Below, piece by piece: positions 1 through 64,000 of a stretch of DNA of 64,000 nt (position 1 is the first letter of the stretch; each line of letters starts with the position of its first letter). This DNA is from Zootoca vivipara. Its lineage: Eukaryota. The position numbers and the translations under genes were made by a program. The notes under the pieces were generated by a model. The model saw only the letters and a program-made list of their open reading frames with translations. It did not search any database and was not told the origin of the DNA. The stretch spans positions 40,300,001-40,364,000 of the forward strand of contig NC_083278.1 in the NCBI RefSeq assembly GCF_963506605.1, read 5' to 3'.

Positions 1-2559
1 GACTCTGTCTACACATTACTACTTACAGCACAGTTAGGTAGTTAATTTTCACAAACCAGATCAAAACTGGTTTTGGGGAAAATGCATCAAAAAGCAGTAG
101 TTCATCAGAAATGGCCAGATAGATACAGGATGCTGATTGTGGCTAATGTCATGTGTACACAGCATTCTAAACCAGCAATGGAAATGCACTGGGTGCAGAA
201 TAAACAGGGATGTGTATACAGCCCAATGCAGTTTCTGATGTCTCAAAGCATCACAAGTGTATCATCTACCAAGGGAATAATCCTGATATGTAGGAGTGGC
301 TGCCTGGATTCTTGCTGCAATTTTTAAAACCTCTCTAATTTAATTTCCTATGTTTGGTAGAAATCTGACTCTGCTCTAGGGAAGGGTTTTTTTTTTGCTG
401 TGGGATGCAGCCATTACTTTGCAGCATTGTTGAGTATGACTAGACTATATTACAATGAAGGGAACAAAACACTATTTGCCTACGGTGTTCTCCATCTCCT
501 CCTCTGAGATGATTCATTCATCTGCCTGTTCTGTATTTTAAGGTGAACAATTGCTTTAATCTTTGCTGACAAAGGGCAAGGTCAAGCAATCTAATCCACC
601 TGCTTTCTACAACAGATGATAAGATGGAAAAAGCAGGGCTTTTCTTCTGATACGATCTTTCATTTTTAAAATGTAAGTATTCACTACAATTGCTTTTTAA
701 CATTACCTCTTCAAACCCTCACACATATGCAAAGCTTAGTTCTTTTATATATCAGAATTATTGTTCATGGAAAGATACAATAGGATAGTAGTACCGGTAG
801 CCAGTCTTTTGATAAAGACTAGATACAATGAACTTACAGTATATTCTCAAGCATCTACTCAGCAGTGAGCTTTGTGGAGTTTAATGGGACTTGTTTGGCT
901 GCAAACATGCCATACATTTAAAACATATTCGTGCACGCACACACTCCAAAAAATAACAATGGAAACCATAGGTTTTTTAATGGTGCTGGGAACTGTAGCT
1001 CTGTGTGGAATAAACTACAGTTCTCAGGATTCTTTGGGGTACGCAATGTGCTTTGAATGAGTGAAAGCATATTTGCATCTAGCAAAAGGCTCTTGGGTTT
1101 TTTTTACATTTATAGTTTATTTTAAAGATTTTTTTTACATTTATACTTATTTTTAAGTTAAGAGGAAAAATGGCCATTTGCTGGTGTGGTTTGAATCCAA
1201 GCCACATCTGCAAATGGGCTTCAAAGGGGTCTACCAATCAGCTGATTGACTGTTACAGTGAGCCCCTGCCCACCTTTAAAAGTTCACCTATGGGAAGGGA
1301 AAGGGATTAAGGATCATGTCTCTCGGATGGATCCAGTTCCCCACACTAGAGATAGAAAAATACTGAGCTAGATAGATCAATGGTCTGCCTTGATATAAGG
1401 CAGCTTCCTACATTCCTTTGTTTTAAATAAAAAAATATCTACAATAACAGAAAGAGTGGGAGGGGAAGCACTCTGTGAATATGAATACAAACCTCAAATT
1501 ATAATACAAAGTGATTTTTTAAATAAAATTAGGTGTGACCCAGTTTAAAACTAAGCACTTCTAAGCCCCACTGATTTCAACATAAAAGAGAAAATCAAAT
1601 GCCTAGCTCTTTCATTTAAATCCATCAGCCGCAAATGTCCTTAATTTTTATTGTCTGTAATTGGAGTGAGGAAAGTTTTGAACCATGTTTTGATTTTACT
1701 CCAGATAATCACAACGGCAACACACACAAGGGTCTTGTGAAAGCAAGCTTCTAATCTGAATTGCACATTATATGATGCAACACAGCAGATACGATCTTGT
1801 CTGTTGACTTTTCAGCTCAACTACCATTAGCTCAATATGTGTGCTCATCATTGAGAATATGAGAGGGACAACATGTATGCTCCTCCTGATATTGCTGGAG
1901 TATAAATTTCCTAATCCCTGACCACTGGTCATGGTTGTAGTCCAACAATATCTGGAGGGACACACAAATTCTCTATGGCTGCTATAGGTCTTCAGCATCT
2001 CTGCATATGCACACTGGGCACCACATAAAAAGTTTCTCTTCCCAGTTTCATCTCTGCGGGGATATAGTCCCCCTGCTTGCATTAGTAGGCAACATTTTTA
2101 ACAGGAGCTTTCCTAGTTATATGGAAAAGAACGGAATTCAGCTAATATTATTTCTTTGTTTACTTCTCTGCGGATTCATCATAAAAGCTGTTGCCACAAT
2201 AGCTACCAGTACAGCAGTTGAAGTGCGAGTTAAATATTGACAGAAAACACAGATGGCCCATTCAGTTCTCTAGTACCAAAGTAGATTCTCCGCATTTCCT
2301 TTCTAATATTTGCACGTGTGCAACTAGTGGTGCACGTGAATTGCATTCATAGTGGCTGGCGAATTCTCTTCCTTTAAAGTTCTCTTCCTTTTAATCCAGC
2401 AGTTGTGCAAAAGAAAGAAAGAAACACCCCAACAGGTGTCGCTTCTTCTTACACCTGTTAAAAGGCGCAGGAGGCCCGCTCTGGCGTTTGAAGCCAAAGA
2501 CATTTTTTTGGAGCCCGCTTTACAGAGCAATCTTCAGTACGTTTACTCAGAAGTCGGTC

Positions 2560-3150
2560 GCCTCTTTAATTTCCTCCCGCCTTTTGCATGGTTGGCCGCA
2601 TGCTAGCTGCCAGATTATTGTCATGGTCCCACTGCGGTGAAGACCGAAGCTTTTCGCAACTCCTGCAGTTTCTCTACACCCTCCGTTCCCCTAATGCGGA
2701 AACAAAGCGGGGCGGGGGTGGGGTTTAACCCTTCATCTGAAGCGGGCCTGGTGCCTTCCAGACGTTTGGACTTCAACTCCCATCAGCCTCAGCCGCGGTC
2801 CAAAATGGCCGGCCTGACCGGGGGCTGATGGGAGTTGTAGTCAAAGGCGTTGGGAGGACGTTGCTTACTTAGAATAGAGCAAAGTGCTGGCTTAGGCTTC
2901 GGAGGCGAGCGAGAGAGCGAGCAGGAGACGACTTTCCCCTAGGCCGCCCCGTGCGAGGAGCAGATCCCGAAGGTGCCCCGCTCTCCCTTCTTTCCCTCAG
3001 GTCGCAGCTGCAGTATGGAATGCGGTGCCAGGTTGAGGGAGGTGTGGGGCTTGTGCTCTAGTCAGCTGGCTTTGAGCTTGTGGGTCTGGACTGGAGTATC
3101 AAGAGGGTCGCGCGCACTCATGGTCCCAAGGTTGCTTGCCAGCCAGGACA
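2560..3150 (+). promoter_or_regulatory. CpG-rich promoter / 5' non-coding region of SMIM8
   Basis: Local GC and CpG enrichment against an AT-rich background about 1 kb upstream of the SMIM8 ATG. Contains GC boxes (GGGGCGGGG) and a YY1-like AAAATGGCCG at 2802-2811. Boundaries are approximate. Confidence 0.6.
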
Positions 3151-3725
3151 GGCGCAAGTTGGGGTGGGGAGAAGCTCAATAAATATTTGTGCAACTTGGT
3201 GACCTACAGCTAGTTTTCCCCACTTTTGTTATGCCTGCTCTCTCTGCAAAGTGGGTAGCGAGCCACTTGTTTTCTTAATACAGTATCTGCACAGTGCCTA
3301 GAAAACTTGAGGTGAGGTTATATATAAGTTTTGAAACTTCTGGTAGTGAAACTCCCACAGCGAGAGGGCTGGGATTATATTTGATGGAAGATGTAAGGCC
3401 TGCTGCTGCTCACATTGTCATTTACCTGGAAATAAACTGCTCTGGGATTGGATGGATTTACTGCCAGGTAAAGTATGGATATGAACAGACTATGCAACAT
3501 GTTCCTTCTTTCAGGCTGGAGCTGAAGCTGGGACCCAGATGGGCTTGAAATACACATAAATAATATGCTTTCAAAGTGGTGGGGGAAACTCATTAACTGG
3601 CTAAACACTCTGGCTGTAGTTGTGGCAGGATTTGTAGGAGTTGAAATGCATGTGCTGCTCCTATGGTTTATTTACACATATACAACCTGAGCCTAAGAGG
3701 AAAGGGCTCACAGCATAACACCCTA

Positions 3726-3929
3726 GTTACATGTAGGTAGCCGTGTTGGTCTGACATAGTCGAAACAAAATAAAAAAATTCTTTGCAGTAGCACCTTAGA
3801 GACCAACTAAGTTTGTCATTGTTATGAGCTTTCGTGTGCATGCACACTGTGTATCTGAAGAAGTGTGCATGCACACGAAAGCTCATACCAGTGACAAACT
3901 TAGTTGGTCTCTAAGGTGCTACTGGAAGG
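3726..3929. mobile_element. Penelope-like retroelement pLTR remnant, inverted pair
   Basis: Minus-oriented segment (3726-3848) followed by a plus-oriented copy (3849-3929). Flanked by the 14-bp TSD AGCATAACACCCTA (3712-3725 / 3930-3943). Same family at 14121, 22854 and 51008. Confidence 0.75.
3851..3888 (+). ncRNA. Minimal hammerhead ribozyme motif (Penelope-type)
   Basis: GTAT-CTGAAGA-A-GTGTG-CATG-CACAC-GAAA-GC-TC-ATAC: stem I GTAT/ATAC, CUGANGA and GAAA cores, stem II, palindromic AGCU stem III. Predicted cleavage after C3884. Confidence 0.7.
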
Positions 3930-4089
3930 AGCATAACACCCTAACAGAACTTGCTTCTCCCTCAGTCACAGCCTTGGATTCCAGCACGAATCAAGCTGTG
4001 TATTGTACATTTTACCTTTATACATGTTTTTAGAACAGAACCCCTAAGCGAGCTCTTACCTAAACCAAACTGTTTTATGCAGCAGTAAG

Positions 4090-4842
4090 ATGTCTTCAGC
4101 ACCTCAGCCTCCAGATTTACAACATGAAGCACCCAAAGAGAAAGACTATCGAACTCCCGGATTCCGAAGTGTCCGAACTACCACCTTGTTCCGTGCTGTG
4201 AACCCAGAACTCTTTATTAAACCTGTAAGTAGCTTTTTAAGAAATAGCCTTGATAAGTAATGTAATGAATGCACACACACATATTACATTTAATTATAGA
4301 TTGGGTTGTTGTTTTTTTAATTCACAAGCAACACTTGCTTTGATGGAAAGAAATGAAGTTGGTAACTAGCTAATCAGAAGTGTGTGGCATATTTAGAGGT
4401 GGGGGGAGCCAAACTATCTCCAGTGTGTTTTTTAATGTTCACAGAATGGGGAAATTGTTATGGTGTATGTACATTCATGATCTAATAACTAGCTACTGTC
4501 TACATTTAAGCATTCTATAAATACATGTTTTGACTATGGAGTTGGGTAAACTTCATTAAATCTATGAAGTAAAGTGGAGTTAAGTGCACCAAGATTTTGG
4601 TTGCAGTAGTTATGTAGATATACTTCAAAAGAGCAATGACTATGGATTTAAATACTAGTGTGTATTTTTTCTTATCTTCACAGAACAAACCAGTTATGGC
4701 TTTTGGGCTTGTAACGATTACTCTTTGTGTAGCCTACATTGGATACTTGCATGCACAACAAGAGAATAAAAAAGATCTTTATGAAGCTATTGACAGCGAG
4801 GGAAAGCGACATATGAAGCGGAAGACTTCTAAATGGGATTAA
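4090..4842 (+). CDS. SMIM8: Small integral membrane protein 8, 97 aa
   Basis: join(4090..4224,4684..4842) with a GT-AG intron. Translation MSSAPQPP...[41 protein letters not shown]...KRKTSKWD matches the recalled SMIM8 (C6orf162) sequence. Confidence 0.96.
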
Positions 4843-5079
4843 AGAAATGCATGGCTTGCACATGATCTGCATGTAAGGCGACACAAATAAGTGGTATATT
4901 TTGTGACTTTTCAGGATTTTGTGTGGAAAGCCAGCATTTTTCTAGGCAATAATGGATGTTTCTTTTGAAATATAATCCCTTTTAATAACTAGGAAAAACG
5001 ATATTGCCTGTACCAAATAAAAACCCAGCATTATTAAGAAATGTAATATTTGGAACAACTGTTGCAGATATTCTGAGAA

Positions 5080-5256
5080 NNNNNNNNNNNNNNNNNNNNN
5101 NNNNNNNNNNNNNNNNNNNNNNNNNNNNNNNNNNNNNNNNNNNNNNNNNNNNNNNNNNNNNNNNNNNNNNNNNNNNNNNNNNNNNNNNNNNNNNNNNNNN
5201 NNNNNNNNNNNNNNNNNNNNNNNNNNNNNNNNNNNNNNNNNNNNNNNNNNNNNNNN
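5080..5256. other. Assembly gap (177 N)
   Basis: Run of N bases. Confidence 1.
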
Positions 5257-5763
5257 ACAAATTTTTAAGAGCAGAAAGGATAACAGAAAATCAGAAAAAG
5301 AACAATACATAACAATAAAAGCCATACAATAAATAACCTATAGAATAGAGCCAATTAAACAGCAGCAAAAAGCATCATAATCTGTCATATTATCTGGAAG
5401 ATAACCTAAGCTTTTATTAAATGCTTGACTATCCTGTGTAAACTACTTTGGAGAGCACACAAAACTTTTTAAAGTTATTCATTTAAAGGATCTAAAATGC
5501 TTTTGTGAGCAAAGCTTACCCAGCCTAGCAACGGTTACTGGGTGAGAAGTTAGCCTATATTATGAGACCTCTCACAGCCACATGATAGGCAGAGCTCCTT
5601 AACACCAGGGCTGCAGCTGAAGCGGGTACCATCTTGCCATCAAATAATCTCACCAAACAATGGTGAAACCTCTCTCTCTCTCTCCCACTAACATGCACAG
5701 ATTCTAAGAAGACAATTAATTCAGTTTAGGCTATGAGAACTAAGATTTCGCTTCCTCATCTAG

Positions 5764-12853
<7,090 letters not shown>

Positions 12854-13373
12854 GCTGAATGACAACCAGGAAGGAGTTCTGTCAGTTTGCTGCAGCCATC
12901 TAGTCTTGCTGTAGAGGAGTTGCGTAACTGTTGGGGAAGGAGGAGAAATAAATCCATCTTCTCTCACTAAGGTATAATTGTGTGTCTGTGTCTATATTTC
13001 CCTTGGATAACTCATGAACTCCCCTGTGACTAAGATTGTGAAGATTCTTTGAAGGGTCGATGGAGAATCTTACTTCTGTATACTAAATGAGAGCTGCTTC
13101 TGTAAAAGTTAGGGAGCATGAATGTCTCAATTGGAGCCCTGAAAGTAGCAAGCATGCCCCTGGACATGTGCAGAGAGCCTATCCTACATTGCCACTGGGT
13201 TAACTGTAAGCTGCCTCCATACATATTTTATTTGAAGATGATATACCGGTACTGCCAACTCAAGAAGGGTGGCTTCTAACAACTGCAAGCCCCAGCACCT
13301 TTAAAAAAAGAAAAAAGAAAGGGGATGGAGGAGCTAGCAAATTGCTCCTGATTTACTGCAACACATTCTAAGG

Positions 13374-13688
13374 CAGGGTCCCCAAACTAAGGCCCGGCAG
13401 CCGGATGCGGCCCAATCGCCTTCTAAATCTGGCCCGCGAACGGTCCAGGAATCAGCATGTTTTTACATGAGTAGAATGTGTCCTTTTATTAAAAATGCAT
13501 CTCATTTGTGGGGCCTGCCTGGTGTTTTTACATGAGTAGAATGTGTCCTTTTATTTAAAATGCATCTCTGGGTTATTTGTGGGGCATAGGAATTCGTTCA
13601 TTTTTTTTAAAAAAAATATAGTCCGGCCCCCCACAAGGTCTGAGGGACAGTGGACCGGCCCCCTGCTGAAAAAGTTTGCTGATCCCTG
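13374..13688. mobile_element. hAT (Charlie-like) non-autonomous element
   Basis: CAGGGTCCCCAAACT...AGTTTGCTGATCCCTG and 8-bp TSD TTCTAAGG. Has an internal duplication of about 60 bp and lies inverted relative to 10447-10695. Confidence 0.85.
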
Positions 13689-14120
13689 TTCTAAGGCTAT
13701 GTGTACCTATCATAAAGGTGGCAAAGCTGTGGACTTCCAGGTGTTGCTGGACTACCACTTCCATCACCTATAAGCTCATTGGTCTTGCTGGCTGGAGCTG
13801 ATGGGAATTGGACCCCAATCAGATATAGCTGTGCCCTGTTAAAGTGCATAAAAGTGTTGAGCCACAGCAAATCGATCCCCACCCCCCATGACTTTTTGCA
13901 GTTAGGAAAGTGATTTGGAAATGAAGTGAAAGATGCAGAATGATGATTGATGGACACGAAAGCACTATAAGCTCAATAAAGAGCAGACACTGTATAATCT
14001 GCATCAGCAAGGCCAGGGGGCAGGGCGGGTCTTGTCGCCTGGCAGCCCAGGACCTCCATACACACTGCCCAAGCTTGCATATCAAGAGGTCACTGCTGTG
14101 CTGCTAATACAGCAAAAACA

Positions 14121-14270
14121 GTTACAGGTAGGTAGCCGTGTTGGTCTGAGTCGAAGCAAAATAAAAAAATTCCTTCAGTAGCACCTTAAAGACCAACTAA
14201 GTTTTTATTTTGGTATGAGCTTTCGTGTGCATGCACACTTCTTCAGATACTGAAGGAATTTTTTTTATTT
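14121..14270 (-). mobile_element. Penelope-like pLTR remnant with short inverted end
   Basis: Same family as 3726-3929. TSD TACAGCAAAAACA (14108-14120 / 14271-14283), extendable by GTTAC. 14248-14270 is an inverted copy of about 14158-14180. Confidence 0.75.
14213..14250 (-). ncRNA. Minimal hammerhead ribozyme motif
   Basis: The reverse complement is identical (38/38) to 3851-3888. Predicted cleavage after the minus-strand C at 14217. Confidence 0.7.
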
Positions 14271-15129
14271 TACAGCAAAAACAGTTACCAGTTAACAGTT
14301 TCTGCAGCCACAGCAGTGGTGTGATTCTCCAGTGGTTTGACTTCACACACCCCCCCCAAGCTGTACCCCATTGTTTTTGACGCAGGCATATGCCAACAAT
14401 GTTGTCCTGTGGGATTGTCAAAAGGATCAAGCTGACTGCATTAATTAGATTGCAAATAATGTTCCCTTGCTCTGGATTCACTTTAGGAAAGTCCTTCCAT
14501 AGGCAGCATGCTGAAAACAATTCTCGCAATCTCATGTGGCCCTAGTCCAGTAACTTGGGGTTTGGCAATGGCAAACAGTAACCAGTGTGTCCAACTCAGT
14601 AGTTCCACAGTAGAGGCTATTAAGAGGGATGCAGAAAACAGCTTCCAAATGCCTCTTAGGTGTATTTGGGAAATCACAATCTCTTGAGTTTTGTGTGTTT
14701 TAAAACCTAGCACATAGCTGCTAGGACTAGATGCTGCTTTGAAGAACATTTCTCTGGCTGCGTTTCCAGCAAGAACAACAAAGAATGACAGGCTGGCGAT
14801 GCATCCTCCAGCAGGATGGCACGAGTGCTTGGAGACCCCAGTGGGCTATTACGATTCGCACTGTGTCCTGTGGGATGCGGTGGCATAGCCAGGGGAGGAC
14901 AAAGGGGCAGCTGCTCCCCCCCCCCCAGATCAAGCAAAACAACAGAAATACTTAACTAACTGACCAGTCACGTTGGTCCTGCTCCCCCCCACAAAAGTCC
15001 TGCCTCCGCTAAGCAAGTCCTGCCCCCCCCCCCAAAAAAAACCCTAGCTACGCCCATGGATGTGTGTATGTGAGAAACAGCTTTCAGCCAATATTGCCCC
15101 CCATAAAGTGGGGAGGACAGTGGGGGGTG

Positions 15130-15560
15130 TTCCCAGCAAGCGTGGGAACAATAAGCTCCGCGGCGGGGAGGCAGGAGCTCACAGCGGTCGGGAAATAGGT
15201 TAAGTCCCCCAGCGAACACGTGCGCGCCCATTCCGAAGACCGCTGAGCCTGACCAGAGACAGTGCCGCCTCCGGCCTTCTAGCTCCGCCTACCTCAGGGG
15301 CCCAGGCGGTCTCCATGGAGACGCGGCTCCTACGCGGAAACACCACGCGGGCGCTTCTTCCCTTTCTGGGGCCGAGGCAGGAGGCTCCGAGGCGCGCCGC
15401 CGCGTCAGGCGGGAGGGGAGAAGCAGGTAAGTCTCGGTGCTCGTCGGGGGAGGAGGATGGGAGGAGACTGCCGTTATTTCCAGACACTGGAGAGCTAAGG
15501 ACGGGTCGGGGGGGGGGGGAGTTTTACTGGAGCCAGGTGAGCGGGGTGGCAGATCATTCA
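15130..15560 (+). promoter_or_regulatory. CpG island promoter and non-coding exon 1 of CFAP206
   Basis: High CpG density, X-box palindrome at 15309-15322, and a strong donor CAG|GTAAGT at 15426/15427 upstream of the first coding exon. Confidence 0.75.
15309..15322. promoter_or_regulatory. RFX X-box
   Basis: Perfect 14-bp palindrome GTCTCCATGGAGAC resembling the X-box GTTGCCATGGCAAC, in the promoter of a ciliary gene. Confidence 0.65.
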
Positions 15561-16678
15561 CATACAGTATTGTTATATGCCTTCAAGAGGGTCGCCAGTA
15601 TCCCCCTCCCTCATCCGCTCAGGACTCTGGTGTTTTCCCTTGCTGAAATTCAACAGCTGAAGTTTTCCCACTGCTGCACTTCTGGAGAAGGCCCGGGGGG
15701 GGGGATTAAGCACCTGCTGAATTTATTCATGTCTGCCGCACAGCTATGGGGCAAAGGAACCCCACCAAGCGGGAGGAGGAAGCGGGTAATAGAGCACTGT
15801 TTATACCAGAAATAATAATAATAGCAGCAGCAGTAGTAAATTTGTTTACTACCCTATATCCGCAGGTCTCAGGGCGGTTAGAACATAAAATCACAAAATA
15901 GATAACAAAAACAACTCAATAAACCTGCACCCCTCCCTAACATTTAAAAAGGGCATGGGCTGTAATTAACTCTGGAAGCCCAAATAATGTAATGTGGAGC
16001 CCAAATAATGTAATGTGGACGGGACACAGCCAGGCAATTCTGCCATGGGTGCCAACATTTTTCTATGTAGCTGTGTATTTTTGTAATATTTTGTCTTAAG
16101 TTGCCTGTTGTTGCTTCAGTTTTCTGTACACTGCTTAGATATATTTTAATACATTAAGCAGCATAATCAAAATCAAATGGTAGCGGTGTAAAACCCCAGC
16201 CCATGCCCTTTTCAAATGTGTTGGGAAGGCGGGTTATTGGGTTGTTTTTTGTTTTTATTATGTATTTTGTGTTTTTATATTATGATTTTATGTTGTAACC
16301 AAAATACCTTGTTACCATGTTATTTTCAATTAACTGTAACATGTTATTGTCTGAATTTACCAAAATACCCTTTGATGGTAATCTTCCTACTGTACTCCAA
16401 AAATGTAACCTTTGTAACCCAATACAAAAAATAATGCCACTATTTTTCCCTTGCTGCAAGTGGTACTGGGATTGTATGTATAATCCCTAACTAAAGTACT
16501 ATATAATATATTGTTTCTTTATGCATCAATAGGCAGGTTCTTCCCAGGTTCTTGAAAACTTAAAAGATTGAGGAAGTTTTAATTGAATGTGCAATCACAA
16601 TACTGTCAGTTAAAGCTTCTGTGAAAAAAATTACCATGTATTGTTACACATGAGCCCTTCATCTCTTGATAATGCAGA

Positions 16679-19600
16679 ATGACTCACTCACAAGCTGAAA
16701 GTGTCATAAAGAATATCATCCGTGAAATAGGACAAGAATGTGCCATGAAAGGTCAAACTGTATCAGAAACTCTGGTGGCATTCATGGTAAGTGCAAAATA
16801 CACAGTTCGCTAATGTGCTTCATTTAAAAGCTCATCTTTCTAGCAGTGTTAGAAACTGAAATATGAAAGCTAGGAGCTAAATGGCACCTTAAACCTAGGT
16901 TATGGGTGCCACAGATCATGGCCACTGATCATGGCCAAGATCATGGCCACTGGTCCCATCACCTCCTGGCAAATGGAAGGGGAAGAAATTGAGGCAGTGA
17001 GAGATTTTACTTTCTTGGGCTCCTTGATCACTGCAGATGGTGACAGCAGTCACAAAATTAAAAGACGCCTGCTTCTTGGGAGAAAAGCAATGACAAACCT
17101 AGACAGCATCTTAAAAAGCAGAGACATCACCTTGCCTACAAAGGTCCGTATAGTTAAAGCTATGGTTTTCCCAGTAGTGATGTATGGAAGTGAGAGCTGG
17201 ACCATAAAGAAGGCTGATCGCCGAAGAATTGATGCTTTTGAATTATGGTGCTGGAGGAGACTCTTGAGAGTCCCATGGACTGCAAGAAGATCAAACCTAT
17301 CCATTCTTAAGGAAATCAGCCCTGAGTGCTCCCTGGAAAGACAGATCGTGAAGCTGAGGCTCCAATACTTTGGCCACCTCATGAGAAGAGAAGAATCCTT
17401 GGAAAAGACCCTGATGTTGGGAAAGATTGAGGGCACTAGGAGAAGGGGACGACAGAGGACGAGATGGTTAGTGTTCTCGAAGCTACGAACATGAGTTTGA
17501 CCAAACTGCGGGAGGCAGTGGAAGACAGGAGTGCCTGGCGTGCTATGGTCCATGGGGTCACGAAGAGTCGGGCACGACTAAACGACTAAACAACAACAAC
17601 ATGGGTGCCACAACAGAATGTCTAGGCGCACTTTTTTAAATAGCAAGAATACCAAGCTGAAAATGAATGAACTGCAGCTAAACCTATCAACTTGCCTGAT
17701 GCTGCAGCAATCTCTTGGAAGTCGAGGTGGGAGGAATTTCTCCTCTTAGGCTCTCAGCGCCAGCAGTGGCAGTTTTAATCTGAAATATTAGACGCGGTGC
17801 TGCACCCAGAGCTCAGAAACTGCTCACGCGAATGAAATTCGCTGTCGCAAAATGCGCCTACAACAACGGGAGTTTCAAACGCTGCTTTCTAGTCACGTTA
17901 CCACGTCACTCCTGTGGCATTAAAATAATGTTAAAGGAACAGAACATCACAAAACATGGTTGTCTCGGGGCTAAAATGCAAGTCACACAAGAGTTAGGCA
18001 GGTAACTCTTGGAGCTCTAGAACCCATGGACAGCTAAGGAAGCTGAACGTTGAAAGATTCGGGACACACAAAAGAAGATGCTTTTTCACGCAGCACATAG
18101 TTAAACTGGGGAACTCACTCCCAACTGAAGCAGTGATGACCACCAACATGGATGGTTTGAGAAGAGTATTCATGACTTTCAATGGCTACTAGCCACAATA
18201 GCTGTGCTCCACCTCCACTTGCAGATTGGAAAAGACTCACTGCTTCTTGTACTTTCCACAGTAGTACACCTACTCTAGCATTTTGCTTCTTGAGCTGGGC
18301 AGGTAATGATGACATTTGTACCGTATTTTTCTGTGTATAAGACACCCCCATGTATTTTGGGGGACTCCAAATTAAGAAAACACCACTCAGCACTACCTGT
18401 GTATAAGACGAGCCCCAATTTTAAACCTAATTTTTGGGTAAAAAACAAAAACTAGTCTTATACACGAAAAAATACGGTACTTCCCCAAATGCTGGGGATG
18501 CGGCATTGGAGCTCACAACCACACTTTTCCAAGCAATGTTTTAAAGGAGGCTAGAACTGAGAGCAGAATAAAACCTCATGCTGGGTTGCTTCTATCCAGT
18601 GTCACCATAGTGGCTGTACCTTTGGACATGGGCGTACCCAGGATCAAAACTAGGGGGGGGCAAGGGGAGGGGCCAAGGCACGGAAGGGGAGGGGCCACAA
18701 AGTGGGCGGGAACGGCAAACTCGCGCTCCGCCGGGCTGTGCCCCTCCCTAGAAGCAGGACTGTTGGGCGGAGGCGGAGCCCAGCCCAGCGGAGCGCGAGT
18801 TCAGCGTTCCCGCCGCGCCGCGCTCTCTGGTTCCCCGCCGCGCTTGGCCTTGCCAGAGGGCGCGACGGGGAGCTGGAGGGAGGGCGCAGCGCGGCGGGCG
18901 GGAACGGCGAACTCGCGCTCCGCCGGGCTGTGCCCCTCCCTAGCAGCAGGGCTGGTGGGCGGAGGCAGAGCCCAGCCCAGCGGAGCGCGAGTTCGGCGTT
19001 CCCGCCCACCGCGCCGCGCTCCCTGGTTCCCCGCCGCGCTTGGCCTTGCCCGAGGGCGCGCCGGGGAGCTGGAGGGAGGGTGCGGCGCGGTGCGGCGGGA
19101 ATGGCGAACTCGCGCTCCGCCGGGCTGTGCTCCGCCTCTGCCCACCAGCCCTGCTTCTAGAGTAGGGCAGCTGCCCTAACTTGCCGCATGGTGGGTACGC
19201 CCTTGCCTTTGGAGCTCTGCTCTATATTTTATTTAATAGAATGATAAATTAACCACTCAACCATTTGTTGCATATTTAAAAATCATTTTTGGTTCCCATT
19301 GATTTTGCTAAAATTTCCAAGTAAGTATGCTTCCCGGGACCAGGGAGTTAGTCCTCATGCCTATTAAATTAAACTGGGAAATGGCATTTAGTGGGGAAAC
19401 CTTGAGCAGTTGGGACATTTAATTTGTTTTATTCTGCGGTTGTATTTGGCAGTAATATTTCTTTAAGAGCACAAGATAAATATTTAAATGGAAGGTTGGT
19501 TGCTTTTTTGTTTGTTTTTTTACTTATAGGTGAAAGCTGTTGTATTGGATCCAAGGAATGGATTTAATGTGGACAGGACCCTTACAAAGGCTGATGTGCA

Positions 19601-22600
19601 AAAACTTATTAAGGTGATTTTGTGAATCTAAACATTTGTTTAACTATTTTTATACTGGTTTCAATGAACTTACTGAGACTTATCAACAAATTAAAGCAGT
19701 CTCTCAAGCAACTCATGAGGTCTGTGGGTATTAAGCAGCCTAACTCTACTCAGGATTGCAGCCTAAATTATTGTTTTGTGTATAGTGTTTACCAAATTAA
19801 TAAAAACCTACATTTCAGACCACAAAATCATTTAAAGCCTATTCTCTCAGAGCCATCTAAAGCCACATATCACTCAGTGATAAACCTTTGATTGGTGTCC
19901 ATTTTCTCATTATACGTTGAAATCTCCCCCAACTGCTTCTCCAGACCTGCACAATTGGATCATAATTTTGTACACCCAGTTGATGAACACAAAATATAAC
20001 ATTTGATTTAAATGTAATGAAAACTTGGCGAGCAGATGACACTTTAATGCATTCAGCTATAATAAGTAGAATTTAAAATATGCCTCACATAAATGGCTTT
20101 ATAAGCATAGCTACATACATATATTATTGCTTCAAACTGTGATAGGCCCTTTTGAGGGCCCCTGAAAAATGAAAATGCTTTGTTCTAAAGAAAGCCTCCT
20201 ATGTGTGATTTTGAGGTTGTTATATATGTTAGATAGATTTTAAGAAGGTGGTTAGACTAGTTCATTGCCACTAGTGACTAGTATTCCAAGCAACAAATCT
20301 CTGTGTGTCTGCAGCCTAGTGCTGCTGTATTATGCAGACTGCTTGTGTAAAAGGGATTATTGGTGTCAAGGCTGAGGGCTGCATATTTGCTGCTTTAGAG
20401 TATGTGGAGCAGCTTGCCTCCTCTCTCTGATGAGAATGAGTAGCTTCATGAAGCTATGTGCACTTCAAAGTTCCTGCAGCCACCTGGAATCAGGCAATAG
20501 CAAAAAATCTAATCCATATTATTCAACTCCAGGCAGCAGTCCATTTATGCTATTTAAGAACAAGTAAATTACAAAAACTATGAACATTTTGTGTCTTTAA
20601 GCTACATTATGGCAACGCAACATTTTGTTCTTGCAGTGGTGCTTCTCAGCCCCTTAATCTGTTTCCTCAAGTAATGTTTAAGAAAAGGGCACCTTGTTTT
20701 TTAAATCTATTAAACTGTTGGATTTTGTTTCATGTGTATAGATTCTGTAGCATGGTGTTTCTGGATGCCCAATGGTAATATTATTTTTATAATTAGTTAA
20801 GGGGCTTGAAATAACTTACATCAACATTTTTTCTTTTTAGCTTTCTATTGAAAGACTGCTTGACACAAGCAATCCATCTCTGGACACTATTAAGATGCAA
20901 GTTTATTTTGATATGAACTATATCACTCGAGGTAATCAATGTGTAGAATAATTTAATGTGAATATGGTGATGGTGCAATCCTACGCACGCTTACTCAGAA
21001 GTCACACTGTGTTCTAGTAAACTTATATGGGATTGCAAGCGCAATTGCAAGCATAAATTCTTGCTACATGTGAAAATAGTACTGTAATACATTGGAACAG
21101 TAAATCCAACAATATGTGAACATGCTAAGAGATGCAATCTATAAGGAGATTATAAACTAAATTAGCTCTTTAAAAAAATATTCGACATTTACCTAATATT
21201 TGAACAGTTAATATTTATTGTGCATTTAAAATCCTGGAAGGGGATTTGTGTTTTTTTAAAGGTTATATCCTGTACCAAATAAATGGAACTGATACATTCC
21301 ACTGTCTCAATTTACTATAGCTGAGTTTGTGCAATTGTGTTATATAGTGCAGTCCTATGTGTGATTACTTGTATGTAAACCTCAGCATGTTCACCCGATA
21401 ATGCCCTAGGATGGCAGCCCTAAAGTAAGAGCCTGGGAGGATTTAAGCATGTGAAATGTGGGCATTTTTAACTAGCTAAGTTGAAAGCCTGTTGATGCCT
21501 ATGCACGTTTTTTGGCTTCTCTGTGCCTTGGGTTACAACTGATGTGTAACTGAAGAACTATCAAGTCTAGTGAAATCTGCATTACTATGTGGTCTGCTGA
21601 AGCATGCAGGTGTCACCAGTGATATAACTGGCTTTTGTATCACCCTCTGTGTTTCCTCTTAGTTGAGTTGATCAAGGAACAGCATCGTGTTTTGGATTCC
21701 CGCCTTGCTCCAGTGGGCAGAGAAATTACAGATAGCCGTGCTCGTACCAGAGAGGAATTGGAAAGTGTTTATCGAAAAATTGTCAGCTATGTCCTGCTGC
21801 GCTCTGGCCTTGGATCCCCTACAGACATCAAGGTCATTAGAGAGGCAACTGGTTGGTAACTGTTTCAGATATATGCTGTGAAGAGTTTTGCCAATATGCA
21901 CTTTTCTGTGGTAGTCATTGCATAGGAACTGAGCAACAAGCGGTGGCTAATTGGGGACTATCTTTTTCACTTTCTTTTGTTTTGAAGTATTTGTACGCTG
22001 CCTTTGTGCCTCAGTATGTACCTGTTTGTACGCAGAGTATGTACACCTCCCCGGTAAAAAAAAATCAAAGAAACCCTCAAAGGCACGTATACAAATATCT
22101 GCTCCAGACAGCAAAACCAGGCTGAGAATAGAATACAACCTGAGAGCCAGAAAAAGACACTTCACATATCCAGCAGGCCAAATGCAAGCAACCATCCAAC
22201 CCTTTCCTGAAGATATGGAGATCCTCTGAAGCCGCATTCAACACAGCATGAAGGGATGCAGACAGAAGGGCACAGCCCCTGTACTGCAGGATCCTAGCTT
22301 AGGTGTATTAACCAAGTCACAAGTGTTGTGTCAAGGGAGCAGCGGTGGTGTTCTTGGCACAACAACTGCCCAGGCTGGCCATTCACCATTCACGTCCTTA
22401 CTCACTGTGGCCTTCCATTCAAACTAATTGCTGATAAGGGCATTATACTATTCTGAGATTCTAGGTAAGTTCATGCAGAACTTGTAGCCTGGTGGTCTGC
22501 TATAATGCCTTGCACAACTCCATACTTTCCTCCAAGCCTCCACTCCCCTGATGATATTCCTTGACCACTTACTCTTGCATGTCATTCATCTCCATCCTAA

Positions 22601-25600
22601 TCCCTCCTTACACTCTTCAGGTCCTTAGCCCCTTCAGCTCCCAAGTCCAAATTATTCAGACTCTTACCTCTTGGAAGGAGAATTAGTAGCGCAGAATTAG
22701 CAAATGTCTCCCAATGGCCTTATTCACTGACATTTATACTTAAAAAAGTGTGTCAAGAGTCTCTAAATTCTGTAGAAGCTCTTGACACTCTTTTTTTTTA
22801 AGAGGGAGGGGTAGGGCAGTTTAACACACGTAGCTTTGTCCATAAGGATTTCAAGACCAACTGCAGTCATTAACAGTCATTAACAGTCATCAACAGGTTT
22901 ACCACTCCTATCAGCCCATCACCCATTCCCATCACCCTCCCCACCCTCTGACTATACATAAGGGTCTGGTGACTTCTGTTCCAGTGTATCTGAAGAAGTG
23001 TGCATGCACACGAAAGCTCATACCTATGACAAACTTAGTTGGTCTCTAAGGTGCTACTGGAGGGATTTTTTATTTTTATTCATAAGGATTTCAGTTTATG
23101 ATGTTAGTTTATTTATTATTCTCTTCAGCTGTCATAAGATTTAGCATTTTATAGCTCTTGATAAGTTAAGATGCTTTATACTTAACTATGTCCAGAGGAG
23201 AGGGGCATGCAAAGGGGGCTGCAACAGGAAGAAAAAGATTGGGAAATTCCCATTCCACAAGCAGAACATTCACAGATCTTAGGATTCAACTCATGATCTC
23301 CAGCATAGTGGGATCTCAAATGTGAATAAGTATCTTACTATACTAGGGGTGTTTCCATGGAAAATCCAGTAAGATACACCCACACTAGTTACCTGCTGGT
23401 GATACCTAAATGAATGATTTGCAAAATGAAGCCCTGATTGGAAGCACCCAATGTATAGCTCAGAGTGAACAAATTGTGGTATCGTCCCCAAATAACTTCT
23501 AGTGCTCACCTTTCTGTTTTATTTGATGTTACAGCTGTTGTCTGCCCTTTTTTTGGTATGACATTTTCCACATTTAATATTTTACAGCTGCCTTGCAGAG
23601 TGTATTTCCTCAAACAGAACTTGCTGCTTTCCTCTCCCTTTCAAAGAAGGAGAAAGAGAGGCAGTTGAAGGAGCTCACCATGATTGTCACAGGAATTCGG
23701 TTATTCAACAAGGAGTGTGGGAAGGGAGGAGAAGGCATTGATGAATGTAGGTATATACCGGTACTGTTGTTGTTTAGTCGTTTAGTTGTGTCCGACTCTT
23801 CGTGACCCCATGGACCATAGCACGCCAGGCACTCCTGTCTTGCACTGCCTCCCGCAATTTGGTCAAACTCATGTTCGTAGCTTCGAGAACACTGTAGCTT
23901 CGAGAACACTGTACCGGTACTAGTAGGTGCTAAACTTGATGATGTGTTTGTATTAGCCATTTAAGCCACTTTCAAATTTGCAAAAATGTTCAGTGCTGAC
24001 TGATCACCAATTTTGTAACTAGTCCCATCTAATTGCTTCATGCAAATACTGCATTTACCATAAGTTGATCTTCCAAATGAGATGTGATAACATGCTGTTC
24101 AGCTGCAGGTTAACTTTATTGAATATCTTCAAAATTGATAATCTGTACCACATTATCTATTAAATTGGCTTGTTGTAAAGCCTTCCCTAGGATTTTTATA
24201 TATGGTATTTATATAAAATAGAAAGCCATGTTAACCTCCTGAGAGAAAAAAGAAATGTTTTTAGTCTCACCATGAGGCTAACTTTTAATAAGTTTCATAT
24301 TAGAAAAATAGTGTGGGGTTTCATAGGTGACAACATACTACTTCAGATTCTTATTTTTGGAACTAGGAAAAGCATGGTGGAAAAGTCAGTTAACATATGA
24401 CAGTTTATTGACTAAAACTCAGCAATTTTAAAAGGTTATTAACCCAAACCAGGATCCAAAGATGCCAGCAATGTGTCCTTAAAAGTTATTTTGCAGATGC
24501 CCAGTCTTGTCTGTGTTAGGATCTCTTACTCACAAGTAAGACCCTGGTAGAGACAGGTGCCCAACTGGCATGTTCTCTCCCTCCTAGTAGATCGTTTGGG
24601 AGCTTCAAATTCTTTCTTCAGCCTGAACATCACAGTGACTGATGCCAACTGACATCAGCACACTTACGGATCCGCAGATATTGCGCAATTGCGTAACAGA
24701 ACTCAGTAGCTCAGCATTTGGCTAATCTGTGTTTATTTACATATAAACACACACGGAGCACTGCAACATGGCTCCCTCTCTCTCTCTAGCATCAGGCAGC
24801 AAAGGGAAAGGACAAAGGACAATAGTCCCACTTCAGGAAACACAGTAACACAAACATCCTGTTTCCGTCACTTCCCACTCTGTGGAATGTAAAACATATA
24901 CAGTCATGTGATAGACAACAATCCCATGAATGCAAACACAGGGAAATAACAGTCTGCAGTCATTCAAACTATGTTGGATGCTCTTCTGAGGTTCTCTCAG
25001 TCCTCAGCATAGCTGCCAAGTTTTCCCTTTTCTCGCGAGGAAGCCTATTCAGCATAAGGGAAAATCCCTTTAAAAAAGGGATAACTTGGCAGCTATGGTC
25101 CTCAGGAGAGACCTTTCAGGACATGCAAGGGGCTTCAAGAGAAAGGGAACCCACAAAAGCCTTGGTGTGTTCATATGGAAGGCTTCATGCATCTCTTTGG
25201 ATGTCAGCCCTGTTTATTTTAGAGAGGAATAGGTGGGGAAAATGCTTGTGGTTAGTTACTGAATTTGAGGTTGGCATGCTCAGTAATTACTGCCATGCCC
25301 CTTCTATATTTCAAACCAACCCTGTGTCAACAGTACCAGCTATTCTGAATGAAGCTATCCCAGCAGCCAACCACCATATAGAAATAGAACTGCAAGCTTC
25401 CAAGGATCTGGCGTACCAATACACAGCCTTGATTGAAATGATGCACCTGAGTCAAAATGCTGAGATAGAACTTAAAACGACAATGTTAAAAGAAGTCCTG
25501 TACAACGTGAGACAACATGAGGCTTTCCTTTGCATCATTATGGTGAGATTGTTTTATACTTTGCATCCCTTCTAGAATGCTGGTATATGCATTAATTGTG

Positions 25601-28600
25601 CCCGTCAGCTTTTCGTATACTTATAACTATGCTTATTGAATTTATATATTGCCTTTCATTTGAAGAACACAGGGCAGTTTGCAACATAAAAAATAAAACA
25701 AAAACACAAAATGCATAACAAAACAAAAAACGCCTATAATCCACCCACGCCCCTGAGACATTTAAAAGACCACAGATTGTTTAATCAGCGAATGGCCTGG
25801 TTGAAGAAGAATGTTATTGCTTGGTGCCTAAAGATCTGTAATGAAGGAGCCAGGTGAGCCTTCCTGGGGAGAGCATTCCACAAACAGGGAGCCACCATAG
25901 AACAGGCCTGTTCTCATGTTGCCGCCCTCTGGACCTCTCGTGGAGGGGTTACACAAAGAAGGGCCTCAGCTGATTATCGTTCCTTTGGTACATCTCTTTA
26001 GACACTAGGCAAAAACATGCCTCTTCTCCCAGGCCTTTGGCTAATTAAACAATCTGTGGCCTTTAAACTGTGGCGGTGGGGGGGGTATTGTTTTTATTTG
26101 TCACTATGGAATGTATTTTTGTGTTTTTCTATTGCAAACTGCCATGTGATCTTTGGATGAAGGGAAGTATAGAAACTGTATTATTATTACTGGTATTTTA
26201 TTATTCACCTCCCTGGCACAGCTAGCTGCCCCCTCCCAACTATGTTGCCACCGGATGAAGAAGAGCCAAGTGGGGAGTGGGAGGTTCAATTTAAGGAACC
26301 AACTTTCAGTTAGTAGAGAATTGTACAAGGTTCCAAGTTGGACAGAACTCTTTTCATGCACAGTGGAAAAGAAGTGTCATTCTCTGCAGTACATGTCCAG
26401 ATGACTGAGAATCTAATTGGAGATTGTCAATGTGTATGTGTATTCCACCCTATATTTCATTGAAAGAGCTCAAGATGGCATACATGGTTCTCTCCCTGCC
26501 CCCTGCTTTGTCCCATTGTTTATCCTCACAACAACCCTGGGACGTTGGTTAGTCTTGGAGATACTGACTGCCCCAAGGCGACTCAATGAGCTTAGGTAGA
26601 TGTGGTAGATTCAATGAACTGTGGAAATGTCCTGAATTTCCATTGGTAATCTGCTGTATGCTGTCTTTTCAGTCTGATGTGATCACATGTGCACAAGAAG
26701 TTGATATGATGCAGAAGCAGTTTGCAGCGCAGATGGAGCACTTAAAAAGTATTGTTCAGGCAAAGACAGCGGTGCCTACGTCTCTGGTTTATGTAAGTTC
26801 CTAAATTGCAAGGATGTAAAAAGAAGGACTAGCTTGTGTTTGTGTTCATATATTCTGTACTGTACCTGCTTTCTTATATATACCATGCTGAGTTCGCAGC
26901 ACAGACCTCTTTTACACCAAGAGATAGAGAGAGTCTGGATCCTTGCCTTTCTGTTCAGCTAGTCCAAGGGAGTTTTAAGCTTGTTTTTCTAATAGCAGTT
27001 CCCTGGTGCCACATGACAAACTGCTTTTGAAATGGAGGAATATTTCAAATGCTCTCTGTATTGTATCTTTGAAGTCAGCTATTCAAAGCAAAATAAAACA
27101 AAAACTACTTGGGCAATGGAGCTTATTTGTGTCTTCCTAAGCACCTCAGCGAACTCTTAGCCTAAGTGATACTTATTTTGAATTGTGTAATCATTGGTCA
27201 ACATGTAAACTGGCCAAACGCTCTAACCCAGGCATGTCAAACCTGCGGCCCTCCAGATGTTTTGGACTACAATTCCCATCTTCCCCAACCACTGGTCCTG
27301 CTAGCTAGGGATCATGGGAGTTGTAGGCCAAAACATCTGGAGGGCCACAGGTTTGATATGCCTGCTCTAACCATGTCTTTTTAAGAAAGCATAGTAACAG
27401 GTCATCACTGTGCTTCAAGGAACATCACCATCTTAGTTACAATGTCCTTTTCTTTTGAAACTTCTTAAACTGGCCAGACATTCCACCTGGTTTAAGAATC
27501 CTATTATGAGTCCTGTTCTTTCTCTTGTGCCTGTGCAGCAGCTGTTAATTAATGTTCCTTTAACAACCTTTTGCAGCTCTCCACCTACTCACCATATTAA
27601 CATTTCACACCTGTCTTTCTTTCCCTCTTTGGGCCTAACTTGATGACATGGCAGGATATATGTGATCAGATATTTTGCAGGTAGGGTTGCCAGACTCAAT
27701 AGAGGACAGGACTTCTGTGCCTTTAATTGCCCTGCTCTTTTTTGAGTCTGGAAACCTTAAAGAGAAACCAGCAGACCCTTTGTTCAATTTCCAAGCAAAG
27801 GGTCTGCTGGTTTCTCTTTAAGGTTTCCAGACTCAAAAGAGAGCAGGGCAACAGAAGTCTTGTCCTCTATTGAGTTTGGCAACCCTATTTGCAGGTTTTT
27901 TAAAGGTGGTGTGGGACTGAACTAGATTGGAGTCATAGTGCTAAGAGAGGGGTCTTGACCCCCCCCCATGATGTTTTCCCAATTTCAACTGCCCCCAGGA
28001 ACTACTATTTGCTACATACAACAAAGCATACAGGTGCCCATATGATACCACAGAACATATGGGGGTGGGGTATTCAGATCGGGAAAATAATCCCAATTAT
28101 TATAACCCAGCCAGCATCTTCATGCAGCTTTATTTCAAACAAACAAAAAAACAAACAAACCTGCAGTACATCAGATCTCCTGTCATTGTAGCAAGTTTGT
28201 CTCTAGGATTTTACACAGAGCTGCTAAAAAGTACTGTAAGTTTGTACAGATAGCTTTCTGTCAATTTAACAGCATGAAAATTCCCTGTTCTCTGTTTAAT
28301 TTTCATCAGAGGAATCTATTGCTTTATTGTATACAAGGAGTATATATCCTGGCACTATGATAGTCTTTGGTCCTATGCTGTGCTAGAAATAAATTAAAGA
28401 AATCAGGAATGCATGTTAAGGAGAGGAGAGAGTGTAAATATTCCTTCAAAAATCCATTACAATTACTGGTAAAATTGTTAGGGTTTAAGATCATGAATTG
28501 CACCCCTGCTTTTCTCTCCTCACCTGTGGAGTATATATAAAGAACAGCAGACTACATATATTTGGCAAGGGGGCAGCGTAATTTTGCAGACATAATGTAA

Positions 28601-31600
28601 ATACAACTTCAATTTCTTTGTTTTTTCCCCCTCCCAGCCTATATTTATTGCACTTTCTAACCTTTGGACCAGTTTTCAAGATGAGATCCTGGTGCTGAGT
28701 TTCCTCAATAACTTGACTATCAATCTCCAGCAGTTCCTAGGAGCCCATTCATTGATTTTTCCAGAAGATGTGATGGAATCTCTTCTTGAAGATATTATTG
28801 TAAAAACTGATGAGGACAGGTTAAAAGAAAGTGCTGGTACTAAAACCATAGTTATGCATTTTGAATTAATGTATAAAGTCCATGGAATACTCTTCCTATC
28901 TTCAGATTCTTAGCCCTTTGAGAGCTAGAGCTTCACTTTTATTGCTAAATAAGGATCATGTGTCATAAAAACCACTGAGCCTCTTCGGCTTGCTGATTGG
29001 AAGGTTGGCGGTTCGAATCCCCACAACAGAATGAGCTCCCATTGCTCTGTCCCAGCTCCTGCCAACCTAGCAGTTCGAAAGCATGTCAAAATGCAAGTAG
29101 ATAAATAGGAACCGCTACAGCGGGAAGGTAAACGGCGTTTCCATGTGCTGCTCTGGTTTGCCAGAAGCAGCTTTGTCATGCTGGCCACATGACCTGGAAG
29201 GGACCCAGGTGGCGCTGTGGTTAAACCACTGAGCCTAGGGCTTGCTGATCAGAAGGTCGGCGGTTCGAATCCCTGTGACGGGGTGAGCTCCCGTTGCTTG
29301 GTCCCAGCTCCTGCCAACCTAGCAGTTCGAAAGCATGTCAAAATGCAAGTAGATAAATAGGAACCGCTACAGCGGGAAGGTAAACGGCGTTTCCATGTGC
29401 TGCTCTGGTTTGCCAGAAGCAGCTTTGTCATGCTGGCCACATGACCTGGAAGGGACCCAGGTGGCGCTGTGGTTAAACCACTGAGCCTAGGGCTTGCTGA
29501 TCAGAAGGTCAGCGGTTCGAATCCCTGTGACGGGGTGAGCTCCCGTTGCTTGGTCCCAGCTCCTGACAACCTAGCCACATGGGTACAGGAATGTAATCTC
29601 CGAGGGAAACCTTATTCAGCAAAAGGTTACCTGGGTCTTTGTTTTTTGCTGCAGCTGTTTTGATGAATTGTGTTATTGTTTGGGGAAAAATATGTTTTAA
29701 AATACTGTAAATGTTTTGTGAACTGTTCTGAGGGCTAAAATTGTGGATATAAGTAATAAATAAAATCTGCCCTGAACCTTCCCACCTAATATTTGAAATA
29801 CTAGATTATTCAGTACCTCACTAGGTACTTGTGCCATGGGGTTCAGTGGTCTCAACCTTCCCCAGTAACCATGTGTTTACATGAGTATGATGTGGGGTGT
29901 TTCTAGGTAGGACCTCAATGTTGCAAATGGGTTACTGAGATACAGCAAATGGGTCCTTGGCAACAGGTTTTTAACATCATATTCCCCCCTGAAAGGGAAC
30001 ATTATGATTAAATGCTGGGGGGTGGGGAAAATATACTCTTGTCCAGGCAATCCCAAACTGCAGCCCTCCAGATGTTTTGGCCTACAACTCCCATGATCAC
30101 TAGCTAAGAGGACCAGTGGTCAGGGATGATGGGAATTGTAGTCCACAACATCTGGAGGGCCGAAGTTTGGGGGTGCCTGCTCTTGTCATTTTGACACCAA
30201 CAATATTGTGTGGATATTGCAACTAATAATAAAAATCTTCATGCATGAGCAATTTTCTCCTGCAATAAACACCTGTCTAGAAGCACTCCCATTTTTTCTG
30301 ATACTGAAAATATATCCTAAGCTGGGTTTTTTAATATTTCAGATAGCAAAGTAAATCCCGCTGACTTTACCGTAGAAGAATGGCTCTTCCCAGAAACCAC
30401 CATTAATTTCAGCCAAGTGCAAATTCAGTACCATGGGTTTTGTGCTTACACTTTTGCCGTGAAAGATGGTCTTCTTGTCCCAGGTTTGCCAGTTGTAGAT
30501 AAGTCCCGTTTGCTTTTTAAGAGCATTCTTACTGCTTCATATTATGTTTTAGTTGTAGACTGCATTGCTTTATTTTTATAGAAGTTTGGTGTATAAATAA
30601 AATAAAAATACCTGACAGATAAGGAGCTTGCCACCCAAACTACTGGGGCTTGGTTTATAAATGGAAATGGAGAAGAATTTGAGGCAGTAGGCATGTGGGG
30701 GTGAGGAGGAGGGAAGGAACAGTGGCAAGCATTTGGTAGGAGGGAGATAAAGCTGAGGAAGGGAATTAGAAAATTGGTATACACAGTGATCGGTGGTAGT
30801 TGGGACAAAGACACTACCAAAAGGAAGACCATACAACATATCAACAAGACAAAAGGGCAAAGCCAATCAGTGCCAGAAAGTGATCTATTGGAGACTAATT
30901 CTCTTGGTTGGAGAGAAGAGGGATGTCAGAGCCTCCACTGCTTCAACAGAACCCTGTTTAGAATTCCATTTAGAGCATAAATTTGCATTTGTTTGTCCAG
31001 CAAATAAACTAGAATTTAACAGTGCAGTTTTTAAAAGGGTATTACTATTTTTACTGATGCAATCCACATTATGCAGGATTAGCTATGAAATACTTTAGTC
31101 TTGTTCTTAGTTCATAGAAAGTGTTTTGCTGGGTGAGGAGCATGATTTAAAGTTGACTGAATTTTCAAACAGGTTAGACACTAGAGCCATCCTTAATTTC
31201 AAACGTGAAAACACTATAATCTGCATCAGGAAAGTCATGAAGAAATCCTGTGTTCTTTTGTGCTTTGTTGTCAGCGAACCCTGCTGTTGGAATCCTGAAG
31301 TTTCGGGAGAAATATTATGCCTTTAGTTCCAAGGAAGCGGCATATAATTTTGCCAAGAATCCAGAGAAATGCGTTAAGATGGTTGCAGAAAAAGCAAAGG
31401 AATCTGCAGAGCTCATTCAGCTGCTTGAACTTCATCAGCAATTTGAATCCCTTGCCCCTTATTCTCAGGTATTCAACACATTTATCCTTTACTTATTTAA
31501 GCCACTCCAAGAAAGCTTCATTCTAGAGAAAAGCCAAATAAGAGGCAATCTGGTAGAACTTATGCATAGCATGGAGAAAGTGGATAGAGGAAAGTTCTTC

Positions 31601-33352
31601 TCCCTCTCAAAATGTGTAGATATCAAGGAAGCTGAATGTTGGGAGATTCAGGAGAGATAAGAGAAACTACTCCTTCACACAGCACGTAGTTAAACTATGG
31701 AGTTCTGTCCCACAGGAGGTAGTGATATCCACCAACTTGGGTGGTTTTAACAGGGGAGTAGGCAAATTTATGGAGGACAAGGCTATCAGTGCCTACTAAC
31801 CACAATGGCTGTGTTCTGTCTCAACTGTTGGATGCAGTATGTTTCTGGGAACTGTAGGAGAGGAGAGTAGTCTTTTGCTTGGTCCTGGTTGTGGGCTTCC
31901 CATAGGTTTCTGGTTGAGAACAGGATGTTGGACTAGATGGGCTATTGGCCTGATCAAGCAGGCTCGTGTTCTTATGCTCCAAAAGCAATATAGCTACCAT
32001 TTTAATAATACAGGAAGTTGATCAGGAAGTATCTCAAAGAAGAGGTAATTCTTAATGCATAAGGTTGGCGTCAGTGTCTTGTCTTTACTAGTTTTGGCAG
32101 TGTCTTGTCCTTACTAGTTCATTGTGGGCTTAGCTGCAGTTAGCACAGAATAGCACAGTTCCAGAGTCGCTTGTGGTAGTTGGATGCATTGGTTCAGTAC
32201 ACTCAACACTCCAAACAGCCCCACCTGGAAGTGTGCTAAATGATGTGATGTTGATATATCTTCCCTTTTAGTTTTTATCTAATGCTTGGTTGGAAGGTGA
32301 AAATGTGGAAATAAAAAATAGCTATTCCTTTTTGTTGTTGTTACAGATCAGAGCCAAAGACAAGCAGGGTATGAAACCCATCACAAAATGTGACACCAGT
32401 ACTCAGACGGACGTCCATATTTTGCCACCAAATATTGTGAAGAACTATGAGTGGAATGAATGGGAACTGAGAAGAAAAGCCATCAAACTGGTTTGTGTCA
32501 ACATGATTTGAAAGACTAATTCAGACAAGCTACAAATAACAATTATCTCTCAGATCTTTTCGGACTTAACTCCATGCATTTGACCTTAAATTTTTGAGCC
32601 CCTCCATCTTTTGTTTTCAGCTTTGTTTGGAATTGTAGCTCATAGTGCAACATTCATGCTGAAGCTTTTACTTTGTTACTTTAAAATGTCTAAACTTCCC
32701 TTCATCGTGTCTGGTTGGTATACAATAATGATAATATAAATAAATAAATATGTAAACATCACATATCCTTTATAACAATAAAACTGAGAGGCAACAAACC
32801 TATGAAGCAGCCAGTGGCAGTAAAATGAATTAAAATGCCTGGGCAAACAAAAATAAGTCTTGATCTTGCACCAAAGAAGTGGAAAATGCTTTCCCCTTGC
32901 TAGTTCATTGTCGACTTAGGCTTTATACACATCCTAGATGATCAGTTAATGCAATCCAGCCTTGATAAGAAAGTATAAATCATTTATAAGTCTTTCAGGC
33001 AGTGCAATCCTTTAACATAATTTCACATTATGTTAAATGCAACTGTGATAATTCTTTTATCTTTGTTTTTTGTTTTTTATTTTTTTATTTTTTATTTTTA
33101 TTTTTATTTTTTGTTTTTCAGGCAAACTTGCGCCAAAAGCTAACTCACTCAGTGCAGACCAATCTCAGTCACATGAGAAGGGACAACTGCAGCCAGGTGT
33201 ACCCACTGAAGGATAACGGTACACAGACCAAGCGTGAAAGCAGTACTAATGTACCCAAACCTCAGATTTTCCTGGCTGGTCTCCGTGGAGGAACACCTCC
33301 AACTACCCGCATGTTCAAAATCAATTTAACAAGAGCAGTTGATGAAACATAA
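16679..33352 (+). CDS. CFAP206: Cilia- and flagella-associated protein 206, 622 aa
   Basis: join(16679..16786,19530..19613,20841..20931,21663..21851,23588..23746,25334..25542,26673..26792,28638..28836,30343..30483,31275..31468,32347..32490,33122..33352) = 1869 nt, all GT-AG and in phase. Motifs AESVIKNIIREIGQEC, YVLLRSGLGSPTDIK, YEWNEWELRRKAIKL and NLTRAVDET*. AATAAA at 33367-33372. Confidence 0.96.
16914..17600 (+). mobile_element. BovB (RTE LINE), 5'-truncated copy
   Basis: ORF 16931-17494 encodes the RTE/BovB C-terminus (KAMVFPVVMYGSESWTIKKA...RIDAFELWCWRRLLRVPWTARRSN). Ends in a (CAA)n tail; 12-bp TSD ATGGGTGCCACA (16902-16913 / 17601-17612). Confidence 0.93.
18020..18250 (+). mobile_element. 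CR1 LINE 3' fragment
   Basis: Degenerate CR1 ORF2 3' end: AAGCTGAAC...GGGACACACAAAAGAAGATGCTTTTTCACGCAGCACATAGTTAAACTG. Confidence 0.55.
18321..18477. mobile_element. Tc1/mariner (pogo/Tc2-like) MITE
   Basis: TIR CCGTATTTTTCTGTGTATAAGAC / GTCTTATACACGAAAAAATACGG with TA TSD. Confidence 0.8.
18627..19205. mobile_element. GC-rich hAT-type non-autonomous element with internal tandem and inverted repeats
   Basis: TIR CATGGGCGTACCCA / TGGGTACGCCCTTG and 8-bp TSD CCTTTGGA (18619-18626 / 19206-19213). Internal units recur at 18706, 18898 and 19095. Confidence 0.8.
22854..23080 (+). mobile_element. Penelope-like pLTR remnant
   Basis: 13-bp TSD CATAAGGATTTCA (22841-22853 / 23081-23093). Contains the hammerhead motif; same family as 3726-3929. 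Confidence 0.78.
22986..23023 (+). ncRNA. Minimal hammerhead ribozyme motif, sense in a CFAP206 intron
   Basis: Identical 38-mer to 3851-3888. Predicted cleavage after C23019. Confidence 0.72.
23766..23911 (-). mobile_element. BovB 3' fragment
   Basis: Reverse complement of the 3' end of 16914-17600. 10-bp TSD TACCGGTACT (23756-23765 / 23912-23921). Confidence 0.85.
24514..24951 (-). mobile_element. Solo LTR
   Basis: TGTTA...TAACA termini, 5-bp TSD GTCTG (24509-24513 / 24952-24956), and a minus-strand AATAAA near 24735. Confidence 0.65.
25008..25097. mobile_element. 90-bp hAT MITE
   Basis: 15-bp TIR CATAGCTGCCAAGTT and 8-bp TSD GTCCTCAG. Confidence 0.85.
27229..27364. mobile_element. 136-bp hAT MITE
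   Basis: CAGGCAT...ATGCCTG TIRs and 8-bp TSD CTCTAACC. Family members at 30044 and 42845. Confidence 0.88.
27682..27887. mobile_element. Foldback hAT MITE (near-perfect palindrome)
   Basis: TIR TAGGGTTGCCA / TGGCAACCCTA extending inward for about 90 bp; 8-bp TSD TTTGCAGG. Confidence 0.88.
28968..29575 (+). mobile_element. Head-to-tail array of truncated Sauria SINE units (252-bp period)
   Basis: The SINE head GGGACCCAGGTGGCGCTGTGGTTAAACCACTGAGCC occurs at 29200 and 29452, each with the B-box GGTTCGAATCC. A 5'-truncated first unit starts near 28968. Confidence 0.85.
30044..30179. mobile_element. 136-bp hAT MITE
   Basis: CAGGCA...TGCCTG termini and 8-bp TSD CTCTTGTC. Confidence 0.88.
31510..31980 (+). 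mobile_element. CR1 LINE 3' fragment
   Basis: Degenerate CR1 ORF2 end (GAGAAAGTGGATAGAGGAAAGTTCTTCTCCCTCTC...TTCACACAGCACGTAGTTAAACTATGG) plus the 3' UTR tail. Confidence 0.6.
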
Positions 33353-35339
33353 ATGACAAGTCCTTCAATAAATGAACTTTAAAAACAAAAAGTAAATTCA
33401 TTGTGTCTCATTCTTTGTTGTTATTTCAAAGGCAATCTTTGCATCATTAATGGGGCCAGATGAAAGGTATCATGGGTAAGTTGAGTCTTCTATCCCCAGC
33501 TTTGTCCCATTGTAGCATCCTGTATTGGAAGGTGCAGTACTAGCTATATTTGTGGACTTCTACTCCTCACCATGCAATGCTCCCACCTATCCTCTGTCAA
33601 TCTTAGCAATTAGCCCTCCCATTCTGAACACCTTTCTTTCCTTCTTTTTGAGGGGACGACGGGAAATTCACTTTTCCTTTGGACTTGGATTTCATCTAGT
33701 AAATATTTTGAATGACTTCAATTGTACCAAAGATACTTAACTTCTGGTTCCTTGAGGCCTGACTGTAAAGTAGCAAAGAAATCTAGAATTTTAATGCCGG
33801 TGTTTCCTGCTTGGAAACAAAAGGCATAGCCAAAGTCCCGACTTTTCCTAAATCGGGTATCATTTTGCATTGAAAATATTTTGTGTTTTTGAACATTTAA
33901 AAATATTCCCGGCAGTACAGCCCGTCATTCCTATATTGCTACAGCAAGCTGGAGGTCAGTGGAAGAGCGTGGCTTGAGGGCTTAAAGCCATGACCCCGAG
34001 ATTAAGAGTCTCATGCCCCCATCTAAACAAATCGTACTGATCAGGGAGCGACCTGTGGCTGTTGGCGGCCTCTCAAGCTGACCCACCTCACAGTGTTGTG
34101 ATGGTAGCTATGAAAGCGGAGAGCACCAGAGGCCGCCCTGAGCCCCTTGGAGAAAAGGCAAGATAGGAAAAATGCAGCTGGGCTGCTACAGTGGTGTCCT
34201 GCCTTCTGGCTAAGACTCACCCAACACATTTTTAATAGCGGGGATAGAAATAAGAGTATTTTGGCTGCTGCAGCTAGCCAAACACTGCTTTCTCTGCAAT
34301 CCCCTTTCTCATTCGCAAGAGGCGAAAGAAGCAGATGCTGAGCAACCTCACTCACTTCCAGTGTAAAACTGCCTTAAGCCCCCATCGAGGTTGCCACCAG
34401 AGGAATTTGGCACTTTTCAAAACCAAGGAGATCTTATTCGTTTATTTGTTTACTGAAAGTTGTCCTCCACTGGACCATTCGAAAAACAAACAAACCTCAA
34501 AGCAGAATGGTAAAAATATCAGTAAAGGAATACCAAGAGCAAAATGGAAAATGTACATTTACTTTATGATGCTTTGAAATTCGAACTTCAGTGTACTTAG
34601 TATGTTAGTAGTCTTACTCATTAGTTTTTTATTCCCTTTTTAAATTTTGTTTTTCTTATCTTGCATAAAGTGAGAATGCATCAGGCTGAATTCACTGGCA
34701 GTGTTTTTCTGACTTGGAGTTTTTTTGTATGCACTACTTTGATTTTCAACAAATGAAATTTTTAAAGGAGGGAGGAAGTAGGATTTTTCACATTCCAAAG
34801 GAGTTTTGGGAGGCTTTCCCCCCTTCGTGATAAAAAATGCTATGTTTTAGAGGTGAGGAGCGAAGGAAATATTTTGCTCATGGCTTAAAACAGTTTTGAA
34901 TTCCCCACCCCAATGTACTCTTTGGTGACGACAAAGGAACAGGAAGACACTTTTATTAATTTAAGCAAAGCAAGAGAAGCCAAGTAAGCAGTATAACTTA
35001 AAAAACCCACAACTTTATTGCAAGTTCAACAAGTACATAATTATACATGCGCTAAACATGGTGAGACGTAAATAAGAGAGAAAAAGATAAACGGAAACAG
35101 TGTAAAGGGGGGAAAACCCCAAACTGTATATTTTACAATTTTGTTATTGTACCAGACTTTAACCTATTACATTATTTGCTGCAGAGAGCCCGGGCCAATG
35201 TTGACGTTCGCTGGCGAAACTCAAACGAGGGACTCAAGAGAACAAGGGACTGATGAAAACATTCCTTGCACTCCCAACATTTATATGCTCTTTATTCCTT
35301 TGAAGGTTTCCACTCTGTGAAAAACACATTTCCCACACT

Positions 35340-38300
35340 CTACACATTGGGAAGGTCTCCTCCTGTGTGGACTTTCTGGTGTCTGCGAAAATGTGCTGAC
35401 TGAGAAAAACATTTCCCACACTCCAAGCACTTGTAAGGTTTTTCTCCTGTGTGGATCCTCTGATGGATCACAAGGTATGACTTCTGAGAAAATGATTTTT
35501 CACACTCCAAGCATTTGTGGGGTTTCTCTCCTGTGTGGGTTCTCTGGTGCCCCCTAAGGTTTTCTGCTAAAGTAAATGACATTCCACAATCTAAACATTT
35601 ATGTGGCGTTTCTCCTGTGTGGACTCTCCTATGAACAGTAAGGCCTGATGAGAAAGAAAAACATTTCCCACACTCTCCACATTCATATGGCCTCGCTCCT
35701 GTGTGGATTCTCTGGTGTACATGAAGGTATGATTTGTGGGCAAAACATTTTTCACACTCCATGCATATGTAGGGCTTTTCCCCAGTGTGGATTTTTTCAT
35801 GCCGCTTGAGGTGTTGTTTCTGAGAAAATGATTTTTCACACTCCATGCATTTATAGGGTTTCTCTCCTGTGTGGGTTCTCTGGTGCCCCCTAAGATTTTG
35901 CGCTAAAGTAAATGACATTCCACAATCTAAACATTTATGTGGCTTTTCTCCTGTGTGGACTCTCCTATGAACAGTAAGGCCTGATGAGAAAGAAAAACAT
36001 TTTCCACATTCTCCACATTCATATGGCCTCACTCCTGTGTGGGTTCTCTGGTGGTTCACAAGGGTGCCTTTCCTTGAAAAACATTTGCCACACTCCAAGC
36101 ATTTGTGGGGTTTCTCTCCTGTGTGGGTTCTCTGGTGCCCCCTAAGACTTTGTGCTAAAGTAAATGACATTCCACAGTTTAAACATTTATGTGGCTTTTC
36201 TCCTGTGTGGACTCTCCTATGAACAGTAAGGCCTGATGAAGTAGAAAAACATTTTCCACATTCTCCACATTCATATGGCCTCACTCCTGTGTGGGTTCTC
36301 TGATGTTTCACAAGGGTGCCTTTCCTTGAAAAACATTTGCCACACTCCAAGCATTTGTGGGGTTTCTCTCCTGTGTGGGTTCTCTGGTGCTCCCTAAGAC
36401 TTTGTGCTAAAGTAAATGACATTCCACAGTCTAAACATTTATGTGGCTTTTCTCCTGTGTGGACTCTCCTATGAACAGTAAGGCCTGATGAAACAGAAAA
36501 ACATTTCCCACACTCTCCACATTCATATGGCCTCACTCCTGTGTGGATTCTCTGGTGTACATGAAGGTATGATTTCTGGGGAAAGCATTTTCCACACTCG
36601 GTGCATTTGTAGGGTTTCTCCCCAGTGTGGATTTTTTCATGCCGCTTGAGGTGTTGTTTCTGGGAAAAGCATTTTCCACACTTGGTGCATTTGTAGGGTT
36701 TCTCCCCAGTGTGGATTCTCTGGTGCCCCCTAAGACGATGTGCTAAAGTAAATGACATTCCACAGTCCAAACATTTATGTGGCTTTTCTCCTGTGTGGAC
36801 TCGCCTATGAACAGTAAGGCCTGATGAAACAGAAAAACATTTTCCACACTCTCCACATTCATATGGTCTCATTCCTGTGTGTATCCTTTCATGTACACGA
36901 AGCTCTGACAGGCTAGCAAAGCATTTCCCACACTCCATGCATCTGTAGGGTTTCTCTCCCGTATGCACCTTCTGATGTCTGGGGAGGTGCTGTTTCTGGG
37001 AAAACCGTCTCCCACACTCCACACATTCATACGGTTTCTCCCCTGTGTGGATTCTCCGGTGGATTACAAGTTCCGATGCTGAAATAAAGCTTTTCCCACA
37101 CTCCACACATTTATGGGGCATCTCTCCAGTGTGAACAGTCTGATGCCTCAGAAGGACAGCCTTCTCATAAAAACATTTCCCACACTCTCTACATTCATAG
37201 GGCTTCTCTCCTGTGTGGATTCTCTGGTGTCGCCTGAGATTTGTTTTTGAGGGGAAACATTTTCCACACTCCAGGCACTTTTGGGGCCATTCTCCTGTGT
37301 GGGTTCTCTGATGGATTACAAGGCCTGACTTGTGAGCAAATGATTTCCCACACTCCAGGCATTTATAGGGTTTTTCTCCAGTGTGCGTTCGCTGATGGTT
37401 AACAAGTTTTGACCTAACAGAAAAGCATAACCCACACACACTGCATTTGTGGGGCTTCTCTCCTGTGTAGACTTTACAGTGTTCACAAAGCTGTGATCTC
37501 TTGGGGAACCCGATCCTACTCTCGCCATATTTGCAGTGTTTTTCTCCCATGTGGCCTCTTTCATGTTTCACAAAATCTGAAAGTTGGGAAAAACCTTCCC
37601 CACACTCCAAACTGCGATATGAGTTATCTCCTCCTGTATGGATGTTCTGGTGGATCAGAACGATGGGCTGATGAACAAGAACCTTCCTGAACTCCGAAGA
37701 CTTGGGGGGTTCCAAATGGCTCGCAAGCTCCGAATTCTGACCCAAACATTCCCCGCTCTCAGAGTTTTCCTGGATCTTCTCCCCTGTGTGGATTCTCTGG
37801 TGTCTGGCAAGAGCCAATCTGAAGGCAAAGCATCGGCCATACTCTGGGCTGAAATGTTTCCTCCTCAAGTTTCCTGCTGAGAATGAACAAAGCGGAATCA
37901 GGGTTAGAAGATGGCAGAGAAGTAGCCTCAGAATCCAACCTGAGATGGTTAGACAGATGATGCATGAGAGATGGAGGTCATACCACTTCTCTCCCCGCTC
38001 ACCACTGCATATGGTATAACCAGTGGAAGAGCTATTTTTATTTATTTTGTTGATGAAGTAACAGAGAACATGTTTCTTGCCAATTCCCATCAACAGAGGA
38101 GAAACTCTGAAACGACTCGTCATCCCACCCAAACCGCCTCACCTGAGCTGGTGTCCGAAATGGCAGCTCCTGTTCCGTCTGAGATCTGATATTGTGGGGG
38201 CCTGGACTCTTCTGTTTGCTCTGCGCTGGGGACGAGGCTCATCTTGGGAAGCAGCAGGGCTACGCGGGAAAGAAGTGAGAAGAAGGAAGAAGAGGAGGAG

Positions 38301-39495
38301 GAGGAGGAAGAAGAAGTGAGGAGAAGCAAGCATTCTGCCTCATGGCCCAAACCATCTCCAATGGCTGTTCATCCAAAGCTCCCTCAAACATTTCTGGAGA
38401 AGGAGAACCCGTAACTAAACAGCTTGGGTTAGGGGGCTGGATGTTTGTGGGGGGGGGGCAAGGTGGTCCTTCGCTCTGTGTCGGAAGGTTGAGGGAGGAC
38501 TACTGAAGATGTCTGGGGGGTGGGGGTTCGGGACAGCACTGCCAGGACCCCAGGGAAGGAACCTGGATGGTGCTTGCAGACTGTTGCTGTTACGCTGGGG
38601 GGGGGGTCCATCACACGCCAGTAAACTCATTTTATACAGCTAAAGTGCAGCACAGTGGTTAAAGTGCAAGACTAGAACGTTGGAGACCTGGGTTCAAATC
38701 CCGCCTCAGCCATGAAACTCATCGGGAAATATTTGTCCAGTCATTCCCTCAGGGCTAGCCTACCTCAGAGAGATTGTTGCTGTTGTTATTCCCTGCCCAT
38801 CCGAAATCTTTAATTTTACACAGAATCCTACCTTACACCCACACACAAGTCTCTACATCTATGCTAGCTTACTACTACTACTTTCTTGTTTCTACCCCAC
38901 CCATCTGACTGGGTTGCCCCATCCACTCTGTGCAGCTTCCAGCACATATAAAAGCATAATAAAATATCAAACATAAAAACTTCCTGATACAGGGCTGCAT
39001 TCAAACGTCTTCTAAAGGTTATATTTGTTTATTTCCTTGACATCTGGTGGGAAGGCGTTCCACAGAGAGGGCGCCACTACCAAGAAGGCTCCCTCTGCCT
39101 GCTTCCCTGTAACTTTGCTTCTCGTGGTGAGGGAATCGGCAGAAGACCCTCGGAGGAGGTGGGCCTCAGTGTCCGGGCTGACCGATGGGGCTGGAGAGGC
39201 TTTTTCAGGTATACTGGGCCGAGGCTGTCCGGGGTTTGTTGTGGGGATTAATTGAGGGGGAGACCCGTGTAGCCCACCTTGAGCTCCTTGGAGGGGGAAA
39301 AGGTGGGATCAAAATGCAAGGCATTTGGAATAAAGTACATTTGCAGCTCTCGTGCACCAAACCTGCTCCCCAAATACCCTTCCTCCCCAAAAGCAACATG
39401 ACAAGAAAATGTCCCGGAAGGACGGCTTCAGACTCTTGCAGGGAGGGAGGAAGCTCCTTACCCAGAGAGGCCACGTTCCCCTCATTCTCTAGCAT
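35340..39495 (-). CDS. KRAB-type C2H2 zinc-finger protein (25 intact fingers, disrupted KRAB-A), about 895 aa
   Basis: Predicted complement(join(35340..37876,38143..38259,39462..39495)). The large exon has 25 CxxC...HxxxH fingers with TGEKP-type linkers from 37451 down, preceded by about 5 degenerate fingers. 38143-38259 is a KRAB-B-like exon. The KRAB-A exon 39462-39586 reads LTFEDVAVYF... then ...MLENEGNVASL in a different frame. The start at ATG 39495 is inferred. Minus-strand AATAAA at about 35014-35019 and 34952-34957. Confidence 0.85.
35520..36863 (-). repeat. 84-bp-unit higher-order coding tandem repeat (fingers 8-23: ABCD-ABE-ABE-ABCD-AB)
   Basis: 16 x 84 bp, with near-identical nucleotide copies of each finger type. 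Confidence 0.9.
38870..39230 (-). mobile_element. L2 LINE 3' fragment
   Basis: Similar to 58169-58577 (CCCATCTGACTGGGTTGCCCC...CAGGGCTGC...GGGAAGGCGTTCCACAG). Confidence 0.65.
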
Positions 39496-39812
39496 GGCCT
39501 CCCTTGCTCTTCGACCAACGTCCAGCAGGGAGGGCCCTTTCGACCCTGGCGAAATAAACAGCCACGTCCTCAAAGGTTAGCAGTCTCTGTAATGACAAAA
39601 CACCCTCAGCAATAACTGCAGCACCTCAGGAACACCTTTGGTGGCAAGCGCAGAGTGGGAATTTTGTCTTCCCCATAGAGGCTTGCAACTTCATTGTTTT
39701 TATTAAAGATTTTCTTGGGTTACCAAAAAAGTGCATACATCGTCTGTTTTCAGATCATAAAAGTCCTTTCTTCAGATCATTTATATGCAATGTGAGACTT
39801 TAATGCCCTATA

Positions 39813-40041
39813 CGCTTTCCAAACGGTGTGTCGCGACACATTAGTGTGTCGGCTGCAGTGTGTAGGTGTGTCTTACAAATGCTCCCCACATTCCTCCCGG
39901 GGCTGGAGTTAGTTTAAAATCTGTTTTGCTAGGGAAACTGAATTACTGCATCGCGAAATGATGCAAAACTGAATTACTCTGCTGCAAAATGATGCATGTC
40001 TAAAAAGTGTGTCACCAACATGAAAAGTTTGGAAAGCTCTG
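39813..40041. mobile_element. hAT MITE (same family as 43179-43376)
   Basis: TTTTCCAAAC...AGTTTGGAAAGCTCTG termini and shared internal sequence. Confidence 0.7.
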
Positions 40042-40379
40042 CTGCATGCAGTATAAGGTGGGGGGGGGGAGAGAAGGGGGATAAGTAGACTTTCATTCTT
40101 TTACATAGTGGATGTGCAAGGTTTTTGTTTCAGCGTCACATGGATAGGTTATTTTTCTACTCATCTATTAGTTTTCATTGGCACTGACAAACCTTTGATA
40201 AAAAATTGTGGTTTTCTTTACATATTTGTAAAAAAAAAATCTTCTTTATGGTCCAGCTCTCACTTCCATACATCACTACTTATATATAAGTCACAAATTA
40301 ATAGCGCGTACATATGATACCGTAGTGCAGAGTAACGTGCTATATACGTGAAAGTATCCACTATGAACTCATGTAACGT

Positions 40380-40870
40380 TTTAAACCGCAGCAGGCTGCG
40401 CGCGAACCCGCGCGATTCCCCCTCCTGAGGACATTCCCATGGCTTCCGGCGGAAGTAACGAGTCATACTGCGCTCCAACCATAGAGCGGCTGGTCCGCTC
40501 TAGCCTCCGACGGTTGCTGTCTCTCGTATACTGGGAGGCTTGGCGGGGCGGGCTTGAGCGCTTGCGGAGACGGATTCCTTTTGGATACCATGGCGCTTCC
40601 GAAAGGTGAGTGAGAGGCACCCTGCCGCCGCCGCCGCCGTTCTCCCCGTTATGCGTAAATGGAACAGTCCGTTCTACTGAGGCAAATAGCCAGGCGTCAT
40701 CATGTTACTTGGAAGGCAGGGGTGGGATGTGAAGTGGGGGTGGGGGAGTTTGGAGACCTGCCTGATAACGCGGGCGGGGAGGTGACTGGCACCGGGGACT
40801 CCGGGGGGCAACAAACCCGGCCCGGCTGCCTGGCTGCTCTGCTGGGAAGCGGCTCTCGCTCAGGGGGGTC
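40380..40870. promoter_or_regulatory. CpG island promoter of SLC35A1 (candidate bidirectional with the ZNF gene)
   Basis: CpG-dense. Inverted ETS pair CTTCCGG-CGGAAGT at 40443-40456 and a GC box at about 40545-40552. Contains SLC35A1 exon 1. Confidence 0.8.
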
Positions 40871-43800
40871 TCTCTGCTCTTGTGTTAAGGAGGCGAAATA
40901 GTCTAAGGTTCATCGATGGAAGATAATGCTTCCTCCCTCTTTAAAGACATTGGCATGTCGGGGTCTCGCCAGGGCCGCTGGCAGGATTTGTGGGGGTTGA
41001 ACCCAAAATGTTAATCACAACGAATTTCCGCTCCCCATTCCCTCTGCTTCAGGTTGCTTAGGCGAAAGAATAGTCCCCCCTTGAAGCTCCCTCCGAGCAT
41101 GGAAATATCGCAGACTTCGTCTGTGAACACAGACTTGGAAACCTTTAGCCGCTTCTCGCATCATCCTTTCATGCAAACGGTGTCTGATGATGCTCCGTGT
41201 CACTCACTTGGCAACCTATTATAATAGCTGTTCTTGTGCAATGACCCTGGTCTAGAAGGCAAGCTCTTTCTCTAGATCCATGCGTATGTATTAATCGGTC
41301 TGAAATGCTAGGAGAGAGGTTTTCACATTAGAAAATAAATGCATCTAGGGATACATGAAATTGTAATGCAAAGAAGTGGCTTGCCTATCGTTGTGGTGTT
41401 AGAAACGTGCTTTCTCCCGTTTCTGAAAAATTGGGCCAAATAGACTTCTTTACGCATAGCACTTTTGTGTGTGCGTTGTTATAAGGACGTTAGATGATCT
41501 CTGTTGGATCACACCAATGGCCCATCTAGTCCAACATCTTGTTCTCACAGAGGCCAACCAGATGCCTATGGCTAGCCTGCAGGTAGGAGCTGAGGGCGGC
41601 AGCACTCTTCTCAAGATTCCCAGTAACTGAAATTCAGAGGAATAGTGCCTTCTACAGTGGAGGTACAATAGCCATTGATAGGTTTAGGTAAAGGTAAAGG
41701 GACCCTTGATCATCAGGTCCAGTCGTGACCAACTCTGGGGTTGCGGCGCTCATCTCGCGTTATTGGCCAAGGGATCCGGCGTACAGCTTCCATGACAAAG
41801 CCACTTCTGGCAAACCAGAGCAGCACAGGGAAACGCTGTTTACCTTCCTGCTGTAGCTATTCCTGCTATTTATCTACTTGCACTTTGACGTGCTTTTGAA
41901 CTCAGGGCCAGCTCTACAGCCAGGCTGGGTGGCGCAGGGCGCCATGGCGCCGGCCCGCCAGGGGGGGGCGTCACGCAGCCGTGCCTGCCCACCCGCCGGC
42001 CGCGCAGCAAGCCCGCCAGCCCGCCCGTCACACAGCAGCGCCCTCGGCGACCGCGCTGCACGCTGAGCCCGGCCACCCACCCACCCGTCGCGCTGGAAAA
42101 TGGGGCGGCGGCGGGATCCGTCACACCAGGGCGCCAAAGGTGCTTAAGACGGCCCTGTTTGAACTGCTAGGTTGGCAGGAGCTGGGACCGAGCAACTGCC
42201 GACCTTCCGATCGGCAAGCCCTAGGCTCAGTGGTTTAACCCACAGCGCCACCTGCGTCCCATTGATGGGTTTATCCTCCATGAATTTGCCTGTTCTTTTT
42301 TTATAAAAAGCAATCTGAGATGGTGACCATCACTACATCTTGTGAGACCAAATTCCAAAGTTTAACTATATATGTGCTGCCTGAAGAAGTACTTTCTTTT
42401 GTCTGCCCTGAAGCTTCCAACATTCAGCTTCCTTGGATGGCCCTGGGTTTCTAGGATGAGAGAGGAATCTGCTTTCCCCACACAGTGATAATTGCATCTT
42501 TTGCAGATAATTCTGCTGTTTGCATTTAGTTTGATATACACCTGAATTAGGCTGAAGGAAATAGAGTTATATTGTACTCAATTTAAATTACTCAGGATGT
42601 ACTCAGTTTAAATTAGTGCAACAGTGCATGTATTACTTGTACCTTGCAGGGATGTTTACACAGTCAAGGTGTATGAGTAACAGGATTTAGTAATTCCCAG
42701 TCATATCAGAATATGGTGTAATGATTCATGCATTCACTGTTGAGTTAATAACGAAATAAAGGTTTATACAGTTAAAGATAAATTGTTTAATCAACAGTCC
42801 AATTCAACTGTAACTATGTTATTTTTGGTGGCCAGAGACTAGATCAGGCACCCCCAAACTGCGGCCCTCCAGATGTTTTGGCCTACAACTCCCATGATCC
42901 CTAGCTAACAGGACCAGTGGTTGGGGAAGATGGGAATTGTAGTCCAAAACATCTGGAGGGCCAAAGTTTGGGGATGCCTGGACTAGATGATGGCTGTTCT
43001 ACTATACATCTTATGAAGAATCTGAAGTTCCTTGATTAGTAGCTTCTTATTTGCTGATGCTAAAACCAGTATGTGGAAATAATTTCATTTACTGTATTTC
43101 TGTTGGCCTTTGGTTTCAAGAACAGTTATAGGTGCCAGATGAGGTACCATTTTGAAAATAGCCTACAATTATCTAGACCAGAGCTTTCCAAACTCTGTGT
43201 CGTGACATGTTAGTGTGTCAGCTGCAGTGTGTCATGCGAACACTCCCCACCCTCCTCTCTGGGCTGGGAAGGGGTTAATTTAACCTCCAGTTTGCTAATA
43301 AAACTGAATTACTGTGTCACGAAATGATGCATATCTAAAAAGTGTTCCACCAACATGAAAAGTTTGGAAACCTCTGATCTAGAGAGCCGAGAGTGCGATA
43401 AGGCACTCTCCCACACCAGTTTGAAGGGCCTTTGAGCCCTGGCCCCACATTAGCCCTTCTGACAGGGGATGAGCAGGGCTACTTTGGCATGCTAATCAAT
43501 CGGTTAATGCTTATCAATTAAACAATTAATTAAATGTATATCCCTCCCTCCCAAAGGAGCCCAGGGCAAACACACTAGTGATAAACCAATGCAGTTAAAA
43601 ATAAAACATGTTCAAAACATCCCAAACCAATTAAAAACATATGAAAGCAGTAACATAGCCTTATTTCAGAGTTGCCAGGAACAGTATCTTTTGGCCATCA
43701 AATGCCTTGGTAAACAGGAACATTTTAAAGTTCCTCCTGAAACTTATTTGTGAAGGAGACAGATGTGCCTCACCAGGGAGGGTTTTCCACAATTGAGGAA

Positions 43801-46800
43801 ACCACCACCAAGAAGGCCCTATCATAAATCAGTGCCAACAAGGCATCCCCTAGTGGTGGCACCACCAACAAAGTCACCCGCAAGTTTTGGGTGCAAATCC
43901 TTATAATGGTTAACCGTAATGTTTCTACAGCAGGCCTGCCATAGCTTTTTGAATATAGAATGTTCCTGTTTTAAAACCTGTTTTCTAAGGACCAAACAGC
44001 AAACATAACTTCACTGTAGCTGTCAAGGTGGTTCACTTCTCATGTCCAATAGAGCGATGCTTTTGTTTTTCAGAAAATGTCAGCTTGCTTTTTAAGTTGT
44101 ACTGCTTGACGGTGATGACCTTGGTGGCTGCAACATATACAGTAGCTTTGCGATACACGAGAACAACAGAAACAGTTTTGTACTTTTCAACTACAGCTGT
44201 TTGCATTACAGAAGTTATCAAGCTATTCCTAAGTTTGGGCATTTTAGCAAAGTAAGTATAAATGTCGATGAGTAAATTGGAATAGTGTATTTGCTCTTTT
44301 TCTGTTTCTTTTATTTTCCTTGTTTTGTTTCTTGCTATGGTTCATGTGGACTGTGTTAGGCTTCTGTGAGCAGGTGGTATCAGAGGAGTCCTTCTCGAAA
44401 AGATTGGTTTTTAAACAAGTGAAAACCACCCACCATTTTAGTTTCCTAATCTCTTTTATGAATAGGTGTCTCTGCCTTGAGTTCATTGCTTTGGATAAGG
44501 TTCAGAAGACTGTGTAAATTAAGTATGGATGCTTGGCTGGCAGGTTTCTGGGTTGGTGTAGGCAGGAGTCTTCAGAGTCATTCAAGAAGAATTTGTATTC
44601 TCACTAAGGCGGTATTTAAGGATTAGAAGCAATCCTCTGAACAATGTTGACCTGTCCTCCCTCAAATATGCCTACTATGTTCTGGAAGGATTCTCAATCA
44701 CAGGGCACCTATGACTTCTTTTAGCCTACACAGAAGCTATGGTATTCAAATGGCTTCTCCCCCATGCTGGTAACATACGAATAATAGACTCTTATTTGTG
44801 TTTTAATGGGACCCCAGACCTGCTGCCTCATCTTGGTAATGGTAGAGCTGGCCTTGAGCCTCATGGTAGAATGCTTGGGCACTTTCAGTAAGTCACTGTT
44901 CTTGCTGTATGTTGTAACATGGTACAGTACAGTGGTGCAGCCTTGGGTAGGAATTTCTCTAGCCTCTCTGTCTCTCAGAACCTCAATATTTCCCAAAATC
45001 TGTGAGTTTATAAAGGTTGTTTATGAAGCTCTAGCTTATTCAGTAACATGCTCTGCAGCAAGGGTAACATGCTTTGCACCTTTGGCCCTCCAGCTCCCAT
45101 AATCCCTGGCCATTGGTCATTCTGGCAGAGGCTGATGGGAGTTGTAGACCAGCAACAGCTGGAAGGTCACAGGTTACCCCACTGCTGACTTCAATCATGG
45201 TTAAGTATAGACTGCAAATTGCAATGTAGAATTTCTATCCTGAAGTGGGTTTGCTAATCTTTGTCTTGGTTCTGTCATGGTGGGTGGGGCCACCCACCTG
45301 TCAATTACCTGAGGTCACAATGATGGTGCTTAAAGTGTCCGAGGCTTTGGCTTTACCACCCACCAGCTTTTTGCAGCTATTGGGTGTGTGGGTGAAATCC
45401 CCACAGGGAGCTCAGTAAAGCACAGCCTTATCCAACAAGTGATGGGCGGTAGAGTCAAAATCAGATTTATCTTTTGCCAATGCGCAATCAGGAACGCATG
45501 TTAAGGCTCCCAAATATGAATTGGCAGCTGTGCCTCTATCCGCCCCACCTGACAACACAGGTCATGTCAGGTATGAGACAAGCAGGTGAGTGTGGTTTGG
45601 GGAAAAACTGCCTCTAAGGCCAAAATTGAATCCCTGGAGGGCAAAGGTTGGCCAATGGGGTAGAAGTTGTCCACCCCAGAATCTGGGACAGAACCTGGGA
45701 GAGAGTTTAGTTCTTCAGGCTGATATAACCTCTGGTTTGTGCTAACCTTGGTTGAACTGTATGTCTGCATTCAGCATTTGTCTTTTTGAATAAAAACCAG
45801 TTTGCCTTTTTGAATAAGCCAGCAGTCAGTCAGACTTAATCTCTTCTCCTGCAGTTGTCTTTGCCGCCCTCACCTCTACTTTCCAACAGATGTAATCCAA
45901 TATGAGTAAATGCTTTATTCCCCTTCTCTTGCAGTTGTATCCCATTCGCTTCCTTTGTAATGTCAGCTGAGAAGCACACATTAGAACGGTGGGGGCTGAT
46001 ATGAGTTCTCTGTGTTCAGAGTAAAGCAATCTTCTCCTTAACACTGCTAGATCTCAGAGTTGAGTCTCGAGGGGCAAAAAGTAGGTCACTAGTTATGAGT
46101 ATCGTTTCTGAGGCCTGGTTTCAGCTGCGTAATCACTTTAGCCACCCTGTAATTATGAGGGCAAAATGGGGAAAAAAAGACATTTCATGCTGTGCCGACT
46201 CCAAATACATAATTACTATCCTATCAAATTCAGAAATGACATGGATTCTTGAAATTGGGTCCCAGGAAAGTCCAACTTCCCTGGCAGGAATAGTTTAAAC
46301 AAGCAAGTCACAAGCAATGGTTTGGACTTTTAAAATATGGAGATAGCATTGACACGAAGAGGCTGTCCTCATTTTAGTCACAGGAGGTAGATTTAAGGGG
46401 AAACAGCTTTCTTGCTGTTTCACAATATTTGGTGACGTGTCATACTGTACTGGATTTTGTGAGATTGTGTATTTTGCCATTTTCCTGTACATAAGTGTAT
46501 CTACAATGCCCATGTACAGACTCTGTTACTTTTGTTCTCCCAGATCTGGTTCTCATACAGGGGTAATTTCACATGCACAGGAGTAAAGACAGTGTTCCTC
46601 TGCCTCCCCCCCCCCTTTTGTTGTTGTTGTTGCATACACTACAAAATCACAGAGGCGGATAAAATGCATGTGCAAAGCTGTTCCTTTTTGCAGCAGGAAC
46701 AGGACTGCTGACATCTCAGGTGGCCAAAATGAGGCCAGCAAAGTGGTGTACGTATAAGATAAAATTCCTGAGATTCACCTAATGTACAGTTGCCATATGT

Positions 46801-49800
46801 CCGGAATTTCCCGGGCATAGCCAGTATTTGGGCTCCATAAACAGTATCCAGGCGGAAATCACTTAAATGTCTGGGAAAATCCAGACGTAAGGCAGCCTAT
46901 GTCAGAAGTATAGATTTTGGCAAATTTCATTTATAATAATAATAATAAATTTCATTTTTACAAAAAGCGCAATAACTTTGCCAAAAAAAGCTCACTTTTT
47001 GAAATATGGCAACCCTACCCGATGAGCCCCATCAGAGGACAGCTGCAAAGCTTCTGGTGTTTTTATGGTGCCTTGAAATGGTATGTAAAGGGTGATACGT
47101 AAATTTAATTAATTAACTACTGTACTTTTAAAAATCTGCCTTACTGCAACATTTAGAGGAGGTTTTAAAATCAACCAACCCAACCAAATGTTGTCTTCAT
47201 TCCAGCACTGCCAACTGGAATGTCTGGTTTGCATTCTGTCACCCTCAAGGCGGTTACAGCCTTTGTTTGCCTTGCGGATGGGGGAAGAATGTGAATCTTA
47301 AGCTTTCCAGGAGACTCAGTCAGCACGACTCTCCTTCCTCTAGTTGGCTTTTGCTTTTCTCTTTTTTTGGAGGGCCTCAAGATTGATACAGGATAGGAAG
47401 CGGGTGTTATTGACAAGCTCATCCTGGCAGCTGAGAGGTTGTGAGGCTAGGCCTCTCTGTTGGGCTATTTCTGGATTTTTCTTGTTCTGCTGTACTATTG
47501 TCAAGCAGCTACAGTCATATTTGTGCTCAGAGATTCTTCTTTTTTAAACATTTTCCAGAGAGACTGGAAGCCCGGGTAAACTATTGACATCTTTAAAAGA
47601 AAATGTCTTGGGCAGCCCTAAAGAGCTACTCAAATTAAGTGTCCCGTCTCTCGTCTACGCCATCCAGAACAACATGGCCTTCCTGGCTCTTAGCAATTTG
47701 GATGCAGCCGTTTACCAGGTAATGGTTGATGTTTGGAAGTTAGATGCAGACTCCCTAACCTTACCAGGCCACACCCCTCATTGGTCCTCCTTTGTAGCCA
47801 CTGTGAGTGTTCTTGCCTGCTTAGAATGAGCCCCGGCACTCTGACCACTCTTTGTGCTTGTCTGGGAGAGAGAGATTTTTAATGTGCCTGGAAACACGCT
47901 GTCAAGGTTGTTGTGACTACTCCTGAGTAACGACCTTCCACATGCTTGTCTTTCAAAAGTCTTTATTAGTGCACATTATTTACAGTGTAGCGAGGTGTTG
48001 GTTTCATGTATCCTCATTCCGAATCAGAATCCAGCACTGCCCCCTTCCGCGATTTGGACCAACATAAAAGCAGTGAATCTCCTCCCTTTTCTCCTCCTCC
48101 TCAATTCCGGTGTGTGTGTGGGGGGTCTGCGGTCTGCCTGATTCCTCTCCTCTCTCTCTCCCTTTCCCTCTCTTCCTGCCTGTGGAGCAGGGGCTCTTGG
48201 ATGTTGCAAGAGGTCTGGCACTCCCTTTCTGTCTCCTGACTTTCCTCATCTGCCCCTTCGCTTTCATGACTGCTTGGAGATGGGCTGCTTCTGATGAGGG
48301 GCGGGGGCTCTTCTCTATAAGCCCTTCCCCTTACATACGCCTACAGTACAAAGGTTAAATTAATATTCCATCACTCAGTCTTTATTGCAGTCATAGACCA
48401 GGCAACAGAAAGAAATAAACATTAGTTTCTATGCCCACCACTGGCATGTGGCCCCTGAAGCATTGTCCAGAGGGGAATGTGGCCCTCAGGCTGGCAAATG
48501 TTCCCCATCCCTGAGCTATTATGGATGAGCTCGTGCAAGTGTGCCCATCAACTGGTGGCTTCAACATCGAGCGACAGGTTGTGTGTGTGAAGCAGCTGTC
48601 ACAAACGGAACACCCCAAACAGAACTTCTGCATTGTTTCGTAGGAACTCAGACGCAGTATCTTTTCAATGGAAAATGGTTCACACTTTCAGCTGCAAGTC
48701 ATGGAAGGGAAAAGTCATCCTGTGCGTGTAACTCTTTCCTGAGAGGAAGGGGATTGTTCACCAATGAAGATCCTGCCATTAACATAACATTCCTTACATG
48801 AACCAAGTAATGATGTTGGATGGGTCATCTAGTCCACCACCCTCCACAATGCAGGAATCTCAACTAAAGATTCCAATCTCTGCTTAGAAACCTCAAAGGA
48901 AGGAGAGTCCACAACCTCCTGAGGGAGTCTGTTCCACTGTCAAACAGCTTTTACTGTCAGAAAATTCTTCTTGATGTTTTGTTGTATTACATTGTTGTTA
49001 TAACGGTTGTGTTATATTGTTGTTATTAAATAGAGTAGGTTAGATATTAAACAGATTGTCTTTCTGCCCTTTTCCTAATACCTTGCCCATAGCTAAATGA
49101 AACATGCCCTTTCTTTCTGGCTTCCTAGGTGACCTATCAGTTAAAGATCCCATGTACTGCTTTATGTACAGTCTTGATGCTGAACCGCTCTCTCAGCAGA
49201 CTGCAGTGGTTCTCAGTCTTCATGTTGTGTGGTGGAGTCACGCTTGTTCAGTGGAAGCCAGCTCAGGCCACAAAAGTCCAGGTAAAGTTGATCACTGGGA
49301 GCCTTTTTCCATACCTGCTCTCTGAAATAAGTTGCTTGTGCATTAAGTTGCATAATCTTACCCTAAGGGCATTGTGGAAGAGTTTACTGCAGGGGTGGAT
49401 TAATTGCAGCCCTCCAGATGTTGCTCTACTGAAGGGGTCAGCAAACTTTTTCAGCAGGGGACCGGTCTACTGTCCTTCAGACCTTGTGGGGGGCTGGACT
49501 ATATTTTGAAAAAAAATATGAACGCATTCCTATGCCCCACAAATAACCCAGAGGTGCATTTTACATTCTACTCATATAAAAACATGCCGATTCCTGGACC
49601 ACCCGCGGGCCGGATTTAGAAGGCGATTGGGCCGCATCCGGCCCCCGGGCATTAGTTTGGGGACCCCTGCTCTACTGCAGCTTCCATCTTAATCAGGATG
49701 TCCTTTCCACACTGTAGGAATTGGGCCTTCTGTGTGTTTGCATCTGCCTTTTGGAAGCCCCTCCCTTTGAATACGAGACAGGCACTGTCTCTGTTGCCTT

Positions 49801-52800
49801 TTTGGTGCCTACTGAAGGCCTTCAACAAGTTGAGACCTTTCCCAGTCTGCATCTGTATTGGAACCATTTTAAAGATATTCTTTGGATTTTGTTTTTTCAC
49901 TGTTTTAGCACTTGTTTGGCACCGTACGCTCCTCTGGGAGAAAGGGTAGTATATAAATGTAAGTAAGTAAGTGAATGAATGAATGCCCTCATTGCATTTC
50001 AAGAATTAGCTAAGTTGTAGTATCCTGCAGCAGCTGGTTGAATTAGCAGGAGAGGAAAGGAGAAGCTCTGTTAAGCGAGTGGATGACCGCCTGTGCTACA
50101 TTGGCTCTCACTCTCTTTTCCCCAGAGACAATTGAGCACACAGGGAGTCAAATTCTGTAGTGCTGCTTGCATAGCACTGGCAGATGTTGCCAGATGGCCT
50201 AAGTCATCTTTTGTTGTTGCAGTAAATGAACGATCTGGCTTGGCTTCTGTAAGTGACTGCAGCTATAAATAAACTTCCTCTGGTTTTATTTGTTCTTTAG
50301 ATGGAGCAGAGCCCATTGATAGGCTTCGGTGCGATAGCCATTGCTGTTTTATGTTCAGGATTTGCAGGTAAAACCTTGTGGTTAAAGTTATCTTCAAGTA
50401 GCAGGAATTTATCTGTGACTGTGGCTAGTCCGACAGTGAAGGCCCCCTCTTCCTTTACCTTGCCAGCTTAGAAAACACCATAGCACAGCTCCTTCCCATC
50501 CTTCTCATGTAACATGGGAGAAGCTCTGGGAAGTGTCTTGGGTCACATCCACGCCATTTAAAGCACTCTTATACCACTTTTGGGACGCGGGTGGCGCTGT
50601 AGTGTAAACCACTGAGCCTTGGGCTTGCTGATTGGAAGGTTGGCGGTTCGAATCCCCACGACGGGGTGAGCTCCCGTTGTTCGGTCCCAGCTCCTGCTAA
50701 CCTAGCAGTTCGAAAGCACATCAAGGTGCAAGCAGATAAATAGGTCCCACCCCAGTGGGAAGGTAAAAGGTGTTTCTGTGCACTGCTCTGGTTTTGCCAG
50801 AAGCGGTTTAGTCATGCTGGCCACATGACCCGGAAAAACTGTCTGCAGACAAATGCCGGCTGCCTCGGCCAGTAAAGCGAGATGAGCACCGCAATCCCAG
50901 TCGTTTGCGACTGGACTTAACTGTCAGGGGTCCTTTACCTTTGTCTTTTTATACCACTTTAGCGGCCGTTGCTTCTCCCAAAGAATCCTGAGAACTGTAA
51001 TATGTTTCTTCCAGTAGCACCTTAGAGACCAACTAAGTTTGTCATAGGTATGAGCTTTCGTGTGCATGCACACTTCTTCATGTTCTTCATGCATGCACAC
51101 GAAAGCTCATACCAATGACAAACTTACGGTAGTTGGTCTCTAAGGTGCTACTGGAAGGAATTTTTTATTTATTTTTTGTTTCAACTACGTCAGACCAACA
51201 CAGCTACCTACCTGTAACATGTAAGATGTTTGTTGCACAGCTACAATTCCCAGCACCCTGAACAAACCCAGTGCCCAGGAGCCTTTGGGGGAAACCAAAA
51301 CCGTTAAGAGTGCTTTAAGTGTACATTGTAGATGCGACCTATGTCATAGCTCAGGTCTGCCCAGCCTAGGTCTCTTTTGTAAGACAACTCCTATAATCTC
51401 TGAGCATCAGCTCTACCTGTTAGGGCTAATGGGACTCAGGTGACAACACCTGTTGGAGGGCATCAGGTTGGGGAAGGCTGCTGTAGCTGTTCCCCACCTC
51501 AGCATCACCTCTTCCACAAACTTGCATGGTGGGAAGGTGGTGCAAGTTGACCCTGGGTTTCTGATCTCTGTGGTGTGCGGTAAATTCCCGAAATCAAATT
51601 TTAATGTATGGCAGGAGCTGTACGTTGTTTCACCTCTCCCTTCTCTTCCCTTTCAGGGGTATATTTTGAGAAAGTGCTGAAGAGTTCAGATACATCTTTA
51701 TGGGTCAGGAACATTCAGCTGTACCTCTCTGGGATCGTAGTGACCTTGGCTGGTGTCTACATGTCTGATGGCGCTAATGTAATGGAAAAGGGCTTCTTTT
51801 ATGGCTATACCCGATACGTCTGGTTTGTCATCTGTAAGTATCTGATTGTCTTTTATCTTCAGTTCTACTTTTTTCTTCTTCAAGCTGGGGCCAGGGTGTA
51901 TGAGATCAGCTTGGGGAAATTATGGGGCAGAGACATCACTGAGCACAGCAAATTAAATTCAGTGGTCTACTGTCCTGCAGGAAATAATTCAGAAGCATGC
52001 ACTTTCCAGGGGAGTCTGACCAGTTCTCTCCTGAATACTGGCAAGAACTTAAGAATCTTGGGTGACTATCAGCTAGACTGCATGAGGGATATGGGAAGAG
52101 ACAGGCCTTATTCCCTGGGTTACAAAGAAATAAGTATTCAAGGTTAAGACTAACTGCTGTGCTGGCTTTCCAAAGGGACTTTGGGTAGCATAAGAAATGC
52201 AGGTCCTGTCAGGTAGGGCAGGTTAGTCACGCTGGTGCCATTCAGAGAATAAGCCAAGATGTAAACAAGCCTTTTTCCTTGATATGTAGGGATGTAAACA
52301 GCATTGCTGGTGCAACCTAATAGGTATAGACTAATACCAGGTTTGGTGTACCATGGAACAAGGGTATGCCACCTGGAACACAAATTTAATCCTCTGAGGT
52401 TGTGATACATGTCCCAAATGGACAGTATCTTCCATCCTTCAAAAAGCTATTGTCTTATTCTATGGTAAATAAGAAAAAGATGTCAGACACTTTATTAACA
52501 GGGATATCTCCTTTTGCTGTCTAGTCCTTTCCAGCGTTGGAGGTCTCTACACTTCAGTTGTTGTTAAGTACACTGACAACATTATGAAAGGCTTTTCTGC
52601 AGCCGCCGCCATCGTTCTCTCTACCGTTGCCTCAGTCCTCCTCTTTGGCTTACAGATAAGTACGTTGCTTTTGGCCATAGTCCACAATCTTAGGTGGCGC
52701 TCCTTTGGCGCGTTTGTTTGGCATGGGCTTGAATAACTGTTGTCAGCTAATTGTATTATTGTATAGTATTATAATCTGATGTTGTCAGCCCACAAACAAA

Positions 52801-53120
52801 TCAGCAAAGGTTAACATTTCAAAGATGGCAGCATCTATTATTATTGCCAGATGTGGTGAAGCATAAAGGTGAACTTAAATATGAAGTACACAGCAATCTG
52901 ATAACGAGTTTCATATTAAAAAAGTATTCTAGAGTTTCTGTTTGGATCAGTGTGTTTTAAGCCATGTGCTTTTATGTTTTTCCCTTTAGCCATCACCTTC
53001 TCTCTCGGTGCCCTCCTTGTATGCATCTCAATATACCTGTATGGACTGCCTCGACAAGACACTACAAAAATCCAGCCAGCAGAAGCAAAAGGGTCAAAAC
53101 AAAATCTGATTAGTGTGTGA
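40590..53120 (+). CDS. SLC35A1: CMP-sialic acid transporter, 338 aa
   Basis: join(40590..40605,44074..44251,47559..47718,49129..49281,50301..50367,51657..51833,52525..52659,52990..53120) = 1017 nt, all GT-AG and in phase. Motifs [56 protein letters not shown] and [25 protein letters not shown]. Confidence 0.97.
41687..42260 (-). mobile_element. Sauria SINE, interrupted by a hAT MITE and inserted in a CR1 fragment
   Basis: Minus-strand head GGGACGCAGGTGGCGCTGTGGG and tail CCTTTACCTTTACC. TSD ATTGATRGGTTTA (41674-41686 / 42261-42273). The flanks (about 41480-42460) are CR1-like. Confidence 0.8.
41903..42157. mobile_element. GC-rich hAT MITE nested in a Sauria SINE
   Basis: CAGGGCC / GGCCCTG termini and 8-bp TSD TTTGAACT (41895-41902 / 42158-42165). 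Confidence 0.82.
42845..42980. mobile_element. 136-bp hAT MITE
   Basis: CAGGCA...TGCCTG termini and 8-bp TSD GACTAGAT. Confidence 0.88.
43179..43376. mobile_element. hAT MITE
   Basis: CAGAGCTTTCCAAACT / AGTTTGGAAACCTCTG and TSD ATCTAGAC / ATCTAGAG. Confidence 0.82.
47900..48335 (-). mobile_element. Probable solo LTR
   Basis: TG...CA termini (TGTCA...TTACA), 5-bp flanks CACGC / TACGC, and a minus-strand AATAAA near 47965. Confidence 0.5.
49432..49669. mobile_element. hAT (Charlie-like) non-autonomous element
   Basis: AGGGGTCAGCAAACT...AGTTTGGGGACCCCTG and 8-bp TSD CTCTACTG. Inserted into an older MITE remnant. Confidence 0.85.
50582..50948 (+). mobile_element. Full-length Sauria SINE
   Basis: Head GGGACGCGGGTGGCGCTG with B-box GGTTCGAATCC and tail CCTTTACCTTT. 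12-bp TSD TTATACCACTTT (50569-50580 / 50949-50960). Confidence 0.9.
51008..51218. mobile_element. Penelope-like pLTR remnant, inverted pair (hammerhead cores truncated)
   Basis: Same family as 3726-3929. Flanks TGTAATATGTTT / TGTAAGATGTTT. Confidence 0.72.
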
Positions 53121-54784
53121 TAATTTGCATCATGAAGAATAGAAAAAGACAATCTAAAGACTTAACATGAGTGTTTGTTCCCCCCCTTTTTTTTAAAAAA
53201 AAGAGCCTTAAACTGATAATGCAAGACTGTTTGAACTAAAACTGAAGTAACTCATTAGTGAAATGAAGGATTACACTGGAGGATGGAAACTTTGCTAAAT
53301 TGTGAAGTACTGCTTTTTGTGTAAAGTTGATCTATTTGTGTTGAACTACGAAGAGTTTGTTCGCCAAGAAGAATGAAGAAATTGAATGTGCAGTTTTTAA
53401 ATATATATATATATATTGTATATAAAATAAAGAGGGGAATGCCATTGGAATTCACTTTGATGAAACATGTAATAGGGATTCTCTTCACGTGTTCTTGTAA
53501 GGAAAGGTGCTACATTTACTAACTAAGTTGTTGATTCAGTCTTAAAATATCTCAAATTCTCAGACACACAGTACAACACATTTCCCAGTATCTGCTTGTG
53601 CCTTGGCTTTCATATTGTCGGTTGCTGAATTACTCTGATAATCAGCTAGCTGTCGTAGCCAAAATGAAACCAAGATGCTTGTTGTGGGGGGAAACGGAAT
53701 GCTGTCATCTGATTGTTGAAGTGAACATAGGTGTAGCTGAAATGGATTCTATGTCTTTTAAGCTTTTGATCTGCTGGATCCACTCTGTGAAAGCAGGAAG
53801 AAAAGTGAAGCTGCTACTCGTAAGAGGATTTTTTTCTATTGTGATTGGGTTTTTTAATACCATTTTGTATAATGCTTTTGATGCACATCTAATATTCTGA
53901 GCGTGCTAAATAATTTTTTGAGCAAGTTAGGTAGTGCAGGGGCCATTTGGGTTTGAGCCCTTTGTTCTTGCATCAAATAAAACTTAATGGGGGTGGGACA
54001 GTCACTGTATTTAATGCTACTTAGATGTACAGTTGTTCATTTTTGTCAACTTAATCCAACACTGAAATTCATGAAGGACAAGTGTTTTGATTTAGCTTTT
54101 CTACAGCTTTGTAAAGATGTACGGTTAATAATTAAACAATGAGGAGTATGCAATCTTCTCAAGTGGAGAAACTAAGACTGGAAAGGAGGTCCTAAATTCT
54201 AGACATGGCAATCTACTCTAAGGTGGATTTTTACCTTGACATTCATACAGCAAACTTGTGTTCCTTGGGTTAAGCTATAAATCCTTTTTGTTCTATGCCA
54301 GTAGTCTTATCGCGGTAGTTCTTGTCCAGTTATGCAAGACAGATTGTACTGAGACATGAGGGCTGCTCCTAGACCTTCCGTGTGGCAGACTGCCCAACTC
54401 TGCTCTGCTTGAATCAATGTCCTATCAGTGGCTAGGCACTTACTTCATTTCTTGGCTCTGTTGGGCACTTAAAACAAAAAAGATGAAAAGGTATTTAGAT
54501 TTTAAGACTGCTTTATTGTACACAAGGTGAATAATCACAGTGCACTGAACTTGCTGTAGCTGCATTTGCATTGCTGTGGGTTTTTACTGCAACGTTTGTT
54601 TTACAAGGGCAGCAACCTCCTCCCCATGACATACTTTGAAGAAAGGGGTCATACTGAAAGGATTAGCTCCTCTCATAAGAATAATACAGACAAAATAATA
54701 TAATGGCAAAAGGGAATTGGATCTGTTCTTCAGTGGCTAAGGCTGTGTGTGTCCAATGATCTGGTCTCTAGGTACTGCTAGACT

Positions 54785-54882
54785 CGTTTTGACGTTTAGT
54801 CGTGTCCGACTCTTCGTGACCCCATGGACCATAGCACGCCAGGCACTCCTGTCTTGCAGTGCCTCCCGCAGTTTGGTCAAAA
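54785..54882 (-). mobile_element. BovB 3' fragment in the RARS2 3' UTR region
   Basis: Reverse complement of the BovB 3' end. 11-bp TSD ACTGCTAGACT (54774-54784 / 54883-54893). Confidence 0.82.
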
Positions 54883-55068
54883 ACTGCTAGACTACAACTC
54901 CTTTAATCTCTGATCCATTGTCTGGGGTTGGCGGGAGTCCAAAGACATCTTAAAAGTCCACACGTTTCCCACCTCTGGTCCAGGCAAATATAGAGAAGCA
55001 AGGACAGAATAACAGCTAGTCTTCAGCACTCATATAGTTTAGAATACGCAGTGCAGGAGATCTTCTCT

Positions 55069-58000
55069 TTACATTTTATTGACAGGTGTGATTCCTAGAA
55101 GCTTCATTCCATTAGCCAGAACAGAGCGAACAGCCTGGAACAAACAGAGCCTTGCCTGGAAAAATAAAAGGTGGGGAAGAGGAGGATACTAATCAATTTT
55201 TATCCTTACCTCCCTTAAACAGAATTAATTCAGTAAATCTTGAATGTTTTGTACATGTTCAACCATAGCAGAATTACAAACTACTAAAGAATAAAAACAA
55301 ATGTTAGGATGCCCACTTTGCACCAACAGCCGTTTCTTCCAGTTTAATCCTAGTAATGCAGAAAGTCTGCTATTGTCTGTTTCACAGACACACGCCTATA
55401 TTTGTATCCTTGTTCCCCATGCATAATAAGAAGGCTTAATGCTATTTCAGCTGAACATTACCTACCTCTCTGCAGTGAATGTATTTTTAGGGCAGAAAAT
55501 ACACTACGAACCGTATAATGTGAAGTACATATGCATGCACACACACACTGGCTATGGAAATGCTGCAAGGAAGACATGCTCATGCATAGTGATGAAGTCT
55601 TAATCTAAATTACAATACATGAAGTGGTCCTAATACACCTAGCTTAGCCTTCCCCAAGCGGGTGCCTTGCAGGTGTTTCGGACGATCGCATCTATGCACC
55701 TGCCAGTAGAGAAGGCTAATCTATCCAGTGATACACGGTCTATGGCACCAGGAAGAAAAATGTGAAAAGACTTGTTTCAGGACAATTACCTATTGATGAA
55801 ATACAAGGATATCCTACATCCTGCCTCGCCTACATCAGTAAATATACCAAAGGCAATGTGTTTTTTATGTTTCACAAATAAAGGTGGACAGAAGGCTCCA
55901 GTGGGTGCTGTCAAGTTAAAGACAGATGAAGGGAAGAATTTACCACATATATTGGAGCAGCTTCTTTTCAGCACAGATGCAATAAATTTACCTGGCAGGT
56001 TAAATCTGCTCAAGTTTTTGATTGATTAATTTGCCCCGAGTAACAGTGCAAACCCTATTATGTTCCCACTCATGTCTTTTGAGTACAATGGGACTTACTG
56101 CCAGCAGTCGTATGTAGTACTGCAGCCTAAACTGATTTATTTAGCATGCAACCTTATTTGGGACTAAGTCCTACTGAGTTCACTGAGGCTTCTGAATAGG
56201 TATATATAAGGTTGCGCTGTTAAGCCTGCAGCTGTATTTTTAGTTGGTTAAGCAGCCAGAACGTATTTTAAGATCAGGTAAACCCAAACATTAGTGCCAC
56301 ACGTTTTTTTGTCTTAACGCTGTTTTGATTTGGTGCACTACCTTGGTGTGCTGCCAAAATAGGGAATAAAGACAAGCAGAAAATAGTCTTTTCCAACAAG
56401 GATTGGTAGAGTTTATTAACTCGCTAACCCCTGTTTGTATCATCATCTTAGAAGAAAACAAAACAAAACCACACCAAACAGCTTTTCATTATGCCTCTGT
56501 TTAGAACAGTTCACATATCTACAGTATAGGTAGTATTTTGAGGGGCACTATAAGGGGGGAAGTGGGTACATTTATTCTCTCTTGCTACAATAAGCCTGAG
56601 AAAGTTGAAGTCTAACCAAAATGAGAAAGATTTTCCACACTAAGGAGAAGGCCTAAAGCGACACTTGGCAATTGCAGAAAAGGGCTTATTTAAGCAATGT
56701 ATCTCCTCACCCCCACAATTATTAGTATGGGGCCGGAATTCATTTTAAGCTAAACCACAAAATGTATGTACTTATAAGTTACACATCTCAGGAGTAACAC
56801 ATTCTGTTCAAATAGCATCTATTTTACTTTACCTCTGCTAGTTCTGGAACACTGCCTTTCACAGGTAGCATTTTGTGAGCCACAGCTGCTAAGTGACTGA
56901 AACAGAAACAGTGATATGAAACAAACTCTCTAAAACCCTCAGTACGCAACTCGGTGGCATTTGCTAGGGATGTGCAGTGAACCCAAGAATTGTGTTGTAT
57001 CTAGTGTTTATAAGCAACCCAATTTGTTTTGAATCAGCTGCGTGTTGTTCTGATTCAATTCCATTTTGGGGGCCCAAATCTGATCCGTTGGATATGAAAC
57101 TCTGTTTTATCCACCTCCCCATTCACTATAATGGGGAATCTATAAACTGCTATAACTTTATTTACTCCTCACGTATAAGTGAATGACATTTGCAAGCAAA
57201 TGACCCCTCAGAGTGGATTAAACCTACCAAATGGATCAGGCATCATGGAAATTAATGTATTTCCATACAGGGAACCTTTGATGTTACTTTTTTTTAAAAA
57301 AAAAGTTGAAACTTTTTCATTCTCTGCCAGAATTGGATGCAAATTTCAAACCTACTAGTTGCTCCTACTTGAGAGAGATAAAGTCTGCCAAATTTCCAAA
57401 AGAGAGATAAAGCAGTTCTCCTGTAAAGGTGGAAGTAACCATTTTGGAGTGGAAAAACAGACATCACAATTCCTTCTTTCTTTATTTTTATGCGGAGGAA
57501 GCAATTAGTTTGAAAACTGGGTACGTGAGAAAGGTGCCCCTGGGTAAGAAACTTGTCAGAGTTCAAACAAACAGACTCAGGGGCTATTCTGCCACGTGAT
57601 CTGACTTTTGCAAGCCACCCCATTTGCCTAACTCTGGCACTTGCATGCTGCTCTGGTGGCCCAAACTCAGAGAAAACACGACCCAGGTATTTACTTCAAC
57701 ATCCCTCCCTCAAATCACAGTGGTTGGAGTCCACTGTGAAAATAATCAACTCTTGTTTTAAAAGCTAGACCTGTCCATTCAAGCTCTGGGCATTTCTCCA
57801 GTCAGGTTGGTTTCTGTTTCTCTGAAAATAAAAGGGGCTGCGGGTGGGGGAAGGGTTGAGCACTCCCTGGTCTATCACAATAGGCCTTGTCAATTGTGTG
57901 ATCACACCCCCTATTTACCTTGCCACTCAGCTTTGTTACCAATGAAATTTACTTAAGAGCAGGTTGTGTAACCACAGTTCTATAACTCAAGGGTTACCAA

Positions 58001-58168
58001 CAAACAGAGAAACCACCACGGCTTGGATCCTTCTGCCAATGAAAGAGTCATTTTCTGACCTATTAAGATGAGCGTTGTGTGAGAAGCGACTCCTCCCAAA
58101 CCGGAAGAGTTTCTCCCGTTTGAACATGTTTTCCTCAATACCTTTTTATAGCCCACTGGAATATGATA

Positions 58169-58216
<48 letters not shown>

Positions 58217-61200
58217 TTATTATTTATACCCCGCCCATCTGGCTGGGTTTCCCCAGCCACTCTGGGCGGCTTCCAACAGAAAAATAAAACAAAGTAATCT
58301 ATTAAACATTAAAAGCCTCCCTGAACAGGGCTGCCTTCAGATGTCTTCTAAAAGTCTGGTAGTTGTTTTTCCCTTTGACATCTGTTGGGAGGGCGTTCCA
58401 CAGGGCAGGCGCCACCACCGAGAAGGCCCTCTGCCTAGTTCCCTGCAACTTGGCTTCTCGCAACGAGGGAACCGCCAGAAGGACCTCAATGCTGGACCTC
58501 AGTGTCCGGGCAGAACGATGGAGGTGGAGACGCTCCTTCAGGTATACTGGACCGAGGCCATTTAGGGCTTTAGAGCTATATGATACTTTATTCACCATGT
58601 TTCTCATACTGTAATACAGAGGGAGCAAGAAGAGCCTGTGGCTTCCCAGAGGTTGCTTGACTCCTAAGCTCACATAAGTTCCAGGCAGCGTGGCTAATGG
58701 CCAGAGATGTTGGGAGTCCAGAAACATCTGGAAGGCCACAGGTTCCTCAGCCCTGATTTAACGCCACCCCCAGGGCACTGCAATCCTTCACTGGAAGAAC
58801 TATTGCCTTGCCACACTTGCACAGGAATGCACTCAAGTAATGCCTGTTTACTTATACTTGTGGATCTCTGGATCCACAAGGAATAATCGGCATGTTTGGA
58901 AACATCTTTGCCCTTGTTTTTAAAGGAGGGAAACAGAAAAGAAAAAGAAAAAGCCCACAACTTTAGGGGGCACAAAACCGGGGTGGGAGCACCTCAACAG
59001 CCACCACTGACTGAACATGCTCAGCGGCCATAAAGACATTTTGTCCCGAGGCACCTCATGAGCTGATTTCAGTCCAGTGACTGAGGCCAACAGTGCAGTG
59101 TGTCAATAGAACTGAAATGTTCATGACATTTCAAGCTTATTTACTTTTATGGGAGGTGAGGGGAAGACTCTGCGGAAGCCTCTTCAATATATTGCACAAG
59201 TATTAGCAGGCTCTTCATGTACAACTTCTCCAGGAGAGCTAGAGCTATCAGCTATCAGTGACTCTTTCATGCCATTTTATGAGTAATAACTAGGACTGTG
59301 AGAGCTGCAAGCAAATGCTTCCATTTCCCAGGATATTCCTCCGCAGTCTGGTTTTTCTATTCCCTCCCCGCAACAGTATTTTATCAGACTCAGATGATGG
59401 ACTTAACAGACCATTAAAAGTAACTGGTTTTTCTAGATGAGGCAGATTCAAAGTCTATGAATATGTACAGTACAGGGTTTCCTGGAACAGTGTGCCAGAA
59501 AGAAAGGGGTGGGTCATTAAGGCTGGGAAATGAAATAACACTTGTCAGAAGGCACATTTCAAAGTTTTCAAGCCTGATTCACAGAATGCACTCTTATGAG
59601 GCTTATTATTATTATTAATAATAATAATAGAAATGCAGTATTAACATATGAAGCAATGCTCAAATGTTCAATCTAAAGAAGTTCATTCTTCAGTGAACTA
59701 CTGTACAAGTTTAGGTTCTAGGCATATTTTGCTCCAAATAAAGCCTAAACTTTGGAATGAGGGTCTGTGAATCTAATTATGTCAAACTATTTGTTATCGA
59801 GCCTGCTTTTTAAATTTTTTAAGTAGGCTGAATTCTTGTCAAAGGGTAAGACGTTTCTCTCACCTACCTTAGTTTAAGGAGATAGGCAACAATATGCTTG
59901 GGCTGGAGATCTTGAGAAGACTTGTATAGAATCTCGTCATACCTGAAGAGAAATAAATCGAATAGCTGACACATACTTCAGAATCTGATCATAGCTAGGA
60001 TACGCCCAGGTCACAACTATATTCCCATACTTATTCTCTTTAATGGAACACCTGTGATTTTCTAAGTGATGTAGGAATATTAAAGGATGAGGTAGCCTGT
60101 GCCTGGAGTCTCACAATCTAATAGACATGATGCACAGTCTGAGCAGTAGAGTAAAGTCCGTCTATCACCTTCCTACTCTGCCCAGCAAGCTATTCCCCCC
60201 CCCCCCGAGTTGGAGAGTGGTGCCTCTCTGAGGCCAATTTGCCTCTTTCTGATGTTATTTATGAATTGCCTCTCCAGTCAAAAATGCCTGAGGTTATATA
60301 AAATTAAAAAAAACATCTCCCCAACTTGGTTTGCAGTCACAGCAAATCACAAGTTAATCATGAGTCATCAAGGAAACCCTGGCTCGTTTCTCAAAAAAAT
60401 AAATTAAAAGGTTTTGTTTTCCAGCTGTTGGGTTTACACAAAACAGAAGGCCTTAATTAAACTAAAGTTTATATGCCAACAATAATTACTTACGATCATG
60501 GCAGTAAAGAAATCAACGTTAAGATGCTGGGCAGGGTTCACACATAATAAGCTTTGGTTTAATAAAACAATGGAGCCATTGAAACTAATGGGACTTCAGC
60601 TCTCAATTAAGCAAGCAACTAAGTGAACAAGCAAGCAGAAGTTTGCAACATATATCCTGAATACCTGAGAAGGTGCTGAATTAACGAAATAGCCTGTGGA
60701 TCTTGTAGGCATGCAGCGTTAATGTGAGACGCCTGACTGACTGCTCCACACATCTCTTCTAAACTGGGTGGAGAAAAAGACAACAGCGTCACAAATATTA
60801 AACATCTAAAATGTTTACGCAATTTTACTGATGGAAAAGAGCGACATTGCCTTTTCATGAATATTTTCATTGTACTCAACAGAACAGTTTTGCTAAAACC
60901 AAACTTGAAGAGATTGGGAATCCTAAATCCCAAGATTAAGAAACAGTGGCTGGGATCTAAAGAGTTTTTTTTAGTTGTGGCCAAGGCTTTGGGTTGGCCC
61001 CCTGAGGACCCTGCCCCAGGCTCTCGCTATTTTAAACTGCACCTCTTACCTGTGCAGTCTGGCGTGTGTGTACTGCAGGAAGACACCAGTATCACCTCGG
61101 CTTTGGAGAATACGATCCCAGCTGAACTGATAATCAGATAATAGGAGGCCCCTGAAGTCCTGAAATGGTAAGTTATTCAAGCACCTTGTAAGCCGTGACA

Positions 61201-63826
61201 GCATCACTTTACATTTTCTCATGAAATGATGACAGCATCAACAGACCTGAATGATAAATGCTGCGAGCCCAATCCTTTCAGCTGTCTCAAGAGGGTTGTC
61301 CAGTTCTTTGGTTGCTAAGTAGATAACAAAAGGTGAGGTGGGGAGAGTGTCAATGTCACACTGGATTTCAATGTCACACTAAACTGTGGATTGGCAAACC
61401 ATAAATGAGTCTAGCCTTCTCCTAGGCTTGCAGATTCCTTGCAAACTCCCTTATGCTCCTCCTGCTTAACTTGCAGAAGGAGTTCACAAGTTTTCACATC
61501 TGTTTTTGGTTAACCGCAGGTCACTGTGCCATCTGAACTGGCACATTGGTCAATGCCTATAGGGAATTTTAACAAGTCAGCTTAGAAACCAGGGTTTGAA
61601 GTGATCTTGTTTGAAACTAATGGTAGCTCATGTTAAGCACCATTTGTTGGGCTTGGAGGACACAACAAAAATGCTAAGGCCAGGCAGGCATTTCCATTTG
61701 CACAAGCATTACGTTAATAAGAGAGACGGATCAGCTAACTTTTTGCAGAAGCACTTTGTTCTATCACCATGGAGCGAGCTTCATCCAAAACATCGTCAAG
61801 GAAAACCACTTCTCCTTTCCGAGTCCTCATTCCTTGAACTCTTCCAAAGGGCACATGCTGGCACCTACAGGAAGACAGGGGACCAGAAATGCCTGTCGTT
61901 TTATTTTCCAAGGTACATAAACTAGAAATGTTATTCCTTCTGAACAGAAATATTGTCAGCACATCTTGGGATTCACAACTGTGCTCAGAAAGAAATTACT
62001 TTGTCGTTCTTAGTATCTGGGCACATGTTCAAACATGAGGTGGAGGAGAAGGGAGATCATTCTTTCAGGCAAGCAAATAAATTTGCACTGACTGAGCAAT
62101 CAGAAGAACTCAACACTGAATTCCTCCAATAGGGCACCTTCAAAGCCTTAGTATGCCATAAAGGCGTGTGTGTGTGTTGCCATATATTTCAAAAATCGAA
62201 AATCTGAATAGAAAAATTAAGTTGTTGAGCTTTTTACTAGCGACATGGACTGCCAAACGTCCAGATTTCCCTGGGCATTTCACCAATTTCTGCCTGGACG
62301 CTGCTTAAGGGGGTTGAATACCGGACGTATGGCAACTCTGCTATAGATATATAGATAGGCAAGTACACATTTACCTTTCTGCCCATTGGTAACCCATTAA
62401 TTTTAGTATCTGGAAGACCTGTTGAAAATGAGGGATCTGGCTTTTATCTGTCTTGAAAAAGGGAAAGAAGAAGAAGAAAGAATCATTAAATGTACATTCA
62501 AACAGACACACAAGTGGAATATCCAAGGTGGGACAAATAATGGGGATAAAGGATGAAACTTGTGTATCTGAGAACATGATATTCTAACATAACCTTTGGA
62601 AAAGCACTCTCAGGTAGGCGAAATCAAACTTGACAGAAAGATCCAGTCTTGAGATGACCACCCATCTCCAAAAATTGTCAGAAAAACTCCGCCCTCACAA
62701 CTTTAAAAGCTTGTCAACTTTTTATTTGCTCAGGCCACAGGTTGTACCAGAGATTCTGGGTTGTAGCCAATGGCGACCCTCCATTGATGGAAAGCTTTGA
62801 TCCAGCAGAAACTTCCATCCCTGCCCCGCAAGCTAATCTCACCCCAGCACTATATCTACTTTCATTTATCTTTCCTTTTGCTGCTGCCAAAGTCAGTGGG
62901 GATTGAGGGCCGAATCAGAATTATGTGTTTGACGGGCTGAGGAGCCAGCCCACCCTGCTCTACACCCACCAGTCTGCAGGACAGCCAGACTTACCACATA
63001 TATCATAGTGTCAGGATTCCTTTTTTCCACTCTGTCTATAGCAGCAGCAAGATCTCTGGAAAAGAAAGACAAATACAGTCGTGCCTCGGTAGTCGCAACA
63101 AAATCTGTTCCGGAAGTCTGTCGACTTCCAAAACGTTCGGAAACCAAAGTGCGGCTTCTGATTGGCTGCAGGAAGCTCCTGCAGCCAACTGGAAGCCGCG
63201 GAAGCCTCGCCAGATGTTCAGCTTCCAAAAATAGTTCGCAAACTGGAACACTCACTTCTGGGTTTTCGGCGTTTGGGAGTAAAAATGTTCGAGAACTAAG
63301 CTTTTCGAAAACCAAGGTACGACTATAAGACCAAACGAAACTTTTTCAAAATTAAACAAACTTTAACTTACTCATTGTTAATCCTTTTGCGATTATGATT
63401 TGCCACTGGTCAGTATTTTGTCATGTCTGTATAACAGAGGATAAGGCTGACTGCCACTCTGTACTGAGAAGCATCTCACCAGGTAGACTGGAGCCCCATT
63501 TAACTCAACATGTCTTACTTTGGAGATATATAGATAGGCAAGTACACATCAGAATGCTGGGCCATTTCTACAGCAGCACCCAGGTTATAGAACTCCTTCT
63601 TTTATTTATTTCACAGAGCTTTTAGTGTGGGTGACAGTTCTGGGATGTTGTTGTTTTTTGCCAAATTATTTTATGCCTTTGTTTTTATTGTATTAAAGTT
63701 ACTGCTAAACAACCAGGCAAAAAGAATAATAATACTTGCCTCGTTAGGTAGAGCGAGGTTCCATCACTCCGCATTACAGCAGAACGGTCCCCCTTTTCGG
63801 ACAGGTAAACTACTCCTGTTCCTTCT
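55069..63826 (-). CDS. RARS2: Mitochondrial arginyl-tRNA synthetase, 3' ten coding exons (gene continues past the window end)
   Basis: complement(join(55069..55155,56833..56896,59868..59942,60665..60763,61050..61159,61247..61314,61740..61864,62375..62451,62995..63055,63740..63826)), in phase throughout. Motifs [45 protein letters not shown] and [14 protein letters not shown]. Minus-strand AATAAA at 54512-54517. Confidence 0.96.
58169..58577 (-). mobile_element. L2 LINE 3' fragment with (AAT)n-associated tail
   Basis: The minus-strand ORF encodes [15 protein letters not shown]...[15 protein letters not shown], an L2 ORF2 C-terminus. (AAT)n at 58169-58216; possible TSD ATATGATA. Confidence 0.8.
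63076..63325. mobile_element. Tc1/mariner (Tigger-like) MITE
   Basis: CAGTCGTGCCTCGG / CCAAGGTACGACTA termini with TA TSD. Confidence 0.75.
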
Positions 63827-64000
63827 CTAGAAAAATGGGAGAAACAGAAAGGAATGAAGCAACCATATGCGATACACAGGGGATCAGTCATAATCTCACT
63901 GCGCATTCCAAACCATAGTCTACTCAAAAGTTAAGTCCTCTTTAATTCAACGAGGCTTACTCCTAGGTGCATGGGTTAGGACTGCAGCTTGTGATCACAT

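Follow-up and report, generated by a model that had tools for sequence, protein, structure and literature searches.

The window analysed here is a 64-kb stretch of the Zootoca vivipara genome in which an intron of CFAP206, read on the + strand, carries a 227-bp insertion in sense (Table 1); the exons on either side of it are also on the + strand and correspond to the open frames 21623-21856 and 23578-23802. The preliminary description of this DNA had assigned the intron to CFAP206, and the assignment was borne out by the downstream of the two exons, which matches CFAP206 in the PDB (E 1.9e-7), and by a later exon further downstream, which matches the Pfam family FAP206. Pfam gave no match for either exon flanking the copy, and the upstream exon had no match in the PDB. 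A second insertion of the same repeat lies just upstream of a SMIM8-like DUF4500 coding exon, and another lies inside an intron of a nucleotide-sugar transporter gene that is SLC35A1-like. Between CFAP206 and the transporter gene, the - strand (about 35343-38138) holds an open frame of 932 codons that looks zinc-finger-like and contains an 84-bp repeat. The window also holds a near-perfect long fold-back of about 260 bp (27655-27913), probably a MITE, which gave a spurious MIR821 match under the gathering score, and a MITE-like hairpin repeat family of about 140 bp (27222-27369, 30037-30205, 42820-42987 and 8683-8743).

Table 1. Features of the CFAP206 intron copy and of the other insertions of the family (window coordinates).
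Feature	Position	Strand	Details and basis
CFAP206 intron carrying the copy	21852..23587	+	GT...AG bounds, predicted from sequence
Left target-site duplication	22841..22853	+	13 bp
Solo 5'-truncated pLTR insertion, without 3' tail and without ORF	22854..23080	+	BLAST against other copies and the full element; bounds from target duplication
TATA-like box of pLTR (putative)	22953..22961	+	30 nt upstream of initiator-like A; sequence; similar box in all subfamilies seen
Initiator-like site; transcription probably starts near 22983	22979..22985	+	Copy 5' ends; near-invariant T22979, T22980, A22983, T22985
Minimal type I hammerhead (predicted)	22986..23023	+	Sequence, folding, published descriptor and consensus (PMC4209133)
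Stem I	22986-22989/23020-23023	+	4 bp
Hammerhead core CUGAAGA	22990-22996	+	
Extra A before stem II	22997	+	
Stem II	22998-23002/23007-23011	+	5 bp, CAUG loop
GAAA	23012-23015	+	
Self-complementary AGCU, what remains of stem III	23015-23018	+	
Predicted cut	after 23019	+	
3' block of the pLTR (conserved) with T-rich end; of the family's two 3' end points, the shorter one	23031..23080	+	3' ends of 30 full-ORF loci
Right target-site duplication	23081..23093	+	13 bp
Head-to-head two-arm insertion	3726..3929	.	Tailed - arm truncated in stem II; full + hammerhead 3851-3888
Tailed short copy, starting at hammerhead 5' border	14126..14270	-	Hammerhead 14213-14250
Head-to-head two-arm insertion	51008..51218	.	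Hammerhead truncated in both arms

All four insertions had been described as flanked by target duplications. This holds exactly for three of them (14 bp at 3712/3930, 18 bp at 14108/14271 and 13 bp at 22841/23081), while at the 51-kb insertion an exact search gave no duplication of 7 bp or more, although the sequence shows one of 12 bp if a single mismatch is allowed (50996-51007 / 51220-51231). What had been seen at 51 kb as two truncated halves was recovered by self-comparison as two head-to-head arms (51006-51080 and 51090-51218), both truncated. The self-comparison found neither an inverted partner nor a second copy of the intron motif between 14262 and 51001, in agreement with the earlier statement that the intron copy stands in sense without an inverted partner. 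The sequence 'AGACCAACT' at the 5' end of the insertion was considered as a micro-inversion; this was ruled out, as similar sequence is native to the pLTR.

The insertions share a 38-nt motif, found at 38/38 identity three times in the window, at the coordinates first reported, with a fourth match (51048-51085, -) that has 3 mismatches; none of 100 shuffled sequences contained any match to the 38-mer. Every part originally listed for the motif (a 4-bp stem I, CUGAAGA, an extra A, a 5-bp stem II with a CAUG loop, GAAA, GC and UC) is present, in type I order with the CUGANGA, GAAA and UH core, and the extra nucleotide before stem II, G10.1-C11.1, the palindromic 15.2-16.2 and the short stem I all match the consensus given in PMC4209133. 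A hammerhead scan, which the preliminary description had proposed, succeeded with a script version of the minimal descriptor published in the same paper and not with the Rfam covariance models, whose 33 matches at E <= 5 across the whole window included no hammerhead family, probably because those models expect a helix III and the motif has none. In a descriptor scan of 1.23 Mb of genome DNA, partly chosen for this family, no second hammerhead family was found, only point variants. Taken with the linked RT and GIY-YIG ORF described below, these results support the notion that the motif is the minimal hammerhead of a Penelope-like element (PLE), as predicted from its sequence.

Such minimal pLTR hammerheads are known from metazoan PLEs, the closest row in supplementary Fig. 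S3 of PMC4209133 being an almost identical motif of Chrysemys picta bellii, with the core, the extra nucleotide, G10.1-C11.1, the palindromic 15.2-16.2, a 4-bp stem I and a 5-bp stem II in common. Compared by eye, the turtle row has the same core, one two-sided pair change each in stems I and II, and a different loop II: a 7-nt U-rich loop, as opposed to the self-complementary 4-mer of Zootoca. Cervera and de la Pena (2014; PMC4209133) had already described motifs of this kind and their dispersal as single copies, with monomers that are inactive and dimers that are weakly active, and as a ribozyme the Zootoca motif is ordinary.

The preliminary description had suggested a link between the repeat and a Penelope ORF, and this link is now established by an intact, full-length element (locus L025) that carries the motif in its 3' repeat (pLTR). 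The unit is 3,030 bp long and has a single ORF of 901 aa with RT plus, at its C terminus, a GIY-YIG domain (Pfam RVT_1, E 4.5e-12; GIY-YIG, E 5.9e-5; both over the curated cut-offs). The motif starts 187 nt after the stop codon, and the predicted cut lies 103 nt before the next ATG. The linker between RT and the C-terminal EN, read in the translation, is CX4CxxC, and a CX2-5CxxC linker is given in PMC8557442 as a mark of the Neptune and Nematis clades; the element may accordingly be called one with a Neptune-type linker, a placement that rests on a motif shared by Nematis. The features described for the Neptune clade in that paper, RT followed by GIY-YIG, a pLTR with a hammerhead, partial tandems, inverted 5'-truncated arms and a one-sided 30-40 bp tail, are found here together with the other traits of EN+ PLEs, although no microsatellite target bias is evident in the four window insertions, in which they differ from that clade. 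All of the 50 ORF matches scored, out of 9,993 candidates, were full length and 99-100% identical, and 49 had no stop, so that there are at least 50 near-identical full ORFs, of which at least 49 are intact; judged from these sequences, the family is a very young, autonomous PLE. At L025 (3294-8187) the full-length element is joined to a 1,794-bp inverted copy with 100% identity; the start of the full-length arm lies 4 nt upstream of the predicted cut.

The genome (1.44 Gb) contains 17,895 exact 31-nt cores (8,915 + and 8,980 -) and 20,221 exact 3' anchors of one subfamily group, both of which are lower bounds, confirming the very large genomic pool suspected at the outset; the CFAP206 intron copy is one of about 20,000 stubs of a young family. 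By comparison, 4,000-9,000 copies are reported for coelacanth and Xenopus in PMC4209133, whose motifs are far less uniform than those of Zootoca, while dispersal mostly as single copies of truncated elements, with some opposite-strand pairs, is common to both accounts. Genome-wide, the stem II palindrome forms the centre of a perfect head-to-head joint in 292 insertions (e.g. L127-L129), and joints centred on AGCU are also recurrent; the stem II-centred joints would fit homology joining of two cDNA arms. We also noted pLTR-derived tandem arrays with units of 293 bp (9 units among those listed) and 598 bp (4 units), at G000:C3:91909189-91911659 and G000:C1:2777825-2779681 (L011), with an intact motif in every unit. 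These arrays are retrozyme-like and a natural place for cis dimers, and they resemble the non-LTR retrozymes (bioRxiv 10.64898/2026.07.22.740005) in combining a type I hammerhead with tandem units derived from a PLE pLTR. The window copies, in contrast, are solo or head-to-head stubs with target duplications rather than tandems.

It is very probable that the 227-bp piece is the solo pLTR of a young autonomous PLE with a Neptune-type linker; its hammerhead is probably silent, a lone passenger in CFAP206 pre-mRNA. The strict conservation of the motif, however, would be unexplained if the motif were purely silent, and shows that it is important to the element. Among 38 long arms out of 292 baited on the 3' block and not on the motif, a sample in which one subfamily group is dominant, a second common allele was seen in 0 of 38 motif columns as compared with 36 of 65 upstream pLTR columns, while the columns 3' of the motif were equally uniform. 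In the comparison with flanking pLTR sequence suggested at the outset, the motif was thus better kept than the upstream side but not than the 3' side of this sample. As T22979, T22980, A22983 and T22985 are nearly invariant among variable neighbours, and as the uniform stretch runs through the motif into the 3' columns, constraint appears to begin at the initiator-like site and to cover the leader rather than the core alone; with a 3' flank as well kept as the motif, this constraint need not be catalytic. No base-pair covariation was seen within the Zootoca genome copies (38 long arms; descriptor scan). One might therefore suppose that the fold is kept for protein binding or for a promoter-downstream or primer-positioning role in the leader, its catalytic core being incidental or vestigial. 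This would account for conservation of the whole leader across subfamilies and for the lack of any sign of cutting in reads or genomic ends, and many PLE clades are described as thriving without a hammerhead (PMC8557442). However, all catalytic positions are kept as far as the turtle while stems I and II change two-sidedly and loop II differs, and a homologous motif cuts in vitro with protein (PMC11167929), so we consider a non-catalytic role very unlikely.

The ends of the copies provide information on the RNA from which they were made. Among 30 full-ORF loci, some of which are two halves of one insertion, the 3' end lies 54-71 nt past the cut in 16 cases and 91-109 nt past it in 12, while the remaining 2 run into a tandem; the family has two 3' end points about 37 nt apart, and the CFAP206 copy uses the shorter. 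As to 5' ends, 0 of these 30 loci start at the cut and 25 run at least 110 nt past (upstream of) it, while the other starts lie 4 nt upstream, 6 nt downstream and 82 nt downstream of the cut, and, in two cases, 38 and 42 nt upstream. In a set of 90 distinct exact-core arms (identical copies counted once; 16 loci picked for close pairs; ends below 30 nt cannot appear owing to selection on the exact core), the 5' end falls 30-42 nt upstream of the cut in 43 arms, as against 12 arms in which it falls within the 63 nt beyond. Intron arms chosen blind to the motif behave similarly when scored by eye, with 11 of 46 starting 31-40 nt upstream of the cut and 1 of 46 within 5 nt. A T or C replaces the usual A at position -12 from the cut in 807 (481 + 326) of the 20,221 anchors, and the first 60 of these include 5 breaks exactly at the cut plus one point mutant, 4 breaks each at 1 nt downstream, 2 nt downstream and 1 nt upstream, and 6 at the AGCU palindrome. 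A pile of genomic 5' ends at the predicted cut is thus absent from all three samples (anchors, blind introns and full-ORF loci).

Where the 5' ends do gather there is an initiator-like site, and 30 nt upstream of its A lies a TATA-like box, a distance that can be read by the general spacing rule for TATA boxes and initiators. A splice acceptor was considered as the cause of this pile and rejected, since the youngest subfamily has no AG there and the sequences upstream of the ends are diverse. An arrangement of TATA plus a TCACT initiator has been described in rotifer pLTRs (PMC3846280), and a TATA-less internal promoter for the Drosophila element (PMC2377424). In three RNA runs, no pile of read starts was found at the initiator-like site; the sole pile of read beginnings was at 22964, in one run. 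It comprises 43 molecules that begin 22 nt upstream of the motif and may come from one expressed locus. As the 5' ends gather 30-42 nt upstream of the cut and are not piled at it, the copies were likely made from uncut RNA, and we infer that they are run-off copies of an uncut leader RNA. Our literature searches found no published account of such a 5'-end pile-up in Penelope-like copies.

A comparable picture has been drawn for PAc (Poseidon_Ac) of Anolis carolinensis, in which the ribozyme requires protein to cut and can be dispensed with for insertion in vitro, insertion uses mainly RNA that is uncut, RNA-seq ends are absent from the cut site, and two sites at which reverse transcription starts were identified as the source of the one-sided tail (Frangieh et al. 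2024, PMC11167929). Both systems are lizard PLEs that have a hammerhead where the pLTR joins the ORF and a tail set by two internal starts of reverse transcription (putative in Zootoca), and in both RNA-seq shows no ends at the cut; the use of uncut RNA for insertion is probably also shared. They differ in that PAc belongs to the Penelope/Poseidon clade and, as reported, its ORF starts inside the ribozyme and is cut 26 nt after the ATG, whereas in the Zootoca element the predicted cut precedes the ATG by 103 nt, and the two 3' end points also lie before the ATG. In the model of Cervera and de la Pena, by contrast, the ribozyme would cut tandem or read-through transcripts into unit-length insertion templates. 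The 3,030-bp tandems and the 293-/598-bp arrays do place two motifs on one RNA, and in 2 full-ORF loci out of 30 the start is no more than 6 nt from the cut; but none starts exactly there, the great majority begin far past it, the short copies form no pile there and 17,895 copies span the site, making cut unit-length RNAs very unlikely as the insertion templates of this family.

For the preferred reading, a solo pLTR with a silent passenger hammerhead, the following sequence of events may be proposed: transcription would begin from the TATA/initiator, some 3 nt before the motif; for reverse transcription there would be two alternative starting points, 60 and 97 nt past the cut; begun in the leader, it would reach the 5' end of the RNA within 95-135 nt and run off there, thereby accounting for the abundance of short, motif-only copies; and a start in the 3' repeat would give longer, randomly truncated copies such as that in the CFAP206 intron. 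The template would be uncut in either case. The ribozyme would most likely act only conditionally, on the element's own RNA, either as a tandem dimer through AGCU or, as in the anole element, with the help of the element protein. That such action would be a processing or turnover step off the insertion path is a view for which and against which we would give about equal weight.

The preliminary description had also proposed that two palindromic arms could favour intermolecular dimers, stem II being a perfect 14-nt palindrome. The palindrome is real, but because the arms of a perfect hairpin are always palindromic, it adds only the coincidence of a self-complementary 4-nt loop, expected 1 time in 16 by chance. 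According to nearest-neighbour folding, which ignores tertiary contacts, each of six contexts gave the stem II hairpin (P 0.83-0.95), but only some of them gave stem I (P 0.00-0.70); for two 38-mers, a 14-bp stem II duplex reaches -29 to -30.6 kcal/mol as compared with -11.1 kcal/mol for the double hammerhead, which is no more stable than two monomers (-12.0 kcal/mol). Although it is the dimer that folding favours, the stem II duplex is devoid of helix III, and as helices II and III stack coaxially (PMC4209133), one dimer could not plausibly use both palindromes. Moreover, a single palindromic loop II was spotted by eye among the 44 or so rows of the alignment published there. With a favoured duplex that has no helix III and a palindromic loop that is not kept in relatives, an active dimer promoted by the two palindromes finds no support. 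In the same paper the minimal motif is inactive as a monomer and weakly active as dimers.

If host pre-mRNAs were cut, sense copies might be expected to be depleted from introns, and a strand bias had been suggested as a test. None was found in 1.2 Mb of introns from four genes (parts of three alpha-catenin-family genes and one glypican gene, oriented by family searches): intact-core copies number 10 sense and 5 antisense (95% interval of the sense share 0.38-0.88), a sample of 15 that is blind to mild selection, and all arms number 24 sense and 22 antisense, or at least 28 insertions when arms less than 3.5 kb apart are merged. A 180-kb stretch of one alpha-catenin intron may, we assume, hold a nested gene on the opposite strand; without it, the intact cores number 10 sense and 4 antisense. 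Core changes are not in excess in sense copies either (1 of 130 core positions versus 5 of 234 others). The Xenopus retrozymes are reported to be depleted from introns (bioRxiv 10.64898/2026.07.22.740005), which is a different measure from the strand bias absent here.

Three raw RNA runs with the same species label, unstated in tissue and strandedness, were read at 6% each. They gave 4,461, 2,749 and 2,726 reads on the repeat among about 7.5 million per run, in both orientations, and 96-98% of the aligned reads continue into other sequence. There was no pile of beginnings or ends at the predicted cut in any of the three runs, RNA ends being poorly shown by ordinary RNA-seq, and the dip in depth across the cut is equally small in both orientations. 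The unique flanks in the CFAP206 intron are covered by no read in these samples, which are silent on its expression. The reads argue against bulk cleavage of passenger copies, with CFAP206 itself outside their reach. The intron copy keeps the TATA-like box and initiator-like site (22953-22985) in sense and could thereby act as a cryptic internal promoter, for which the three runs gave no supporting reads.

Cleavage of host pre-mRNA, as first envisaged, is thus unsupported by intron strand, read ends or genomic 5' ends. In this model, pairing with element RNA or other copies through AGCU (and stem II) would expose sense monomers to cleavage in trans and so reduce the output of the host gene. 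It would be served by the large pool of intact motifs in DNA and in reads of both orientations, by dozens of intact ORFs that could supply a helper protein (such help being shown for the anole element, PMC11167929) and by a stem II hairpin formed in every context, but sense copies are not depleted, no ends lie at the cut, stem I forms inconsistently, the double hammerhead gains no stability, one dimer probably cannot use both palindromes, and even cis dimers of a minimal motif cut weakly (PMC4209133), which renders the idea highly improbable. Similarly, it is a long shot that, in germ cells containing the element protein, thousands of sense hammerheads in introns and UTRs form a protein-switched, genome-wide RNA cutting system; if this were true, a transposon burst would trim host transcripts such as that of CFAP206. 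The intron copy is probably harmless to its host gene.

Under the favoured interpretation of a solo pLTR with a passenger hammerhead, the copy ends are a natural footprint that points to transcription starting shortly before the hammerhead, to two starts of reverse transcription and to an uncut template. This footprint bears on the role of PLE hammerheads; its value, like that of the family's youth, is modest. As the family is very young, with at least 49 intact, near-identical ORFs, it would lend itself to the first biochemical work on a Neptune-type element, as a companion to that on the anole Poseidon.

What the first reader, a model, noticed from the sequence alone, without database searches (positions are those of the whole stretch)
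35520..36863. Minisatellite-like zinc-finger array with variation focused on DNA-contact residues
Seen: fingers 8-23 form ABCD-ABE-ABE-ABCD-AB. The five A fingers differ at helix position -1 (V,V,T,F,F) plus one linker change. The five B fingers differ at +2/+3 (HR,QS,QS,QN,EN) and +6 (G,E,G,G,G) plus two other residues. The two E fingers differ only at +6 (K/N), and the D fingers differ at -2/-1. C and D copies also differ in the beta-hairpin region. Known: positions -1, +2, +3 and +6 set base specificity, and concerted evolution with contact-site diversification is typical of PRDM9 and TE-targeting ZNFs. Inference: recent block duplication with diversifying selection on specificity, possibly tracking a repetitive target, and probably length-polymorphic.
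Basis: partly seen in the sequence, partly recalled or inferred. Interest (0 to 1): 0.7.

Follow-up and report, generated by a model that had tools for sequence, protein, structure and literature searches.

The report
Relocated KRAB-broken lizard zinc-finger gene
This is a 25-finger zinc-finger gene with block-duplicated fingers, a relocated member of a young family whose KRAB repressor exon is frameshifted; the family's DNA-contact residues change faster than neutral, likely to follow changing targets such as transposons, a pattern well known from other vertebrates and unlike PRDM9.

Summary
In detail: fingers 8-23 of a 25-finger C2H2 array read ABCD-ABE-ABE-ABCD-AB with the residues stated. 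Amino-acid changes are enriched at contact sites (10 of 23; p=5e-4), but within this array contact dN/dS is 1.2, not distinguishable from 1. It is not PRDM9-like: no two fingers are identical, and the diversity statistic is 0.22 (rank 22 of 55 arrays) against 0.70 for the genome's own PRDM9. The gene is a 6.27 kb intron-retaining copy of one unit of a nine-unit tandem cluster on another chromosome. It sits between CFAP206 and SLC35A1 and lacks the unit's putative promoter. The paralogs share the same finger types in other orders. Across the family, contact dN/dS is 1.8-2.7 (p 3e-3 to 4e-6), also in non-repeated fingers. All ten copies have a broken KRAB-A exon yet keep an internal ATG; 7 of 9 paralogs and this copy have long open frames. 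Verdict: ordinary poly-zinc-finger birth-and-death evolution, with one twist: a likely KRAB-less family still under positive selection. Target, expression of this copy and length polymorphism remain untested. The scan's earlier notes held nothing on this locus.

The parts
35520..36863 (-). Fingers 8-23, block order ABCD-ABE-ABE-ABCD-AB
35352..37451 (-). 25 consecutive intact C2H2 fingers
35340..37876 (-). Last coding exon (spacer with degenerate fingers, array, stop); tandem-AG acceptor at 37876
   Evidence: exon border predicted from splice signals shared with paralogs
38143..38259 (-). 117-nt phase 1-1 exon in the position of a KRAB-B exon; same length in 8 of 9 paralogs
   Evidence: KRAB-B likeness is by position and recalled consensus, not a Pfam hit
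39462..39586 (-). Vestigial KRAB-A exon: Pfam KRAB positions 2-17 and 28-42 lie in different frames; first ATG at 39495 opens a predicted 895-aa product
33975..40240 (-). Segment homologous, introns included, to one unit of the tandem cluster G000:C2:8.61-8.75 Mb; 9-12% non-coding divergence from each of nine units; lacks the unit's ~2.3 kb spacer with putative promoter and first exon
40241..40280 (-). 40-bp RTE/Bov-B-type LINE fragment at the upstream junction, identical to copies at window 17173-17212 and in the cluster; no target-site duplication found
   Evidence: element name recalled
40300..40900 (.). CpG-rich promoter region of SLC35A1 (ATG at 40590, plus strand), head to head with the copy, 310 bp from the junction; candidate borrowed promoter
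   Evidence: promoter use not shown
31241..33352 (+). 3' coding exons of CFAP206, left neighbour; presumed stop 623 bp from the insert
   Evidence: Pfam FAP206 at 31241-31660; last exon 32990-33352 inferred, no Pfam hit

Best explanation
This is a 25-finger C2H2 gene of a young ten-member family with a frameshifted KRAB-A exon, copied with its introns from a tandem cluster on C2; its repeat blocks likely arose by unequal crossing-over and gene conversion, and the predicted KRAB-less protein likely binds DNA targets that keep changing, most likely transposons. Shown: array structure, family membership, intron-retaining copy, KRAB-A frame break in every copy, purifying selection on the finger backbone, contact-site dN/dS above 1 across the family. 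Inferred: recombination as the cause of the blocks; translation from the internal ATG; no TRIM28 recruitment (the N-terminal half of KRAB-A is out of frame; its need for TRIM28 binding is recalled); expression of this copy from the SLC35A1 promoter region (about 50%); transposons as targets (about 55%, by analogy only), bound by occupancy or through a cofactor other than TRIM28.
For: Nine full units on C2 carry finger types A-E and G in different order and number, 14-33 fingers per open frame. The five A fingers here are closer to each other (nearest 2-3 nt) than to any cluster finger (6-9), so they were duplicated or homogenised inside this gene. Adjacent C10 and D11 share a hairpin codon (Thr) absent from all 7 cluster C and 8 cluster D fingers, a sign of out-of-register conversion. 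Family dN/dS at -1,2,3,6: A+B 2.4-2.7, C-G+Z 1.8, single-copy fingers 1-5 1.9, each p<=0.003 against 1; other sites 0.25-0.45. Tree-free estimates 1.6-3.8 with bootstrap intervals above 1. Contact pN 0.28 exceeds non-coding divergence (about 0.10) in 44 of 45 gene pairs, and synonymous divergence is not higher in the helix (0.07-0.125) than in the backbone (0.13-0.18), which argues against a conversion artefact. ATG, 34-nt coding stretch and donor are kept in 10 of 10 copies while the upstream half is interrupted or lost in 4. The 2.5 kb exon is intact although 14-17 frameshifts are expected at the non-coding indel rate. Sense-oriented RNA reads lie on the three exons. Precedent: PMC2604467, PMC5363842, PMC10547256.
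Against: No binding motif or target was predicted or tested. In this gene alone contact dN/dS is not above 1. RNA reads were laid at 90% likeness and may come from paralogs; no minus-strand coverage was seen at 40332-40525, where a borrowed promoter would start (depth low, 6% of two runs, tissue unknown). Codon models assume a tree that gene conversion violates (PMC5519329 section 25); gene pairs are not independent. The indel expectation comes from BLAST gaps in homopolymer-rich introns and is probably too high. Selection on the open frame may predate the move to C3.
Confidence: 0.55

Rival explanations
1. Contact sites in this copy are merely relaxed: redundant duplicated fingers keep their fold but drift at the helix, and the positive selection belongs to the family's earlier radiation.
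For: Within-gene contact dN/dS 1.22-1.24, bootstrap interval 0.4-3.0. A and B fingers carry V, T, F, L, G at contact positions, residues that give little base specificity by the canonical code (recalled).
Against: Only 10 contact events, so power is low; A,B,E alone give 1.9-2.0, in line with the family's 1.8-2.7.
Confidence: 0.25
2. The C3 copy is a silent, promoterless duplicate that moved recently from a source copy now missing from C2; its intact frame reflects selection before the move.
For: The putative promoter and first exon found in nine places in the cluster have no match in the window. The junction LINE fragment is 40 of 40 identical to young copies. No minus-strand reads at 40332-40525; in organism B a 970-bp contig fits only from 40281 rightwards. 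No close protein among the 120 best hits listed in each of three searches.
Against: No stop or frameshift in 2.5 kb and 25 of 25 fingers intact; no close source among the nine units (9-12%); five AATAAA sites downstream; a CpG-rich promoter lies 310 bp away. An unmutated 40-mer has about 13% chance at 5% lineage divergence, so it is weak evidence of youth.
Confidence: 0.2
3. A PRDM9-like coding minisatellite under ongoing concerted evolution and diversifying selection, length-polymorphic.
For: 11 of 25 fingers have a twin within 5 nt, among the three highest counts in 55 arrays; contact-site enrichment.
Against: Diversity share at contact sites 0.22 versus 0.70; mean identity 66% versus 92%; no identical fingers versus 4 of 11 in PRDM9. 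No SET or SSXRD here; the genome's PRDM9 lies at C6:21.73-21.76 Mb.
Confidence: 0.08
4. The repeat order is an assembly artefact.
For: No read-level check of the array was obtained.
Against: Every copy differs by at least 2 nt, differences favour synonymous sites outside the helix, the frame is intact, there is no N nearby, and paralogs show the same block style.
Confidence: 0.02

Closest known systems
Lineage-specific KRAB/poly-zinc-finger expansions (PMC2604467; mouse clusters PMC5363842, PMC12575710)
   Same: Tandem cluster, finger gain and loss between paralogs, runs of 2-7 fingers repeated within a gene (PMC5363842 section 7), positive selection at -1, 3, 6, retroelements inside the cluster, three-exon KRAB-A/B/finger layout.
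   Different: KRAB-A is broken in all ten copies, apparently before the expansion; PMC10547255 states that the KRAB domain of all recent human members recruits TRIM28. This copy moved as DNA with introns, not by retrotransposition.
PRDM9 zinc-finger minisatellite (PMC5519329)
   Same: Near-identical fingers within one exon, with changes concentrated at contact residues.
   Different: No SET or SSXRD; five finger types in blocks rather than one homogenised unit; statistic 0.22 versus 0.70 for this genome's PRDM9.
KRAB-less transposon-binding zinc-finger proteins: ZNF146/OZF, ZNF507 (PMC8896011); fish FiNZ-ZNFs (PMC10547256)
   Same: Poly-C2H2 without a working KRAB; the fish families expand under positive selection at contact residues.
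   Different: ZNF146 is single and highly conserved; FiNZ genes carry their own N-terminal domain and never had KRAB. Here a KRAB remnant supplies the start codon. Transposon binding is shown for those, untested here.

Membership tests
Poly-C2H2 zinc-finger genes | Tandem CX2CX12HX3H fingers with TGEKP-type linkers in one exon | tested here: met
   25 fingers; Pfam zf-C2H2 and zf-H2C2_2
KRAB zinc-finger proteins | Intact KRAB-A domain in frame with the fingers | tested here: not met
   Two halves in different frames; same break or further loss in 9 of 9 paralogs
KRAB zinc-finger proteins | Descent from a KRAB-A / KRAB-B / finger exon layout | tested here: met
   Pfam KRAB 20.8 bits over cut-off 20.4 for the first half; phase-1 exons in the usual order
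KRAB zinc-finger proteins | TRIM28 recruitment and repression | not testable with these tools
   Predicted absent from the frame break; bench test needed
Lineage-specific poly-ZF expansion under positive selection | dN/dS above 1 at contact residues among recent paralogs | tested here: met
   1.8-2.7 by ML, 1.6-3.8 tree-free
Transposon-targeting zinc-finger proteins | Sequence-specific binding to transposable elements | not testable with these tools
   No motif predictor or binding data available
PRDM9 | KRAB-SSXRD-PR/SET domains upstream of the array | tested here: not met
   The one SSXRD hit in the genome is on C6, next to KRAB-like and SET motifs and an 11-finger array; none in the window gene
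PRDM9 | [quoted passage not shown] | tested here: not met
   Rank 22 of 55 arrays sampled by similarity to this one, not genome-wide
PRDM9 | High allelic length polymorphism | not tested
   No read-level data on the array
Retrocopy | No introns, poly(A) tail, target-site duplication | tested here: not met
   Introns kept, no duplication found

The most novel reading that the evidence does not exclude
A reptile zinc-finger family discarded its KRAB repressor domain before expanding and still runs an arms race at its DNA-contact residues, acting as TRIM28-independent binders or as competitors of canonical KRAB proteins; one member escaped the cluster and came alive by borrowing the SLC35A1 promoter.
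Probability: 0.2. Interest if true: 0.6.

Novelty: new variant of a known kind. Interest (0 to 1): 0.33.

Why it matters
The block-repeated array is an ordinary feature of young zinc-finger genes. What deserves a second look is that positive selection on DNA specificity continues in a tetrapod family whose KRAB domain is broken in every copy. If confirmed, target chasing does not need TRIM28 silencing, and a ten-gene family with shared, reshuffled finger modules is a compact test case. The relocated copy also bears on how new zinc-finger loci are seeded outside clusters, which PMC12575710 names as open.

Tried and rejected
PRDM9 identity or likeness: rejected. Retrocopy: rejected, introns kept. 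KRAB frameshift as an assembly error or as damage to this copy only: rejected, shared by the paralogs. Conversion of the backbone inflating contact dN/dS: not supported. One parent unit: not resolved; the non-coding tree is star-like with support 44-74 for the nodes that matter, although finger order and finger 6 (1 nt) point to unit C2:8620. Three protein searches were swamped by generic zinc fingers (best identity about 61% among the 120 rows listed in each) and three exact look-ups were empty, so no ortholog alignment could be made; this is no evidence of absence. No RNA holder was listed among indexed runs. No tRNA genes in the window. Earlier notes of the scan: none nearby, one unrelated. 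Dropped before selection tests: fingers with a stop or a broken C2H2 pattern (A 3 of 27, B 4 of 34, C 1 of 9, E 1 of 18, G 3 of 18, Z 2 of 11, finger-2 type 1 of 9) and cluster fingers over 16 nt from any window finger. Literature searches listed no paper on this locus or on a KRAB-broken squamate family; the library lacks most subscription journals, and no supplements were read.

Full report
Observation. The minus strand carries a stop-free frame at 35340-38138 with 25 consecutive intact C2H2 fingers at 35352-37451. Fingers 8-23 span 35520-36863 and fall into five types with 2-10 nucleotide differences within and 21-35 between types, in the order ABCD-ABE-ABE-ABCD-AB. The blocks are of different ages: ABE/ABE 3.2%, AB/AB 3.6%, ABCD/ABCD 9.2%. 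No two fingers are identical.

Selection within the array. Of 23 minimum nonsynonymous events, 10 lie on positions -1, +2, +3, +6, which hold 14% of nonsynonymous sites (p=5e-4). A codon model of my own (three fixed site classes, trees per finger type) gives dN/dS 1.24 at contact sites, 0.26 elsewhere and 0 at structural sites. Contact differs from other (p=8e-4) but not from 1 (p=0.61); A, B and E alone give 1.89 (p=0.18). So the backbone is under purifying selection, and the contact sites are either relaxed or positively selected; 16 fingers cannot tell.

Gene anatomy. Upstream lie a 117-nt phase 1-1 exon (38143-38259) and a KRAB-A-like exon (39462-39586). Pfam KRAB positions 2-17 and 28-42 match in different frames; the first frame stops inside the exon. 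The first ATG of the exon (39495) opens a predicted spliced product of 895 aa with 25 fingers and no KRAB-A. The neighbours are CFAP206 (left) and SLC35A1 (right, head to head, ATG at 40590). The genome is 1.44 Gb in 48 contigs; I take it for a lizard from its repeat types (recalled) and its SCAN-KRAB gene content (inference).

Origin. Window 33975-40240 is homologous, introns and 3' flank included, to the repeat unit of a tandem cluster at G000:C2:8.61-8.75 Mb with nine full units, one fragment and a more distant relative. Non-coding divergence from each unit is 9-12% and the tree is star-like. The copy lacks the unit's spacer of about 2.3 kb. That spacer holds a conserved segment with a ZNF143-type motif (name recalled) and a splice donor, found nine times in the cluster and not in the window. 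The upstream junction carries a 40-bp LINE fragment identical to other copies; no target-site duplication was found. This fits a DNA-level copy joined in by repair (inference). In organism B a 970-bp contig fits the SLC35A1 promoter from 40281 rightwards and its first 515 bases do not fit the laid stretch, consistent with, but not proof of, an empty site. Organisms B and D both have contigs on the family's exons at 90% or better.

The family. All units use the same finger types in different order and number. This gene's A fingers are nearer to each other than to any cluster finger, so part of the array grew or was homogenised inside this gene; C10 and D11 share a hairpin codon that no cluster C or D finger has, a sign of out-of-register conversion. 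KRAB-A is broken in all nine units: five share the same frame break without a gap, two have it plus an insertion in the 5' end, two lack the 5' half. The ATG, 34-nt coding stretch and donor are kept in 10 of 10 copies, and 7 of 9 units give spliced frames of 559-1121 aa with 14-33 fingers; one is frameshifted early and one lacks the middle exon. An intact KRAB-A 20 kb beyond the cluster scores 63 bits against about 10 for the remnants.

Selection across the family. Contact-site dN/dS is 2.4-2.7 for A+B (44-54 fingers, p<=2e-5, also without this gene), 1.76 for C, D, E, G, Z (59 fingers, p=0.003) and 1.9 for the single-copy fingers 1-5 (48 fingers, p=0.002-0.003); other sites 0.25-0.45. Tree-free pairwise estimates are 1.6-3.8 with codon-bootstrap intervals above 1. 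Against an independent yardstick, contact pN (0.28) exceeds non-coding divergence in 44 of 45 gene pairs, and synonymous divergence is lower in the helix than in the backbone. Pairs are not independent and conversion violates tree models, as PMC5519329 (section 25) warns, but three methods agree. The signal is family-wide and not special to the repeat block.

PRDM9 control. The genome's only SSXRD hit is on C6, with KRAB-like and SET motifs and an 11-finger array beside it. That array scores 0.70 on the statistic of PMC5519329 (I used -1,3,6 and -1,2,3,6; the section read does not list the positions), has 92% mean identity and 4 fingers with identical twins. The window array scores 0.22 (0.28), rank 22 of 55 arrays, 66% identity. 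The 55 arrays were chosen by similarity to this one and are not a genome-wide sample. By twins within 5 nt (11 of 25) it is among the top three, so block duplication is stronger than average.

Expression. Two RNA runs (about 6% of each read, tissue unknown, 90% likeness) show low sense-oriented depth on the KRAB remnant (2.2, 3.2), the middle exon (0.1-0.6) and the start of the last exon (0.45, 0), none in the bins 37907-38100 and 38295-38876, and none at 39556-39652, which hints at a cryptic acceptor inside the old KRAB exon. No minus-strand depth lies at 40332-40525. Paralogs are 83-94% identical in these exons, so the family is likely transcribed but this copy's expression is undecided. Its intact 2.5 kb exon, against 14-17 expected frameshifts, shows selection on its lineage, possibly in part before the move. 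No read-level data on the array were obtained, so order and polymorphism rest on the assembly.

Mechanism. Shown: modular array, family, relocation, KRAB-A break, selection pattern. Inferred: unequal crossing-over and conversion reshuffle a shared set of finger modules; point changes at -1, +3, +6 (pN 0.31, 0.32, 0.44; +2 and +5 about 0.19) retune specificity; the product starts at the internal ATG and likely cannot recruit TRIM28; the targets are likely young transposons, bound by occupancy or through another cofactor. The last step rests on analogy only.

Comparison. PMC2604467 (passages and section 10) reports positive selection at -1, 3, 6 and finger gain and loss in lineage-specific expansions, including KRAB-less ones in fish. 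PMC5363842 (passages and section 7) reports runs of 2-7 finger signatures repeated within mouse genes. PMC12575710 (passages) describes segmental duplication and retroviral load in young mouse clusters and leaves the seeding of new clusters open. PMC10547255 (passages) states that recent human members recruit TRIM28 and evolve faster than KRAB-less finger genes. PMC10547256 and PMC8896011 (passages) give KRAB-less transposon binders. PMC5519329 (passages and section 25) supplied the statistic. No supplements were read. Ten searches listed no paper on this locus or on a KRAB-broken squamate family; that is limited evidence.

Verdict. Observation confirmed; interpretation partly supported. The array works like the finger arrays of young KRAB zinc-finger clusters. 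The gene descends from a KRAB gene but fails KRAB membership, and it is neither PRDM9 nor PRDM9-like. Interest 0.33; the KRAB-less arms-race reading has probability about 0.2 and would merit 0.6.

Noticed in passing
G000:C6:21732900-21758340 (L035-L037): PRDM9 candidate with KRAB-like, SSXRD and SET motifs and an 11-finger array, 92% mean identity, variation almost only in the helix; a stop follows the second histidine of finger 11.
   Followed up: partly
G000:C10:69519.3-69520.6 kb (L067): A second zinc-finger gene outside C2: 17 fingers, 81% mean identity, second-highest contact-site diversity share (0.33) of 55 arrays; more homogenised than the gene studied.
   Followed up: no
G000:C2:8723185-8731088 (L026-L027): Gamma-like provirus (Pfam Gag_p30 below cut-off, RT, RNase H, integrase, TLV_coat) inside the zinc-finger cluster; described only.
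   Followed up: partly
G000:C2:8713096-8717247 (L025): Copia-type LTR retrotransposon frame (gag, integrase, RVT_2) next to it in the cluster.
   Followed up: partly
G000:C2:8654299-8657562 (L002/L003): Paralog with 33 fingers in one frame; 16 of 36 finger units have a twin within 5 nt, a larger block-repeated array than the window's.
   Followed up: yes
G000:C2:8708 kb and 8737 kb units: Two units in opposite orientation differ by only 3.7% in non-coding sequence and flank the two retroelements: a younger inverted duplication.
   Followed up: partly
window 28969-29575: Tandem of 2.4 copies of a 252-bp SINE-like unit at 94% match inside CFAP206.
   Followed up: no
window 18442-19179: GC-rich stretch with internal repeats and long overlapping frames on both strands, inside the CFAP206 region.
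   Followed up: no
window 33975-34030: The downstream breakpoint of the copied segment falls inside a short dispersed repeat that resembles a tRNA-derived SINE (recalled), with many matches genome-wide.
   Followed up: partly
window 62893-63345: Minus-strand frame resembling a RARS2 exon (recalled, no Pfam hit), which would match the human order CFAP206-SLC35A1-RARS2.
   Followed up: no
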